NCBI GenBank assembly: GCA_040768745.1
Contig: JAXGMI010000002.1
Coordinates: 288,001-352,000 of the forward strand
Length of the DNA stretch: 64,000 nt
Direction: 5' to 3'
Source: Desulfomicrobium sp.
GTDB taxonomy: Bacteria; Desulfobacterota; Desulfovibrionia; Desulfovibrionales; Desulfomicrobiaceae
Below are positions 1-64,000 of this stretch, one piece after another (the stretch's first letter is position 1; every line of letters starts with the position of its first letter). The translations under genes were made by a program, and so were the position numbers. The notes below the pieces were generated by a model. The model saw only the letters and a program-made list of their open reading frames with translations. It was not told the origin of the DNA and did no database searches.

Positions 1-1
1 A

Positions 2-130
2 GCCATCGGCTACGGCGAATCACGCCCAGTGGCCAGCAACGATACCCCGGAAGGCCGTCAGATGAATCGCCGCGTGGAAATCCGCGTCAACCCGAACGCA
101 CAGCAGCCCCAGACTGCGCCGGCGCAATAA
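2..130 (+). CDS. OmpA-family protein, C-terminal end (truncated by window edge)
   Basis: Manual translation from base 2: AIGYGESRPVASNDTPEGRQMNRRVEIRV...*, the OmpA-like peptidoglycan-binding signature; stop TAA at 128-130. Confidence 0.9.
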   Translation, partial: AIGYGESRPVASNDTPEGRQMNRRVEIRVNPNAQQPQTAPAQ

Positions 131-153
131 GGCCCTTTGCTTTTGAAAGCAAA

Positions 154-181
154 AAAGGCAGGGTCCAGTGACTCTGCCTTT
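154..181. terminator. Probable bidirectional intrinsic terminator
   Basis: AAAGGCAGGGTC-cagt-GACTCTGCCTTT hairpin with A-run upstream and T-run downstream, between convergent frames; second small hairpin at 136-153. Confidence 0.7.
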
Positions 182-202
182 GTCGTCTGATGATGGGAGT
201 GG

Positions 203-365
203 TTACTGGCGTTTTGTTCGAGCAACGCCCAATAAACCCAACAGCCCCGCTGCAACAAGCACCATGGTTCCGGGTTCGGGAACAACCTGCCCATTTCCGT
301 TTCCGTTATCATCCGCCTTTATCAACAGGGCTGACTCATATCCATAATAGTTAGTCGGTCCTGAA
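203..365 (-). pseudogene. 3' remnant of a PEP-CTERM sorting-domain protein
   Basis: Manual translation ...GPTNYYGYESALLIKADDNGNGNGQVVPEPGTMVLVAAGLLGLLGVARTKRQ* shows VPEP motif, TM helix and basic tail; no own start codon or signal peptide; 5' boundary approximate. Confidence 0.75.
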
Positions 366-412
366 AAACTGTTAAAACGCCGCGTCAGGCACAGGCCTGC
401 ACCGGCTGAACA

Positions 413-580
413 TTGCTGTGCCCAGAATCGCTTGGGAGCCGCCTACGTCTCCCCGGTTCCAGTCGGCCTAGGGCCTCCCTCCACCGGGGAGACGGCCGAC
501 ATACCCTTGTCGTTTTGTTTGCTCATGAATCACCTCATGGGGGGGCCTCTCTACTCCCAATTCGGTGTCCAAGAAAACCC
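413..580 (-). mobile_element. Degenerate left-end fragment of an IS3-family-like element
   Basis: RBS GAGGTG and ATG at 526, then MSKQNDKGMSAVSPVEGGPRPTGTGET*AAPKRFWAQ, resembling IS3-family OrfA N-termini (recognised from memory); upstream GGTTTTCTTGGACACC resembles the inner part of an IS3 inverted repeat. Confidence 0.5.
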
Positions 581-1989
581 TATCCCAGAGGAATGGTCAC
601 GAAAATGCGGATGGCTGAGGCCTCCTTCCCAATACGCAAATGGCCTCCGATGCGTTGCAGCATGCGAAAGCAGGTGGCCAGATTGTGCTCTCCGTCTTCA
701 AAAGGCATGAGCAGATGCGCCTGCGGAGGGAGGGCCAACATCACGGGATCGAGGGTCAAGGTCACAAAGATCAAATTCTTCGACTGGGCCGTATCAATCC
801 GCAGATTCCCGCCATGCTGAAGAATGTCCGCCGCGTGCCCCAAAAGATAAATGAAAATGCGGTTGATGAATTCCTGGCCTGTACTCACGGCCGGCAGGTT
901 TTCATCGATCCGCGCCAGAATCGTGATGTTTTTGCGTTCAAAACGATTGGCAAAGAGGCGCATCAAGAAGGCAAGGGATGACGCAATGGCGCAGCCGGTT
1001 GGTTGGGCTTCCATCGGTGCCAGGTAGGCGTTGATACGTTGCACCAGCCTTTCCAGTCGATTGCACTCGTTGAGAATGACTTCGGTTTCCACCTCTTCTG
1101 GATACTTGGCTTGCAGCTTTCGGGCGAATCCCCCAAGGGATACCATGGGATTACGGATTTCATGGGCAACTTCCTCGGTCAAGGACCGCAGAATGCTCAA
1201 TCTTTCATTTTGTATCAATATGTCATCAAGATAGGTTTGATGGGTGACGTCAATGATCATCCCTTCCAAACGGTTTGGATGCTCTGTTCCGTGTAACGGA
1301 GGGGCAATGGACTGGGCCTGAAGGAAAACCAGATACCCATTTTTGTGTCTGAACCGAAATTCCAGTCGGATTCGTCCTGCACCCTGCTCCAGTCCTCTGC
1401 GCATGGCGTCAAGAAGAGGTTTGCGGTCCTCGGGGACGACAAGCTTCAAAAAAGCCTGTGGTGATCCAAGAATTTCTGCGGGTGAATACCCCAGGATCTC
1501 TTCGGTAGCTTGGTTCAGGAATTCGAATTCAAGATCCCGGTTGATGATGAAAATGATGAGCGGCAGGTTTTGGATCAGCCGAGCAAGGTGCTCCTGGGAT
1601 TCCCTGACCCGCGCTTGCAGTCCGGACTGCGACAGACAGTTGCGCAGGGTGTTGATGAAAACCTCCATGCTGGCAATGGGCTTGGTCACATAGTCCCAGG
1701 CACCTGCTCTGAACGCCTCGATGGCCCAGTGGATCTGGGTTCGACGGGAAACGATGATTGCCGGTACCCATGGTCGAGTTCTCTTCATCTTTCGCAGGAC
1801 ATCCATCCCGTTGGCGCCTCCTATCCCCAAGTCGAGCAGGACCAGGTCCGGATTCATGCCAAGAAAAATATTCATGGCCTGCTCTGCATTTTGCGCCTCC
1901 AGCACGACAAATCCAGCCGCATGAAGACTCGCGACCAGAGAGGTCCTGAACTCATGGTTGTCTTCGACGGTCAGGATGGTCTGGGACAT
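580..1989 (-). CDS. Hybrid receiver-PAS-HisKA protein with degenerate HATPase domain
   Basis: N-terminal receiver (VEDN, LVLLD, YVTKP), PAS/PAC, H-box EVAHEIRNP; N and G boxes not recognisable. Confidence 0.85.
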   Translation of the reverse strand: MSQTILTVEDNHEFRTSLVASLHAAGFVVLEAQNAEQAMNIFLGMNPDLVLLDLGIGGANGMDVLRKMKRTRPWVPAIIVSRRTQIHWAIEAFRAGAWDYVTKPIASMEVFINTLRNCLSQSGLQARVRESQEHLARLIQNLPLIIFIINRDLEFEFLNQATEEILGYSPAEILGSPQAFLKLVVPEDRKPLLDAMRRGLEQGAGRIRLEFRFRHKNGYLVFLQAQSIAPPLHGTEHPNRLEGMIIDVTHQTYLDDILIQNERLSILRSLTEEVAHEIRNPMVSLGGFARKLQAKYPEEVETEVILNECNRLERLVQRINAYLAPMEAQPTGCAIASSLAFLMRLFANRFERKNITILARIDENLPAVSTGQEFINRIFIYLLGHAADILQHGGNLRIDTAQSKNLIFVTLTLDPVMLALPPQAHLLMPFEDGEHNLATCFRMLQRIGGHLRIGKEASAIRIFVTIPLG

Positions 1990-3329
1990 GCAATCTCCGT
2001 CATGACTGTGTCCGAGGTCGGGCAGGGTAGAATGATGTAGAAAATATTCATGAAGCGGGCGAAATCGTATCCGACTTTTCCTTTATGCAACTCAACGATC
2101 TGTTTGATAAAGTACAAACCGTGGCCAGAGCCTTCAGCTGTCCCGGGGGCATGGGAGCGGAAATCTGGTTCGAAGAGATGGTTGGCGTCCTGAGCCGGAA
2201 TGGGAACTCCGGTGGTGGAGATGAAGAGTTTTATTCCTGGTCTTCCAAGGCCAAAGGCATTGGCCACGGATTTCCATCCGTAATGAAGCGTTTTGGAGGA
2301 CGTGCCCCAAGGAGTTGGAACGGCTTTGGTGTATTTGACGGCATTTGAAAGGAGATTGGCAAAGGCCTGTGAGATGAGCCCCAGGTCAGCCTCAAGAACG
2401 ATGTCTTCGTCAACACATACCTCCGGGTCCATTTCGACTCGGATACCCTGGTCGAGCAGTAAAGGGCGAAAACGTTCGATCTGTGGCTCAAGAATCTGGC
2501 TTCTGAAATTGCATGGTCTGAGCAGCAGGGCATAGTTGCCCTTTTCAAAGTGTTCCCGGCGCAGGAGGCTTTCCAGGAAAAGACTGGCCTGCTGGAACTG
2601 CATTGAAATGATGGACAATTGGTTGCGCAGGTTGGCTATACCGAACAAAATTTCCTGGCGCGGATCCATGCCATGATCCCCGTATTTGAAGGGTGGGAGG
2701 TTTTCCACCTTGCGCTCAAGCTGGACAATCTGCTTTCCCATCTGCAGAAACAGCAGTTTGAAATGCATGTTTGGGACAATGACGTTGTGCCCGATATCCC
2801 GGATCAATGTGTTGATGAAAGTCAGACGATGCTGATTGCTGCTGGCGGCTTCTTTGGCGTCTATGATTTTGGCTATCCGACTCGCGTAGACGATGAAAAA
2901 GGCTTCCTCTTCCTGGGACAGGGATCTGTGCAGACAGAGGAGACCCAGAATTCTGTTCCCTGTCTGGGTGTGGCGGATAGGAAAGGCCCAGCAATCCCCA
3001 TAGCGCAACACGGACAAGGACGCGGAATCCGGGCTGATGGGCTCAGGAAAAAGGAAAACCTTTCGGGGGTTGGTGGTCCGGTGCAGCCAAAGATCGCCCT
3101 TTTTTCCCATCATGTACAGAGAAGAGGGAATGGAAAGGCAGATATCGGGGACAAAGACACACAGGGATTTAAAATCCTCCAGGGATTCATACTCCAGGCT
3201 CAAGTCGAAAAAAATGTTCAATGCCTGGGCATAGCTCGAGGCCAGGGTCTCTCCCTGGAGGTGTTCGAACTTTTCAATGATTCTGGCCCTGATTTCTTTG
3301 CTGGCAGGTGAGGAAGGGCACATGCGCAA
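1971..3329 (-). CDS. Cytoplasmic sensor histidine kinase (GAF-like N-terminus)
   Basis: H-box-like RDIGHN, N-box ANLLSNAVKY, F-box LFEPDF, G2 GSGHGL; start uncertain. Confidence 0.85.
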   Translation of the reverse strand: MRMCPSSPASKEIRARIIEKFEHLQGETLASSYAQALNIFFDLSLEYESLEDFKSLCVFVPDICLSIPSSLYMMGKKGDLWLHRTTNPRKVFLFPEPISPDSASLSVLRYGDCWAFPIRHTQTGNRILGLLCLHRSLSQEEEAFFIVYASRIAKIIDAKEAASSNQHRLTFINTLIRDIGHNVIVPNMHFKLLFLQMGKQIVQLERKVENLPPFKYGDHGMDPRQEILFGIANLRNQLSIISMQFQQASLFLESLLRREHFEKGNYALLLRPCNFRSQILEPQIERFRPLLLDQGIRVEMDPEVCVDEDIVLEADLGLISQAFANLLSNAVKYTKAVPTPWGTSSKTLHYGWKSVANAFGLGRPGIKLFISTTGVPIPAQDANHLFEPDFRSHAPGTAEGSGHGLYFIKQIVELHKGKVGYDFARFMNIFYIILPCPTSDTVMTEIACPRPS

Positions 3330-3379
3330 TCCTTTGATATTTCTCTACCTCTGTGACCGCTCCAAGGGATGGAAGGCAA

Positions 3380-4948
3380 TCAGGGTTTACGGATCTTGTT
3401 GCGGCCGTCGAACTTTTTAGGGTCGAGGTTGTACTTTTTAATCTTGTAGTTGATGATCCGGTAGCTTGCCCGCAATTCCCTGGCCACCTGCAGCATGTTG
3501 CCACCACATTTTTGCAGGGCTTCGACCAGGATTTCCTGTTCGAATTTCCCCACAGCTTCGCCAAAGGACAATTGGTTGTCGGTGGCTGAACTCTCGGCAG
3601 TCTGCAAGGTCGGGGGAAGGTGATAGGTTCGTATAGCCTCTTCGTTGCAGATCAAAACCGCACGTTCCATGCAATTCCGCAGTTCTCGCACGTTGCCCAG
3701 CCACTTGTACTGGGTCAGCAGATCGATGGCAGGCATCGAGATGCGTTTGATGTTTTTGGCGTATTCCTGAGCAAAAAATTCCAAAAAATATTCTGCCAGC
3801 GGCAGTATGTCTTCCCGACGCTCACGCAACGGGGGAATGAAAATGGGGAAAACATTGATGCGATAGTAGAGATCCTCCCGAAAACGTCCCTCCTTGATCA
3901 GATTCTCAAGTGGTTGATGCGTGGCACAGATGATGCGAACGTCGACATTGATGCATTTTTCGCTGCCCAGTCTCTGGATTTCCCCTTCCTGTAGGGCGCG
4001 CAGAAGTTTGGCTTGGGCTTCGGCACTGAGTTCGCCGATCTCATCCAGGAATAGCGTTCCGGCATGGGCCAGTTCGAAGCGTCCCTTCTTGGTGGCCACA
4101 GCGCCAGTGAATGCCCCCCGTTCATGACCAAAGAGTTCACTCTCCAGCAGTTCCGAGGGCAGGGCTGCGCAATTGAGACGGATCAAGGGTTTGGTTCTGC
4201 GTGTGCTGGCATTGTGGATGGCCTCGGCCAGAAGTTCCTTGCCTGTGCCTGATTCACCGCGCAGGAGGACCGATGCCTTGCTGGACGCGACCTGCATGAT
4301 CTGTCCCACGACAAAAGCCATGGCCTTGGATGTGGCTACGATCTTGGATTGAGCCAGGGCTTTTTCCCTGTCCAGGCTCTCACCGAGAAAACCCATGGAG
4401 GCCCAAAGCTCTTTTTGGGCCATGTGTTCCTGGAGATAGGCCGTCTGACGGGCGATGACTGCGGCCAGAACCTCCAGAAAAGCGCAATGCATTTTCAACA
4501 CATCAAGGGGTTGACAGGGAATGTCTGCGTTGAGCACGCCCAAGGCTTCGTGAACACCATCTGGGTTGACCCGGCTGACCGGCACGCAGATGAAGGACAG
4601 CTCGCCCAATTCCTTCTGCGAACGTCCCATGGCCTTGTTCAGAAAACGCTCGTCGCGCTCCATGGCCTCGACAATGATGGGCTTTCCGCTGTCCAGGACC
4701 TGGCCAGTAACTCCCTGGCCCGGGGTGTAGGTGGCCTTGACTGGACCTTTGTGCCCATACGTCAGGTTGAAACGAATGGTGTTGGTTTTTGGATCAAAGA
4801 TGGCCAAAGCCATGCGTTTGTATCTCATGGCCTCTGCAGTCATGTTCAGCAGGCTGTCCAGGCTTGACTGGAGAGGGCTCAGCGGGTCAAGGTTCTGTAC
4901 TGTGGCATGCAGTGTATGCAGATAGTGCAGGAATTCATCTGTGGTCAT
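3380..4948 (-). CDS. GAF-domain sigma-54-dependent transcriptional activator (NifA-like architecture)
   Basis: GAF, Walker A GESGTGKE, ESELFGHERGAFTGA, LFLDEIGE, C-terminal Fis-type HTH. Confidence 0.95.
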   Translation of the reverse strand: MTTDEFLHYLHTLHATVQNLDPLSPLQSSLDSLLNMTAEAMRYKRMALAIFDPKTNTIRFNLTYGHKGPVKATYTPGQGVTGQVLDSGKPIIVEAMERDERFLNKAMGRSQKELGELSFICVPVSRVNPDGVHEALGVLNADIPCQPLDVLKMHCAFLEVLAAVIARQTAYLQEHMAQKELWASMGFLGESLDREKALAQSKIVATSKAMAFVVGQIMQVASSKASVLLRGESGTGKELLAEAIHNASTRRTKPLIRLNCAALPSELLESELFGHERGAFTGAVATKKGRFELAHAGTLFLDEIGELSAEAQAKLLRALQEGEIQRLGSEKCINVDVRIICATHQPLENLIKEGRFREDLYYRINVFPIFIPPLRERREDILPLAEYFLEFFAQEYAKNIKRISMPAIDLLTQYKWLGNVRELRNCMERAVLICNEEAIRTYHLPPTLQTAESSATDNQLSFGEAVGKFEQEILVEALQKCGGNMLQVARELRASYRIINYKIKKYNLDPKKFDGRNKIRKP

Positions 4949-5029
4949 GGAGAATGCTGTTCAGCTTTGTTCAAGTCTGGGGATGAACGCGGGCCCGTGA
5001 GCTCCATTTCTGTTGCGGATTGTGTGCAG

Positions 5030-5683
5030 TCACCCGCGGATTTTGGACCTGAGCAGGTCGATCTTGTAATCAAGGAAAGGGTCGTCCCCTTTGGCGGCAG
5101 CCTTGAGGGCCGTGTATTCAGCGATGGCCAGTTCCTCCTGGCCTGCCTTTTCTGCTGCAAAAGCGAGGGCGCTGGAGATGCCCGGATTCAACTCCTGTCC
5201 TGCTTCTGATTTGAGCTTGGTCAGCAGTTCCACTGCTTTGGCGTGTTCTCCCTTCATCATCAAGGCCTTGGCTTCACCAAGCCGGGCCATGGTTTTCAAC
5301 CCACTGGCCTGCGCCAAAGACCGCCATGTGGCTGCTGCCTTGTCGAATTCTTTGGCATCCATATAAACCTTGGCCAGTTCCAGCTGTGCCGCCGCGCGCA
5401 GGTCGGGCGAGCCAGATTGGGCAAAGGCTTCAAGCTTGGCGGTTCTGCTGGTTGTGTCAGTCATGATCATGATGCCGCCCAGCTCACTGACAGCACGAGC
5501 CCGCTGTGAATTCTGGTATGAGGTGAATCCGGTATAGACGGCAACCGACGCCACAATGAAGGCCAGAGCCAGACCGATGGGTTTGATGTTGTCCAGGATT
5601 TTTTTCAAAACTGGATGGATATCTGCATCCATTTCCTGTTCTATTGTCTTCAAGATATCCATCTGCGAAGTACGTTCTTCCAT
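5030..5683 (-). CDS. YfgM-like membrane-anchored TPR protein
   Basis: Single N-terminal TM segment followed by Ala-rich TPR-like helices. Confidence 0.65.
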   Translation of the reverse strand: MEERTSQMDILKTIEQEMDADIHPVLKKILDNIKPIGLALAFIVASVAVYTGFTSYQNSQRARAVSELGGIMIMTDTTSRTAKLEAFAQSGSPDLRAAAQLELAKVYMDAKEFDKAAATWRSLAQASGLKTMARLGEAKALMMKGEHAKAVELLTKLKSEAGQELNPGISSALAFAAEKAGQEELAIAEYTALKAAAKGDDPFLDYKIDLLRSKIRG

Positions 5684-5912
5684 CCAACACTCCTTGATTC
5701 AATTGCCATTATTGTAAAAGCAACGCCTGTCTATGCCCAAATGAAGAAAAGGTCAAAGAGAAGAGCAGGCAAGAATCTACTTGAATTTCAAATTGTTTTC
5801 AGCTGTTGGCCGACTGGCGTCTGATGATTTCTTGCTTGCGGCAGCCCCTTGGTGTACACAAGCGTGAATCTTTTTCGTGATCGATTTTGCAAACTGCTGC
5901 AAGGGGTACGGC

Positions 5913-7172
5913 ATGAATCTGGAAACGTTAGTCCGGGATTTGGCCAAGGAAGCCCGAGCTTCCTCACGCAAGCTGGCTACAGCAACGGGACAGCAGCGAG
6001 ACAAAGCCCTTTTGGTACTGGCCGGTCTGATTGAAGGGGCACGGCAGCAAATCTCTGCGGCCAACGCCCTGGATCTCGATGCGGCGCGGGCCAATGGACT
6101 CGATGCAGCGCGCATCGACCGTCTGCGCATCACTGACGCGGGCATTGAATCCATGGTCCAGGCCTGCCGGCATGTTGCGGGCCTGTCCGACCCTGTAGGC
6201 GAGATTGACGGAATGATCAAACGACCCAACGGCCTTCTGGTCGGACGGATGCGCATTCCACTCGGGGTCATTGCCATCATTTACGAATCTCGTCCAAATG
6301 TGACCGTCGATGCGGCCATTCTCTGTCTCAAGGCCGGCAACAGCGTCATCCTGCGCGGGGGATCTGAAGCCTATCACTCCAATCAGGCGTTGGGTGGACT
6401 TCTGCGTCAGGCGATGGCCGAGTCCGGGCTTCCGGCCGGATGCGTGCAGATGGTCCCGACTACGGATCGGGCTGCGGTCAGGTATCTGCTCGGGCTGGAC
6501 GAGTACATCGACGTGGTCATTCCTCGCGGAGGAGAAGGTTTGATCCGGGCTGTGGTGAAGGATGCCACCATGCCGGTATTGAAGCATTATAAAGGGGTGT
6601 GCCATATCTATGTCCATGACGACGCTGACCAAGAACAGGCCCTGAGGATTATTGAAAATGCCAAGGTGCAGCGTCCTGGCGTGTGCAACGCCCTGGAATG
6701 TCTTCTTGTGAATGAACGCATTGCTGGCCAGTTCCTGCCCAAACTTGCTGCGCATCTTGCTCCCTTCAATGTGACTTTCCGGGCGTGTCAGAATTCTCTC
6801 CCCTTGCTTGGCCCTGCGGCGTCCCCGGCCCGCCCGGACGATTACGGCCATGAATTTTTATCCCTGACCATGGCCGTGAAGGTGGTCAAATCCCAGGAAG
6901 AGGCTGAGGACCATATTGCGGCGCATGGATCCGGACATTCCGAGGCCATTTTGACCCAGAATCACGCTCGAGCCATGCGTTTTCTGCGCAATGTGGACGC
7001 CTCCTGCGTTCTCATCAACGCGTCGACTCGATTCAACGACGGGGGTGAACTCGGTCTGGGTGCAGAAATAGGCATCAGCACCTCCAAGATCCACGCTTAC
7101 GGACCCATGGGAGTCAAGGAACTGACCAGCCTGAAGTTCATCGTTCTGGGCGAAGGGCAGGTACGTGCCTGA
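5913..7172 (+). CDS. proA: Gamma-glutamyl phosphate reductase
   Basis: IIYESRPNVT, VIPRGG, CNALE, NASTRFNDG, AEIGIST motifs; ATG at 5913 after AGGGG. Confidence 0.97.
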   Translation: MNLETLVRDLAKEARASSRKLATATGQQRDKALLVLAGLIEGARQQISAANALDLDAARANGLDAARIDRLRITDAGIESMVQACRHVAGLSDPVGEIDGMIKRPNGLLVGRMRIPLGVIAIIYESRPNVTVDAAILCLKAGNSVILRGGSEAYHSNQALGGLLRQAMAESGLPAGCVQMVPTTDRAAVRYLLGLDEYIDVVIPRGGEGLIRAVVKDATMPVLKHYKGVCHIYVHDDADQEQALRIIENAKVQRPGVCNALECLLVNERIAGQFLPKLAAHLAPFNVTFRACQNSLPLLGPAASPARPDDYGHEFLSLTMAVKVVKSQEEAEDHIAAHGSGHSEAILTQNHARAMRFLRNVDASCVLINASTRFNDGGELGLGAEIGISTSKIHAYGPMGVKELTSLKFIVLGEGQVRA

Positions 7173-7839
7173 TTCATTGGCCGAGGCCGTGGGGATCCTT
7201 GGCGGCTCGTTCAATCCTGTGCACAACGGCCATCTGCGCATGGCTATCGAGGTGCGGGAAACCCTCGGTCTCAAAAGGGTCGATTTGCTTCCGGCCAGGA
7301 TCCCTCCCCACAAAAGCAGCTCGGGGCTGCTTCCTTTTTCTTTGCGCCTGGACCTTGTGCGTGAAGCTGTCCAGGGCATCGATGGACTTGAGGTGTCGGA
7401 TCTGGAAGGCCAGATGCCTGTCCCCTCCTATTCGTATTTGACCTTGGTCCGTCTGGCCGAGTCGAATCCCGATATCCACTATGTCTTCATTCTGGGAGGG
7501 ACGGATCTGCTGACCTTGCCGGAATGGCACAGGGGATTGGAGATCCCGTTGATCACGGATATTGCCGTGGCGGGTCGGCTTGGTGTGGGCGCTGAAATGA
7601 TCGATGGCTTCTTAGACGCGCATTGGACCTGGATCAAGGAGGAGTCCTGTGCGCGTCAGGTCGTCGGAGGCAAGCGAGTCTTCTTTGTGTCCCTGCCCCG
7701 GCTTGACATCAGCGCAAGCCTTGTCCGAGACAGATTTCAACAGGGCAGGGACGTGGCCGGTCTGGTTCCCGAGGCGGTCCGGAGACGTATGCTCGCTGAG
7801 CCACGTATATTCAACGATTACTGGAGTTTATTGCCATAA
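7165..7839 (+). CDS. nadD: Nicotinate-nucleotide adenylyltransferase
   Basis: GILGGSFNPVHNGH (HxGH), PPHK, ISAS motifs; follows proA. Confidence 0.93.
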   Translation: MPDSLAEAVGILGGSFNPVHNGHLRMAIEVRETLGLKRVDLLPARIPPHKSSSGLLPFSLRLDLVREAVQGIDGLEVSDLEGQMPVPSYSYLTLVRLAESNPDIHYVFILGGTDLLTLPEWHRGLEIPLITDIAVAGRLGVGAEMIDGFLDAHWTWIKEESCARQVVGGKRVFFVSLPRLDISASLVRDRFQQGRDVAGLVPEAVRRRMLAEPRIFNDYWSLLP

Positions 7840-7849
7840 TGGAGGGGAC

Positions 7850-8152
7850 ATGGTCGGACATATTGTTATGTGGAAGTTGAAGGACAGTGCAGAAGGGAAA
7901 AGCGCGACAGAGAACGCTGCCACCATGAAAAACATGCTCGACGCCCTACCGGGACTGATCCCTGAGATCAGCGCCTTGCATGTCAGCATGGATGTCTTCG
8001 CGTCCGCCCCAGAGGTGGACGTGGTACTGTTTACGTCCTTCGGTTCCGTTGAGGACCTGCAGACCTATCAGGTCCATCCGGAACATCAAAAATGTGTGGG
8101 ATTCATTTCCAAGGTAGTCGCAGAGAGAAGGGTCGTTGATTACCATTTTTGA
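7850..8152 (+). CDS. Dabb / stress-responsive alpha-beta barrel protein
   Basis: MVGHIVMWKLK...YQVHPEH...VDY pattern; RBS GGAGG before ATG 7850. Confidence 0.85.
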   Translation: MVGHIVMWKLKDSAEGKSATENAATMKNMLDALPGLIPEISALHVSMDVFASAPEVDVVLFTSFGSVEDLQTYQVHPEHQKCVGFISKVVAERRVVDYHF

Positions 8153-8160
8153 AACGAGAA

Positions 8161-8178
8161 AGGGGTGCCAAGCACCCC
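8161..8178. repeat. Left copy of 18-bp target-site duplication (terminator stem-loop)
   Basis: AGGGGTGCCAAGCACCCC, identical to 9792-9809. Confidence 0.92.
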
Positions 8179-9791
8179 CAGACTGCTGACAAAGTCACCT
8201 CAAAACCCTCGTCAAATGACGGGGGTTTTGTTATGAAAGCGGCATGTTACGCAGCACAGGACCCAAACAACTGAAGTACGAATTCGTCTGCATTGAGCGC
8301 TTGGTCCCCAAAGATCATCTCCTTCGTAAGATCACCAAGTTCATCGATTTCCGTTTCATCCACGACAAGGTCAAAGACCTGTACTGTCCGGACAACGGCC
8401 GGCCGGCTCTTGATCCGACAGTGCTCTTCAAGATGCTCTTTCTGGGGTATCTGTTCGGCATCCGCAGTGAGCGGAGGCTGATTGAGGAGATCAAGGTCAA
8501 TGTCGCCTACCGCTGGTTTTTGGGCTTCAGCCTGGAAGATAAGATTCCCGACGCCTCGACCATCAGCCAGAACCGCCGCCGTCGCTTCAACCAGAGCACG
8601 GTCTACCAGGAGATTTTCGACGAGATCGTGGTTCAGGCCATCCGCCGCAAGATGATCGACGGTCGCACCCTGTACACGGATTCGACCCACCTCAAAGCCA
8701 ACGCCAACAAGAACAAGTTTGTCGAGGCTCAAGTTGCCAAGAGCACGCGGGATTACATCGATGATCTGGAGCGGGACGTTGCCCAGGACCGGGCCGACCA
8801 CGGCAAGAAGGTGTTGAAAGAGAACGATCCGGAACCCGAAACCAAGACGGTCAAGCAGAGCACGACGGACCCGGAGTCTGGCTACATGCACCGGGACGGC
8901 AAGCCCAAGGGGTTCTTCTTTCTGGATCATCGCTCGGTGGACGGTCTTCATGGCCTGATCACGGATACGTACGTGACGCCAGGCAATGTGCATGACTCGA
9001 TACCGTATCTTGATCGTCTTGATCGACAGCGCGAACGATTTGGTTTTGAAGTGGAGGCGGTTGGCCTGGATGCTGGCTACGCGACGACAGGAATCTGCAA
9101 AGGGCTTGAGGAGAGAGGGATTTTTGGAGTGGTTGGCTACCGTCGTTTTGGAAAAAACACGGGCCGCTTCAGACGCAAGGATTTTTTCTACGACGACTCA
9201 GTGGATTGCTACGTCTGCCCTGCAAACTGCCTTTTGAGCTACCGAACCACCAACCGTGCGGGTTACCGGGAATACGCCTCGGATCCCAAGATTTGCAAAG
9301 CATGTCAGCTTCTTGAGAGATGCACGACCAGCAAGACATGCCGACGGGTCATAGCGCTCCACGTATGGGAAGACAGCCGGGAACGCATCGGCTCCAACCG
9401 CCTGACGGAGCGTGGCAAGGCCATCTATGCCCGACGCAAGGAAACGGTTGAACGCAGCTTTGCCGACTGCAAGGAACTGCATGGGCATCGTTACGCCCGG
9501 ATGCGTGGTCTCTCGAAGGTCTTGGAGCAATTCCTGCTGTGTGCGGCCGCGTTCAACATGAAAAAATCGCCCTGCACTTGTCAAGATTGGGACTCCGCAG
9601 GCCAGCGAGCCCGGCAGTTGCCATGGCCGGGATGATTCTGTCCTTTATTTACGGGATATTCCAATCACAAAAGCGCCAATACGCCCCAATTTGATCCCAG
9701 AAGGGCCTCCTGAACGATTTCGGGCAAAATACAAATCGTCAAAAAAACAAACCCTCGCCGAACGGTACGGCGAGGGTTTGTCAGTGGTCTG
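8179..9791 (+). mobile_element. IS1182-family insertion sequence (1613 bp)
   Basis: Terminal IRs CAGACTGCTGACAAA / TTTGTCAGTGGTCTG (13/15 match), 18-bp flanking direct repeats, single DDE transposase. Confidence 0.93.
8244..9635 (+). CDS. IS1182-family transposase (probable 1-nt frameshift near C-terminus)
   Basis: LVPKDHLLR, GRPALDP, GIRSERRL, DSTHLKANA, STTDPE, DAGY, RKETVERSFAD motifs. Confidence 0.93.
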   Translation: MLRSTGPKQLKYEFVCIERLVPKDHLLRKITKFIDFRFIHDKVKDLYCPDNGRPALDPTVLFKMLFLGYLFGIRSERRLIEEIKVNVAYRWFLGFSLEDKIPDASTISQNRRRRFNQSTVYQEIFDEIVVQAIRRKMIDGRTLYTDSTHLKANANKNKFVEAQVAKSTRDYIDDLERDVAQDRADHGKKVLKENDPEPETKTVKQSTTDPESGYMHRDGKPKGFFFLDHRSVDGLHGLITDTYVTPGNVHDSIPYLDRLDRQRERFGFEVEAVGLDAGYATTGICKGLEERGIFGVVGYRRFGKNTGRFRRKDFFYDDSVDCYVCPANCLLSYRTTNRAGYREYASDPKICKACQLLERCTTSKTCRRVIALHVWEDSRERIGSNRLTERGKAIYARRKETVERSFADCKELHGHRYARMRGLSKVLEQFLLCAAAFNMKKSPCTCQDWDSAGQRARQLPWPG

Positions 9792-9813
9792 AGGGGTGCC
9801 AAGCACCCCTTTC
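9792..9813. terminator. Right copy of duplicated target; hairpin with T-tail
   Basis: AGGGGTGC-caa-GCACCCCT followed by TTCT; reconstructed empty site AGAAAGGGGTGCCAAGCACCCCTTTCT lies between convergent genes. Confidence 0.8.
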
Positions 9814-9816
9814 TGT

Positions 9817-10332
9817 CTAGCTGGCGAGCAGAGCCACCTTGACCTGCTTGACCCCGAACCGCTTGGCTTCATTCGTGTCCGGGACAAAGATATCCACCCG
9901 GGATGAATAGCGTTTGTGCATGAGATCCGCTATTTCGTAAATTCCGTGTCCTTTCACATAGACTTTCTTGCCGAATACCCAGCCCTGATCAAACAGATCT
10001 CTGCTGACAGCCACAATTCCGCTCCGGACCTTGGTCATGCTGGCTGTCGTGGTCGGATCCGGGTCACATTCTCCGTGTGTTGGGCTGTAGGCCGTTAACG
10101 TCACTTCCTTGATTCTTGCCTCGTGCAGGTCCGCGACCTGTCGTGCCAGTTGCTGCCGTTCCTCGCTCAACTTTTCGATCTGGACGGAGTGTTCCGTCTT
10201 CAGCTCCTCAATACGGGCGGTATAGTAGTCTTCCGCTGCCGTCCTGGCCGTGGTGTCGACCGCGAACCCTATCAGGGCGGCTATGAGGATGAAAAAAAGC
10301 GAGGTGACGACAAATGCGCCATGATTGCTCAT
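9817..10332 (-). CDS. 3D-domain cell-wall-associated protein
   Basis: TM helix, coiled coil, then TAYS...VAVSRDL...IADLM...VDIF (three-Asp 3D domain pattern). Confidence 0.85.
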   Translation of the reverse strand: MSNHGAFVVTSLFFILIAALIGFAVDTTARTAAEDYYTARIEELKTEHSVQIEKLSEERQQLARQVADLHEARIKEVTLTAYSPTHGECDPDPTTTASMTKVRSGIVAVSRDLFDQGWVFGKKVYVKGHGIYEIADLMHKRYSSRVDIFVPDTNEAKRFGVKQVKVALLAS

Positions 10333-10743
10333 GCAAGTACCTCATATCTGTTTTGCGGTGGATGCTGCCGGCGAGAGGGGAATAGGCGAGTGCCGTGAAG
10401 AGAGGTCGGATGGGCCGGCCGCAGTTGGTAAAGGGGACATAACAATTTTGCCCTTTATCCGATGAAAAGGGATGATGCAACCCCTGGAACGACACAAAAA
10501 TGGGGTGCCCGGGGATGTCATGGCGCGGCGGAGAATCTGTGCTTTGAATAAAATAATCAGGTATGCCAGGAAACTAGAATATTTTTTTACCTTCTGCGTT
10601 AATGCGGAGTAGAAGTGCACGCCCATTGGGCGTGGTCGGTGGCACTTGGCTTTGCCGGACTGGTTTCTTGTGCAATAACGATAGGGAGTCGGGAACTGGT
10701 CAGAAATGCCTCGCCTTCTGACTTGGTTCATCTCTGCAATTTT

Positions 10744-11103
10744 TTACCCTCGCAGCAAAGACCTGACTTTGGCCATGAGTTCTGAACTGTCGTAAGACTT
10801 GACCACATAGGCGTCGGCGGCGATGGATTTGAGGTCAAAACGGAAGCTGTCGTAGGCGGTGCACAGTACGATGGGCAACGCGGCGTGCCTGCAACGGATC
10901 TCCTGTAAAATATCCAGACCGGATCGATTTTCCAGCTTGATGTCCAGAATGATTAAATCCGGCTTGTGTTCATCCAAAAGGGCCAGCACATCGCCGTCGC
11001 CGTTGGAGCAAGCCACATTGTAACCGAGCTGGCGCAACTCTTCGGCATAGAGCATGCGCACATGCTCTTCATCGTCAATGACCAGAATTGTCTTTTGGTC
11101 CAT
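10744..11103 (-). CDS. Single-domain response regulator
   Basis: ILVIDDE, LIILD, CTAY, YVVK receiver motifs; ATG 11103 after AGGGGG. Confidence 0.92.
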   Translation of the reverse strand: MDQKTILVIDDEEHVRMLYAEELRQLGYNVACSNGDGDVLALLDEHKPDLIILDIKLENRSGLDILQEIRCRHAALPIVLCTAYDSFRFDLKSIAADAYVVKSYDSSELMAKVRSLLRG

Positions 11104-11289
11104 TTCATTCCCCCTGTTTGCGTTCACTCCATTCTTCTCCAAGAACACGACTGCCGCTCCTGACAGAAAACCTTTCGTATGGAGGAAAAACAGTGCGTCT
11201 CGTACTCAAAAAGTCTGTCGAATCCGCAGAAGGCCTTCCTTGACCGGCCCACACTGCGCGCTTTGCCCGATGTTTCCTGACAGGGCGGA

Positions 11290-11970
11290 TCAGAAAAAAT
11301 AATTCACTCCGAGGAAAGGTCCCACCGTATTCACGCCTTCATTGGGTTCGGATATGCCGGCCGAGGAGATGTGCACATACCGGCCTTCCAAGAAGATGGC
11401 CAGGTCATCCTGGAGAAAGTAGTTCACGCCCGCCGCAGCCTGTTCGTTGAATTGGAAGGCCCCGCCCAGGTCTGGGGAACGGATTTCCGTCAACGCGATT
11501 CCCGCACCGATATCGACATAGGGGACCCAACGCGTGCCAGTAGCGAAATGATAGCGCAGATGAGGCGTCAGGGCCAAAGTCCAATCCCATCCCGAATTGA
11601 CCTGTGGGCCAAGAAGTACTTCAAGACGCACTTCGAAATTTCCTCGATACCAGCTCTGAGCACCTACGGTGTCTCCAATCATGACACCATATGCCAGGGC
11701 GAGAGGCACAAGATCATGCTGATCCTCGCCTCCAAGGACGATAATTCCGTAGGTCACCCCCACACCCAGGCTCATGGTTTGGGTTCCGGAGAGGAATCCA
11801 TGGCCCGTTGTCCCCGACCAGATGCCGGGTTCTTCAGCACCTGGGGTGTCATGCGTCATGGGCATGGTCCTGGTCGGCAGGGACCCGCGTTCCTCTGCGC
11901 GCACGGAAAGCGGAAGGATCAATAAGAGACAACCCAGCCACATGGCTATGGATCGTACAACATTTTTCAT
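11290..11970 (-). CDS. PagL-like acyloxyacyl hydrolase / outer-membrane beta-barrel
   Basis: Signal peptide, FQFN, YxHISSAG...NEGVN motif, C-terminal Phe. Confidence 0.75.
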   Translation of the reverse strand: MKNVVRSIAMWLGCLLLILPLSVRAEERGSLPTRTMPMTHDTPGAEEPGIWSGTTGHGFLSGTQTMSLGVGVTYGIIVLGGEDQHDLVPLALAYGVMIGDTVGAQSWYRGNFEVRLEVLLGPQVNSGWDWTLALTPHLRYHFATGTRWVPYVDIGAGIALTEIRSPDLGGAFQFNEQAAAGVNYFLQDDLAIFLEGRYVHISSAGISEPNEGVNTVGPFLGVNYFF

Positions 11971-12280
11971 TCACTGCCTCCTCATGACCACGACATCACA
12001 TCGCGACTGGCCCTGGTGGCCAGCCGAGACACCTGCTTGCTAAACATCCGTCCAGTAAATGGTCAAGAAGTTGTCATTAATTTCAACACAGCAGGCCGGG
12101 ACCACTCCAGGAATGTTGATGTGTTCTTGCAGCCATATGACTGGAAACGTTAATATTATTTATCGCTAGTGATATTTCGAGTGCATGTAAAACAGAGAGG
12201 CAGTCAGGGCCATACGAGATTCATACCTGGCCTGGCGACAGCCCGCAGCCCAGCAGCAGGACAATGGGCTGCTCCAGATT

Positions 12281-12487
12281 TTAGCGGCCCTGGTCATGCT
12301 GATTCTGGTGCTGTATGCACAGGGGTATGATTGCCCGTCGCAGTGTTTGCGGAAAAAAATCGCCCGGCCAGTGACTGGCAGGGCGATCAATTTGTCGCGT
12401 GGTCTCATTGACTGACATCATATCAATTGTGGAGAAGACCCTTTCCCGGAATCTTTTGGCGGTTTCCTGTTCGACTGTTCGGGACAT
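12281..12487 (-). CDS. Possible small hypothetical protein
   Basis: ATG overlaps lysA stop (TGATG); no recognisable motif. Confidence 0.25.
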   Translation of the reverse strand: MSRTVEQETAKRFRERVFSTIDMMSVNETTRQIDRPASHWPGDFFPQTLRRAIIPLCIQHQNQHDQGR

Positions 12488-13758
12488 CAGTCGTCCAGTT
12501 CGTCGATGAGGGCCAGTCCTTCCTCTTCAAGCGCTACCAGGTCGTTGTAGGTCTCGCGCTTGCGAATCAGGACATGCTTGCTCCCCTGAACCATGATCTC
12601 CGCAGCCCTGGGTCTGGAATTGTACTGAGAGGACATGACAAACCCGTAAGCCCCCGCCGAGAAAGCGGCCAACAGGTCGCCCTGATCCACCCGGGGGATG
12701 GTCCGGTTCTTGGCCAGAAAGTCACCGGATTCGCAGATGGGGCCGACAATATCGACCGTCATTTCCCCGGTGCTTCCTTCGCGTACCGGCGCGATGCGAT
12801 GATATGAGCCATACAGCGACGGACGGACCAAATCGTTCATGGCCGCGTCCACGATGACGAAGAGCTTGTCCTCATTTTTCTTGAGATACTGCACCTGGGT
12901 GACCAGGATGCCCGTATTTCCGGCAATGACCCGGCCGGGTTCCAGGATGAGGGTCATATCGAGGTCTTTGAGCGATTCCGTCAGGGCCTGCCCCAGTTCG
13001 TCAGGGTGGGGTGGTTCCTCCTCATTGTAGGTGATGCCCAGTCCCCCACCCAGATCCAGATATTTAATGGCGATATCGCGTTCCCGCAGTTGGGCGTAGA
13101 AAATCTTCAATTTGTCCAGGGCTTCGAGGAAAGGGGAGAGCTTGGTAAGCTGAGAACCGATATGGCAGTCCATGCCAACGGGATCCACATTGGGCAGACT
13201 TTTGGCCAATGTATAGGCTTCCAGGGCCTCAGCCCGAGACAGGCCAAACTTGTTTTCCTTCAACCCTGTAGAAATGTAGGGATGGGTCTTGGGATCCACG
13301 TCCGGATTGATGCGCAGACTGATCCTGGCCACCTTGTGCAGGTCTCCTGCCACCGAGTTTATCCGCTGCAGCTCCTGGATCGACTCCACGTTGAACAAAA
13401 GGATGTCCGCCAGGAGGGCTTCCTGAATTTCAACCGTCTTTTTGCCTACGCCAGAATAGACAATTTTTTTGGGATCAACTCCGGCACGGAGGGCCCGGAA
13501 CAGTTCCCCCCCCGATACGATATCTGTGCCCGCCCCTGCCTGTGCCAGAATTTTGAGGACGCTCAGGTTGGAGTTGGCTTTGACCGAATAGCAGGTCATG
13601 TGGTCAATGCCCTGGAAAGCCGAATCAAACGCGTTGAGGTGACGTTTCAGTGTCGAGGCGGAATAGATGTACAGAGGAGTTCCGTGCTCCGCGGCCAGGT
13701 CCGCCACCGGGACATCTTCAGCATACAGCTGTCCGTTCTTATATGTGAAGTAATGCAT
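12487..13758 (-). CDS. lysA: Diaminopimelate decarboxylase
   Basis: YSVKAN, HIGSQ, DLGGG, EPGR, VGPICESGD motifs. Confidence 0.97.
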   Translation of the reverse strand: MHYFTYKNGQLYAEDVPVADLAAEHGTPLYIYSASTLKRHLNAFDSAFQGIDHMTCYSVKANSNLSVLKILAQAGAGTDIVSGGELFRALRAGVDPKKIVYSGVGKKTVEIQEALLADILLFNVESIQELQRINSVAGDLHKVARISLRINPDVDPKTHPYISTGLKENKFGLSRAEALEAYTLAKSLPNVDPVGMDCHIGSQLTKLSPFLEALDKLKIFYAQLRERDIAIKYLDLGGGLGITYNEEEPPHPDELGQALTESLKDLDMTLILEPGRVIAGNTGILVTQVQYLKKNEDKLFVIVDAAMNDLVRPSLYGSYHRIAPVREGSTGEMTVDIVGPICESGDFLAKNRTIPRVDQGDLLAAFSAGAYGFVMSSQYNSRPRAAEIMVQGSKHVLIRKRETYNDLVALEEEGLALIDELDD

Positions 13759-13774
13759 ATTCTCTCCTTCAGAA

Positions 13775-14188
13775 TCACTGTCCGGGGACGGCTATGGAGA
13801 TGATCTCGGAAATGGCCGGGGCAATGATGTGGTGGGTATTATCTGCTTTCACCCGGATCCGCAAATTCTCGGCCGGAAGCGGATCGCAGATGGTGAATAT
13901 GAAGCTGTTTTCTCGACGGTAGACCCCTTCTCCGAAGGGAAAAACCTTTTTCGAATAGGAGGGGGTGAAAGGACATGTCGGACAACCGTCCTGTTCGATT
14001 TCAATCATGAAATATTCCAGATTGACCAACCTACCTCCGAGCTTGGCGTTGATAAGCAGGCAACCCTGGTCCATGGCGGCTTCCAGGTGATGGATCAGGA
14101 TCATTTCATCGCTGACAATGGGCTGTGGCCACTCTTTTTTGCCGCATGCGACGAGGACGAGGAGTGCGAGAAGAAGAATTCGTTTCAT
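13775..14188 (-). CDS. Lipoprotein with LptM/LppL-like N-terminus
   Basis: Lipobox LVAC followed by GKK..P; CPTCP motif; directly upstream of lysA. Confidence 0.7.
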   Translation of the reverse strand: MKRILLLALLVLVACGKKEWPQPIVSDEMILIHHLEAAMDQGCLLINAKLGGRLVNLEYFMIEIEQDGCPTCPFTPSYSKKVFPFGEGVYRRENSFIFTICDPLPAENLRIRVKADNTHHIIAPAISEIISIAVPGQ

Positions 14189-16803
14189 GACTGTCCAGAC
14201 ATTGCCTTCCAGGTGTGGAGCAGAGTCAATGCCTCCAAAGGGGAAAGCGCGTTGACGTTCATTGCATGTAGGGCCGCCAGCACCGGATGTTCAGCCGGTT
14301 TTTCTGTGGTCAGCCTGTCCGTGGCAAGTCCTGGAAGTCCGATCTGACGGGTCAGGAGCTCGCGGCGTTGGCTGCCCCCCGGGGCATGTTTTTCAAGTGC
14401 GGTCAGGATTTCTTTGGCTCTGGACACCACTGAGGCCGGTACCCCGGCCAAGCGGGCCACTTCGATCCCGTAGCTGCGGTCCGCCGGACCCGGGACCAGT
14501 CGACGCAGAAAGACAATGTCTCCCTTCCATTCCTTGATGGCGATATTGAAATTGCGCACAGTGGGCAAGCTGTCTTCAAGCACCGTCAGTTCGTGGTAGT
14601 GGGTGGCAAACAGGGTGCGTATTCCTCCCTGTCGCTTGGCCAGTTCTTCGACCACGGCCCAAGCAAGGGACAGCCCGTCAAAAGTGCTTGTGCCCCGGCC
14701 TATTTCATCCAGGATGACCAGGGCGCGTTTTCCGGCCTGACGCAGGATCCTGGCGGTTTCGCTCATCTCGACCATGAAGGTCGATTGGCCCATGGCCAGG
14801 TTGTCTGAAGCTCCCACCCGGGAAAAAATCCGGTCGCACAGGCCAATCCGGGCCGAGGTCGCCGGAACAAACCCACCCATTTGCGCACAAATGCAGATGA
14901 TGGCCACCTGTCTCAATACTGTGGATTTGCCCGCCATGTTTGGTCCCGTGATGATGAGCACCCGGCCGCTGTTCTCAAGTGTCAGGTCGTTGGGTATGTA
15001 GTTTGCCCGACCCTGAGCCGCCTCTACCACAGGATGACGACCACCTTTGACGACGATATCGAGGCCTTCGTGCAGCTCAGGACGGCACCACTCCCATTTG
15101 CGGGCGGCATGGGCCATGCCCTGGGCAAAATCAAGCTCCGCCAGAATCCGGGCCATGGCCATGAACCGGTCCCTGTGCCCGGCCACTTCCTCGCGCAGGG
15201 AGAGAAACAGTTCGTATTCGCGGGCCTTGCGTTTTTCCGACGCACTGAGAAGTTTGTCCTCGAGGATTTTGAGCTCTTCGGTGATGTATCGTTCTGCGTT
15301 GACCAGGGTTTGACGCCGTATAAAGTGCGAAGGGGGAGGCGTAGCGTGGGTTCGGCTCAATTCAAAATAATAGCCGAAAACCCTGGTATAGCCGAGTTTA
15401 AGCTTGGGTAGCCCGCTGGTCTGGCGTTCTTGTTCCAGCATGAGGGTCAGGGCGGACTCGCCGTGGTCCGTCAACTCCATGAGTTCGTCCAGGGTTGCGT
15501 CATACCCCGGACGGAAGAGTCCTCCTTCGGTGATGACCGGTGGAAGGCTTTCGGCCAAGGCCCGCAAAAGCAACTCGTGCACATCGGCCAGGTTGTCCCA
15601 GTTCTGCAGCAGGTTTTGCAGCCTCGACGGCGGAGATCCAAGTCGGGTCAGTTCGCCGTAAAGCTTCGGAAGCACGGCCAAGGACGCACACATCGCCCCA
15701 AAATCCTTGGGAGTGGAACGGTTGACAACGATGCGCGTACACAACCGCTCCAGATCATAGACCTTGTCCAGGAATCGGCGCAGATTTTCACGCAACTGGT
15801 CCTGGGCATGAAAAAAATTTACCAGCTCCTGCACGGACAGGATTGTCCCCAAGTCTTTGAACGGCTGATGGAGGCGGGTTTCCAGCAGGCGGCCACCCAT
15901 GGGGGTCTGGGTCTGGTCCAGTACATGGATCAGGGTGCCCCGTCCTTTGGATCCGCCCATGGTTTGAAAAAGCTCAAGATTTCGTTCAGAGATCTCATCC
16001 AGCAGCAGGGTGGAAGAAAGATCCAAGGGGATGAAAGGGGCCAGATGGGAGAGACTCCGTTTCTGGGTCAGCTCCAGGTAGGTCAGAAGGGCACCGCAGC
16101 AACTGGTCAGCGCCGGCTTATCGTCCAGATCGAGGGCGGCCAGGGAGGGAACGCTTTGGGCGCGGAGGACTTTTTTCTCTGCCCCTTTCGCGTCAAAATA
16201 GGATTTCTGCGGATAGCGGGACAGCCTCGCCTGCCAGTGTTCGAGACCCTTGGGCAGAGGCTGGGATTCTGTCAGCAGGAGCTCGCGGGCATCCATCTTG
16301 ATCAGCCACTGCCAAAGCGCTGCTTCGTTCCTCGTCTGGATGCCGGACCAGGTCCCCGTGGAGAAATCAACCCAAGCCAAGCCGCCGCCCAAATCCGTAT
16401 CCCAGAAAAGGGCCGCCAGATAATTATGTCCTTTGGCCTGGAGGTTCATATCCTCCACAGCTGTTCCCGGGGTCAGTACCCTGGTTACCTCTCGGCGCAC
16501 CAATCCTTTGGCCTGTTTGGGGTCTTCCACCTGATCGCACAACGCCACCTTGTACCCCTTTTCCAGGAGCTGGCGCACATATTCATCAATGGCATGGTGA
16601 GGCATGCCGCACATAGGGACCGGATGACTTGCCCCGGGATTGCGGCTGGTCAGGGCTATCTGCAGTTCCCGTGCGGCAATCTCGGCATCGTCAAAAAAAA
16701 GTTCAAAAAAGTCGCCCATGCGGAAAAAAAGGAGCGCTCCCGGGTACTCCTCCTTGACCCGCAGATACTGCTCCATCATGGGCGTCAGTTTGACCGTTTT
16801 CAT
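14185..16803 (-). CDS. mutS: DNA mismatch repair protein MutS
   Basis: TPMMEQY, FRMGDFFELF, GPNMAGKST, DEIGRGTST, SYGIEVA motifs. Confidence 0.98.
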   Translation of the reverse strand: MKTVKLTPMMEQYLRVKEEYPGALLFFRMGDFFELFFDDAEIAARELQIALTSRNPGASHPVPMCGMPHHAIDEYVRQLLEKGYKVALCDQVEDPKQAKGLVRREVTRVLTPGTAVEDMNLQAKGHNYLAALFWDTDLGGGLAWVDFSTGTWSGIQTRNEAALWQWLIKMDARELLLTESQPLPKGLEHWQARLSRYPQKSYFDAKGAEKKVLRAQSVPSLAALDLDDKPALTSCCGALLTYLELTQKRSLSHLAPFIPLDLSSTLLLDEISERNLELFQTMGGSKGRGTLIHVLDQTQTPMGGRLLETRLHQPFKDLGTILSVQELVNFFHAQDQLRENLRRFLDKVYDLERLCTRIVVNRSTPKDFGAMCASLAVLPKLYGELTRLGSPPSRLQNLLQNWDNLADVHELLLRALAESLPPVITEGGLFRPGYDATLDELMELTDHGESALTLMLEQERQTSGLPKLKLGYTRVFGYYFELSRTHATPPPSHFIRRQTLVNAERYITEELKILEDKLLSASEKRKAREYELFLSLREEVAGHRDRFMAMARILAELDFAQGMAHAARKWEWCRPELHEGLDIVVKGGRHPVVEAAQGRANYIPNDLTLENSGRVLIITGPNMAGKSTVLRQVAIICICAQMGGFVPATSARIGLCDRIFSRVGASDNLAMGQSTFMVEMSETARILRQAGKRALVILDEIGRGTSTFDGLSLAWAVVEELAKRQGGIRTLFATHYHELTVLEDSLPTVRNFNIAIKEWKGDIVFLRRLVPGPADRSYGIEVARLAGVPASVVSRAKEILTALEKHAPGGSQRRELLTRQIGLPGLATDRLTTEKPAEHPVLAALHAMNVNALSPLEALTLLHTWKAMSGQS

Positions 16804-16806
16804 TCG

Positions 16807-17892
16807 TCAATCGGTAATGAGTTGGCGGAACGCAATGGAATGCCAGGAATGGCATTTGGGACAGCAGAAAAAAATCTGACCTCGCTTCAAGCCACAGCGC
16901 GAACAGATGAAACGTTTTACCTGCCTGGCGCGGCGCAGCAGAAAGTCGAGCTGCATTTCGAATACCGGGGTCATCTGTTGCTGGGGCAGGGACATGGTCA
17001 AAAGCTCCAGCCGCGCTGGCCAGAAGGAAGGATTCAGCAGCAGGGCTTTTTCCTGCCAGGTCTTGGCCTCCTCGATGCGGCCATGGGCACGCAGCAGGCA
17101 TCCTGAATAAAAGAGCAGGGCGAGATTTTGGGGCTGCCTGTTCACGATGTGCAGCAAGGTGTCCAGATGCTCCAAGGGGAGCAGGGCGGCTGAAGGAGTG
17201 CCTGTTTCGGTGTGATCAAGGAGCGGGTCCAAAAGTAAAAAGGCCAGGTCCGATCCTACGGCGGACAGTCCCTGGTCGAGTTGGGACAACAGGTCCACCC
17301 AGGCCTCCCGCTGAACAAGGAGAACAATGCTCTCCAACCATGCTTCAGGGGACGCAGCATACATCTCCTTGGCTTCCTGGAGCAGCCCAGGATGCATGGT
17401 GCCATCCTTGGAACTGGCAGCACGGACCAGGTAATGGGCAGCCTGAGGGGCAAGGCCGATCTTGTGATACTGCCGGCTTGCTTCCAGAAAATCGCCGCTT
17501 TTTGCCGAGAGGAGTGCAAGCTCAAGCTCCAGGGCCGGGGTATGACTGCCCAACTCACGGCAGCGCGTGAAGGCGTCCCTGGCCCGGTCCAGGATGCCGG
17601 CCCGCGAATAATCTCTGCCCAGCTCGAAGAACACCTGGGCCCGATCCACGGGATCCAGATCGGGTCTGTCGATAATGGCTCCACGGATCTGGATGGCCCG
17701 GTCAAGTTCCCCGCGAAGACGATACAGATTGCCCAGTGCTGAGCAGATTTCCACAGCTCCTTGCTGGATTTTCATGGCCCGCGAAAGATGGCTGATGGCC
17801 GTCAATGCATCCTGCGCCGGATTTGATGGCTCCGTCGTCAGGAGATGGTCAGCGGTATCGCGCAGTCCCAAGAGGGACTTGAGCCATTGCAT
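16807..17892 (-). CDS. lapB: LapB(YciM)-like TPR protein with C-terminal rubredoxin-like domain
   Basis: ALGNLYRLRGELDRAI, LGRDYSRAGILDRA, CSRCG...CPKCHSW. Confidence 0.75.
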   Translation of the reverse strand: MQWLKSLLGLRDTADHLLTTEPSNPAQDALTAISHLSRAMKIQQGAVEICSALGNLYRLRGELDRAIQIRGAIIDRPDLDPVDRAQVFFELGRDYSRAGILDRARDAFTRCRELGSHTPALELELALLSAKSGDFLEASRQYHKIGLAPQAAHYLVRAASSKDGTMHPGLLQEAKEMYAASPEAWLESIVLLVQREAWVDLLSQLDQGLSAVGSDLAFLLLDPLLDHTETGTPSAALLPLEHLDTLLHIVNRQPQNLALLFYSGCLLRAHGRIEEAKTWQEKALLLNPSFWPARLELLTMSLPQQQMTPVFEMQLDFLLRRARQVKRFICSRCGLKRGQIFFCCPKCHSWHSIAFRQLITD

Positions 17893-17895
17893 GCA

Positions 17896-18927
17896 TCACT
17901 CCTTGGATAAATGCCGGGCGTACCAGTCCCCGGCTTGGGCGAGCCCCTTTCGCACATCGTAAACAGGATCATAGCCCAACAGGGCTTTGCTTTTGGAAAT
18001 ATCGGCCAGGGAATGGCGGACATCACCGGCCCGAAAATCCCGGTACAGCGGCGCGGCGGTGGCGCAAGCCGGGTTGACCTTGCCGGCTTCGCTCCGGATC
18101 AGCGAAAAGAGCTCATTCAAAGAGGTGCGTTGGCCAAAGGCAACATTGAAAACCTGGCCTGGAACCTCAGGATGATCAGCGCATGCTGCCAGGATATTGG
18201 CCTGGACGCAATTCTCGATGAAGCAGAAATCGCGGCTGGTCTCCCCATCTCCGTTGATCCAGACCTCCCCGCCGTGCAGAAGTCCGGCAAACCATTTGGG
18301 TATAACAGCAGCATAGGCTCCCTGGGGATCCTGGCGGCGGCCGAAGATATTGAAGTACCGGAGTCCCACACTGTCCAGCCCGTAGGTTTTCAGGAAAACC
18401 CCGGCATAGAGTTCGTTCACGTATTTCGTCACCGCATAGGGCGAGAGGGGATTGCCGATGACCTCTTCGACCTTGGGCAATGCGGGATGATCGCCATAGG
18501 TGGAGCTGGACGCGGCATAGACGAAACGCCGCACGCCTTCGTCCTTGGCCGCAACGAGCATGTTCAGGAATCCAGTCACGTTGTTGGCATTGGTCAGCAA
18601 CGGATCGACGATAGACCTCGGAACTGAACCCAGGGCAGCCTGATGAAGAACAAAATCCACCTCCGCGCAGACGTTACGGCAGGTGTCCAGCTCCCGGATG
18701 TCCCCTTCGATGAAGGTGAACCTGTCCCACTGTGCTTGCGTCACGCTATTTCGGACTTCATCCAGATTGGAACGGTATCCGGTGGAGAAATTGTCCAGCC
18801 CCTTAACTCTCTGCCCAAGTCTCAGCAAACTTTCCAGGAGGTTGGAGCCAATGAATCCAGCAACGCCGGTGATGAGCCAATGCTGAGGGGAAATCTGCAA
18901 CGTTTCAAGCACAGACTGGTAGTTCAT
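17896..18927 (-). CDS. UDP-GlcNAc(A) 4-epimerase, WbpP/TviC-like
   Basis: [33 protein letters not shown]. Confidence 0.9.
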
Positions 18928-19010
18928 GGTTTGTCCTTTTCGAAAAAAATTGCGTCCCGAAAGATCAAGTCTCGGGACGCAAGATCACGGCGGAGCGTAA
19001 CGTCTTGGAA

Positions 19011-19361
19011 TCAGCTCTGGATGTTCTCAGCTGAGTCTGTGGACGAGTATGTGTCGTCGACTGACTTGGGCCGAAGGGATGCGATTTCGTTCTCCAGGGA
19101 ATCCATTTGTTTTCTGAACTGCTTGCACTGCTTGGAAAGACGGACTCTTTCCAGAAAAAAATAGAGGGTGCACAACAGGGATCCAACCACAAATGACATG
19201 AGGATGATGAGGTAAAAGGGTACTGCCTCGGTCTGGTAATGCCAGCCGAATAACTTGAGTTCCAAACTCAGTTCTTGAATCAGGATGGCATGGTTCTGAA
19301 TGAAGAAAAGCATGGAAAAAAAGAAAAGTGCTATCAGCCCTAACACCTTGAGATAACGCAT
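19011..19361 (-). CDS. lapA: LapA-family membrane protein
   Basis: Two TM helices with FFIQN motif and C-terminal coiled coil; RBS GAGGTG. Confidence 0.7.
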   Translation of the reverse strand: MRYLKVLGLIALFFFSMLFFIQNHAILIQELSLELKLFGWHYQTEAVPFYLIILMSFVVGSLLCTLYFFLERVRLSKQCKQFRKQMDSLENEIASLRPKSVDDTYSSTDSAENIQS

Positions 19362-19366
19362 CCGTA

Positions 19367-19861
19367 TCACCTCTGCCGTTGAAGGTTGTCAAAAAAAGGT
19401 TGTAGTCGTTCGTAGGTCGATCGCAGGTGTTCCGGGAGAACATTGGTTTCGGACATAATGGCCATAAAGGAGTGGTCTCCATTCCATCGCGGGACCAGGT
19501 GGACATGGAGGTGTTCTCTGATTCCAGCACCTGCGGCCTCGCCAATATTCACCCCGATATTTATACCGTGCGGTCTGAAAGCTTGCTCTAGAATAAAAGA
19601 ACTCTTTTGTACATAGTCCATAACCTCGTGACATTCCAATGCTGTCAGTTCCGTAATGCTGCTGACGTGGCGGTAGGGGGTGACCATAAGATGGCCATTG
19701 CTGTAGGGAAAGATGTTCATGATCACGAAGCAGTGTTCGGCGCGGCAGAGGACGAAACGCACCTCGTCTTCATCCGTGGAATGGGGCAGACAGAAAACGC
19801 ATGCATCGGGCTTGGGACCGAGAATGTAGTTGATGCGCCAGGGCGCATGGATGGTTTTCAT
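19367..19861 (-). CDS. HIT-family hydrolase (Ap4A phosphorylase-like)
   Basis: APWR, CVFC, FPYSNGH, HLHVHLVPRW. Confidence 0.92.
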   Translation of the reverse strand: MKTIHAPWRINYILGPKPDACVFCLPHSTDEDEVRFVLCRAEHCFVIMNIFPYSNGHLMVTPYRHVSSITELTALECHEVMDYVQKSSFILEQAFRPHGINIGVNIGEAAGAGIREHLHVHLVPRWNGDHSFMAIMSETNVLPEHLRSTYERLQPFFDNLQRQR

Positions 19862-19870
19862 GATCGATTC

Positions 19871-20611
19871 CTACAGGATCTGGCTCAGGAACTTCTGGGT
19901 ACGGGGGTGTTCCGGGCTGGTGAAGAAATGTTCCGGGGTGCCCGTCTCCACTATTTGTCCGTGATCCATGAAAATGATCCGATCCGCCACTTCCCGGGCA
20001 AACCCCATTTCATGGGTGACCACGACCATGGTCATGCCCTCCTTGGCCAGGGTGACCATGACATCCAGCACCTCTCCGATCATTTCCGGATCCAGGGCAG
20101 AGGTGGGTTCGTCGAACAACATGATCTTCGGATTCATGGCCAGGGCCCGGGCAATTGCCACACGCTGCTGCTGACCTCCTGAGAGCATGCTTGGGTAGAC
20201 ATCCGCCTTTTCCTGGATACCGACTTTGCGCAGGAGGTTCAGCGCCTGTTTTTTTGCATCCTGTGCCGGCACTTTTTTCAGTTTCATGGGTGCCATGATC
20301 AGGTTGCCCAGGACCGTCTTGTGCGGAAAAAGATTGAAACTCTGAAAAACCATGCCCAATTCCTGTCGGATGACATTGATGTCGCTTCCTGATGCGTAGA
20401 TGTCCTGGCCATTGACGATGATTGTCCCGCTGTCGATGGTTTCCAGACGGTTGATGGATCTGAGGAGGGTGGACTTGCCTGAACCGCTGGGCCCGATGAT
20501 GACCACCTTCTCCCCGGTGTCGACGGACAGGCTGACGTTTTTCAGGGCATGCAGTTGGCCAAAGGATTTGCAGATATTCGAAATTTCGATGGTGGGCCTA
20601 GTCCCGCTCAT
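19871..20611 (-). CDS. Polar amino-acid ABC transporter ATPase (GlnQ-like)
   Basis: [36 protein letters not shown]. Confidence 0.95.
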
Positions 20612-21404
20612 AATAATTCAACCTCTGTTCCATTTTGCTGACAGCCTTGGACAAAAACAGGGTGACGACCAGATAGACCAGGGCCACCATGGTGTAGGCT
20701 TCGAAATACAGGAAGGATTCGCTGGCAAATTCCCGGCCCCGGCGTAACAGATCCGAGACGGCCAGGATGGACACTAGGGAACTGTCCTTGAGCAGGGCGA
20801 TGAATTCGTTTCCAACGGGGGGCAGGATGGTGCGCCATGCCTGAGGCAGGATGACCAGCGTCATTGTCTGGGCACGATTGAAACCGAGGGATCTGGCCGC
20901 CTCGGTCTGGCCCTTGTCGATGGAGTCGATGCCAGCCCGGAAAACCTCGCCCATATAGGCCCCGTAGCAGATGCCCATGGCCACCACTGCTGCGGCCAGA
21001 GGGGGCAAGTCTTTGAACAGCTCGATCCTGCCCAGGGCGTAGTAGATGTAAAAAAGCTGGACCAAGAGCGGGATGCCGCGGATGACCTCCACGTAGGTGG
21101 AGGCGATGAGGTTGATGAGCCGGTTGCGGGAGAGGCGCCCCAGGCCGGTGATGAGCCCCAGGACCAGGGACAGGAGGATGGATAAAATCGTGACCTGGAA
21201 CGTGACCAGAATCCCGTCAGGAAGGAATTTGAGGATGCGCCAGTAGGGGTCCGGCTTTACAGCGCAGAGGTAAATGATGATCCCGATGGCGCCGAAAAAA
21301 GTCATCCACCAGGCGTTGAAAAGGCCCAGATCCTTGCGGACGGGTATGGCGGCACCATCGCTGATATCGATTTTAACTTCTTTTTTTGGGATTTTCTGGG
21401 TCAT
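20598..21404 (-). CDS. Polar amino-acid ABC transporter permease
   Basis: [26 protein letters not shown]. Confidence 0.95.
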
Positions 21405-21457
21405 GGCTGGCCGTGTTCCATGGACGGTGATGAATGATGAATTTCAGGGCAAAGAAA

Positions 21458-21481
21458 AGCCGGGGCAGTGCTGCCCCGGCT
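21458..21481 (-). terminator. Intra-operonic hairpin after the binding-protein gene
   Basis: AGCCGGGGCAG-tg-CTGCCCCGGCT perfect 11-bp stem, followed on the minus strand by TTTCTTT. Confidence 0.75.
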
Positions 21482-21488
21482 GAGATGG

Positions 21489-22229
21489 CTATTTGGTGCT
21501 GAACCACTTCTTGTAGATTGCGTCGTACTCACCATTTTCCTTGATTTTCTTCAGGCCTGCATTGATCAGTTCGCGGGTCTTGTCATCGCCCTTCTTGACG
21601 GCGATGCCCAGGTACTCGGGTTTTTCAGGGGTGATGAGATAGGCCAGGGTCAGTTTTTTGGAATACTGCTCATGCTGCAGGGCATAGTTGGAAGCCACGG
21701 CATCGTCGGCGATGACGGCATCGCATCGGCCATTGTAGAGATCTTCGACAGCCAGGCCGATTTCATCATAGGATTTGGCCTTGGCCCCTTCTATCTTCTT
21801 GCAGACAAAGTAACCCGTGGTGCCGATCTGGGACGCCACTGTCTTGCCGGCCAAGTCAGCCAGGGAGTTGACAGTCACCCCTTTGGCGACGATGACGCCT
21901 TGTTTGACGTCAAAATAGGGGTCGGTGAAGTCCATGGTGGCCTTGCGTTCGTCAGTAATGGACACGGAGGAGCAGATGGCGTCGTATTTCCCAGCGGCCA
22001 GCCCTGCGAAAATGCCGTCCCAGGCCGTGTTTTTCGTCACTGCATTGAAGCCCGCGGCCTTACCGATGGCCGCCACGAGCTCCGGTCCAAATCCGACAAT
22101 ATTCTTCTGGGCATCCACCATCTCCATGGGTGGATAGGTGGCATCGACCGCGAAAACCAGATCCTTGGCCAGGGCACTTCCGGTCAGACAGAAAAAGGTG
22201 AGCAGAACAACCACGAACCGTTTGAACAT
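21489..22229 (-). CDS. Polar (basic) amino-acid ABC substrate-binding protein
   Basis: Signal peptide, DATYPPME, WDGIFAGL, ITDERK; ATG 22229 after GGAGG. Confidence 0.95.
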   Translation of the reverse strand: MFKRFVVVLLTFFCLTGSALAKDLVFAVDATYPPMEMVDAQKNIVGFGPELVAAIGKAAGFNAVTKNTAWDGIFAGLAAGKYDAICSSVSITDERKATMDFTDPYFDVKQGVIVAKGVTVNSLADLAGKTVASQIGTTGYFVCKKIEGAKAKSYDEIGLAVEDLYNGRCDAVIADDAVASNYALQHEQYSKKLTLAYLITPEKPEYLGIAVKKGDDKTRELINAGLKKIKENGEYDAIYKKWFSTK

Positions 22230-22318
22230 ACGTCCTCCAAATCTGATAAAATGGTGAATCCTGAACATGCAGTGCATGAAGTCGACAAAAAAATTGTTAA
22301 AGAATTGCTGTGGTCAGG

Positions 22319-24985
22319 TCAAGAATGGTGGTCTGCTGGCTGTCTCTGCAGTTCCTCGACCAGGGACCGGGCCAAGAGCAGCTGTTCCTCCCTGGTTCGC
22401 GCTTCGTTGTTGAGAACGGCCCGCTTGACGGTCTGCAAGATGATGGAAAATTCAGGTCCCGGGCGCAGGCCCATGGCTTCGATGTCCCTGCCGGAAACGG
22501 CGATGGCCATATCCTGCAGATGGGTCAAGTACAGGGACAACGCTTTTTTCAGCTCCTGTCTGCGCTGTTTGGCCATGGAGTAGAGCAGTCCCTCAAGGGA
22601 AAGTGGGCGGAGGATGTCGTACAGGTCGGCTCGAGATCCCTTCTTTTTTCCCCATTGGGCGAGCTGCATTGCCATGTAACGGAGTTGGCGGCGGGTGGTT
22701 TCGATCAGCTCAACGCGCTTGGGAGAAAATTGCAGGCGGGATGTCAGGGTCTGCACCTGTTGCGGATCAAAGCCCGAGACCAGACCAAGGAAGTAGACGA
22801 TCCAGATATCCGGATTTTTCTCGCGGAAGAGAAGCTTGTACCAAGTGATGACCTTCTCGATCTCCTGCAGCAAAGATTCCTTGGTCGGGGGGAAGTGGAG
22901 CAGGGGATGGATTTCCATCAACAGGCCCAGGTCCCGCATGCGCACGAGCCCGTCCACTGGAGCTGAATCCTCAGTCAGCAAGCGCAGTTCATGACGTATG
23001 CGGGCCCCGGATAGGCGTTGGAAAATATTCAGCCGCACGGCGTTTTTGATCAACCTCTCGGTCTGGCTCCCGATTTTGAACTGGAACCGTTGTTCAAACC
23101 GGATAGCCCGGATGATGCGGGTCGGATCTTCCACAAACGAAAGGGAGTGAAGAACGCGGATGATTCCGTCCTTCAGATCCTGCTGGCCGCCGAAAAAATC
23201 CACCAGTTTTCCGAAGTGGGGCGGGCACAGATGTATGGCCAGCGTGTTGATGGAAAAGTCCCTTCGGTAAAGGTCCATCTTGAGCGAGGAAAGTTCCACG
23301 ATGGGGAGGGCGGCAGGATACTCGTAATATTCCAGTCGGGCGGTGGCCACGTCTATTTTCTGGCCAGTGGGCAGGATGAGTACAGATGTGCGGAATTTAA
23401 GATGGGGTCGTACCCTGGCCTGCAGCCTCCCTCCCAGCGTCTGGGCGAAGGAGATGCCGTCACCTTCCACCACCAAATCGAGATCGTCATTGGGGATGTT
23501 CAGCAGCGCGTCCCGCACGAACCCTCCCACGGCATAGACATCTACCCCCATTTCACGTCCGATCTGTCCTGCAAGCTGGAGAAGCTGGATCATGTCCTCT
23601 GGGAGCCGCTCATGCAGCATTTGCCGGACATTTCTTTCCTGCCGTTTGTCTGACAGGGACGCTTCGGGAATGCGGGCCGGTTCCTGGATAAGGATGTTGA
23701 TGAGGTCCGTGCGGGTGATGACCCCTATCAGCTCCTGATTTCGCAAAACAGGCACCAGGCGTTGACGGCGTCCCAGGATGATTTCCATGACCCGGTAAAG
23801 GTCCTGATCCTCTGTCACCGTTTCAAAGTCTTCAAGCATGTACTCCACCACGCGTTCATCACCCAGGCCGTGACCAACACCCTTGTCGGCCACAGTACTC
23901 TCGATGATGCCGCAGGCCTGGCCGTCTTCAACCACCGGGAGGGCCTTGAGACCGTAGCGGATCATGATCTCTGCAGCCTCGGCCAGACTCTGGGATGCTT
24001 TGATACGGACCACCGGGGAAGACATGTATTCCCGGACCGAAAGCTGGGGATTGATGTGTGAATAGAGCAGGGCAAAAAGTTCATCCTTTACCTGAGATAT
24101 GGTGCGATCCTTGATCGAGGCTGAAGCGGCATAAGGATGTCCTCCCCCGCCAAAGGAAGAGCAGACCATACCCACATCCACTTCCGGAACCTTGCTGCGG
24201 GCGACAAGCTGGATGCGGTCTCCCATGCGGCCGATGGCAAAAAGAACGCGGATTTTTTCCATGTCCATGAGTTTGTGGGTGAGCAGGGCAAAATCACCAA
24301 CATAGCTTTCCAGGGACACATCGGCCAGGACTATCTCAACACCGTTGATGGTGTGGGTGGAAGAGGAGTCGATGAGTTCCGAGAGGATGGCAACCTGCTC
24401 GGAAGACAGATCGCGGCTCATGATGTCCCGGATGACATCCAGGTCCATGCCCATGGTGCGCAGCCATGCCGCAGCCTCGAAATCGTGTCCGGTGGTGGCG
24501 CTGAACATGAATCCTCCGGTGTCCTCGAAGATGCCAAGGCCAAGAATCGTGGCTTCGTCTTCGGAGACAGCGAGGGAAAGCTCTCGGATCCTGTCCACGA
24601 TGATGGATGTTGTGGCACCCCAGGGCCGACAGAACTCCTCTGTCCCGGTCAGGGCGTCTTCGGAAGGCGGGTGATGGTCGTAGATATGGATTTCCAGGCC
24701 GGGAATGGCAAGGAGGGGCTCGACATGGGTGAGCCGGGCCCGCTGTCGTGTGTCCACGACGACCAGGAGACGAACCGCGTCCAGATCGATGTCCTTTAAG
24801 GACTGGAAATTGAAAAGATACATGGCGCTCTGGACGAAATAGTCCTTGAGCGAGGTCTCCTGGGAGCCGGGAAAAACCAGAGCTGCTCCGGGATAAAGCT
24901 TGTTGGCCGCGATCATGGCTGCAAGGGCGTCAAAATCGGCGTTTGCGTGACAGGTGATGACCGTGGAGGGATGTATTGGTGTCAT
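22319..24985 (-). CDS. DHH-CBS-class II tRNA nucleotidyltransferase
   Basis: HANADFD, YDHH, GGGGH, two CBS domains, VGGFVRD, DLDLV, RRDFSIN, EDPTRIIR. Confidence 0.9.
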   Translation of the reverse strand: MTPIHPSTVITCHANADFDALAAMIAANKLYPGAALVFPGSQETSLKDYFVQSAMYLFNFQSLKDIDLDAVRLLVVVDTRQRARLTHVEPLLAIPGLEIHIYDHHPPSEDALTGTEEFCRPWGATTSIIVDRIRELSLAVSEDEATILGLGIFEDTGGFMFSATTGHDFEAAAWLRTMGMDLDVIRDIMSRDLSSEQVAILSELIDSSSTHTINGVEIVLADVSLESYVGDFALLTHKLMDMEKIRVLFAIGRMGDRIQLVARSKVPEVDVGMVCSSFGGGGHPYAASASIKDRTISQVKDELFALLYSHINPQLSVREYMSSPVVRIKASQSLAEAAEIMIRYGLKALPVVEDGQACGIIESTVADKGVGHGLGDERVVEYMLEDFETVTEDQDLYRVMEIILGRRQRLVPVLRNQELIGVITRTDLINILIQEPARIPEASLSDKRQERNVRQMLHERLPEDMIQLLQLAGQIGREMGVDVYAVGGFVRDALLNIPNDDLDLVVEGDGISFAQTLGGRLQARVRPHLKFRTSVLILPTGQKIDVATARLEYYEYPAALPIVELSSLKMDLYRRDFSINTLAIHLCPPHFGKLVDFFGGQQDLKDGIIRVLHSLSFVEDPTRIIRAIRFEQRFQFKIGSQTERLIKNAVRLNIFQRLSGARIRHELRLLTEDSAPVDGLVRMRDLGLLMEIHPLLHFPPTKESLLQEIEKVITWYKLLFREKNPDIWIVYFLGLVSGFDPQQVQTLTSRLQFSPKRVELIETTRRQLRYMAMQLAQWGKKKGSRADLYDILRPLSLEGLLYSMAKQRRQELKKALSLYLTHLQDMAIAVSGRDIEAMGLRPGPEFSIILQTVKRAVLNNEARTREEQLLLARSLVEELQRQPADHHS

Positions 24986-25863
24986 TATGATCGCGGATGG
25001 AATTTGCGGTGCAGGGCGATCATGCGCATCGCCTGCACATGGGTGTAAATTTCCGTGGCCATGATATCGCTGTGTCCGAGCAGGATTTGCACGGTGCGCA
25101 GATCAGCCCCGCCATCAAGAAGATGGGTGGCAAAGGAGTGGCGGAACGTGTGGGGAGAGACGTCACGGGAAATGCCTGCCTCCCGGGCATAGCGGCGGAT
25201 GAGCTTCCACACGCCCTGACGGGAAAGGCCCATTCCCGAGCGGTTCACAAAGACCTTGTCACATTTGGGTCCCAGCAGGGGGCGCCAATGGCGCACATAT
25301 TCCATGATGCAGGCGACGGCCTCCTGATGCAGGGGGACGTGACGTTCCTTGCTGCCCTTGCCCAGGATGCGCAGCAGTCCCACCTGGGCGTCGAAATCAG
25401 CCAGATTCATGCTGACCAGTTCCGAGACACGCAGGCCGCACGCGTAAAGGAGTTCCAGCATGGCACGATCCCGAAATCCAAGCCTGTCGCTCGTGTCCGG
25501 CCGGGCCAACATGGCGGTGATCTCTTCCCTGGAGAGGACATTGGGAAGCTTTCGGGGCAGCTTAGGGCTGTCCAGAAGCGCTGCCGGATTAACGGTGATG
25601 ACGCGCTCCTGCACGAGAAAATCGAAAAAACCCCGCAAGCTGGACATGTTGCGGGCCAAGGATGTGTTTTTGAGGCCACGGCGGCGCAGATGGACCAGAT
25701 ACAGGAAAACAGTGTCCTCATCGACACTGTCAGGGCTGCCGCGGTGCTCTTTCAGGAAGGATCGGAAAAAAGCCAGGTCGGACCCGTAAGACTCGACTGT
25801 TTTTTCCGCCAACCCGCGGATGACGGTCAGGTGCTCGAGGTAGGCATCGATGTGTTCATGCAT
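24985..25863 (-). CDS. xerD: Tyrosine recombinase XerD
   Basis: RDRAMLELLYACGLRVSEL, GKGSKER, SPHTFRHSFATHLL, LGH...TEIYTHV. Confidence 0.93.
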   Translation of the reverse strand: MHEHIDAYLEHLTVIRGLAEKTVESYGSDLAFFRSFLKEHRGSPDSVDEDTVFLYLVHLRRRGLKNTSLARNMSSLRGFFDFLVQERVITVNPAALLDSPKLPRKLPNVLSREEITAMLARPDTSDRLGFRDRAMLELLYACGLRVSELVSMNLADFDAQVGLLRILGKGSKERHVPLHQEAVACIMEYVRHWRPLLGPKCDKVFVNRSGMGLSRQGVWKLIRRYAREAGISRDVSPHTFRHSFATHLLDGGADLRTVQILLGHSDIMATEIYTHVQAMRMIALHRKFHPRS

Positions 25864-25901
25864 GCGCAATCACGCTACATCTGGCCTCTTGCCTGCACAA
25901 G

Positions 25902-26432
25902 ATGAAAAAGGTAGCTTTTTTTCAAATGCCTAGCTGCAAGGAAATTCCCGGGTACATCAGCCTGGGTTCGAACATGGGAGATCCCCGGGCCAACATCGCG
26001 CAGGCCCTGCAGGTCCTGCGCGGGATGTTGCGCGTCGATGCTGTTTCTCCCGTATTCTGGACAGAGCCCCAAGACCTGCGGAACCAAGACTGGTTCGCCA
26101 ATTGTGTTGCCAGGATCATGGTTTGTGCAGAGGCAGACCCTGAGGATCTCCTCGCCTCATTGTCCAGGGTGGAGCAGGAGCTGGGCAGGGTCCGGAACCG
26201 ACCCAGTGGCCCCCGGACCATGGATATCGATATTCTGCTGCTTGGAGACCTGGAGTGGCATTCCGAGACGCTGCACATTCCCCACCCGCGCATGTGCCAG
26301 CGGGCTTTTGTTTTGATTCCACTCATGCATCTGGCTCCGGATTTGCGCATCCAGGGCCTGCGTGCTTCACAGTGGCTGTCGCGGCTTGCGTACTCCGTTG
26401 AAGGAGACCGCATCTGGCAGGCCCAGCCCTAA
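25902..26432 (+). CDS. folK: 2-amino-4-hydroxy-6-hydroxymethyldihydropteridine diphosphokinase
   Basis: SLGSNMG, GPRTMDIDIL, PHPRM..RAFVL; start may be ATG 25926. Confidence 0.93.
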   Translation: MKKVAFFQMPSCKEIPGYISLGSNMGDPRANIAQALQVLRGMLRVDAVSPVFWTEPQDLRNQDWFANCVARIMVCAEADPEDLLASLSRVEQELGRVRNRPSGPRTMDIDILLLGDLEWHSETLHIPHPRMCQRAFVLIPLMHLAPDLRIQGLRASQWLSRLAYSVEGDRIWQAQP

Positions 26433-26450
26433 CTTCTTTTGAGGTGACTG

Positions 26451-26705
26451 ATGATCAAGTTTCTTGTTTTCGCCGCAGCATGCTTTCTGCTCTACAAGTT
26501 GATAACGAATGATCGGAAGAAGAAGGTTGAGATCAAGACAACCCACAATGAAGATCTGGCCAAGGAGGGGGTGCTGGTCAAGGACCCTGTCTGCGGGACA
26601 TACGTGTCCAAGGATTCGGATATCCGCATCAAAGAAGGTGAAGAGGTACGCTGCTTTTGCAGTTATGAATGCCGGGACAAATATCTGAAAATGATCCGGT
26701 CCTAA
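26451..26705 (+). CDS. Small membrane-anchored YHS/TRASH-domain protein
   Basis: KDPVCGTYV...[10 protein letters not shown]. Confidence 0.85.
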
Positions 26706-26718
26706 AAAAGGAGTTCCC

Positions 26719-27363
26719 ATGCAATTCTTCATCGACACTGCCAATCTGAAAGAAATCAAGGCGGCAATGGCCATGGGTTTGGTGGACGGGGTGACCACCA
26801 ACCCGAGCCTCATGGCCAAGGAAGCTGACAACTGGCAGAGCATAGCCAAGGAGATCTGCGCCCTGGTAACCGGACCGGTGAGCCTTGAAGTCATTGCCCT
26901 GGATTCAGAGGGCATGGTCCGAGAAGCACGGGAGTTGATGGAGTATGGACCGAATGTCGTGGTCAAGGTGCCCATGACGGCAGAGGGTCTGAAAGCCGTG
27001 CGCATCCTCCGATCCATGGATATCGAAACGAACGTGACCCTGATTTTTTCCGCTGCCCAGGCCTTGCTTGCCGCCAAGGCCGGCGCAACCTATGTCAGTC
27101 CATTTCTGGGTCGCCTGGATGACGTGGGTCAGAATGGCATGGACCTGGTTCGACAGACCATGACCATCTTTGAAAATTACGGATTTTCCACTCGAATCAT
27201 CGCGGCCAGCATCCGCAGCCCCATGCATGTTCTCGAAGCGGCCCTGGCCGGCGCACATGTCGTCACCGTCCCGTACAAGGTTCTGACACAACTCATGTCG
27301 CACCCTTTGACGGACAAGGGAATTTCTACCTTCTTGCAGGATTGGGAAAAGAAACAGTCCTGA
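26719..27363 (+). CDS. tal: Transaldolase / fructose-6-phosphate aldolase family
   Basis: [34 protein letters not shown]. Confidence 0.9.
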
Positions 27364-27388
27364 AGGCTGAGCAGTGTGTTCTATGCCT

Positions 27389-27412
27389 AGCCCGCAGCGA
27401 GCGGGCTTTTTT
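27389..27412 (+). terminator. Intrinsic terminator
   Basis: AGCCCGC-agcga-GCGGGCT followed by TTTTT. Confidence 0.8.
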
Positions 27413-27592
27413 GCGCAGACGAGTTGCCGAACGGTTTTATTTTTGTCTCATAATGTAAATTATGTAAACTTTAATAAAATTCAACACACTGGAATGCCTG
27501 ACTATTGCCGAAGCCCGATGTGCTTTGTTATGAAATTGTCAGTCACCGCCCCGGTTGTCTGCACTGTTCGATGATCTACAGAAGGAGTTTCC

Positions 27593-28096
27593 ATGAAACG
27601 CGTTGCGATGTGTGTTCTCTGTATTGTTTTCATTCTGATGCCTTACATGACCTTGGCCGACAGTAACGCCTCCAACCTCAAACCCGCCCAGGACCAACCC
27701 AGGCCCCAGAGCGTGGATGAAAAAAACGGAACGTCGGTTATCGGAACGAAATTGCCATTGGATATCATCAGCACGGGATCGGACCAAAGCGGTACGCTTC
27801 TGTCCTACAAGTTGAAGGAGGAATTGATGGCCAGCAAACTGTTCACCCTCACAGCGGCCGAAAAAAAGAAATTCGTTCTGCACCTGCAGACCCAGCCTGA
27901 ATTCTCCGACCGGCCATCCATCGCCTCCATATACTCCATTGCCCTGGTCTATCAGGAAGATTCTGGAACATTAACCTATTACTTGAGCCAACTTCAGGGT
28001 CAGGTTCACGCAGATGGCGTTGCCGCTGAAATGCAGAAGATCCTCGAGTGGACGTATTCCAAACTCAAGCGGTATCATTATTTGTTAAGCGATTGA
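27593..28096 (+). CDS. Hypothetical exported protein
   Basis: AAGGAG RBS, signal peptide ending TLA-D, 167 aa. Confidence 0.75.
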   Translation: MKRVAMCVLCIVFILMPYMTLADSNASNLKPAQDQPRPQSVDEKNGTSVIGTKLPLDIISTGSDQSGTLLSYKLKEELMASKLFTLTAAEKKKFVLHLQTQPEFSDRPSIASIYSIALVYQEDSGTLTYYLSQLQGQVHADGVAAEMQKILEWTYSKLKRYHYLLSD

Positions 28097-28198
28097 CATG
28101 GGGTCGATGATGACCATTGCAGAGTTCCCGGTGCATGCCGCGCTGCATCATTCCGGACAAGGCGTTGTTTGTCCCGGCGGTCAACCAGACCTTCCAAA

Positions 28199-30064
28199 TC
28201 ATCGTTTTTCAGCAGCAGGAGATGTCGTCCGCTTGTCGTGCGCAGGGCAGCGCGGGGCCCTGGTCGGCCTTGACCGGGCCAGAAGCACGCCAGACGCAAC
28301 CATCTCCCTGACCTCATTCATGAAATTTTTGTAGGCATATTTTCCCTGTTCCATTTGCTTGAGCTTCTTTTCCCACTCCCCTGTCATTTCCGGTGATGCC
28401 AGTTGAGGCATCATGGAGCACACGACATCCACTGCCCAGCATCCGAGATCCGTTGCCTGAAGGCGTTTACCATCCTTGAGCACGTATTTGCGTCCGAGTA
28501 GGGTTTCAATGATCTGGGCGCGTGTGGCAGGTGTACCCAGACCCCGTTCCTTCATGGCCTCGCGCAACTCCTCGTCATCCACGAGTTTCCCTGCCGTCTC
28601 CATGACTGCAAGGAGCGTAGCGTCAGTGAAGTGTGCCGGCGGCTTGGTTTTGTGCGTGACCAAGGTCAGTTCGCGGACCAGAACATGCTGCTCTTTGCGC
28701 AAATCGGGCAAGGGATTGTCTGCGGATGCACGCCACGGCTCGGCATCGAGCCAGCCCTTTTCCAGATAGGTCCGGCCTGTGCAGCGGAAGCGGTGGCTGG
28801 CCAAGGAGATCCAGAGCGAGGTTGCAGCAAAAATGGAGTCATCCATGAAGGTTGCGGCAAAACGGCGGCAGATCATTTCGTAGATCGCCCACTCCTCCTT
28901 CCTCAATTTCTGGGGATCAGCGCGCAAGGTCGTGGGGATTATGGCGTGATGGTCCGAGACTTTTTTGTCGTTGATGCACTCAAACTTTCTCTTGTCCTCC
29001 TTGATATTGCTCGCTGCCTTTTGCGAAATTTCAGGGAAATGCGGATGAATGGCCCGCAGATTTGCCAAACACTCACGAAAAAGCTCCCGAGTCAGATAGC
29101 GCGAATCCGTGCGCGGATAGGTGATGAGCTTGCGTTTTTCGTAGAGCTCCTGGGCGATGTTCAGGGTCTGCTGAGCTGAAAGGTCGAGCCGCACGTTGGC
29201 ATCCTTCTGCAATGTGGTCAGGTCGTACGGGAGGGGCGGCTTTTGCCTTCCTTTTTTCTTTTCGAGACTCAGTATCTCCCCCCTCTGGCCGGTGCATTCT
29301 GAGACAACGGCCTGCCCGAGGTCTTGATTCCAGATTTGGGAGTCCTTGAACTCAGGGGGAGAGAACCACGTGCCCTTGAAGCTCTGGGCGCTGTTCTCGA
29401 ATTCCCCCTCCACGGTCCAGTAGTTTCTCGACTCGAAGTTTTCGATTTCCCGGCGGCGCTGGACCAAAAGCTTCAAAACCGGGGTCTGGACCCGGCCGAT
29501 GGTGATGAGACTGCCTGCCAGAAGGGTGAAAAGGCGGGAAAAATTCATACCTACCAGCCAATCCGCCTCGGCCCTGGCAAAGGCGGCATGACCCAGACTG
29601 CGTTTCTCCTCGCCTTCAACGAGGTTGCCGAAGGCCTTCAACAGGCCTGTCTCCGTCATATCGTTTGCCCACAGGCGCCTGATGGGTTTGGTGCACCCAG
29701 CCAGATGGTAGATGCGGCGAAAGATAAGCTCTCCCTCGCGTCCGGCGTCCGTGGCGTTGATGACCAGTGTGATGTCATCATTCAGGAGTAGGTTCCGGAC
29801 TACAGCGTATTGCTTGGCTGTGGACGGAAGGACCGTCAAGACGAAGCGCGAGGGCATCATGGGCAATTGGGCCATGGACCAGCGTCCGGACCAGGACGCG
29901 TTCTGGTCACCCGGCTCGGCGATGCTAACCAGATGTCCTACGGCCCAGGTGACCACGTAGCGTTCATTCTCCAGAAAGCCTTCTCCGCGACTGCGCACTC
30001 CGAGAACGCCCGCGAGTTCCCGGGCTACGGATGGTTTTTCGGCGAGGACCAATGTCCTGGGCAC
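28199..30064 (-). CDS. topB: DNA topoisomerase III
   Basis: LAEKPS, ATDAGREGE, GRVQTP, ITYPRTD, GLGTPATR. Confidence 0.93.
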   Translation of the reverse strand: MPRTLVLAEKPSVARELAGVLGVRSRGEGFLENERYVVTWAVGHLVSIAEPGDQNASWSGRWSMAQLPMMPSRFVLTVLPSTAKQYAVVRNLLLNDDITLVINATDAGREGELIFRRIYHLAGCTKPIRRLWANDMTETGLLKAFGNLVEGEEKRSLGHAAFARAEADWLVGMNFSRLFTLLAGSLITIGRVQTPVLKLLVQRRREIENFESRNYWTVEGEFENSAQSFKGTWFSPPEFKDSQIWNQDLGQAVVSECTGQRGEILSLEKKKGRQKPPLPYDLTTLQKDANVRLDLSAQQTLNIAQELYEKRKLITYPRTDSRYLTRELFRECLANLRAIHPHFPEISQKAASNIKEDKRKFECINDKKVSDHHAIIPTTLRADPQKLRKEEWAIYEMICRRFAATFMDDSIFAATSLWISLASHRFRCTGRTYLEKGWLDAEPWRASADNPLPDLRKEQHVLVRELTLVTHKTKPPAHFTDATLLAVMETAGKLVDDEELREAMKERGLGTPATRAQIIETLLGRKYVLKDGKRLQATDLGCWAVDVVCSMMPQLASPEMTGEWEKKLKQMEQGKYAYKNFMNEVREMVASGVLLARSRPTRAPRCPAHDKRTTSPAAEKR

Positions 30065-30429
30065 ATTGTTCTCCTTGTCTTGTTGTGAAAGTCAGCCCCA
30101 AAACGGGGTTCTTTCCTGCGCAAGCTGGTCACCAGGCATCCAGGAGACCGCACAAAGGTGCTCTGGCGTTCCTGTGGACTGCGGGTGCACTCACGCCGAC
30201 GCTCAAGGGGGAAAAAAGGTCTTTTGACTTTTGACAGGCCTACAACAGACGGGGGAGCATGCCTGGACCGGAACGGGGAAATGGCCAGGACCGTACCAGG
30301 CGTAATCGACGCGATAAGCTGAACAGATGATCGGGGACTGCCGCTACACAGGGCCAAGGCTTTCCTCGCCAGCCTATCGGGTGAATCTTGAATCCTGTTC
30401 AGTCTGGGTGGACGTCCTTCGCGAGTGAT

Positions 30430-30822
30430 CTATTTCATCTCGGCAATGACTCTGGTCATCCAGTCGATGTATCCGGCGTCGTACGTGTTGACGATTTCCA
30501 TGCCGCAGATCAAGGTCTTGCCGTCATTGTGCAGAGAGATGTGGACCACGCGTGTGTCCACGGAAAAAAAACGATCCGTGAATTCGATGCGCACCCCTTT
30601 GAGGATGTCTCCGATTTCAAATATTTTGGGATCATTGATGGAAATGCCCACACCGTACATAGAAAGATTGTGAACCGGATAGGTTTTCCGGCCCTCGCTG
30701 AAAGTCACGAGACCAGGCTCGACCGGTATGCGCAGAAATTTGCGATCTTTCTTTCCCTTGACTGGGCCTTCGTTCGTCAGCTCCAAAGCGTTATCACTGC
30801 CTGAGTTGTCGTTCGTTATCAT
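30430..30822 (-). CDS. PilZ-domain protein
   Basis: RKFLR (RxxxR) and NLSMYG (D/NxSxxG) c-di-GMP motifs. Confidence 0.8.
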   Translation of the reverse strand: MITNDNSGSDNALELTNEGPVKGKKDRKFLRIPVEPGLVTFSEGRKTYPVHNLSMYGVGISINDPKIFEIGDILKGVRIEFTDRFFSVDTRVVHISLHNDGKTLICGMEIVNTYDAGYIDWMTRVIAEMK

Positions 30823-31004
30823 GTCTGCCTCGTTCTGCTATGCCGGAGAAAATCAGGACCGGAAGATCGGCCCGTCCAGGGATGGACACAGGCGCCAATG
30901 GCTGGCAATTCACGATCATTGCCCTTGATCTACCTCAAAATCAAGACCAGTTCTTGAGGGAAAGTGGTCCGGATCATGGGGGAAGTACTGTCTGACGGAG
31001 CATC

Positions 31005-31466
31005 ATGAAAAGAGTGAAAATCATCACCGTGGGCAAGGTCAAAAAGAGCTATTGGTCGGAAGCCATTGCCCATTACGAAAAAGTGCTGAGGCCCATGCTG
31101 AGGATTGAAGCCATCATCGTTAAAGACTGCCCCCAGTTCGAGGAAGAGGAAAGAAAGCGGAAGGAGTCAGAGCGCCTGCTGCAGAAACTCGGTCCCAGGG
31201 ACAGACCCATCGCCCTGCATGAAGAGGGGGCCTTGTTCACCTCCGTGGAGTTTGCCAGATTTCTTCAACCCATGTTGGAAAGCCCAGACCAAACCTGCTG
31301 CTTTGTCATTGGAGGGGCGCACGGGCTTTCTCCCGAATTTCTTGAACGCGCCGAACGATTCAGCCTCAGCCCCCTGACCATGCCTCATGAATTGGCTCAA
31401 GCCGTTCTCTACGAGCAGCTTTTCAGGGCCATGACGATTCTCCGCAACCGTACATACCATTACTGA
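31005..31466 (+). CDS. rlmH: 23S rRNA m3Psi1915 methyltransferase
   Basis: ITVGK, FVIGGAHG, LSPLTMPHEL, EQLFRA..I...YH. Confidence 0.93.
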   Translation: MKRVKIITVGKVKKSYWSEAIAHYEKVLRPMLRIEAIIVKDCPQFEEEERKRKESERLLQKLGPRDRPIALHEEGALFTSVEFARFLQPMLESPDQTCCFVIGGAHGLSPEFLERAERFSLSPLTMPHELAQAVLYEQLFRAMTILRNRTYHY

Positions 31467-31515
31467 AGAAAGGGCTCTCCAAAGCCACTCCGGGATCCCA
31501 ACAAAACCCAGGTTC

Positions 31516-33156
31516 TCAATACCTGTGTGCCGCAATTTCGGCCTTGCGGCGGGTCAGGTCCTCAAATACCGCCATGGCCGCGCTGGCCCCCTCGCTTACG
31601 GCCGTGACAATCTGCTGCACCCCGCCGGTAATGTCGCCGGCGGCATAGATTCGCGGCATACTGGTTCTGCCCTGTCGGTCAACCTTGAGGTAGCCTCCGC
31701 TTTCTCGGGCAAGGTCCAGATGATTCACCGCCTCGACGTTGGGCACGATGCCGATGGCCAGGAAAATTCCTTTCACCGGGACCTTCTCGGTCTCTCCGGT
31801 GCTCACGTCCCTGAGCACGATGAATTCGACTCCCCTGTCTCCTCCGATTTCTTCGACCACAGCGTTCCAGCGTACGGGGATGTTTTCGCGGGACACGGAA
31901 TCGATGAGGTGACGCTCCGCCCGGAACTCGTCTCTGCGATGCACGATGAAGACATCCGCTCCCAGGTTCTTGAGATGAAGGGCATCAGTCAGGGCGGTGT
32001 TGCCACCTCCGATGACCGCTACCTGCTTCCCTTTGAATATGTAGCCGTCACAGGAAGCGCAAAAGGACACCCCTTTGCCCATAAGGCGGTCCTCTCCAGG
32101 CACTCCGAGTTTCTTCCATGAAGCCCCGGCAGCGTAAATGACCGCGTCGGCGACATAGACCCGATTCTGGGTAATGACCTCTACGTTTCTGCCGACCTTG
32201 ATTTCGCGAACGTCCTGACCGGTCATGACCGGCACGTATTGCTTGGCCTGCTGGTGAATCATGTCCATGAGCATCTTGCCACCGATGTTGATGAACCCCG
32301 GATAGTTTTCCACTTCGGGCGTAAGGCTGACCTGCCCGCCTATGATGCCCTTTTCCAGGACCACGGCATCGAGACCTGCCCGTCTGGCGTAGATGCCGGC
32401 AGTCAGCCCGGCCGGGCCTGAACCGATGATGACCACGTCACTGGTCCTTACGTCTGGCTCGCCGGTTTCGTCCTCTTCGTGGGCCACATCTTTCGCCTGG
32501 TGCAGGGTGACGAGCTGCAGGACGAAGTCCTGCTCCGGCTCCATGCCCACGGTGGAAAAATGTTCCGCATAAACCGTATGCGGAATGGAACCCACGCCAT
32601 ATTGCTCGGCGAGATCCGGATTCTGGCCCGTTTCGATGCATTCCGCGTCCACGAGACCAGGTTTTTCAACGGCGGTCCTGATGGCATTGAGGCACTGGCC
32701 AGGACAATACGGGCAGGTGGGACTGACAAAAATCTTGATCTGTCTCTGTTCCTGCAGTCCAGCCAGTGTCTTGACGCTGGACTCAGTCAGGTAGCTTTTC
32801 CCGTCAGAAGCCATCTTCAGGGCGTGCAGAAAGGCCTGCCCCTCTTCTCCTGCCGGAGCCCCGGTGAAGCGGATGGAATATTTGTCAGGGGCAATGAGTA
32901 CGGTCGGAAACCGATGTACAGCATATTCGGCATTGGCCGCGGTGTCGTCCTCATGCAGGTTCAAGGCGATCCGGTCTGACAGCAGCGCCATGTCCTGCAG
33001 CAGTTTCTTCGCGAATTCCCCATAGGCTTCGTTCTGTCCGGATTGCAGAAAAAGATGCACAGGAACCATCCCGGTGAATTCGGCAAGATACGCAGAGAGG
33101 GCTTTGCGTTGATCCTCGGGCAGGAACCACTCGTGGGTTTTGATCGATTGGGACAT
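31516..33156 (-). CDS. AhpF-like fusion: tandem thioredoxin-fold N-domain plus thioredoxin reductase
   Basis: CPYC in second Trx fold; IIGSGPAG, GVSFCASCDG, GGGNTA, AAGDI. Confidence 0.9.
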   Translation of the reverse strand: MSQSIKTHEWFLPEDQRKALSAYLAEFTGMVPVHLFLQSGQNEAYGEFAKKLLQDMALLSDRIALNLHEDDTAANAEYAVHRFPTVLIAPDKYSIRFTGAPAGEEGQAFLHALKMASDGKSYLTESSVKTLAGLQEQRQIKIFVSPTCPYCPGQCLNAIRTAVEKPGLVDAECIETGQNPDLAEQYGVGSIPHTVYAEHFSTVGMEPEQDFVLQLVTLHQAKDVAHEEDETGEPDVRTSDVVIIGSGPAGLTAGIYARRAGLDAVVLEKGIIGGQVSLTPEVENYPGFINIGGKMLMDMIHQQAKQYVPVMTGQDVREIKVGRNVEVITQNRVYVADAVIYAAGASWKKLGVPGEDRLMGKGVSFCASCDGYIFKGKQVAVIGGGNTALTDALHLKNLGADVFIVHRRDEFRAERHLIDSVSRENIPVRWNAVVEEIGGDRGVEFIVLRDVSTGETEKVPVKGIFLAIGIVPNVEAVNHLDLARESGGYLKVDRQGRTSMPRIYAAGDITGGVQQIVTAVSEGASAAMAVFEDLTRRKAEIAAHRY

Positions 33157-33199
33157 GACAACCTCCAGATGCGGGGCTGGAAAGATGGTTTTTCATGAT

Positions 33200-33227
33200 A
33201 TGCTAACGCCTCGCCGGGAATTGTCAA
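33200..33227 (-). promoter_or_regulatory. Putative sigma-70 promoter of the TrxR fusion gene
   Basis: Minus strand TTGACA-16 nt-TAGCAT about 45 nt upstream of the start. Confidence 0.45.
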
Positions 33228-33253
33228 AGCCTGGCTGGAGAAGAATGGCCCGT

Positions 33254-34342
33254 TCAGGAAACAACGTCCGAGACGGGAGAGGTTACCAGCTTGTATATGT
33301 GTTCGTAATCCGCATGCATGCGCGATGTATCGTGCTGCTGCGCATCGACGTGTCCCTGCTTGGCAAGGGTATTCTGCAGGTGAGGATCGGAGCGCAACCG
33401 GTGCAGTTGAACCGCCAGATCGGCTGGGTCGCCATTACTGAAAACCAACCCGTTTTTGCCCGGCACAACCAGTTCGAGGTTGGCGCGCAGGTCGGAGCAG
33501 ACCACCGGAACACCCGAGGCCCATGCCTCTTTGATGACCCCGCTGGAGCCCTCTCCATGGACCGATGGCACGACGAGGATGTCGAGAAAGGGCAAAACAT
33601 CGGGACTTTCCACATGTCCTTTCCAGACAATGCGCTGCGCAATTCCGTGTTCCGCTGCAAGCGTCCGCAAGGATTTTTCAAGATGGCCAGTCCCCACTAC
33701 CCATATTTCCGGGACGTCGTGCAGAAGTTTCAGGGCCGCGAAAAACTGGGCGTGTCCTTTCTGGGGAGAAAGAGCGCCGATGATCCCGATGCGCCCGATG
33801 TTGCCTTCTCTGCGGAACGAATACCGTTTCAATGAAATGGCGCTGGGAATGACAGCAGTGCGGGAGATCCCCGCCCTGCGCACCACTGCTTCCACGTCCC
33901 TGCTGACACATACGACCGTGTCGCCGAGAGCATATTTCCAGCGGCTCCAGCCCTGGCCAAGGGCGTAGGAGACGCGCCTGGTGTGCACCAGGAAAAAATC
34001 CCGCCGCATCAAGGCGACAAGTCCCCCCAGAGAGGCGGCACGGGCGTCATGGGTATGCAGGAGTGCGGAGGGCTTGAGTGCCCTGGACAAGGCGAAGAGG
34101 TTGCGAGGAGCGAAGTCCCAACGGCATGGCAAGGCCAGGATGGGGATACCCTCCTTGCAGGCCGCGTCCAGAATGGGTGCGGTCCGGGGAGAGGCAATGC
34201 GTGTCTGCATCCCTGCCTGGAGCTGCTCCATGGCCAGATAGAGGACCTGCCGTTGCCCGCCGCGCAATTCGCATCCCAGGTCCAGATGTGTGACCGCCGG
34301 GCCTGTTCCACGAAAATCGCCGAGGGGTTTTGTCATGTGCAT
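33254..34342 (-). CDS. Glycosyltransferase family 4
   Basis: RGGQRQ, HTHD, HTRR, KGH, EGSSGVIKEAWASGVPVV. Confidence 0.88.
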   Translation of the reverse strand: MHMTKPLGDFRGTGPAVTHLDLGCELRGGQRQVLYLAMEQLQAGMQTRIASPRTAPILDAACKEGIPILALPCRWDFAPRNLFALSRALKPSALLHTHDARAASLGGLVALMRRDFFLVHTRRVSYALGQGWSRWKYALGDTVVCVSRDVEAVVRRAGISRTAVIPSAISLKRYSFRREGNIGRIGIIGALSPQKGHAQFFAALKLLHDVPEIWVVGTGHLEKSLRTLAAEHGIAQRIVWKGHVESPDVLPFLDILVVPSVHGEGSSGVIKEAWASGVPVVCSDLRANLELVVPGKNGLVFSNGDPADLAVQLHRLRSDPHLQNTLAKQGHVDAQQHDTSRMHADYEHIYKLVTSPVSDVVS

Positions 34343-35283
34343 GCAAGAGGATGGGCATGGGCCCTGCGGTCGGCCACGAGGAGTGCCCGCAATCGCCGGC
34401 TGACCGGACCGGGCTGCCCGTCGCCGATCACGCGCCCGTTGTAACGGACTACGCTGACCGCGTCGATGCTCGTACCGAGCAAGATGATCTCCCGGCAGGC
34501 ATATAGCTCTTCCTCCGGCACTGGTCGGGTGATGGCGGGGGTGAATTGCTGCGCCAGATGCATGGCCCGGGCCAGGGTGGTCCCGGTCAGGGCGTTTTTC
34601 AGTTCCGGAACGACAAAGAACCCCTCATGGTCCACAAGGACCGCGTTCTCCGTCGATCCCTCAGCCAAAAACCCCTCCTCATCGAAACACAGGGGGTAAT
34701 CCGCTCCCTGCTCGACAGCGTCCATCTTCATCAGCACATTGGGCAGGTAATTGACACTCTTGATTTTGGACATCCATCCCTGCTTGGCAGGGATGCGGGT
34801 GCGCACAGCGCTGACGCCCTTTTCCCAGAAGGCTTCCGACTTGCAAGCGAAACGTTTGGCCACGATATAGAGGCTTGGCGAGGGGCACTCGCGGGTATCC
34901 AGGGTGAATCCGCCGGGGCCGCGCCCCAGAAAGATGAGCGCATTACCGGCGCTGGCGCCGCTGGCCAAGCAGACCTGCCGCACCAGCGCGTTCAGTTCAG
35001 CTGCGCTGACCGGAAAAGCGAGGTTGATGGCCTGGGCTGAACGGGCCAGGCGATGGATATGCTCGTCCAGTTGATAGATGGCCCCATCTTCGAAGCGTAA
35101 CGCCTCGAACACCCCGTCACCTCGATGGACTAGGTGGTCGTCCAGGGGTATGAGCATCAACCTGGGGTTGGTGAAAATCGCGCCCAGCCGATGATCGTAA
35201 AAGGCCAGGGTATTCTCTTCGCCTGGACGGGGAAGCGTGCGCACACGTTCCCAAAAAAAATCCTCGGTACCTATCTCGACCAT
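34333..35283 (-). CDS. Class IV PLP aminotransferase family (Dat/IlvE/PabC-like)
   Basis: RGDGVFE, KSVNYL, EGSTEN, LTGTT. Confidence 0.9.
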   Translation of the reverse strand: MVEIGTEDFFWERVRTLPRPGEENTLAFYDHRLGAIFTNPRLMLIPLDDHLVHRGDGVFEALRFEDGAIYQLDEHIHRLARSAQAINLAFPVSAAELNALVRQVCLASGASAGNALIFLGRGPGGFTLDTRECPSPSLYIVAKRFACKSEAFWEKGVSAVRTRIPAKQGWMSKIKSVNYLPNVLMKMDAVEQGADYPLCFDEEGFLAEGSTENAVLVDHEGFFVVPELKNALTGTTLARAMHLAQQFTPAITRPVPEEELYACREIILLGTSIDAVSVVRYNGRVIGDGQPGPVSRRLRALLVADRRAHAHPLACT

Positions 35284-35366
35284 GTTCTCTCCTGCCCTGC
35301 TCGCAAAACACGCCCCAAGCCGTCTCCGGGTCGGGGCGTGCGCAGAAAGAAAATCGACAAAATGAA

Positions 35367-36392
35367 TCAGGGAACGCGGAGCAGATTCCGTTGCAGCAGA
35401 ACTTCGGCAATCTGTACTGTATTGAGGGCTGCGCCCTTGCGGATGTTGTCTGCCACGATGAACATGTTCAACCCGTTGGCAATACTCTCATCCTCACGGA
35501 TGCGCCCCACAAAGGTTTCGTCCATGCCGGCCGCCACAATGGGCATGGGATAGATCTTCTCGCCAGGGTTGTCGTAGACGCGTACGCCCGGCGCCTGGGA
35601 CAAGATGGCCCGGGCCTCTTTGGAGGTCAGCTTTTTTTCTGTTTCGATGTTCACGCTTTCGCTGTGACCATAGAAGACGGGCACACGTACCGTGGTGGCC
35701 GTGACCCGTATAGAATCGTCACCCATGATCTTCTTGGTCTCATGGACCATTTTCATTTCTTCTTTGGTATATTCATTGTCCAGGAAAACGTCGATCTGGG
35801 GCAGGCAGTTGAATGCGATGCGGTGCGGATAGACGTTGCACACGGCGTCCTGGCCGTTGAAAAGCTGCCGCACCTGGGTCTCCAACTCGACAATGGCCTT
35901 TTGTCCTGTTCCTGACACAGCTTGATAGGTGGATACGACAATGCGCTTGATTTTGGCTGCGTCGTGCAGGGGCTTCAAAGCCACGACCATCTGGATGGTC
36001 GAACAGTTGGGGTTGGCGATAATGCCTTTGTGCCAGGCTAGGTCGTCAGGATTGACCTCTGGCACGACCAGGGGCACAGCCGGATCCATTCGCCAGGCAC
36101 TGGAATTATCCACCACCACGCAACCGGATTTGACCGCGCAGGGGGCGTATTTCTCTGAAGTGGAACCGCCGGCGGAAAACAGGGCCAAGTCCACACCCTC
36201 AAAAGATTTTTCGGTCAGTTCCTGAACCGTGAGTCTGGAGGATCCGAACTCCAAGGCGTTGCCGGCGGAACGGGAAGAAGCCAGAGCCCGCACCTCAGCG
36301 TGGGGGAAATTTCTGCGCTTAAGGGTCTCGAGCATTTCCCTGCCCACGGCGCCTGTCGCACCAACCACAGCCACAACTGGATTCTTTTTCAT
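35367..36392 (-). CDS. asd: Aspartate-semialdehyde dehydrogenase
   Basis: VGATGAVG, DNSSAWR, ANPNCST, YQAVSG, DNIRKGAA; GGAGG before ATG. Confidence 0.97.
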   Translation of the reverse strand: MKKNPVVAVVGATGAVGREMLETLKRRNFPHAEVRALASSRSAGNALEFGSSRLTVQELTEKSFEGVDLALFSAGGSTSEKYAPCAVKSGCVVVDNSSAWRMDPAVPLVVPEVNPDDLAWHKGIIANPNCSTIQMVVALKPLHDAAKIKRIVVSTYQAVSGTGQKAIVELETQVRQLFNGQDAVCNVYPHRIAFNCLPQIDVFLDNEYTKEEMKMVHETKKIMGDDSIRVTATTVRVPVFYGHSESVNIETEKKLTSKEARAILSQAPGVRVYDNPGEKIYPMPIVAAGMDETFVGRIREDESIANGLNMFIVADNIRKGAALNTVQIAEVLLQRNLLRVP

Positions 36393-36408
36393 CATCGCCT
36401 CCAAAAAG

Positions 36409-37296
36409 TTACTGGCGTCCGTCCCGGAGACTGAAATCCCTCCAGATTTCCAGGCAGGTATCGGCTTTGTTGAGAGTGTAGAGATGCACCCCGGGGGCCC
36501 CGCGGTCAAGCAGATTTCGGACCTGGGCCTTGGCATAGCCAAGCCCGAGGCCGCGCACGCCGCTTTCCCCGTAGGTTGCCTGAACATGTTCGAGATCCCG
36601 CATGAACCCCTCCGGCACGGTGGCGCCACAGAAGGACAGCATGCGTTTCAGAGCCGGCAGGTTCTGGACCGGCAGGATGCCAGGGATGATGGGCACGTTT
36701 ATGCCTATTGCTCGAGCCCTGCCCACGAAATCGAAATAGGCGTCGTTGTCGAAAAAAAGCTGGGTGATGATGAAATCCGCCCCGCTGTCAACCTTGTGTC
36801 GCAGATGCTGCAGGTCTTTCTCCGCGGATGCGGCCTCGGGGTGTTTCTCAGGGTACCCCGCCACGCCGATGCTGAACGATGGAAAGTCCTTGCGGATGAA
36901 GCTTACCAGGTCGCTCCCATGCTGGAAATCGTCGCTGTCCGGAACAAAGGCCGTCTCTCCGCGGGGGGGATCCCCACGCAAGGCCAGCACGTTGTCCACC
37001 CTCGCTTCGTTCAAGCCCCGCATAAACGAGGCAAGACGGGCCACATCGGCGCCGACGCAGGTCAGGTGGGCCAGGGGCTCCAGGCCGTATTCCTGTTTCA
37101 TGCGGGCCACGATTTCAAGGGTGTTATGCTGGGTGCTCCCGCCCGCGCCGTAGGTCACTGAACAAAAAAGTGGGGCCAGGGTCTTCAGCTGACGCACCAC
37201 ATCGAAAAAGCCGGGCCATTGTCCGCGGTCCTTGGGAGGAAAGAATTCCAAAGACAAGAAGGGTTCCTGCCGGTTCAGCAGTGAGCCGATATGCAC
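36409..37296 (-). CDS. metF: Methylenetetrahydrofolate reductase
   Basis: SLEFFPPK, SVTYGAGG, LALRGD, ITQLFFD, HLYTLN. Confidence 0.96.
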   Translation of the reverse strand: MHIGSLLNRQEPFLSLEFFPPKDRGQWPGFFDVVRQLKTLAPLFCSVTYGAGGSTQHNTLEIVARMKQEYGLEPLAHLTCVGADVARLASFMRGLNEARVDNVLALRGDPPRGETAFVPDSDDFQHGSDLVSFIRKDFPSFSIGVAGYPEKHPEAASAEKDLQHLRHKVDSGADFIITQLFFDNDAYFDFVGRARAIGINVPIIPGILPVQNLPALKRMLSFCGATVPEGFMRDLEHVQATYGESGVRGLGLGYAKAQVRNLLDRGAPGVHLYTLNKADTCLEIWRDFSLRDGRQ

Positions 37297-37315
37297 GAGC
37301 TGTCCTCCTTCCTGG

Positions 37316-38521
37316 TCAGGCCACTGTCTCGGCGATAGAGAAGATGGGTAAGTACATGCTTATGACCAGGCCGCCGACCACGACGCCCAGGAACACAATC
37401 ATGACTGGCTCTATCAGCGAAGTCAGCGCGTCCACCGCCACATCCACCTCGTCGTCATAGAAATCTGCGATCTTGCTCAGCATGGAATCCAGGGCGCCCG
37501 TTGTTTCACCGATTGAGATCATGTGGATGACCATGGGTGGGAACACGCCAGTGTCATCCAGAGGTTCAGCCAGGGTCTGGCCTTCGGCGATGGATTTTTT
37601 GGCTTCGAGCACCCCCAGTTCCACAGTCTTGTTGCCGGAAGTGCGCGAAACGATGTCCAGGGCGTTCAGGATGGGCACGCCGCTGGAAACCATTGTCGAG
37701 AGGGTGCGGCTGAACTTGGCCACCGCAGCCTTGCGCAGGAGTGGCCCGAAAATGGGGGTGAACAGAACCCAGCGGTCCACCAGGATCTGCCCTTTTTCCC
37801 ATTTATAGAAGAATCGGAAGGCTATGATAAAGGCAACGATGCAACCCAGCAGGAGAAGGAAATGGTTTGTGACGAACCTGCTCAGATCGATGACGAATTG
37901 GGTGGGTGCCGGGAGACTGGAGCCGAAATCGCGGAACATCGTCTCGAAGGTGGGTATGACAAAGATGAGGATGATGGCGATGACCGCAACGGCCACGGTC
38001 ACAACCACGCCGGGATAGATCATGGCACTCTTGATCTTTGCCTTGAGCTTGGCCGCCTTTTCAATGTATTCGGCCAGACGGAGCAGGACTTGATCCAGAA
38101 TACCGCCGGTTTCACCGGCGTTGACCATGTTCGTGTACAGTGCGTCGAATACGTCCGGATGCTTTTTCAGTCCCTCATAGAGCGAGCTGCCGCCTTCGAT
38201 GTCGTTGCGAATGGAGTAGAGCTTGCGGCGCAGCTTGGAATTTTCTGTCTGTTCGCACATGATCTGCAAGGCCTGCAGGATGGGCACGCCGGCATTGATC
38301 ATGGTCGCGAATTGGCGGCTGAAAACCACCATGTCGCGCGCCGCCACGCCGCCCTCGAGAAAGGTGCCCTCCAGCAGGTCCTTGGGTTTGGGCTTGACCC
38401 GGACATCGACATAGCCTTTACGCCGCAGGACATTTTCAGCAAACTCAATGCTGGGAGCGTCCAGGTCTCCCTTCAGTCTCCTTCCGCCACGAGATTTTGC
38501 CTTGTAAATGAATAAGGGCAT
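37316..38521 (-). CDS. pilC: Type IV pilus platform protein PilC (GspF family)
   Basis: FSRQFATMINAGVP, AGETGG, SAMIYP, IGETTG, SMYLPIF. Confidence 0.92.
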   Translation of the reverse strand: MPLFIYKAKSRGGRRLKGDLDAPSIEFAENVLRRKGYVDVRVKPKPKDLLEGTFLEGGVAARDMVVFSRQFATMINAGVPILQALQIMCEQTENSKLRRKLYSIRNDIEGGSSLYEGLKKHPDVFDALYTNMVNAGETGGILDQVLLRLAEYIEKAAKLKAKIKSAMIYPGVVVTVAVAVIAIILIFVIPTFETMFRDFGSSLPAPTQFVIDLSRFVTNHFLLLLGCIVAFIIAFRFFYKWEKGQILVDRWVLFTPIFGPLLRKAAVAKFSRTLSTMVSSGVPILNALDIVSRTSGNKTVELGVLEAKKSIAEGQTLAEPLDDTGVFPPMVIHMISIGETTGALDSMLSKIADFYDDEVDVAVDALTSLIEPVMIVFLGVVVGGLVISMYLPIFSIAETVA

Positions 38522-38584
38522 AGAGGTCCTCCAGATGTGGGATCTGAAAAAAAAATCCAACCACGATGAAACGTCGCTTCCGTG

Positions 38585-38983
38585 TCAAGGCGCCTGTCGT
38601 GGCAGAGGAAGTTCAGCGAGAATTTCCTCATCCGCGGGCAGGAATGCAAAGGATTCCGCTTCGTCAAGGGTCAGCCACGCTATTTCCTGCCCTTCCCTGG
38701 GCGTCGGAGTGCCGGAAAATTCCGTCACCAGATGAAAAAAGAGTCGGATTGCGTGTTCCTTACTTTTTTTTTCCTTTATTTTCCAGAGGGAAAAAGCAAG
38801 GGCAGCAATGGAGAGTTCCTCTTCCAGCTCTCGTCGCAGAGCCTGGTTCAGGGACTCTCCGCTCTCGACCTTGCCGCCAGGAAATTCCCAAAACCCGGAC
38901 CAGGTCATGCGTGAAGAACGTCTGGCAGCCAGAAATCTGTTCCCCTTGATGATAACCCCGGCCACGACGTCGATGGTCTGCAT
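38585..38983 (-). CDS. mutT: MutT-like Nudix pyrophosphohydrolase
   Basis: WEFPGGKVESGE...RELEEE Nudix box, FLPAD. Confidence 0.75.
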   Translation of the reverse strand: MQTIDVVAGVIIKGNRFLAARRSSRMTWSGFWEFPGGKVESGESLNQALRRELEEELSIAALAFSLWKIKEKKSKEHAIRLFFHLVTEFSGTPTPREGQEIAWLTLDEAESFAFLPADEEILAELPLPRQAP

Positions 38984-40929
38984 TATGTCTCGACTCTCTG
39001 CTCTTCCAGTTCCTGCAGCTCCTTTTCCAGATAGGCCAGGTCGCCCATGACCTCTTCTGCCTTGACCTGCAGCGCCGAAAAACGCTGTCCCAGTTCACGG
39101 GCTGCCTGCGCGTCCCCATAGGTCCCCGGATCGGCCAGCTGGCGCTCAAGGGAATCCTGCTCTGCAAGATTGGCTTCGAGTTCAGCCTCGAGCCGCTCAT
39201 ATTTTTTTCTGAGCGGCTTCATTTGCTGGTAAACCCGGTTGCGGATTTCCGCTGCTTCCCGCTTCTTCTGCTTCTGGTCCTGCCGGACGGCCCGTTCGAT
39301 CCTGGAAGGAGGGTTCTGACTGGCTTCCTGCACCTTTTTGCGCTCATGATATTCGTCAAAACCGCAATTGTGCTCAACGATGCCATTGGGATGAAGCTCC
39401 CAAATTTCGTTGACTACCTCTGACAGCAAATAGCGGTCGTGGGCCACCACCAGCATGGTTCCCGCGTAGGCGCCCAGGGCTTCGATTAGCGCCTCGCGGC
39501 TTTCGATATCGAGATGGTTGGTTGGTTCGTCCAGAATCAAAAAATTGGCCCGGCTGAGAAAAAGGGTGCTCAGCACAAGGCGATTTTTTTCTCCCCCGCT
39601 CAGGTCCTGGACCTTCTTATCCCAGTAGCGCTCACCAAGCAGGAAAAGACCCAACACGGATTTGAGTTGAAAATCGCTGCTCGACGGAGAGGCCAGGCGT
39701 TTGATTTCAGACATGATCGTGAAGGACGGACGCAGGATGTCGGTCTGATGCTGGCTGAAATAGCCCGTCGTAATGCTGGAGCCCAGGTTGACCTTGCCGC
39801 TGCTGGGCTGCAGACTGCCGGTAATGAGCTTGATGAGCGTCGACTTGCCGCGTCCATTGGGCCCTACCAGACCGATTTTCTGACCCCTGTAGATGTGAAA
39901 ATTCAGACCTGAAAACAGGGGTGCATCAGGAAAAGAAAACGACAGGTCCACTGCTGAGAGCACGGTCTGGTTGCCGCGTTCCGGCTCTGGCCAGCTGAAG
40001 GACAAGGTGCGGGTGCGGGCCTCAGGTGTCAGACTCTCGAGTTCATTTTGCAGTTTGTTGATCTGGCCCAGGCGGCTTTGGGCCTGTCGGGCCTTGGTGG
40101 CCTTATAGCGAAAACGGTCTACAAAGGCCTGTTTCTTTCCAATTTCGGCCCGTAACTTCTCGGCTTGTCGTCTGGCCTGCTCGCTGCGTTCGGCGTACCA
40201 TTCCAGAAATTGAGAAAAATTTCCGTCCCGAAGAACGGGCCTCTCCCCTCCGAGAAAAAGGATCCGGTTGGCGGCGTGATCAAGAAAATAGCGGTCATGG
40301 GCCACAAAGACCAGAACGCCCTGGAAGCCCTGGACGTAGGATTCGAGCCATTCCACTGCTTCAAGATCAAGGTGGTTGGTGGGTTCGTCCAGAAAGAGGA
40401 TGTCCGCCCCCTCCACCAATACCCTGGCCAATTTCGCCCGCTCGCGCCATCCGCCGCTCAATTCCCCTATCCGCCGGCCAAAGGCAGACGGAGAGAATCC
40501 CAGACCCTGCAAAATAGCATGAGCCCTGTGTTCAGGATTATACCCGTACTGCAGTTCCAATTCCTCCTGACGTTGGTGCAGTCGGATCAGAGATGCGTCA
40601 TCGCCTGCCTTGAGGGCCTGTCTCCAATCCCGCCAAAATTCACTCCAGGACGGGAGCACCTCCAGAACAAAGTCTTCCAACTTCTTCTCCAGATCGGCTC
40701 CGAGCAATTCCTGATGAACGAACCCGACCTGGGATCCTTTGGGCATGGTCACCTTGCCGCTGTCCGGAGCAACCTCGCCGGCCATGATCTTGAGCAACGT
40801 GGACTTGCCGCACCCATTGGGTCCTACCAGGGCCAGCCGGGTTCCGGAATGAATCTCCATGGACAGCCCCGTGAACAGATCCACCCCGGAATAGGACTTG
40901 GAAACGGCTTGTACAGTGATTTTGGACAT
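38983..40929 (-). CDS. ABC-F family ATPase
   Basis: Two ABC cassettes (GPNGCGKST, GPNGRGKST; DEPTNHLD twice), no TM segment, C-terminal coiled coil. Confidence 0.95.
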   Translation of the reverse strand: MSKITVQAVSKSYSGVDLFTGLSMEIHSGTRLALVGPNGCGKSTLLKIMAGEVAPDSGKVTMPKGSQVGFVHQELLGADLEKKLEDFVLEVLPSWSEFWRDWRQALKAGDDASLIRLHQRQEELELQYGYNPEHRAHAILQGLGFSPSAFGRRIGELSGGWRERAKLARVLVEGADILFLDEPTNHLDLEAVEWLESYVQGFQGVLVFVAHDRYFLDHAANRILFLGGERPVLRDGNFSQFLEWYAERSEQARRQAEKLRAEIGKKQAFVDRFRYKATKARQAQSRLGQINKLQNELESLTPEARTRTLSFSWPEPERGNQTVLSAVDLSFSFPDAPLFSGLNFHIYRGQKIGLVGPNGRGKSTLIKLITGSLQPSSGKVNLGSSITTGYFSQHQTDILRPSFTIMSEIKRLASPSSSDFQLKSVLGLFLLGERYWDKKVQDLSGGEKNRLVLSTLFLSRANFLILDEPTNHLDIESREALIEALGAYAGTMLVVAHDRYLLSEVVNEIWELHPNGIVEHNCGFDEYHERKKVQEASQNPPSRIERAVRQDQKQKKREAAEIRNRVYQQMKPLRKKYERLEAELEANLAEQDSLERQLADPGTYGDAQAARELGQRFSALQVKAEEVMGDLAYLEKELQELEEQRVET

Positions 40930-41351
40930 TATTCTGCTTCGAAAAAGATGGACATCTGGGTCATGAGGGAATTGATGGATTTGATGAACATGTCTTCAGA
41001 AAACTCCGAGGCGACAAATTTCGTCTGCAGCATGAGGAACTCCTCCTGTTCCTCACCCAGGGGAGGGGTGATGGTCAGGGAAGCGCCGAGCAGATCTCCG
41101 TTGATGGTCAGCAGGTCCATGAGGTCTTCCCTGCTTACCTCTTCGATGGCCCCAAGGGACAAGGAGATGGTCACGGTGGGCACGTCGAGGGTGCCCTGAT
41201 TGGACTCCAGGGAGACAAAACCGCTGGCATCGTCTTCCAGCTCGAAGCCCCATAACGCTCCATCCTCGGTGGGCTGTGAGAGCTGATCGAATTCAGTGGC
41301 GACTTTGCGCAGTACATTTTCGACGTCTCGGGAAAACCGTATGAGATCCAT
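40929..41351 (-). CDS. Acidic hypothetical protein, possibly CesT/YbjN-like fold
   Basis: 140 aa, Asp/Glu-rich, LLTING motif, amphipathic C-terminal helix; strong GGAGGTG RBS. Confidence 0.7.
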   Translation of the reverse strand: MDLIRFSRDVENVLRKVATEFDQLSQPTEDGALWGFELEDDASGFVSLESNQGTLDVPTVTISLSLGAIEEVSREDLMDLLTINGDLLGASLTITPPLGEEQEEFLMLQTKFVASEFSEDMFIKSINSLMTQMSIFFEAE

Positions 41352-41684
41352 GTGACACCTCCTCGGGGTGCTTCGTGTGGAGCGGGCCACCAATCGGCCC
41401 GCTCATGGGGGTGTGATTGTGACCAGCGAAAGAATGGACGCTGGCACAGTGTCAAGGCCATGCTTTTCCTTTTGCGCGTCGGAACCCCGGCCAGATATCG
41501 ATGGCCATGCTTCAGCGATCGTCAGGAAGGGCAAAAACCCATGCCTCTTGGGAAACGGGCTGTCATAAAACGGTGCGAACCGCCTGACAAGCCCTATACC
41601 GCCCAAAGCCTCGGGCTGATGTCTGGGTTGTGAAGTGGCCTCGAGGCCGATCTGTCACACGAGTCTGCCCAGCAGTGAGGGGGA

Positions 41685-43160
41685 TCATCCAGCATTCTTC
41701 CCCAAGCCGCAGCCAGGGTCCTCTGCCCGCCCCTTGAGCTGGAATATGAGGGAGAGACCCTTGCGGACCCGTTCAGAAAAGAGTTTCCTGCCGACGACGG
41801 CCCCTGCCACCCGTTTGTTGATCTCAGCCAGGGTTGGGTAGGGGAAAACCGCCTGGGCCAACGAGGAGAGCTTCGTTCCAGAGCTGCAGACCGCGCTCCA
41901 TACCCCGAGCAGCTCCCCGGCGCTGGGACCGCAAATCTGCACCCCGAGAGGACGGTCCCGTTCATCGACGAGCATCTTGAGCTTACCCACCGCTTCCCCT
42001 TCGGTCAGTGACCGGTCATTGGAGGAAAATTCCTCCTCCCAGACCATGTAGGGGATGTTCTGCGCCATGGCGCGTTTCTCGTTCAGGCCGATGGAGGCCA
42101 GCTCCGGATCCGTGTAGGTACACCAGGGCAGCCACGTGTAGTCAGCCTTGCGCGGCAAACGAAAGACAGTGTTGGCGATAACGACCCCTCCCTCGTATCC
42201 GGCGGCATGAGTGAACTGGTATTTGCCGGTCACGTCCCCTGCAGCGAAAACCGACCTGCAAGCCGTACGCATGCGCCTGTCCACGGGCAACCCCCTGGGG
42301 TCAGGCTCTATTCCCATGTTTTCCAGCTTCAGTCCCTCGGTATTGGCCTTCCGGCCCAGGGCCACCAGGAGTTGTCCGCCGCGAATCTCCATTCTCTCCG
42401 AGGCCACGGCCCCGCGTACAACAACACCATCCTGACACCGCCCAATCTCGTTGACATGAAATTCCAGCACAAAGCGCACACCCTCTGCCACCAGCCTTTC
42501 CTGAACCAGGGCAGCCATGTCGGCATCCTCGCGGCTCAGGATCTGCGGACCGCGATGAATTACTGTAACCTGACTGCCAAGCCGGCAGAAGGCCTGGGCC
42601 ATCTCCACGGCAATGGGGCCGCCGCCCAGAATGAGCAGGGACTTGGGGAGTTCGTTGAGGGAAAAGAGGTCTTTGTTCGTCAGGAATGGGGTTTGCTGCA
42701 GTCCTGCTATGGCGGGGACAAATGGTTCGGAGCCTGTGGCGACGACCCAGAATCTGCTCGAAACGCGACAGGATCCGAGGACGACGAGATGCCCGTCCAC
42801 AAAGCTGGGTTCCCCCTGTTTGACCATGGCCCCCAGGGAGCAGAAGCGTTCCGGCGAATCATGGGGCTGGACGGCGTCGATGACCTGGCGGATTCTGGCT
42901 CTGACGCGGGAAAAATCAACTGGGGCGAGGTGGACAGGCGGAAGACCGAAGCGCTCCATGTTCTGGGCCAGACGATAGACCTGGGCAGTGCGGATCAGGG
43001 TCTTGCTCGGCACGCATCCGTAGTGCAGGCAGTCGCCGCCAAGCCGCGCCTCCTTTTCGATCAAAAGGACCTTGGCTCCCAGCCTGGAAGCGCCGGCGGC
43101 GATGGTAAGCCCGGCTGCGCCTCCGCCTATCACACCCAGATCGTAATCATATCCCGCCAT
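41685..43160 (-). CDS. Pyridine nucleotide-disulfide oxidoreductase (MerA/Lpd family)
   Basis: IGGGAAG, GGDCLHYGCVPSK, YTDPELA, YPTLAE. Confidence 0.9.
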   Translation of the reverse strand: MAGYDYDLGVIGGGAAGLTIAAGASRLGAKVLLIEKEARLGGDCLHYGCVPSKTLIRTAQVYRLAQNMERFGLPPVHLAPVDFSRVRARIRQVIDAVQPHDSPERFCSLGAMVKQGEPSFVDGHLVVLGSCRVSSRFWVVATGSEPFVPAIAGLQQTPFLTNKDLFSLNELPKSLLILGGGPIAVEMAQAFCRLGSQVTVIHRGPQILSREDADMAALVQERLVAEGVRFVLEFHVNEIGRCQDGVVVRGAVASERMEIRGGQLLVALGRKANTEGLKLENMGIEPDPRGLPVDRRMRTACRSVFAAGDVTGKYQFTHAAGYEGGVVIANTVFRLPRKADYTWLPWCTYTDPELASIGLNEKRAMAQNIPYMVWEEEFSSNDRSLTEGEAVGKLKMLVDERDRPLGVQICGPSAGELLGVWSAVCSSGTKLSSLAQAVFPYPTLAEINKRVAGAVVGRKLFSERVRKGLSLIFQLKGRAEDPGCGLGKNAG

Positions 43161-43291
43161 GCACCCTCCTGCCCAGGCCCTCTCGGCTCATGGTGTGCCC
43201 CGCACAAGGGACAATTTTCATATTTCCTCCTGGAGGTAAATGCGGTAGCCCATACGCGCTCTTTCACCCCAACAGTCGATCCGGCATACTC

Positions 43292-44416
43292 ATGAATGAT
43301 CTCTTTCAAAACAGAAAACTGCACGGCACCCACCTTGGGGACATCCTGTTGGACTGGTTTGCCCGCCACCAGCGTGATCTGCCATGGCGCCGGACGTACA
43401 CGCCCTACCATGTGTGGATTTCGGAAATCATGCTGCAGCAAACCCAAATGGATCGTGGAGTGCAGTATTTCCAGCGCTGGATCCAACACTTTCCGGACAT
43501 CCGGTCCATGGCTCTGGCCTCTGAAGACGAAATCCTCAAGCATTGGGAAGGACTGGGGTACTACTCCCGGGCCCGGAATCTTCACCGGGCGGCGCAAATC
43601 CTTTGCCACGACAACAACTGCGAACTGCCCCGGGAAATACAACAGCTTCTGCGTCTCCCTGGCATAGGTCCATACACGGCCAGGGCTATCGCCAGCATCG
43701 CTTTCGAACAGGATGTCTGCGTTGTGGATGCCAATGTGGAACGTCTCGTGAGCAGGATTTTCAATCTCAAGAACCCGGTCAAGTCCCGGCAGACCCAGCT
43801 CCAGATCAACGCTCTGTGCGAGGAGATTCTGCCTCCTGGCCGGGCCAGGGCGTTCAACCAGGCCGCAATGGAGTTCGGAAGTCTGGTCTGTGTGCCAAGA
43901 AAGCCGGCCTGTGGATCGTGTCCCGTGGCCGGCCTGTGCGAAGCCCGACTCCTGGGGGTGGAGGAAGAACGTCCCGTAGGGGCAAAGCCTGTGCAACCCA
44001 TTTATTTGTCCATGTCTACGGGCGTGCTCATTCACGAAGGCCGCATCCTGGTTCAGAAACGTCAGCCCGATGACGTCTGGGCCAATCTCTGGGAATTCCC
44101 TGGCGGGTTGGTGGAAGAAGGCGAAACTCCGGCCCAGGCCGTGATCCGGGAGTTCATGGAGGAAACCCGGCTGCGGGTGGTTGCTCCGGAGCCCATCGCC
44201 CTTTTCAAGCATGCCTATACCCGCTACCGAGTGACCTTGAACGCATTTTTCGTGCAGCTTTGTTCTGATCCGACTGACATTGTCCTGCATGCGGCCCAGG
44301 AATACAGATGGTCAAGCTGGAAGGAGCTGCAGGCGTTGGCTTTTCCGGCCGGCCATCGCAAGCTCATCGCGCATCTCAACGACGATGCCCGCTTTCAAGC
44401 GAGGGTTCACCCATGA
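43292..44416 (+). CDS. mutY: A/G-specific adenine glycosylase
   Basis: SEIMLQQT, GLGYYSRARNL, LPGIGPYTA, CX6CX2CX5C, C-terminal Nudix-like domain. Confidence 0.96.
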   Translation: MNDLFQNRKLHGTHLGDILLDWFARHQRDLPWRRTYTPYHVWISEIMLQQTQMDRGVQYFQRWIQHFPDIRSMALASEDEILKHWEGLGYYSRARNLHRAAQILCHDNNCELPREIQQLLRLPGIGPYTARAIASIAFEQDVCVVDANVERLVSRIFNLKNPVKSRQTQLQINALCEEILPPGRARAFNQAAMEFGSLVCVPRKPACGSCPVAGLCEARLLGVEEERPVGAKPVQPIYLSMSTGVLIHEGRILVQKRQPDDVWANLWEFPGGLVEEGETPAQAVIREFMEETRLRVVAPEPIALFKHAYTRYRVTLNAFFVQLCSDPTDIVLHAAQEYRWSSWKELQALAFPAGHRKLIAHLNDDARFQARVHP

Positions 44417-45243
44417 CAGCGTCCATCCTGATTACCCTGTTCGGCATCCCGCTGCTGATGGCTTTGCTGACCTATACCCTTTATTGTTACGAGGAGACCA
44501 ACAGTACAGGCAGACCCCTTCCTTTTTATCTCAATCTTTCCCTGCGTACAGTCCTGCACAGCATCCTGAGTGAAATCCTGATTCTGCTCCTGTATCCTTT
44601 GGGGCTTCGGAGGAGTCTTTGGGTCAGGCCGAGCCAGGGGAAGGCCCTGGTGGTTTTGGTCCATGGACTTTTCCACAACCAGGGGGCCTGGATTCTGTGT
44701 CGGCGCTGGCTGCACAGGCGTGGGTTCGCAACCTCATGTTTTTCTTATGCGAGCTGGAAATCGGATTGGGAGCAGACCACATCCGAGCTCGAAAAATACC
44801 TGCGAGTCGTGATGGCGGAAGATCCGTCCCGGGATGTCCACCTCGTTGGGCACAGTATGGGTGGGCTTCTGCTGCGCGCAGTCCTGGCCGGCATGGAGGT
44901 GCCAAGGCAGGTGCGGACATTGACCACCTGGGGAACCCCTTTTGGAGGCAGCAAGCTGACCCCTTTTGCCCTGAATTCCTTGGGGCGCTATTTGCGCCAC
45001 AATGGGGAGCTGGTCCGCAAACTCGGTGGCCTGCCCTTCCCTCCGCACGTCAAAAGCCTGGTTATCAGATCACCGGCAGACAACATGGTCCTGCCCAACA
45101 CTGCCCTGCGCTGCAACGTGCCCGGCTGGATGGAGCACGAGAGCAGTCCCGTCAGCCATGTGGCAATGCTGCATTCCCGGGAAGTGTTTACTGTAACCCT
45201 GGACTGGATTGATCGGCACACCGGGGATGTCGAAACACCTTAG
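44413..45243 (+). CDS. Membrane-anchored alpha/beta hydrolase (lipase-like)
   Basis: N-terminal TMs, LVHG, GHSMGG, GTPFGG. Confidence 0.85.
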   Translation: MTASILITLFGIPLLMALLTYTLYCYEETNSTGRPLPFYLNLSLRTVLHSILSEILILLLYPLGLRRSLWVRPSQGKALVVLVHGLFHNQGAWILCRRWLHRRGFATSCFSYASWKSDWEQTTSELEKYLRVVMAEDPSRDVHLVGHSMGGLLLRAVLAGMEVPRQVRTLTTWGTPFGGSKLTPFALNSLGRYLRHNGELVRKLGGLPFPPHVKSLVIRSPADNMVLPNTALRCNVPGWMEHESSPVSHVAMLHSREVFTVTLDWIDRHTGDVETP

Positions 45244-45302
45244 AGGTGGTGTGGGTCGCGGGAAGTCCCTGCTCTGTAAAGTTACCGTCGTGTGCGTCCA
45301 TC

Positions 45303-45325
45303 AAAAAAGGGGCCGTGGGCCCCTT
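45303..45325 (-). terminator. Intrinsic terminator after bamD
   Basis: AAGGGGCC-gtg-GGCCCCTT with T-run on the minus strand. Confidence 0.75.
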
Positions 45326-45350
45326 GAGAAGTGCGCAGCGTCACACGGCA

Positions 45351-46064
45351 TCAGAGCCAGTTGAAAAAGGATTTGAGCTTGCTTGGATGACGGCGGGTGT
45401 CGTTGTCTTCTTCCTGGGCATAAAAATACGCCACCTTGGCCTTGGACTCCGCCAGCTGGACAATCTCGGACAGTTCGGGGAATGTTTCAACGATATACCG
45501 GTAGCGGATCCAGGCCGCCTTATAGGACTGGGACTTGAAATAAAAATCCGCGACATAGAGTTCGTGCTCGGCAATCAACTTCCGGCATTTGCCAATGTAG
45601 ACCAGGGCTTCTCCCCGGTAGCTGCTTTGCGGGTACCCATCCACAATTCGTTTGAATGACTCAATGGCTTCGGCCAGCCCATCCTGCGGGAGATCAATGG
45701 AGCGATGGGCCTTGAACTTGTTCACGCCAATCTGGAAAAGAACATAGTCGATGGATTCATGGCGCGGATGCATGCTCAAAAATTCTTCGTATACGTCCAC
45801 TGCCTCAATATACTGATTGTCCAGGGAATACGCATCGCCAAGCATGAGACGCGCCTGCACGGAATACGGACTGAACGGATAGCGGTCGTTCAGCTTTGTC
45901 AAGGAATCGATCGCTGCGGCGTATTCCTTGTCCTGCATCTGCCCCCGTGCGTTTTCGTAAAGTTCCTGCGCCGTGTCTTCGGGAGGTGCGAGAAAATAAT
46001 AGTCAATAATGCCACAGCCATTCAAAAAAAATACAAGACAACAGAGAAGAAAATACGTGCGCAT
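45351..46064 (-). CDS. bamD: Outer membrane assembly lipoprotein BamD
   Basis: Lipobox LNGC, YPFSPY, TPRs, AEHELYVADFY. Confidence 0.92.
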   Translation of the reverse strand: MRTYFLLCCLVFFLNGCGIIDYYFLAPPEDTAQELYENARGQMQDKEYAAAIDSLTKLNDRYPFSPYSVQARLMLGDAYSLDNQYIEAVDVYEEFLSMHPRHESIDYVLFQIGVNKFKAHRSIDLPQDGLAEAIESFKRIVDGYPQSSYRGEALVYIGKCRKLIAEHELYVADFYFKSQSYKAAWIRYRYIVETFPELSEIVQLAESKAKVAYFYAQEEDNDTRRHPSKLKSFFNWL

Positions 46065-46225
46065 TGCAGATACCTGGATAGCGGTGACGTGAAAAGAGGG
46101 GATTCAAATCCACGGGCATCCCGACGTTGCGGAGAGATGCGTCTGGAACCGGAGAATGCGAAGGGGGTGACGGCTGTGCATGTGCGGTCACCCTCCTGGC
46201 GCATTTTTCAAAAGCCGACCAAAGT

Positions 46226-46543
46226 CTAGGCCTTGTCGCTCAACATTTGCTTCAGACTGGCTTTGGAGACTGCTCCGGTAACCTGTTCCACCACTTCTCC
46301 GTTCTTGAACAAAATGAGCGTTGGAATAGCCCGGATTCCGTATTTGCTGGGAGTGCTGGGATTCTCATCGACATTCATTTTCAAAATCTTGACCTTGCCG
46401 TCGAATTCCTGAGTGAGCTCCTCGATAACAGGGGCAATGGCCCTGCATGGTCCACACCATGGGGCCCAGAAATCGACAAGAACAGGAAGGTCGCATTTCA
46501 TCACTTCAGCGTCAAACCCAGCATCAGTCACTTGTGCAGCCAT
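46226..46543 (-). CDS. trxA: Thioredoxin
   Basis: [14 protein letters not shown]. Confidence 0.97.
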
Positions 46544-46546
46544 TAT

Positions 46547-47617
46547 TCACTCCTTGAAAAAAGGGTTTACGATGTAATCGTCAGGCACAATCATCCCGCG
46601 GGGGACCGCCTCAAAATCAAGGGAACTCATGAAGCCTTCGTTCGCCAACTGAACGCCGGTGTACGCTATCATAGCGGCATTATCACCACAATAGTTTTGC
46701 GCAGGGGCCAAAAATTTGAGATTCTTCGACTCTGCGAATGCGGAAAAACTCTCCCTCAAAAGTTTGTTGGCGGCCACGCCTCCGGCTACGCACAGGGTCT
46801 GTATTCCGGGGGTTGCATCCAGAGCCCTTCTGACTTTTTCCAAAAGGGTCTGCACAATGACCAGATTCACCGTGGCGCAGAGATCCTTGATCACAGACGG
46901 GGCAAAATCTTCCCGAAAGTCGACGTAGTCAACTGCAGGGATATCCTGCTGCTGCACGTAGTTTGCCACAGCTGTCTTCAACCCGCTGAAGCTGAAATCA
47001 CAGTTGTCGTTATGCAGGTAGGGTTTGGAAAAGAGCCTGGGATCGGCTGTGCCCTTGCCAGCCAGGATGTCGATGTATTTCCCTCCCGGATACGGAAGGT
47101 TGAGAAGCTTGGCGATTTTGTCAAAGGCCTCTCCCGCCGCGTCATCCAGGGTCTTGCCCAGGAGGACGAAATCCAGGGGGCTGCGCATCAGGTAGATGTG
47201 CGTGTGCCCCCCGGAAACAAGAAGACCCATGGCCGGGTAGACGATGGGGGATGTGAAATCGCAGGCCAACAGGTGGGCCTGCAGGTGGTTCACCCCTATG
47301 ATGGGAACGCCCAGGCCAAGGGATAAGGATTTGGCATAGGCAATGCCCACCAGAAGGGCGCCCAAGAGGCCTGGTCCGCGAGTGACGGCTATCAAATCAA
47401 TTTTGCGGCCTCCGGAAACCCCGCACGTGCCCAGAACCGAAGCCACAAGCTTGTCCAGCAGTCTCAAGTGTTCACGGGACGCCAGTTCCGGAACAACACC
47501 GCCGAACACGGAATGCATGGGGATTTGCGTATGTACCACGTCTTCGAGAATTTGGCCGTCCTGCCACAGGGCCACAGACGTCTCATCGCACGAAGTTTCA
47601 ATCCCTAAACAAATCAT
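46547..47617 (-). CDS. tsaD: t6A threonylcarbamoyltransferase TsaD
   Basis: LGIETSCDET, GGVVPELASR, HLQAH, VSGGH, GEAFDK, DNAAMI. Confidence 0.96.
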   Translation of the reverse strand: MICLGIETSCDETSVALWQDGQILEDVVHTQIPMHSVFGGVVPELASREHLRLLDKLVASVLGTCGVSGGRKIDLIAVTRGPGLLGALLVGIAYAKSLSLGLGVPIIGVNHLQAHLLACDFTSPIVYPAMGLLVSGGHTHIYLMRSPLDFVLLGKTLDDAAGEAFDKIAKLLNLPYPGGKYIDILAGKGTADPRLFSKPYLHNDNCDFSFSGLKTAVANYVQQQDIPAVDYVDFREDFAPSVIKDLCATVNLVIVQTLLEKVRRALDATPGIQTLCVAGGVAANKLLRESFSAFAESKNLKFLAPAQNYCGDNAAMIAYTGVQLANEGFMSSLDFEAVPRGMIVPDDYIVNPFFKE

Positions 47618-47652
47618 CCTCAATCCAGTCCCAAAAAAATGCGGGCACGGAC

Positions 47653-48663
47653 CTACATTTCATTGGCGTAAAACTTTTGCACAACCTCCACATCAGCCTT
47701 GGAGCCGACAAAAAGAGGCACGCGTTGGTGCAGCTCCTGGGGTTCGATATCCAGGATCCGTCGAACTCCGTCTGTGGCCAACCCCCCCGCCTGTTCGATG
47801 AGCATGGCCATGGGCGCAGCCTCACACATCAGCCGTAATTTTCCGGAGGGCTTGCGGGGGTCGCGCGAGTCGGCTGGATACATGAAAATTCCACCATAAA
47901 TGAGGTTGCGATGGAAATCCGAAACCAGGGAGCCGATATAGCGCAGGCTGTACGGCCGGCCCAGGGCATTGTTATTTGATTTGAAATGATTGACTATCTT
48001 GCGTGTCGGCTCGTCCCAGTATGCATGATACCCTTCATTTACCGAATAGGTCTTCCCTTGTTCCGGAATCTTGATATCCGGATGGGAAAGAAGGAACTCA
48101 CCGACGGTGGGGTCGAGAGTGAACCCATGAACCCCATTGCCATAGGTGTAGACCAGCATCGTAGAAGAACCATAGATGATGTACCCGGCGGCCACTTGCA
48201 TGGCCCCTTTTTGCAACACTTCGCTTAGGTTGATGGCCTGGTCGCTGTAGGTTGTCCGGCGATAGATGCTGAATATGGTTCCAATGCTGACGTTGGCGTC
48301 TATGTTGGCCGATCCATCCAGCGGATCGAAAATCAAGATATAGTCTCCAATCGGAAACTGCCGTGGGATTTCGATGACATCCGCATTTTCTTCGGAAACC
48401 ATGGCGCAGAGCACCCCTGCCCTTTCCATGCGCCGGATGATGGCCCTGTTGGCAAAGTCATCCAGTTTCTGGACGATCTCACCTTGGACATTGACTTCTC
48501 CGGTGGCCCCGAGGACGTCGAGAAGCCCGGCCTTGGATACTTCCCGGCCAATGATTTTGGCGGACAATATGAGTTCCGTAAGGAGTCTGGTGAACCGTCC
48601 GGAAGCCATGGGGCGTTCCTTCTGATTGAGAAGAAGATGTTCAATAACGGTTATCTGTTGCAT
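47653..48663 (-). CDS. fbp: Class 1 fructose-1,6-bisphosphatase
   Basis: NVQGE, SEE, FDPLDGS, RYIGSLV, GKLRL. Confidence 0.96.
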
Positions 48664-48672
48664 CGATGCCTC

Positions 48673-49362
48673 TCACTTGGAAAAAAGGTAAATAAGATTG
48701 TCAGAGCCCATGCTCCGGATCCAGTACACATCCTGCCCATCAACTCTTCGGCTTCCTGAATATTTTTTGGAGGACGTCACTTTTTCAAGCACCTCGGTGG
48801 AATCCTTGGGGACCTGACCGCTGATGATTTGATTGCTCACGGCCAGGGCTGTCCGCGATGCGGCAATTTCAACCGCAAGCCCGCTCACGTACACTTCAAC
48901 GACAGTTGTTTTCAGGTGGTCCGGATCAACTCTGCCGGTATGCACCAGGAATACGCGGTCATTTTGAGAGACCATTACACGCCTCTCAGATGCAGGCATG
49001 CTGGAAAGAAAATCCCGCACCACAGGATCAAATCCCAGAGAATCATCCCCGGAAACAAAAAGCATTTCATTATCCAAAACAGCAATGTATTTAATCCACG
49101 GAATCATAGATTTCTGCGTTGAAATCCATCCATCATCAAAAGAGGAATCAGCGAGATCTATCTGATCCATGAGGCGTACTATCTTGCTGTCTATAGTATA
49201 ATAGTCATCCAGAAATTCTTGCGGAATATTGACACTGACAGATGCGTCGTAATCTACACTTGCTGTTGGATTAACATATTCATTGTAATATTGTTTTGTT
49301 GTGTGTACTGGCCTGCATGCTGATATTGCAAGGATGGCAAGTACGATGCAGAAGTATTTCAT
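48673..49362 (-). CDS. Hypothetical lipoprotein
   Basis: Lipobox ISAC, YYNEYVNP; 229 aa within the operon. Confidence 0.7.
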   Translation of the reverse strand: MKYFCIVLAILAISACRPVHTTKQYYNEYVNPTASVDYDASVSVNIPQEFLDDYYTIDSKIVRLMDQIDLADSSFDDGWISTQKSMIPWIKYIAVLDNEMLFVSGDDSLGFDPVVRDFLSSMPASERRVMVSQNDRVFLVHTGRVDPDHLKTTVVEVYVSGLAVEIAASRTALAVSNQIISGQVPKDSTEVLEKVTSSKKYSGSRRVDGQDVYWIRSMGSDNLIYLFSK

Positions 49363-49424
49363 GGGATTCTCTATGTCAGTTATGATTTATGCGGCAGTGA
49401 TGAAACCGCCAGGGAACCCTAAGA

Positions 49425-50180
49425 CTAAAGCTGAAATTTCTCCGAGGTATCCCCGGCCTTTTCTTCGAGTCGGGCGGCAAGGGAGTTCAGGACATTGAAC
49501 AGCTTGTTTTGTTTGTCAGATTCAGTATCCGGCAAGACCCCCATCGCCCTGCGGGCCTGGTCACGAAGGTTCAACAGATCGGCACGTTCTTCTTCCGTGT
49601 TCGCCCCGTCAAGCAAATCATCGTAGATCCGCACCGCCTGTGCATATTCGCCCTGCGCGCAGAGGAGCTTTGCCATGGTCTTGGTCTTGATGCCCGAGTT
49701 GATGCAAAGTTGCGTGACTTCATCGGCATCGAGGTCCTCTTCCGGTTCCACACATGCTGATGCGGCAGCCCTGGCCTCTGTGTAATGCGATATGCCATAG
49801 TTCATCAGGCTGATAAGGTCGGTTGTGCCTCCGCTGGCGTTGCGCTCCAGAATGAACGCAGCCAGAGACATGTCTGTCTGCTGCGATTTGGCAAAATGAG
49901 AACGCAAGGAAAGCCAGAATTTTTCGTGGTCCGCGAGCTTTGCAAAAACTGCCTGGGCCTGCTCTTCTGCCCCCTCAAGATCGCCGATTTCCACGAAAAG
50001 CTCAATCAGATACAGCTGGGCGTCAAGGTAGTCCGGATGATGTTTGAGACCTTTCTGAACGATCTCGATCGCACGCTGAAGATGCCCTTGCTTGCGGTAC
50101 AACCTAGCCAGCGGGAAGAAAATCTTGGATCCGGCGTCATGCTCCAGAAGTTCGTCAAAAAGGTGCAGCGTATCGTTCAT
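49425..50180 (-). CDS. TPR protein
   Basis: N-terminal TPRs (FFPLARLY, GLKHHP); TKTMAKLLCAQG...A..IY motif. Confidence 0.8.
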   Translation of the reverse strand: MNDTLHLFDELLEHDAGSKIFFPLARLYRKQGHLQRAIEIVQKGLKHHPDYLDAQLYLIELFVEIGDLEGAEEQAQAVFAKLADHEKFWLSLRSHFAKSQQTDMSLAAFILERNASGGTTDLISLMNYGISHYTEARAAASACVEPEEDLDADEVTQLCINSGIKTKTMAKLLCAQGEYAQAVRIYDDLLDGANTEEERADLLNLRDQARRAMGVLPDTESDKQNKLFNVLNSLAARLEEKAGDTSEKFQL

Positions 50181-50181
50181 A

Positions 50182-50463
50182 TCATTTCATTATGTACATG
50201 AGTTCATTGTCAGCCACATAGAAAAGCTCGCGCTTGATAAGTCGTTGCACATATTTATCATCTTTTTTGAGCACACGGATCTCCGAACTCAGCTGCCTGT
50301 TGCGCACATCCATATCGTCAATCTTTGCCCGCACCGACTCGATCTTTACCTTCAGCTCATTGTAGGCAGGAAGTCCACTCTCCTCGTCCAATATCTTTGA
50401 AAACTGAAAAAGATTGATGACAAGAAAAACAATGATTATAATAGCTTTTTTTGTTTTGAACAT
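50182..50463 (-). CDS. ftsB: FtsB/DivIC septum formation initiator
   Basis: TM helix, coiled coil, IKRELFYVADNE tail. Confidence 0.75.
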   Translation of the reverse strand: MFKTKKAIIIIVFLVINLFQFSKILDEESGLPAYNELKVKIESVRAKIDDMDVRNRQLSSEIRVLKKDDKYVQRLIKRELFYVADNELMYIMK

Positions 50464-50466
50464 GGC

Positions 50467-51066
50467 TCACCCTTTCATGTGCAAATGTTGACTGGCAAGA
50501 TCCCATGGCTCAATGTATGTTTTGTACTCTCCCATGGCCAGTTCCATGAAGTACTCAAGTCTTTCATTGTCGGAACGGCCAATAACAGTGTTGACACCGC
50601 GCAGGAATGCCTCGTTCGCCTGCATGCTGCGGCAATTCGTGTTGACGAGAATGATATTCGCTTCTCTCCGTCGCAGTCCGTTCCATTTTTTTATGACTTC
50701 GAAAACCGGCTTCATGTTCTCGTTCTCTTCAATAACCATTATATTATAATAATTAGCTCTGACCTTATCTATTGCTTCAGGAAGAGTTTTTGCCTCAGAG
50801 ATATAGATGCCCTGCTGTTGAAAAAAATAACTGATCCTCCCCGCAATACCTGTATCCGGGACATAGACAAAGGCGACCACTGCATCGTGTGGGAAATGCT
50901 CAGGTGCGACAGCATTGCTTGTATCCGTATCCATGGCAACAACTATTTGTTCCCTGCATTTGGGACAATTGAGTTTGAACTTTTTGGCTTCCGGAATGCG
51001 ATCATCCGGTATGTTGAAACTTGCCTTGCAGTGAGAGCAGGTTATTTCCATTTGCCGTATCCCCAT
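50467..51066 (-). CDS. MJ0042-type zinc-ribbon protein with receiver-like C-domain
   Basis: CSHC...IPDDRIP...CPKC; alpha/beta C-terminal domain. Confidence 0.75.
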   Translation of the reverse strand: MGIRQMEITCSHCKASFNIPDDRIPEAKKFKLNCPKCREQIVVAMDTDTSNAVAPEHFPHDAVVAFVYVPDTGIAGRISYFFQQQGIYISEAKTLPEAIDKVRANYYNIMVIEENENMKPVFEVIKKWNGLRRREANIILVNTNCRSMQANEAFLRGVNTVIGRSDNERLEYFMELAMGEYKTYIEPWDLASQHLHMKG

Positions 51067-52241
51067 TAAAAAATGGTGTTCTTTCTTTCGTAATCGTGAT
51101 CCAGTTCGAGACCTTCGATATTGGTGACCTTCTCACCCCTGGCAGTCTTGATCTTGTCGATCATCTGCGCAAGCCGGGACTTATCGGAAGCGTGTGTCAT
51201 GGCCACGTCTTCGGTAATGATCTTGTCTTCAAAAAGATTGGCCAAGTACTTGTCAAAGGTGATCATTCCATAAGCATCGCCGGTTTCCACAATGGAATAA
51301 AAAGTCTTTTCCTCTGTTTCTCCATTGTAGATGACTTCCTTGATACGCAAGTTGGACTTTAAAATTTCGAAGGCCGGAACGCGTCCGCCCCCGATGCGGG
51401 GCATGAGCCGCTGCGAGACCACAAACTTCAGACTTTCGGCCAGCCGTGATCTGATCAGTCTTTCCTCAGCGAGGTCGAACATGCCGATGATGCGGTTCAC
51501 CGTCTGGCCCGTGTCACTGGTGTGCAGGGTGCCCAGGACCAGATGGCCGGTTTCGGCCGCCTCCAGGGCGATGGTGATGGTCTCACGGTCACGGATTTCC
51601 CCTACAAGTATGACCTTGGGGGCTTGACGCAGTGCCGCGCGCAGTCCGGAGGCGAAGCTGTCGAAATCGAGCCCCAGTTCTCGCTGATTTACCGTCGCAA
51701 GCTTGTGTTCATGCACATATTCAATGGGATCTTCCAGGGTAACGATATGTTTTCTGTATGTCAGATTGATGTTGTTTATGAGCGCGGCAAGGGATGTGGT
51801 TTTGCCGGTACCCGTGGCGCCAGTAACAAGGATCAGGCCAAATTTCTCGCGGGACATCTCCAGGAAAACGTCTGGCAGGCTCAGCTGCTGGATAGTAGGT
51901 ACAACAGAGGTCAGTTTGCGCATAACGATGGCCAACGAGCCTTTCTGGCCCAACACGTTGACCCTGAACCGACACCGTCCAGGCAACTCGTAGGAAAGGT
52001 CGCAGGATCCTGTCCGCAGCTGATCTTCATACAGCCGCAGATGTCTGCCCATGAGGCACATGGCAACCGCCTCGACGTGGAAAGGAAGAAGCGGGCCGGG
52101 GTTGGGCTCGACCTTGGCGTTGCACAGTTCGCCGAATACCTCAACCTGAATGGGCTTGTTGACTGTGAATATGATGTCTGAGGTATCCGGTGCCTGGTCG
52201 AGAATCTGGTGCAGGATATGGTCGAGCTGCGCCCTCTGCAT
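51066..52241 (-). CDS. pilU: PilT/PilU-family ATPase (PilU-like paralogue)
   Basis: GATGTGKTT, LEDPIE, VGEIRD, TGHLVLGTLH; lacks the AIRNLIRE motif. Confidence 0.7.
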   Translation of the reverse strand: MQRAQLDHILHQILDQAPDTSDIIFTVNKPIQVEVFGELCNAKVEPNPGPLLPFHVEAVAMCLMGRHLRLYEDQLRTGSCDLSYELPGRCRFRVNVLGQKGSLAIVMRKLTSVVPTIQQLSLPDVFLEMSREKFGLILVTGATGTGKTTSLAALINNINLTYRKHIVTLEDPIEYVHEHKLATVNQRELGLDFDSFASGLRAALRQAPKVILVGEIRDRETITIALEAAETGHLVLGTLHTSDTGQTVNRIIGMFDLAEERLIRSRLAESLKFVVSQRLMPRIGGGRVPAFEILKSNLRIKEVIYNGETEEKTFYSIVETGDAYGMITFDKYLANLFEDKIITEDVAMTHASDKSRLAQMIDKIKTARGEKVTNIEGLELDHDYERKNTIF

Positions 52242-52242
52242 G

Positions 52243-53325
52243 TTACACCTCTGTAAAGTCCTGAGGAGGACTTGTCAGGAATTCCCTGAATTTGGATTTC
52301 GTTGCCGCCTTGTTGTAAGCCTGTTCCGGATCGATCATACCTGCCGTGAGCAGCTTCATGATCGCGTCGTCAAGGCTTTGCATGCCAAATTTCCGACCGG
52401 TTTCAATAACAGAGTTGATCTGAAAGATCTTGTTCTCACGAATCAGATTTCGCACAGCGGGAGTGGCGATGAGTACTTCGATGGCTGCACACCGCCCTGG
52501 GCGATCAATGCGCTTGAAGAGGTTCTGTGCAATGATGGCCCGCAGGGAGTCTGCCAAGCCCGAGCGGATTTGGCCCTGCAACTCGCCTGGAAAGACTTCG
52601 ATGATGCGGTCGACCGTCTTGGATGCGGAAATTGTATGCAATGTGGCGAAGACGAGATGCCCTGTTTCCGCTGCCTCGAGGGCCAGTTGAATGGTTTCCA
52701 GGTCGCGCATTTCGCCAACCAGGATGATGTCCGGGTCTTCGCGCAGGGCCCCGCGCAGGGCCGCGCTGAATGTCATGGTATCCCGCCCCACTTCACGCTG
52801 GTTGATGAGACAACTCTGCGGTTCATGGACAAATTCTATGGGATCCTCAATGGTCAGAATGTGGTCTTTGCGAAGTTTGTTCACATAGTCGATAACGGCG
52901 GCCAAGGTGGTCGATTTACCGCTGCCCGTGGGGCCGGTGACCAGGACCAGTCCCTTGGGCAGTAAAGCGAGATTCTTGAGAATGCTTGGCAGGCCCAAAT
53001 CGTCAATGGAGAGGATTTTTTGTGGGATTTCACGGAAGACAGCCCCTATGCCACGCTTCTGCATAAAAAAATTGGCACGATACCGCGCCAAATGTGGGAC
53101 CTCGTAAGAGAAATCAACGTCGCCTGTCTCTTCAAACGTCTTTATTTTGTTTTCCGGTGTGATCTCATAGAGCATTTTCTTTAGTTCTTCATGCTCCAGC
53201 ACTTTGTATTTGATGCGCTGCATTTCACCATGCAGGCGGATTATGGGCTGGGAGCCAGAAGAAAGATGCAAGTCCGAGGCTCCAAGCTCATGCAGCATTT
53301 TAAAAAATCCATCAATTTGTGCCAT
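52243..53325 (-). CDS. pilT: Type IV pilus retraction ATPase PilT
   Basis: ASDLH, GPTGSGKSTT, LREDPD, AVRNLIRE, GMQ. Confidence 0.93.
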   Translation of the reverse strand: MAQIDGFFKMLHELGASDLHLSSGSQPIIRLHGEMQRIKYKVLEHEELKKMLYEITPENKIKTFEETGDVDFSYEVPHLARYRANFFMQKRGIGAVFREIPQKILSIDDLGLPSILKNLALLPKGLVLVTGPTGSGKSTTLAAVIDYVNKLRKDHILTIEDPIEFVHEPQSCLINQREVGRDTMTFSAALRGALREDPDIILVGEMRDLETIQLALEAAETGHLVFATLHTISASKTVDRIIEVFPGELQGQIRSGLADSLRAIIAQNLFKRIDRPGRCAAIEVLIATPAVRNLIRENKIFQINSVIETGRKFGMQSLDDAIMKLLTAGMIDPEQAYNKAATKSKFREFLTSPPQDFTEV

Positions 53326-53445
53326 TATTGATCCCCCATCGCATATAATTCATAAACTACCACATGAAGTCAAGAAAGCAAACTTGACAAGGTCCTGTCT
53401 CCAATTCGGCGAACCCATGGCACAACGAAAAGATGAAAAACAATC

Positions 53446-53985
53446 TCATTCCCCCCACAGGCGATAAAAGCTGTAGAGATAATTCCATCCTGAATAAATC
53501 GTCAATCCGACTGCGACAAGGAGAAGTAGATAGCCCAGCCCAGTCAGATCGATCCCCAAAAAAGGATAATGATGAATGAGAGGCACCAGGGCCACGCTCT
53601 GCACGATTGTTTTCAGTTTTCCATACTTGTCCGCAGCGATGACCTGTCCCTTGTCCGCAGCGATGGCCCGTAACCCCGTGACGAGCAGTTCCCGCACTAT
53701 GATGATGATGGCGATCCATGCCGCTATCCATCCCAGTTCGACCAGCATGATGAGTACAGAGGCGATCAGGATTTTGTCAGCCAGAGGATCCAGAAATTTC
53801 CCGAAATTTGTGATTTGATTGTACCTGCGGGCAATGAACCCATCGACTAGGTCTGTCAGAATGGCGACGAGAAAAAATACAGTGGCCATGAGGCAAGTTG
53901 AAGGCCTGGGAAAATACAGCAACGTCAGGATAAACGGCACAGCCAGGATGCGAAAGACGGTGAGGGCGTTTGGTATGTTGATCAT
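53446..53985 (-). CDS. pgsA: CDP-diacylglycerol--glycerol-3-phosphate 3-phosphatidyltransferase
   Basis: NIPNALT, TDLVDGFIARR...FGKFLDPLADK. Confidence 0.95.
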   Translation of the reverse strand: MINIPNALTVFRILAVPFILTLLYFPRPSTCLMATVFFLVAILTDLVDGFIARRYNQITNFGKFLDPLADKILIASVLIMLVELGWIAAWIAIIIIVRELLVTGLRAIAADKGQVIAADKYGKLKTIVQSVALVPLIHHYPFLGIDLTGLGYLLLLVAVGLTIYSGWNYLYSFYRLWGE

Positions 53986-53991
53986 GAAAAT

Positions 53992-54600
53992 TCATTCATA
54001 GTGTTTCAGCCGTGACCATACTTTTTGCACATAGTCCTGGGTTTCCGCGTAGGGAGGAATTCCTCCGTATTTTCTGACCGCGTTGGGGCCTGCGTTATAT
54101 GCGGCAACCGCCAGCCGTTTGTCTGGAAACGTATCAAGCAGGAAGCGCAGATACCGTATGCCGGCGTCTATATTTTCAGAAGGATCAAAGGGATTTGCCA
54201 GATCAAGATCCCGTCCAGTTTCCGGCATGATCTGCATCAATCCCTGGGCGCCAGCCGAGGAGACCGCCCCGGCATTGAAACCCGACTCGACGTCGATGAC
54301 AGCCATGACCAGCTTTTTGTCGACCATGTATTTGTCGCAAAGTCCAGACACAATGGTGTTGACTTCTTCCACGCTGCGTTTGTCACGTTTGAACGCAACC
54401 AGGGCGTTTCTGATATAGTTGATGGACCGCTTGAACTTATATGGTTTGTAACGGGCCGACGTCGGGATATCCGTAATGCACAGCGACCCGTCTTCCTTGA
54501 CGCAGTAATAAAAACCCTTGGCCTGGGACGGGTGACCCGAACCCAACACCAGGACGCAGCACGAGCCGAAAAAAAACAAACAGCGAATGAAATTACCCAT
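53992..54600 (-). CDS. SLT-domain lytic transglycosylase
   Basis: VESGF, GAQGLMQIMP, AAYNAG, IPPYAETQDYV. Confidence 0.92.
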   Translation of the reverse strand: MGNFIRCLFFFGSCCVLVLGSGHPSQAKGFYYCVKEDGSLCITDIPTSARYKPYKFKRSINYIRNALVAFKRDKRSVEEVNTIVSGLCDKYMVDKKLVMAVIDVESGFNAGAVSSAGAQGLMQIMPETGRDLDLANPFDPSENIDAGIRYLRFLLDTFPDKRLAVAAYNAGPNAVRKYGGIPPYAETQDYVQKVWSRLKHYE

Positions 54601-54611
54601 AGGCCCTGCTT

Positions 54612-55520
54612 TCAGACATGGCTGCTGGATGCCGCCTCCAAACTGTTTTCCGCCGCCCTGATGACCCGATCGGCCAGCTCCAGGAGTGCCACCTTGGCCG
54701 GGCAATCAATGTCGAGCATGACCACCGGCTTGCCCAAATCCCCTGCTACGACAGTGGCTGGATCCAAAGGGATGGCTCCCAGGAATTCCAATCCGTATTT
54801 TCTGGCCAGATCCGCACCGCCACCTTTTTTGAATAGATCTATCCTCTGGGCGCAATGCGGACAGACAAGTCCGCTCATGTTCTCCACGACACCCAGAATA
54901 TTGGCCTTGACGTACTGAAGGAAATTAATCGATTTTCGCACGTCTGCCAAAGAAATTTCTTGAGGTGTTGTGATGACGATGCTCAGGGCATCCGGCACGG
55001 TTTTCAGCACGGCCATGGGTTCATCTCCCGTACCTGGCGGCGAGTCAATGACCAGGAAATCCAATTCGCCCCAGTCCACGTCGGAGACAAACTGCCGGAT
55101 TGCGGAAGTCTTCATGGGCCCCTTCCACAGCACTGCCTGATCAGGATCCTTGAGCAGGGATTCCATGGATACCACAGCCAAATTTTCACTGTAGCGTTTG
55201 GGCTGGATACCTTTTTGGGGGTCAAATTCCATCAGTCCGGTCAGGCCCAGCAAATGCGGAACGCTTGGACCGTGTATGTCCACGTCCAGCAATCCCACCC
55301 GATATCCCTTGACTGCCAGAGCCGCAGCGAGGTTGGTGGAGACCGAGCTCTTGCCCACCCCCCCCTTGCCGCTCATGACAAAAAGTTTGTATTTGATCTT
55401 GGACAAGGTGGTGGCAATGCTCTTGTCCTGACGCTCAATTTTTGAATCCGGGCTGTCCTGGATCGTACCCAGGGTTTTCTTGCTCGAACATGTGGAGCAA
55501 GAGGATTTGATTTCGGCCAC
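54612..55520 (-). CDS. mrp: Mrp/NBP35 Fe-S carrier ATPase
   Basis: SGKGGVGKS, DSPPGTGD, ENMS..CPHC; GTG start after GGAGG. Confidence 0.92.
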   Translation of the reverse strand: MAEIKSSCSTCSSKKTLGTIQDSPDSKIERQDKSIATTLSKIKYKLFVMSGKGGVGKSSVSTNLAAALAVKGYRVGLLDVDIHGPSVPHLLGLTGLMEFDPQKGIQPKRYSENLAVVSMESLLKDPDQAVLWKGPMKTSAIRQFVSDVDWGELDFLVIDSPPGTGDEPMAVLKTVPDALSIVITTPQEISLADVRKSINFLQYVKANILGVVENMSGLVCPHCAQRIDLFKKGGGADLARKYGLEFLGAIPLDPATVVAGDLGKPVVMLDIDCPAKVALLELADRVIRAAENSLEAASSSHV

Positions 55521-55606
55521 ATTTCCTCCCAAAACATCTCCTTGGCCTGGTGCAGGCCTGGAGAAACCTTCTTGTCGTTTCGTCGCGCCGCCCTTTTGGA
55601 CCTCAG

Positions 55607-56248
55607 CTACCATCCATGGGAACCCACCAAATCCACGAAAGCCACACCACCCTGGTCTTCCTGATGGATGCGGCCATCCTTTTTGAAAATTCTGAGCAGC
55701 CTTTGCTCACGCTTGGTTGGACCCACAGGAATGACCATGATCCCTGGGTCCGCCAGCTGTTCCAGCAAGGGCGAGGGCACTTCCGGCCCCCCAGCAGTGA
55801 CTATGATCCGGTCGAAAGGGCTGTGCTCGGGCCAGCCCAAGGTCCCGTCATCAAGTTTCACCCGCACGTTGAAGAATTTCATTTCCAAGAGGCGGCTCCG
55901 GGCAATGGCGTACAGCTGCTTGATCCGTTCCACGGTGAAGACCTGGGCGTCCATGCTGGCGAGAATTGCAGCCTGATACCCAGAGCCGGTGCCTATTTCA
56001 AGGATGCGCATTTGCGGGCGAACCACAAGCAAGGCGGTCATCAGTGCAACGATATACGGCTGGGAAAGGGTTTGTCCCAAGCCGATGGGCACCGGATGGT
56101 CTCCGTAGGCCTGTGCTTGAAGGGCCTCATCAACAAACAGATGACGGGGAATCTGGCGCATGGCGGCGAGGACGCGCGGATCCGTCACACCCCTGGCTTC
56201 GATCTGCTCTCGCACCATGCGTTCCCGGTTCCGGAGAAACCCCTTCAA
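55607..56248 (-). CDS. pcm: Protein-L-isoaspartate O-methyltransferase
   Basis: [29 protein letters not shown]. Confidence 0.95.
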
Positions 56249-56427
56249 AAAAGATCTCCCATTATGCGCGATTCATTGGAAATCATTACCATAAAGTGCC
56301 TGCAAAACAGATTTCAACACCCAAGTCAACAAAGGAAGCAGATACCTGCCCCATGAGTCCCGAAATGTAACCTTTTCCTTGCCCGTCAGCCTCGAATCGG
56401 AAAGAATGAGTAAAAAAGGAGATAGCC

Positions 56428-56862
56428 ATGTTTCAGGTTAAGAACATCATGACCAAGGACGTCTTCACCCTCAACCAACACGAAAGTCTGAGCGCAGCCA
56501 AGGATCTGATGGATTTGGCCCGCATCCGCCATATCCCCATCGTGGACAACTTGGGCAACTTTGTCGGTTTGGTCACACACAGGGACATCCTGGCCGCCAC
56601 GGTTTCCAAACTAGCGGAGATCGACCGTGAAGTTCAGGACGAAATAGAAGCCGGCATCCCCATCCACGAGATCATGCAAACCGACGTAGTCACCGTTACC
56701 GCCGACCTTCCCTTGAAAGAGGCGGCCAGACTGCTCCTGGAAGAAAAATACGGCTGTCTGCCAGTGGTATCGGCGGGAAAACTCAGTGGAATCATTACGG
56801 AGGCGGACTTTCTTCGCCTGACTATCGATCTCATCAACGCCGTGGAACCCGAGGAAGAGTGA
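56428..56862 (+). CDS. CBS-domain protein
   Basis: IRHIPIV and YGCLPVV CBS pair. Confidence 0.9.
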   Translation: MFQVKNIMTKDVFTLNQHESLSAAKDLMDLARIRHIPIVDNLGNFVGLVTHRDILAATVSKLAEIDREVQDEIEAGIPIHEIMQTDVVTVTADLPLKEAARLLLEEKYGCLPVVSAGKLSGIITEADFLRLTIDLINAVEPEEE

Positions 56863-56865
56863 TCT

Positions 56866-58203
56866 CTAGAACAAGAAGACGGCGGCCAGGCCAAGAAAGG
56901 TGAGGAAGCCGATGCTGTCGGTCAAGGTTGTCAGGAAGATGCTGGACGCCTGCGCCGGATCCCGCCCAAGCTCCCGCAGCACAAGGGGGATGGATGCCCC
57001 GGCGACGGCGCCGATGAGCATGTCCAGCCCCAAGGCCAGCGCCATGACGAAGGCCAGGACGTGATTTCGGGTCCAGGCAAAAAGCAAAACAAAGACCAGA
57101 ATGCCAATGATGCATCCGTTCACCAGACCGATTTTTGCTTCGCGGAAGACAGCCACCCAGCTTTTTTTACGATTGAAGCTTTCCATGGCCAGCTGGCGGA
57201 TCATGACGGCCAAGGACTGCTGGCCAGTGTTCCCGGCCTGGTTGGCCACGATGGGCATGAGCGCTGCCAGAATGGCCATCTGGGCGATGGTGCCCTCAAA
57301 AAGGTGTACAACATAGGCAGAAAGGGCTGAATTGAATACGTTGAGCATCAGCCATGGCAGGCGCTTTTGCAGAGAGTAGATCCAGGGTGAATCCACGGTC
57401 TCGTCCCCGCCGGCGCCGACCATGGACTGCATGTCCTCGCTGGCCTCTTCGTGAATGATGTCAATGACATCGTCCACAGTGACCATGCCCAGGAGCCTCT
57501 GCTCATGGTCCACAACAGGAAGCGCCAGAAAATTATAACGACTGATCAGTCGGGCCACTTCCTCCTTGTCCACGTCAAAGGGTACTGCGATGAGATTCTG
57601 CTCATGCAGGAGATCTCTGAGCACCGTCTTTCCGGGGCTCAGGAGCAGATCCCGCAGTGACAGGACGCCTTTCAGGTGGCGAAATTCGTCAACGATGTAG
57701 GCATAGTATGGGATTTCGCTCTCTTCGACCCGGTCCCGGATCAGATTTATGGCCTGCTTGGCGTTCATGGATTGATCCAGGGCCAGGATTTCGGTGTTCA
57801 TGACACCGCCGGCCGAGTCGGGATCGAACTGCAACAGATCGGAAATTTCCTCGGCGTCCTCACGCCCCAGACGCCGGAAAATTTTGGTCCTGACCTCTTC
57901 GCCAAGCTCCTCGAGGATGTCAGCCGCATCGTCCGGCGACATGTTCCGCAATATGTCGGCCGCCACTTCCGGGGCTAGGCGACTCACCAAAGCATTGCGT
58001 TCGTGACGCTCCATTTCCGAAATGGATTCAGATGCGTCCTCGACGTCCATCTCCCGGATGTATTCGAGCTGCTCCCGTAAAGACAGGTTCTCCAGTTCAT
58101 CGGCGGTGTCGGCCGGATGCTGGCTGTCGAGGGACGCTGCGACCCACTGTGAGGAGGTGGGTTCGTGCGGGGTCGTTTCCGGGGCGATTGTCTTTTCATT
58201 CAT
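56866..58203 (-). CDS. mgtE: Magnesium transporter MgtE
   Basis: HPAD, PDDAAD, SAGGVM, CBS pair, KRLPWL, GNTG.Q, DPA..S..LTT.TD. Confidence 0.93.
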   Translation of the reverse strand: MNEKTIAPETTPHEPTSSQWVAASLDSQHPADTADELENLSLREQLEYIREMDVEDASESISEMERHERNALVSRLAPEVAADILRNMSPDDAADILEELGEEVRTKIFRRLGREDAEEISDLLQFDPDSAGGVMNTEILALDQSMNAKQAINLIRDRVEESEIPYYAYIVDEFRHLKGVLSLRDLLLSPGKTVLRDLLHEQNLIAVPFDVDKEEVARLISRYNFLALPVVDHEQRLLGMVTVDDVIDIIHEEASEDMQSMVGAGGDETVDSPWIYSLQKRLPWLMLNVFNSALSAYVVHLFEGTIAQMAILAALMPIVANQAGNTGQQSLAVMIRQLAMESFNRKKSWVAVFREAKIGLVNGCIIGILVFVLLFAWTRNHVLAFVMALALGLDMLIGAVAGASIPLVLRELGRDPAQASSIFLTTLTDSIGFLTFLGLAAVFLF

Positions 58204-58333
58204 GGCTGATGCTGGGTAGCGTAAAGCGCCTTTCAGGTCAAAGCGGATTTCCAATTCCTGTGCGAAGTCAGCTTGTTCAACAAATTGACAACCCGCTCCC
58301 GGCATGGGTATTGCCCGGATCACAGGAAATCCC

Positions 58334-59302
58334 ATGCTCCATCCACTGATCGACAGTCTGACCCGTATTGTCCTCCACGGCGGGCAATTGACCGAAGCCC
58401 AGGCCCTTGAACTGGCATCGTTGGACTCCGAACATACCGTCCAGCTCCTTTTTGCGGCCAATGCCATCGCCAAAGCCTTTGGGCACAAGGCGTTCACCTG
58501 CTCCATCATCAACGCTAAGTCCGGCAGGTGTTCGGAAGACTGCTCCTTTTGCGCGCAAAGCGGCCGGTATGCCACGAATAGCCCGGTCCATCCCCTGCTC
58601 CCGCTGGACCAACTCATCGACCAGGGGTTGGCTATGGGCCGGGCCGGAACCTTCTGTTATTCCCTGGTGACCAGCGGGCTCATGCTTTCAAGCGATGAGA
58701 TCGATCGCATCTGCCAATGCGTGAGCTACCTGCGACAACACACTAACCTCAGCCTGAGTGCATCCCTCGGGCTGCTTACTCCGGACTACGCAAAGCGTCT
58801 GGCACAGGCCGGATTGACCCGCTACCATCACAACCTGGAGACGGCCCGCTCCCATTTTCCGCGCATCTGCACCACCCACGCCTATGAAAAGGACGTGGAG
58901 ACCCTTCAGGTCGCGCGGGAACATGGGCTTTTCCTCTGCTGTGGCGGAATTCTCGGATTGGGTGAATCCTTTGAGCAGCGCGTCGAGTTCGCGTTCACCC
59001 TGGCCGGTCTGGGTGTTGACACGGTTCCCCTCAATTTCCTCAATCCCATCCCTGGCACGCCCCTGGAAAACATGCCGCTCCTGAGTCCTCACGATGCGCT
59101 CAAATCTGTGGCCCTGTTCCGGGTCCTGCTTCCGCGCGCCAGGATCACCATCGCCGGAGGCCGGGAACGGGTTCTGGGCGATTACCAGTCCTGGCTTGCC
59201 CTGGCCGGCGCCAACGGGCTCATGATCGGCAACTATCTGACCACCAGAGGTCGCAGTCTTGATTCTGACCTGCGCATGCTGGAGCAGGGACAATGGATCT
59301 GA
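58334..59302 (+). CDS. bioB: Biotin synthase
   Basis: INAKSGRCSEDCSFCAQS radical-SAM motif, YHHNLET, VPLNFLNPIPGTP, GNYLTT. Confidence 0.96.
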   Translation: MLHPLIDSLTRIVLHGGQLTEAQALELASLDSEHTVQLLFAANAIAKAFGHKAFTCSIINAKSGRCSEDCSFCAQSGRYATNSPVHPLLPLDQLIDQGLAMGRAGTFCYSLVTSGLMLSSDEIDRICQCVSYLRQHTNLSLSASLGLLTPDYAKRLAQAGLTRYHHNLETARSHFPRICTTHAYEKDVETLQVAREHGLFLCCGGILGLGESFEQRVEFAFTLAGLGVDTVPLNFLNPIPGTPLENMPLLSPHDALKSVALFRVLLPRARITIAGGRERVLGDYQSWLALAGANGLMIGNYLTTRGRSLDSDLRMLEQGQWI

Positions 59303-59607
59303 ATGAGAAGGAACGCAGCGCAGACAGGATCGTCCTGGCGGTGACACTTGAACCGGAGGACGCCTTTTTCCGTGAACACTTTCCGGGGAATCCTGTTGCC
59401 CCGGGCTCTTTCATCATAGCCCTGTGCCTGCGGGTCATCGGCGACACCCTCGCCCACGGGAAGCCCATGCGGGTCAAACGATTCGGCTTTTCCCGCTTCG
59501 CTCCGCCCGGCACCTATACGCTGTGCCTGGAGCGTGACATGGGCAGCTATGACTGCACCTTGCGCCAGGGTCAGGATGTCGTTGCCCAAGGCAGGATCGA
59601 GGCATGA
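59293..59607 (+). CDS. Short FabZ/ApeI-like hotdog dehydratase subunit
   Basis: FFREHFPGNPVAPG motif; 104 aa; overlaps bioB stop. Confidence 0.8.
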   Translation: MDLNEKERSADRIVLAVTLEPEDAFFREHFPGNPVAPGSFIIALCLRVIGDTLAHGKPMRVKRFGFSRFAPPGTYTLCLERDMGSYDCTLRQGQDVVAQGRIEA

Positions 59608-60338
59608 ACCTGCGCTTTACAGGGAACAAGGCGTTGATTCTGGGGGGGAGCAGCGCCATGGGGCTGGCCCTGGCCGAGCTGCTCCTGGCCGAGGGTTTGA
59701 CGGTCACTCTGACGCACTCTTCCCCAAAGGGCTTGGCGGCCATCGCGCAGCGATGTCCCGATCTGGCCCAGGCCAGTCCGTCCCTGGACTTGGCTGACCT
59801 CACGAGCCTGGACAGGTTGGAACCCTGCCTGAACTGTGGGGTGGACTACCTCGTGGACTTGGCCCAGGCCGACCATGAAGGCCTGCTGGCCGCGGCCAGC
59901 GAAGAGGGCGTTCGGACTTATTTCGAATCCCATGTCACCAATCGTCTGCTCCTGCTCAAGGCAGTGACGCGAGGCATGCTGTACAGAGGCTTTGGCCGTC
60001 TCCTGCATGTCAGCTCAGCCGCTGCCGCCCTGCCTGCTCCGGGACAAGGATTCTACGCCGCTGCCAAACGGGCCGCCGAGTCCTGCTACCTGGGTCTGGG
60101 GCTTGAACTCGGTGAACGCGGCATAACCAGCCTCAGCCTGCGCCTGGGGGTGGTCGATGCCGGAAGGGGCGGGCGTTTCCTGGACAGGCAGGGCCTTCGG
60201 AAGGCGCTGGCTGGAAAAACCTTGACTGTGGAGCAGGTTGCCTCCACCCTCCTTTTTTTACTTTCTGACCAGTCCTTGGCCTTTACGTGCACGACCCTGA
60301 CCATGGACGCCGGATTGACGGCACGCAAATACGTATGA
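59604..60338 (+). CDS. FabG-like SDR ketoreductase
   Basis: ILGGSSAMG, FGRLLHVSS, GQGFYAAAK (YxxxK). Confidence 0.85.
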   Translation: MNLRFTGNKALILGGSSAMGLALAELLLAEGLTVTLTHSSPKGLAAIAQRCPDLAQASPSLDLADLTSLDRLEPCLNCGVDYLVDLAQADHEGLLAAASEEGVRTYFESHVTNRLLLLKAVTRGMLYRGFGRLLHVSSAAAALPAPGQGFYAAAKRAAESCYLGLGLELGERGITSLSLRLGVVDAGRGGRFLDRQGLRKALAGKTLTVEQVASTLLFLLSDQSLAFTCTTLTMDAGLTARKYV

Positions 60339-60712
60339 ACATGTTTCTCGCCATCCGCTCCATCCTGGGGGAGATTCTGGACCTGGATCCCGAAAAGATC
60401 CTGGAGCAGACCTATCTGATCCGGGAACTCAACGCGGAGTCCATCGACCTGCTTGAAATCGGGGTGGCCATCCAGCACCGCCTTGACATTCCGGTGCATG
60501 ACGACCTCCTCTTCCTGAAAAACCTGCGTACCCTCCTGCTCAGGGCCGAGCTGTCCAAATGCCCGCCAATCGGAGTTCTTGCCAGGGAATATCCCCACCT
60601 TTCCCAGGAGCGGCTGGCACAGATTCTGATTGATCTGCCGCAGGGTCCGGTCCTGCGGGTTTCTGACCTTGTCGCCTATGTGTGCTGGACCCGCAAGGAC
60701 CAGGGAGACTAG
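60335..60712 (+). CDS. Atypical extended acyl carrier protein
   Basis: ELNAESIDLLEI phosphopantetheine-site-like motif (Ser codon 60440), C-terminal RVSDLVAYV helix; 125 aa. Confidence 0.8.
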   Translation: MNMFLAIRSILGEILDLDPEKILEQTYLIRELNAESIDLLEIGVAIQHRLDIPVHDDLLFLKNLRTLLLRAELSKCPPIGVLAREYPHLSQERLAQILIDLPQGPVLRVSDLVAYVCWTRKDQGD

Positions 60713-60715
60713 ATC

Positions 60716-61876
60716 GTGCTGCGCCGGGTGGTGATCACGGCCAGCGGATTCGTGCTTCCGCTGGGGTACGAGCTTTCCGAAGTGCGCACAGGGCTGCAGC
60801 AAGCGCATGGACCTTTTGTCGTCTCCGTCCATGACCCCGAGGTGGCGGTCTGCCCGGCGCCGGATTTTGATCTCAGGAAGCATGCCGGCCGCTGCAAGGA
60901 GGCACGTTACCTGTCCCGGGGACAGCAGCTCTGTCTGGCGTCGGCCATCCGCGCCGTGGAGGGGGCTGGCCTGGACCAGGACGATCTGCGCCGGGCCGGG
61001 CTTTTTCTTGGCCTCGGCCCCAACCTGGAGGCTTCTCCCAGGACGGACAAGGCCTTGTGGTTGCTCGACTATCTGCCCAATACAGCTACCGCTTGTCTGG
61101 CCCGCATCCTCGGCGTGCACGGGGAGAACCTGACCATCCAGACGGCCTGCGCCGCCTCAACTCAAGCCCTGGGGCAGGCCTTCCACGCTGTGCGGCATGG
61201 CCTTGTGGATGTGGCCATTGCTGGCGGAGGCGATTCCCGCCTGTCTCCTGAAGGCATACATGCGTACAAAGGAGCAGGAGTGCTGGCCACGGTCTCTGGT
61301 CACCCGGGGAAGGCCTGCAGGCCCTTTGACCAGAAGCGCTCTGGCTTTGCCATCGGGGAAGGAGGGGCGGTGTTCGTCCTGGAGGGTCTGCAACATGCCC
61401 AGGCCCGCAAAGCCAGCATTCTGGCTGAAATCACCGCCGCGTCCTCGTCCCTGGATGGATACAGCCTGACCGGCCCGGATCCAGAGGGAACTGCCGGGCG
61501 GACAGCTGTGGCCCGGTGTTTGCCGCAGCCCTGCCCATCCGGTTTGTGCGTCATTGCCCACGGCACGGGCACCATGCTGAACGACGCGGTGGAAAGCGAC
61601 ATCATCAAATCCTCAGCCGCTGACGCCACGGCCATCGCGGCCTTCAAATCCCGGATCGGTCATCTCGCCTCAGCCTGTGGAGGTGCGGAACTGGCTTTGG
61701 CCCTGGTCTGCGCCCATGATGGGGTCTTCCCGGCCATCGCCAATCTGGAAAACCCATGCCGCAGTGATCTCCCCTTTTTGACGCGATCGGCAGTCCTTCA
61801 GCCGCACATGCTGCTCGTGCAGAGTTTCGGCTTCGGAGGACAGAATGCCTGTCTGGCGGTGCAGCCATGGTATTGA
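60716..61876 (+). CDS. FabF-like beta-ketoacyl-ACP synthase
   Basis: RRVVIT, TACAAS, CRPFD, GEG, AHGTGT, KSRIGH, SFGFGGQN. Confidence 0.92.
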   Translation: MLRRVVITASGFVLPLGYELSEVRTGLQQAHGPFVVSVHDPEVAVCPAPDFDLRKHAGRCKEARYLSRGQQLCLASAIRAVEGAGLDQDDLRRAGLFLGLGPNLEASPRTDKALWLLDYLPNTATACLARILGVHGENLTIQTACAASTQALGQAFHAVRHGLVDVAIAGGGDSRLSPEGIHAYKGAGVLATVSGHPGKACRPFDQKRSGFAIGEGGAVFVLEGLQHAQARKASILAEITAASSSLDGYSLTGPDPEGTAGRTAVARCLPQPCPSGLCVIAHGTGTMLNDAVESDIIKSSAADATAIAAFKSRIGHLASACGGAELALALVCAHDGVFPAIANLENPCRSDLPFLTRSAVLQPHMLLVQSFGFGGQNACLAVQPWY

Positions 61877-62289
61877 AATGGGTTGATGACTTCGATCCCA
61901 GCCAAGCCCTGTGGCGCATCGACTCCTGTTCCGACACGGAACTCTCGGCCCGCACCCGCCCGGGCCTGCATCCCTTTCTTTTCCTGGAGGCCATGGCCCA
62001 GACCTGTGGCATGCATCTGCGCTATCGCCACGATTTTCTCATCCAGGTCTATCTTGTGTCCGTGTCCGACCTTGTCTATTCACCAGAAGGCGTTGATGAG
62101 GAAAAGCTGATCCGGGCCATGCTCAGGACGGAAACAGGCGCCGCAGCACTGTACAGCGTCCAAACCCCGGGCGGCCCAATCTGCCGCATGCTCATGGGAT
62201 TTGGGCAACTGCCTCAGGGCGATGAAAACCACCACATCTTGCGTGAGCGATTCCTATGCCTGACCGGCACCACATCCTGGATCGGCTGA
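61867..62289 (+). CDS. FabZ/ApeP-like hotdog protein
   Basis: WVD near N-terminus and LEAMAQTCG helix motif. Confidence 0.7.
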   Translation: MVLKWVDDFDPSQALWRIDSCSDTELSARTRPGLHPFLFLEAMAQTCGMHLRYRHDFLIQVYLVSVSDLVYSPEGVDEEKLIRAMLRTETGAAALYSVQTPGGPICRMLMGFGQLPQGDENHHILRERFLCLTGTTSWIG

Positions 62290-63413
62290 AAGCTGTCCTG
62301 CAGACCCATTACGCGGCCGGTCTGGGACGCGCCCTCCTGCCGATCGACAGCCGTGAAGGCCAGAACGTGCGCATGCTGGGCGAGGAATGCCTGGATTTCT
62401 CGTCCAACGACTTTCTCGGCCTGGCCCAGGACAGGCAGGCCGCCCGGGAACTGGCCAAGCTCTCCCAAACCTCTGGCTGCGGGTCGGGATCTTCCCGCTC
62501 GGTGACCGGCACACGCCGATCCACGCTGGACGCCGAGAACGCCTTGGCAGCGTATTTCGGCTACGAATCATGCCTGATCCTGGGCAGCGGCTTTTTGGCC
62601 AATCTGACCCTCATCTCCACCCTTTTCGGAGACAATGACACCCTGATTCTGGACAAGCGGGCCCACACAAGCACTGTGGCCGGCGTCCTGCACTGCCGGG
62701 CCAGATTCCACACGTTCCAGCACAACTCCTTGGATCACCTGGAAAAGGTGCTGCATGCCCACCCGGCCGAGGCCGTGCTGACCGAGTCCCTGTTCAGCAT
62801 GGATGCAGACAGCCCCGACTTTTTTTGCATGGAAAAACTCAAGCAAAAGTTTAATTTTCTATGCATCGTCGATGAAGCACATGCCTTGGGGGTGCTGGGG
62901 GAAGGAGGGCGCGGGCTGGCGCATAACGTGGCCGACATGACCGTGGGCACCCTGGGCAAGGCCTTCGGGCTGTTTGGTGCTTTTCTGCTCATTCCCGAGA
63001 TCGTGCGGGAATATCTGATCAATTTCGGCCAAGGGTTCATCTACACCACAGCCCTCCCACCCTGGCACGGGGACATGGTCCTGGCCATGCTGCAGAGGAT
63101 CAGCCAGGCAGACGATCGCAGGGACCATCTGCGCCGTCTGGCATCCACCGCCAGAACCCTTTTGAGGGATGCTGGTTTGGCCGTGCGGGGCCAGGCCCAT
63201 ATTCTGGCGATTGAGGTCGGCGATGCTGCACGTTGCCAGCTCCTGGCTCAGGCCCTGCGCCGGTGCGGCATCCTGGTTTTCGCTGCCCGCTATCCGACCG
63301 TTCCGTTGGGGCGGGCCATGCTCCGTATCTGCCTGACCAGTAGGCACACGGAAAACGACATCCGCAGCCTGCGCGACGCCCTGATAAACGTCCAGGATGC
63401 GATGAGACCATGA
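62256..63413 (+). CDS. bioF: 8-amino-7-oxononanoate synthase
   Basis: FSSNDFLGL, SGFLAN, ESLFSMD, VDEAH, GTLGKAFG, PTVP. Confidence 0.94.
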   Translation: MPDRHHILDRLKAVLQTHYAAGLGRALLPIDSREGQNVRMLGEECLDFSSNDFLGLAQDRQAARELAKLSQTSGCGSGSSRSVTGTRRSTLDAENALAAYFGYESCLILGSGFLANLTLISTLFGDNDTLILDKRAHTSTVAGVLHCRARFHTFQHNSLDHLEKVLHAHPAEAVLTESLFSMDADSPDFFCMEKLKQKFNFLCIVDEAHALGVLGEGGRGLAHNVADMTVGTLGKAFGLFGAFLLIPEIVREYLINFGQGFIYTTALPPWHGDMVLAMLQRISQADDRRDHLRRLASTARTLLRDAGLAVRGQAHILAIEVGDAARCQLLAQALRRCGILVFAARYPTVPLGRAMLRICLTSRHTENDIRSLRDALINVQDAMRP

Positions 63414-64000
63414 TGAAATCCAAAATACTTTTCGTCACCGGCACGGACACGGCCGTGGGCAAGACCATGGTCAGCCTGCTGGTCATGCGCGCCCTGGCCG
63501 GACACGACGCCGTCTACCTCAAACCTGTGCAGACCGGCTGCATGGACCCGAACAGCGATTCGGACCCCGCCTTCCTGCACCGCCACCTGCCGCACGGCCT
63601 GCCGCATGGTATGACCCCGGCCGATTGCATCCACCTTTGCCGCATCCAGCCCAAGGCCCCGCTCTTCGCGGGAGAATCTGCAGATCGGCAAGCCCTCATC
63701 TCCTTCGTGGCTGCACATGCCGCTCTCCACCAGACCGTCGTGGTCGAAGGCGCTGGAGGGATCCTGGTGCCCATCACCCGGCAGTGGGCCATGCTCGACC
63801 TGGCCAGGGATATCGAGGCCCAGATTCTGGTCGTGGCCCGAGCCGGTCTTGGTACAATCAATCATACCCTCCTTACCCTCGGGGCCATCAAGGCACGGTC
63901 CTGCCCCTGCCTGGGCGTCATCTTCGTCGATCCCACCGACGCTGTCCCCGAACTGGATCGCGCCGAAAACGCCCAGGCCATCACCCTTGCTTCGGACATC
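63410..64000 (+). CDS. bioD: Dethiobiotin synthase (truncated by window edge)
   Basis: Manual translation MMKSKILFVTGTDTAVGKT...KPVQTG...VEGAGG...GLGTINHT; ATGA overlap with bioF. Confidence 0.95.
   Translation, partial: MMKSKILFVTGTDTAVGKTMVSLLVMRALAGHDAVYLKPVQTGCMDPNSDSDPAFLHRHLPHGLPHGMTPADCIHLCRIQPKAPLFAGESADRQALISFVAAHAALHQTVVVEGAGGILVPITRQWAMLDLARDIEAQILVVARAGLGTINHTLLTLGAIKARSCPCLGVIFVDPTDAVPELDRAENAQAITLASDI

Follow-up and report, generated by a model that had tools for sequence, protein, structure and literature searches.

The window analysed here, a stretch of 64,000 nucleotides from a Desulfomicrobium sp. contig, ends in an operon in which biotin genes enclose genes resembling those of type II fatty acid synthesis (FAS). 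Reading of the open reading frames in the window gave eight intact genes, all on the + strand, in the order bioB-hotdog1-ketoreductase (KR)-acyl carrier protein (ACP)-ketosynthase (KS)-hotdog2-bioF-bioD (Table 1), with successive junction gaps of -10, -4, -4, +3, -10, -34 and -4 bp. An earlier note on this DNA had claimed this gene order with every junction overlapping or 3 bp apart, which the ORFs and the measured gaps bear out. An upstream ATG at 58304 is a possible alternative start of bioB, and the score of bioF against its best family, about 304 bits, lies below the family cut-off of 426.

Table 1. Features of the biotin operon and its upstream gap (positions in the window)
Feature	Position	Strand	Basis
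Short imperfect palindrome with TTGACA hexamer (58285-58290)	58273..58291	+	read from sequence, mgtE-bioB gap
bioB, biotin synthase, 322 aa	58334..59302	+	TIGR00433 357.6 bits, cut-off 225
hotdog1, DVU2560 counterpart, 104 aa	59293..59607	+	Pfam FabA, weak ApeI-like matches
FabG-like ketoreductase (KR), DVU2561 counterpart, 244 aa	59604..60338	+	29% identity to E. coli FabG
Long ACP, DVU2562 orthologue, 125 aa	60335..60712	+	PF00550; 41% to AAS97034.1
FabF-like ketosynthase (KS), DVU2563 counterpart, 386 aa	60716..61876	+	29% identity to E. coli FabF
hotdog2, DORF42491 counterpart, 140 aa	61867..62289	+	AF2 model, FabZ alignment
bioF	62256..63413	+	TIGR00858 best family, 303.9 bits; single match with E. 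coli BioF
bioD, dethiobiotin synthase, 228 aa in full	63410..64000	+	TIGR00347 108 bits, above cut-off

Reading the contig past the window edge placed the bioD stop 96 bp further on, followed by an ORF of 463 aa, permease-like by eye; no reductase, loading enzyme or bioA was found downstream of bioD. The earlier note had expected an enoyl reductase and a primer loader elsewhere or downstream: their absence from the operon stands, and the downstream location falls away. The bioA gene is unlinked (other contig, C1:1663899-1665269), and the late pathway (bioF, bioA, bioD, bioB) is complete in the genome. On the other side, mgtE is the divergent neighbour of bioB across a gap of 130 bp. The hexamer in this gap is a possible -35 element on sequence grounds; the promoter scan made no call in the palindrome region. 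The palindrome was rejected as a BirA operator, since no site in the gap fits the BirA consensus (PMC545781) even with up to 4 mismatches allowed. No birA adjoins the operon, and the sole biotin ligase gene of the genome, in whose product an N-terminal DNA-binding domain is not visible by eye, adjoins a pyruvate-carboxylase-like gene.

Judged by sequence comparison, the module is the orthologue of DVU2558-2565 of Desulfovibrio (Nitratidesulfovibrio) vulgaris Hildenborough, and the system is of an already described kind, put forward as a prediction in 2004 and backed by mutant genetics since 2023. The extended Desulfovibrio bio cluster was given a proposed role in pimelate synthesis (Rodionov 2004, PMC545781), and nine cluster genes together with the nitroreductase gene DVU1220 are important for growth of D. 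vulgaris without biotin (Trotter 2023, PMC10102598). The KS, the KR and the two hotdogs of this species are individually important for growth when biotin is absent, and only one gene outside the cluster has a biotin-specific phenotype (PMC10102598). The earlier note mentioned the comparative genomics but not the 2023 mutant genetics, and an equivalent of the knockouts that it proposed is already published for D. vulgaris, with the genes important for biotin-free growth. Its statement that no biochemical characterisation was known held: the literature searched contained no biochemistry for any module member. According to the rows of supplementary table 5 (Trotter 2023), D. vulgaris DVU2558-2565 and DORF42491 hold five FAS-like genes in identical order between bioB and bioF-bioD, likewise without bioC, bioH or an in-cluster enoyl reductase. 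The present locus differs in that bioA lies elsewhere, birA is not adjoining and no BirA-consensus site lies upstream. An adjacent birA and a BirA operator occur in both Desulfovibrio genomes of Rodionov 2004 (PMC545781) and vary across clusters (Trotter 2023, PMC10102598); they were not treated as defining cluster membership. Syntrophobacter/Desulfobacter-type clusters (Trotter 2023) have the long ACP, KS, KR and two hotdogs in common with ours, and add, between the genes for ACP and KS, one for a nitroreductase of about 210 aa, whose subfamily is absent here.

The genome, 99.99% complete, was searched for other pimelate routes. Profile searches gave no match for BioW, BioG or P450, and the best scores for BioC (55 bits, cut-off 185) and BioH (29 bits, cut-off 207) were far too low. 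The single FabH lies inside the housekeeping fab cluster. The absence of bioC, bioH, bioW, bioI and bioZ, noted earlier for the visible part, thus extends to the whole genome, with none over cut-off and one FabH only. The oah gene of benzoyl-CoA ring opening is absent as well, and there is a single FabD. In the BioC-BioH route of E. coli, FAS chemistry likewise leads to pimeloyl-ACP for BioF; here, in contrast, no methyltransferase or esterase exceeds the cut-off, and dedicated enzymes would replace the methyl mask.

The comparison among genomes points in the same direction. A bio gene is also present in 74 of the 80 named loci with a long ACP, so the arrangement in the bio operon is not due to chance. 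In 22 chosen genomes, which are related and not independent samples, BioC or BioW was found in none of the 10 long-ACP carriers versus 10 of 12 non-carriers, and within one genus two members have the module, four BioW and four BioC, with no overlap. In one locus (L136) the module is complete but no bio gene lies within 20 kb, and another (L147) has a distant long ACP in a cluster of five KSs that lacks bio genes.

The KS, KR and ACP score above the Pfam cut-offs and far under the NCBIfam cut-offs of FabF, FabG and AcpP (KS against TIGR03150: 219 bits, cut-off 494). In a quick tree, the KS forms its own clade apart from housekeeping FabF (SH-aLRT 100). Its triad Cys145, His282 and His316 and its Lys311 are each kept in 68/68 family members, and the C-terminal gatekeeper Phe motif in 66/68. 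By these motifs, the KS is an enzyme that works like FabF, yet not the housekeeping FabF. In an alignment to E. coli FabF, Pro102, Trp115, Arg175 and Tyr184 fall on Ile108, Phe133, Ala193 and Phe202; Arg175 is found in 67/68 and Tyr184 in 68/68 family members, and the Arg and Tyr at FabF positions 193/202 occur in all four module KSs versus none of nine other KSs. We take Ala193 to be a pocket-lining position; the literature confirms Ile108 as a pocket residue, and no such confirmation was found for Ala193. A conserved Arg calls for caution, since Arg147 of BioZ turned out to be non-essential (PMC12625853). The BioZ route of alpha-proteobacteria likewise uses a biotin-dedicated KS and a free omega-carboxyl without methyl masking (PMC12625853). 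BioZ, however, is a FabH-type enzyme using glutaryl-CoA, whereas the KS of this operon is of the FabF type (Cys-His-His) and comes with a dedicated ACP, KR and dehydratase; the KS was rejected as a BioZ because it is of KAS I/II type, and the genome has a single PF08545 match and hence no second FabH. In the KR, Ser138, Tyr151 and Lys155 are intact (Y151 and K155 in 65/65 family ORFs), and two arginines are family-specific (R114 in 62/65, R188 in 63/65).

Each hotdog carries one half of the FabZ catalytic pair. hotdog1 scores 26.7 bits against Pfam FabA, above the cut-off of 23, its profile matches FabZ and chain A of 6QSR, and its His29 lies in an HFP motif found in 77/77 family ORFs; at the FabZ Glu68 position a Glu occurs in 3/77 and an acid residue is absent in 72/77, hotdog1 itself included. 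hotdog2 has no Pfam or NCBIfam match, and its assignment to the hotdog fold comes from the AF2 model (pLDDT 91.2) and Foldseek, with FabZ at the top and thioesterases close behind. In an alignment to FabZ it lacks the HFP loop, its profile matches are FabZ entries only and weak, and its Glu41 is invariant in 45 rows (E..AQ in 57/66 ORFs, HFP in 0/66). A FabZ-type homodimeric dehydratase was rejected, given that His and Glu sit on separate polypeptides here. Since the FabZ active site is itself built by two subunits (His54/Glu68'; PMC10054515), these complementary halves support a joint dehydratase. In structure modelling, hotdog1 (His29) and hotdog2 (Glu41) pair into a single heterodimeric dehydratase: the complex score was 0.80 versus 0.00 for the best control, on a mark reached by 116/157 solved complexes and 2/215 mismatched pairs. 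H29 and E41 both lie in the modelled interface, the runs agree in at least 95% of contacts, and partner pLDDT is at least 82. This pass may reflect likeness to FabZ and ApeI:P. The ApeI:ApeP dehydratase of aryl-polyene clusters (PDB 6QSR; PMC8041823) likewise has two hotdog subunits and a single active site, and the hotdog2 model matches its chain B; it belongs to a different pathway, and hotdog1 stays below the ApeI-like Pfam cut-off (18.5 versus 28.5 bits).

The long ACP carries Ser36 and, in the AF2 model (pLDDT 95.8), an insert of about 45 residues, folded into three helices, that separates helices III and IV. It is 41% identical over 122 columns to AAS97034.1 (135 aa), which has the same insert and was assigned to DVU2562 by strain, name and length (135 aa versus 408 nt). 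A separate housekeeping ACP lies at C1:1449548. The best structural match was RPA2022 (PDB 2KW2; Z 11.3, rmsd 1.9, 90 residues aligned), with more residues aligned than for ordinary ACPs; its identity is 20%, its Z is tied with those of ordinary ACPs (10.5-10.6), and the long ACP has about 35 residues without a counterpart in it. RPA2022 is presumably AcpXL.

Taken together, it is very probable that the five inner genes form a biotin-dedicated type II FAS module supplying pimeloyl-ACP to BioF without a methyl mask; in the present genome this rests on the genes, their motifs, orthology, linkage and the absence of other routes, and in D. vulgaris on the genetic requirement. The same proposal of a private ACP, KS, KR and dehydratase in the earlier note equals the published hypothesis, and the tests within the genome and across genomes are in agreement with it. 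The detailed malonyl-primed route, taken as a whole, is rather likely, although with less assurance; within it we infer the primer, the occurrence of two rounds, what the arginines do, which enzyme acts as enoyl reductase, and the loading by FabD. Malonyl would be loaded on the long ACP by the housekeeping FabD, and a malonyl primer fits the presence of one FabD and of no adenylating loader in the operon. The unmasked primer on Cys145 of the KS would condense with malonyl-ACP to 3-oxoglutaryl-ACP, and reduction by the KR and dehydration by the hotdog1:hotdog2 heterodimer would yield glutaconyl-ACP. An unlinked flavoenzyme, a DVU1220-like Fe-S nitroreductase or a FabK-like protein, might then give glutaryl-ACP, and a second round pimeloyl-ACP. 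The genome has two Fe-S nitroreductases of about 271 and 279 aa, comparable by length alone to DVU1220 (274 aa), which do not track the module (found in 13/18 and 1/18 genomes). Polar pocket residues (KS Arg175/Tyr184, KR Arg114/Arg188) may accept the free omega-carboxylate and help to stop at C7, and biotin would be finished by BioF, the unlinked BioA, BioD and BioB. The locus bears on the chemistry by which anaerobes make pimelate without BioC/BioH, BioW, BioZ or an oxygenase, a question that it is not the first to raise; the comparison yields specific parts to probe, namely KS R175/Y184, KR R114/R188, the H29/E41 pair, the ACP insert and, as a candidate for the missing enoyl reductase, the nitroreductase encoded within other clusters. 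Should the route prove right, it would provide FAS enzymes that accept free dicarboxylic chains, with a possible use for odd-chain diacids and for biotin production without a SAM-dependent methylation step.

It is possible that the same module makes the same product in one round only, a C5 diacid primer (glutaryl-CoA/-ACP or 2-oxoglutarate-derived) being extended once in a BioZ-like manner by the FabF-type KS. BioZ condenses glutaryl-CoA with a free omega-carboxyl (PMC12625853), the ketosynthase AmcF-AmcG uses 2-oxoglutaryl-ACP (PMC10698177), AmcF is among the NCBIfam matches of our KS (142.5 bits, under cut-off), and charge at position 193 may suit C5 over C3. However, the labelled module genes of 91 loci show no recurring gene for an adenylating enzyme or CoA ligase (unlabelled gaps partly annotated), the genome lacks oah, and a dedicated C5 supply, unless essential or redundant, is unlikely in view of the single D. 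vulgaris gene outside the cluster with a biotin-specific phenotype.

Other clusters direct attention to the nitroreductase encoded between ACP and KS (64 ORFs in 91 loci). The FbiB C-terminal domain, which reduces a C=C bond, is its best NCBIfam match (E 2.8e-12, under cut-off). The subfamily is absent from our genome, where the best hit reached 47 bits versus 193-342 for members (E 2e-11 versus 1e-81 or better). Three genomes (G098, G067, G399), fragmented drafts of one family, 96-97% complete, keep ACP-nitroreductase-bioF without a dedicated KS or hotdog1, with bioD adjoining in two; each has bioB, a single ordinary FabF (Val193/Phe202) and a single hotdog of FabZ size, and searches for BioC and BioW gave no match in any of them. 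A doubtful joint reading, tentative as a whole, is that the three-helix insert and the nitroreductase-family protein are an irreducible core. On this view, the part played by the methyl group in the BioC route would fall to the insert, which would shield the free omega-carboxylate or present it, and glutaconyl- or dehydropimeloyl-ACP would be reduced by the nitroreductase, as a member of an enoyl-ACP reductase class not yet described. These three genomes would then obtain pimeloyl-ACP either with ACP, nitroreductase and the enzymes of housekeeping FAS or from a C7 unit derived from benzoyl-CoA; if true, the biotin precursor would be made by a minimal route that needs neither oxygen nor SAM. 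That the long ACP and the nitroreductase-like protein are the true core, with housekeeping FAS elongating or a C7 unit imported and the dedicated KS, KR and dehydratase merely improving the process, is improbable: besides the reduced sets, oah in two of these three genomes versus none of eight other carriers speaks for it, but each of the dedicated enzymes matters for growth without biotin in D. vulgaris, our genome has the full set without the in-cluster type, and the three drafts might be biotin scavengers with a remnant.

It is very unlikely that hotdog2 is a thioesterase, for editing or pimelate release, with hotdog1 acting alone or with FabZ. 4-Hydroxybenzoyl-CoA thioesterases do score equal to FabZ in Foldseek, and the hotdog AmcE proved to be a decarboxylase (PMC10698177), so that the reaction cannot be read off from the fold; against the thioesterase reading stand the missing acid residue in most hotdog1 ORFs, the modelled dimer with both residues at its interface, the profile matches of hotdog2 and, without BioW, the lack of a known route to reactivate freed pimelate. 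An unrelated lipid or metabolite made by a module merely located in the bio operon, as L136 and L147 might suggest, is hardly tenable in view of the absence of another pimelate route in the genome, the bio linkage, the exclusion with BioC and BioW, and the biotin-specific phenotypes of the D. vulgaris mutants.

The five fatty-acid-synthase-like genes lying between bioB and bioF in the Desulfomicrobium operon almost certainly supply the pimeloyl unit of biotin. Five such genes were noted in Desulfovibrio bio operons by Rodionov et al. (2004, PMC545781), who proposed a new pimeloyl route, and Trotter et al. (2023, PMC10102598) identified nine genes of the cluster, along with the Fe-S nitroreductase DVU1220, as important for growth of D. 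vulgaris without biotin. As set out in that report, malonyl-ACP would be elongated without methyl esters, the enoyl reductase is left open and some clusters have a built-in nitroreductase. The system is already described and genetically supported, and the window's copy adds a member. In contrast to the D. vulgaris cluster, ordered bioB-bioA-hotdog-ketoreductase-ACP-ketosynthase-hotdog-bioF-bioD (PMC10102598), the operon studied here has a displaced bioA and no BirA site. The D. vulgaris ACP (AAS97034.1, 135 aa), matched to DVU2562 via strain, name and length, and the window's ACP are 41% identical and have the insert in common.

The eight-gene operon described in the earlier note was confirmed, with junction gaps of -10, -4, -4, +3, -10, -34 and -4 bp and a GC3 that is uniform across the genes (0.70-0.78). 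BioB and BioD exceed their NCBIfam cut-offs, and BioF is the best-scoring family for the bioF ORF, yet below its cut-off. The ketosynthase (KS), ketoreductase (KR) and ACP passed Pfam, with scores far under the housekeeping NCBIfam cut-offs; the closest named relatives of the ACP are from Desulfomicrobium (57-63% identity). The family search gave no match for hotdog2, whose AF2 model (pLDDT 91.2) has FabZ as best match and hotdog thioesterases as a close second. The bioD gene ends 96 bases past the window edge and is followed by a permease-like gene (named by eye). The suggestion that an enoyl reductase or a primer-loading enzyme might lie downstream was not borne out in the sequence read past the window, which likewise holds no bioA. 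On the other side, an mgtE magnesium transporter gene diverges from bioB, and a pair of PilT-like ATPase genes (named by eye) is found further upstream.

The window's genome (3.09 Mb) carries bioA on a contig separate from the operon. The lack of bioC, bioH and bioW, noted earlier for the visible part of the operon, extends to this 99.99%-complete genome, in which a genome-wide search gave nothing over cut-off: the top scores were 55 bits for BioC (cut-off 185) and 29 bits for BioH (cut-off 207), and BioW, BioG and P450 had zero matches. FabD and the housekeeping ACP, FabG and FabF are present in one copy each, as is FabH, within the housekeeping fab cluster, and a FabK-like protein is encoded.

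In a scan based on the ACP alignment, 142 stretches were confirmed. Among the best 80 of these, a bio gene is present at 74 loci, together with the KS at 73, the KR at 76, hotdog1 at 72 and hotdog2 at 60. Three of the six loci with no bio gene stop at a contig edge within the module and one soon after it; L076 has the ACP and a nitroreductase only, at a contig start, and L136 holds a whole six-gene module but lacks bio genes in the 10 kb to each side of the ACP. The L136 module is preceded by an operon named by eye as rnf-like. Of 400 other genomes sampled evenly across the phylum, 10 gave a full-length ACP match; these alone were used, and a tally of 278/401, in which ordinary ACPs were counted, was discarded. 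The 10 carriers were compared with the 12 non-carriers that belong to their family or order: BioW was detected in 0/10 and 4/12, respectively, and BioC-like matches (E 1e-22 or better) in 0/10 and 6/12, three of them over the cut-off; two of the 12 non-carriers have neither. Moreover, the ten genomes of one genus (g4) divide into two with the module, four with BioW and four with BioC, with zero overlap. Taken together, these distributions follow the pattern expected of a functional substitute, in genomes that are related and not independent.

Several other arrangements were observed. G292 and G382, two genomes of another genus (g5), have no match for the long ACP, BioC or BioW, and may be auxotrophic or use another route. 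In three g4 genomes (L165, L166, L167) the open frames that contain BioW are 669-707 aa long, which suggests a fusion with another bio enzyme, and a 706-aa ORF in L143, convergent with the module, has a BioD-like start and a BioA score and is a probable BioD-BioA fusion. The module also occurs in records titled Cloacimonadota (L080), Spirochaetes (L117) and Methanosarcinaceae archaeon (L122); the archaeal record is a contig of 9 kb, and its KS clusters with Desulfobacterales in a quick tree. A cluster in G190 (L147), with a distant long ACP of 132 aa, five KS-like genes, a KR, complete FabZ-like hotdogs and no bio genes, may be related to the ancestor of the module.

The two hotdog proteins resemble the halves of one dehydratase. 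In FabZ, His54 and Glu68' are contributed to the active site by different subunits (PMC10054515). The HFP motif is present in 77/77 hotdog1 ORFs, with Glu at the partner position in 3/77 and Asp in 2; conversely, 57/66 hotdog2 ORFs have the Glu motif and 0/66 HFP (window's proteins included, counts not de-duplicated, three contigs occurring twice). Hotdog2 E41 is invariant across 45 aligned rows. The modelled hotdog1:hotdog2 complex scored 0.80, against 0.00 for the best control, passing a mark reached by 116/157 solved complexes and 2/215 mismatched pairs; at least 95% of contacts were common to the runs, the partner pLDDT did not fall below 82, and both H29 and E41 are at the interface. This pass may reflect similarity to FabZ and ApeI:ApeP, the latter a known heterodimer that has a single active site (PMC8041823). 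A profile comparison of hotdog1 with hotdog2 was not significant (probability 0.2%).

The KS retains the Cys-His-His triad (68/68), and the module KSs form their own clade in a quick tree. Relative to E. coli FabF, Ile108 is replaced by Pro (67/68), Ala193 by Arg (67/68) and Phe202 by Tyr (68/68). We take Ala193 to be a pocket-lining residue; the literature search returned nothing on it. Arg and Tyr occur jointly in 4/4 module KSs and 0/9 others, including housekeeping FabFs of the same genomes, whereas P102 rests on the family count and the E. coli FabF mapping because columns 108-111 are poorly aligned in that comparison. A FabF I108F substitution is reported to move products to C6-C8 (bioRxiv 10.64898/2026.02.26.708327). 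In the KR, Ser, Tyr and Lys are intact, and Arg114 (62/65) and Arg188 (63/65) occupy the positions of FabG Val114 and Met188. Duplicates were removed for the KS and KR counts, which include the window's protein. All residue counts, those of the hotdogs among them, leave out L147 (a different cluster), L107 (frameshifted) and ORFs beyond the length limits. The KS and KR Arg residues are candidate carboxylate anchors, and the BioZ case, as described in PMC12625853, is a warning against reliance on a conserved Arg. The comparison provides concrete testable residues for a pathway on which, as the earlier note had supposed, a literature search (most subscription journals being outside its scope) found no biochemistry in print. 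Two rounds of elongation from unmasked malonyl are the most likely chemistry; the main rival, one round from a C5 diacid, has a precedent in PMC10698177 and is less probable.

The ACP model (pLDDT 95.8) has a four-helix core with Ser36 and three additional helices between III and IV, an insert kept across the family. Its top structural match, RPA2022 (Z 11.3, rmsd 1.9, 90 aligned), is tied with ordinary ACPs, and Foldseek gave no match at E 0.001 or better. No listed solved chain covers the entire insert, which is not proof of a new fold. The insert may serve to select partners or to handle the carboxylate, these being the obvious options.

Within 1 kb of the ACP, 64 nitroreductase ORFs were found in 91 loci (not de-duplicated, three contigs occurring twice), typically between the ACP and KS. 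We assign no enoyl reductase, because the in-cluster type is absent from the window's genome and neither of its two Fe-S nitroreductases, DVU1220-like in length, tracks the module: one occurs in all 13 genomes of the family f2 regardless of route and the other in 1/18, so that a DVU1220 orthologue could not be picked by co-occurrence. Three draft genomes of one family (G098, G067, G399) have a reduced cluster in which only the long ACP, the nitroreductase and bioF are kept, with bioD adjacent in two. These drafts have bioB, one ordinary FabF and one FabZ-sized hotdog, and no module KS, hotdog1, BioC or BioW was found in them; two have oah. Their retention of ACP-nitroreductase-bioF argues that the ACP and nitroreductase may act jointly, close to BioF, and is the basis for a less likely reading, in which this pair is the core of the route. 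The L141 reduced cluster follows benzoyl-CoA pathway genes (had, oah, a dch-like gene).

Coordinates of the features discussed (G000, the window's genome; L numbers, loci fetched for comparison)
Feature	Location	Strand
bio operon	window 58334-64000	+
mgtE	window 56866-58203	-
PilT-like ATPase pair	window 51066-53325	-
Candidate enoyl reductase, first	G000 C1:424783-425694	
Candidate enoyl reductase, second	G000 C1:172817-173725	
FabK-like protein, candidate enoyl reductase	G000 C3:247392-248405	
In-cluster nitroreductase, example	L069:10372-11013	
Reduced cluster, G098	L139:9825-11894	
Reduced cluster, G067	L141:4520-7353	
Reduced cluster, G399	L142:2530-5345	
Six-gene module	L136:8726-12666	
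706-aa ORF	L143:13155-15272	
Distant long-ACP cluster	L147:4110-16104	
Acetyl-CoA carboxylase locus	G000 C1:196480-201021	
Pyruvate-carboxylase-like gene, beside biotin ligase gene	G000 C1:153718-157455	
Pyruvate-carboxylase-like gene, second	G000 C1:1536211-1539918	

Regulation of the bio genes here probably differs from that in D. vulgaris, since no BirA-consensus operator was found in the mgtE-bioB gap with up to 4 mismatches allowed and the only biotin ligase has, by eye, no N-terminal DNA-binding domain. The promoter and terminator scan gave counts at chance level (1 vs 1.3; 5 vs 4.9). Biotin users in the genome comprise two pyruvate-carboxylase-like proteins and an acetyl-CoA carboxylase locus with the D. 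vulgaris size pattern; a scan for the AMKM motif did not detect their biotin domains, where variant motifs are present. The acetyl-CoA carboxylase locus has a biotin-carboxylase-like ORF, a fused 759-aa carboxyltransferase and a 219-aa ORF with no PF00364 match and a variant biotinylation-like motif. This ORF, of the same size as DVU2224, an essential hypothetical, is probably an atypical BCCP. The two pyruvate-carboxylase-like genes are near-identical (~1240 aa), and one of them adjoins the sole biotin ligase gene.
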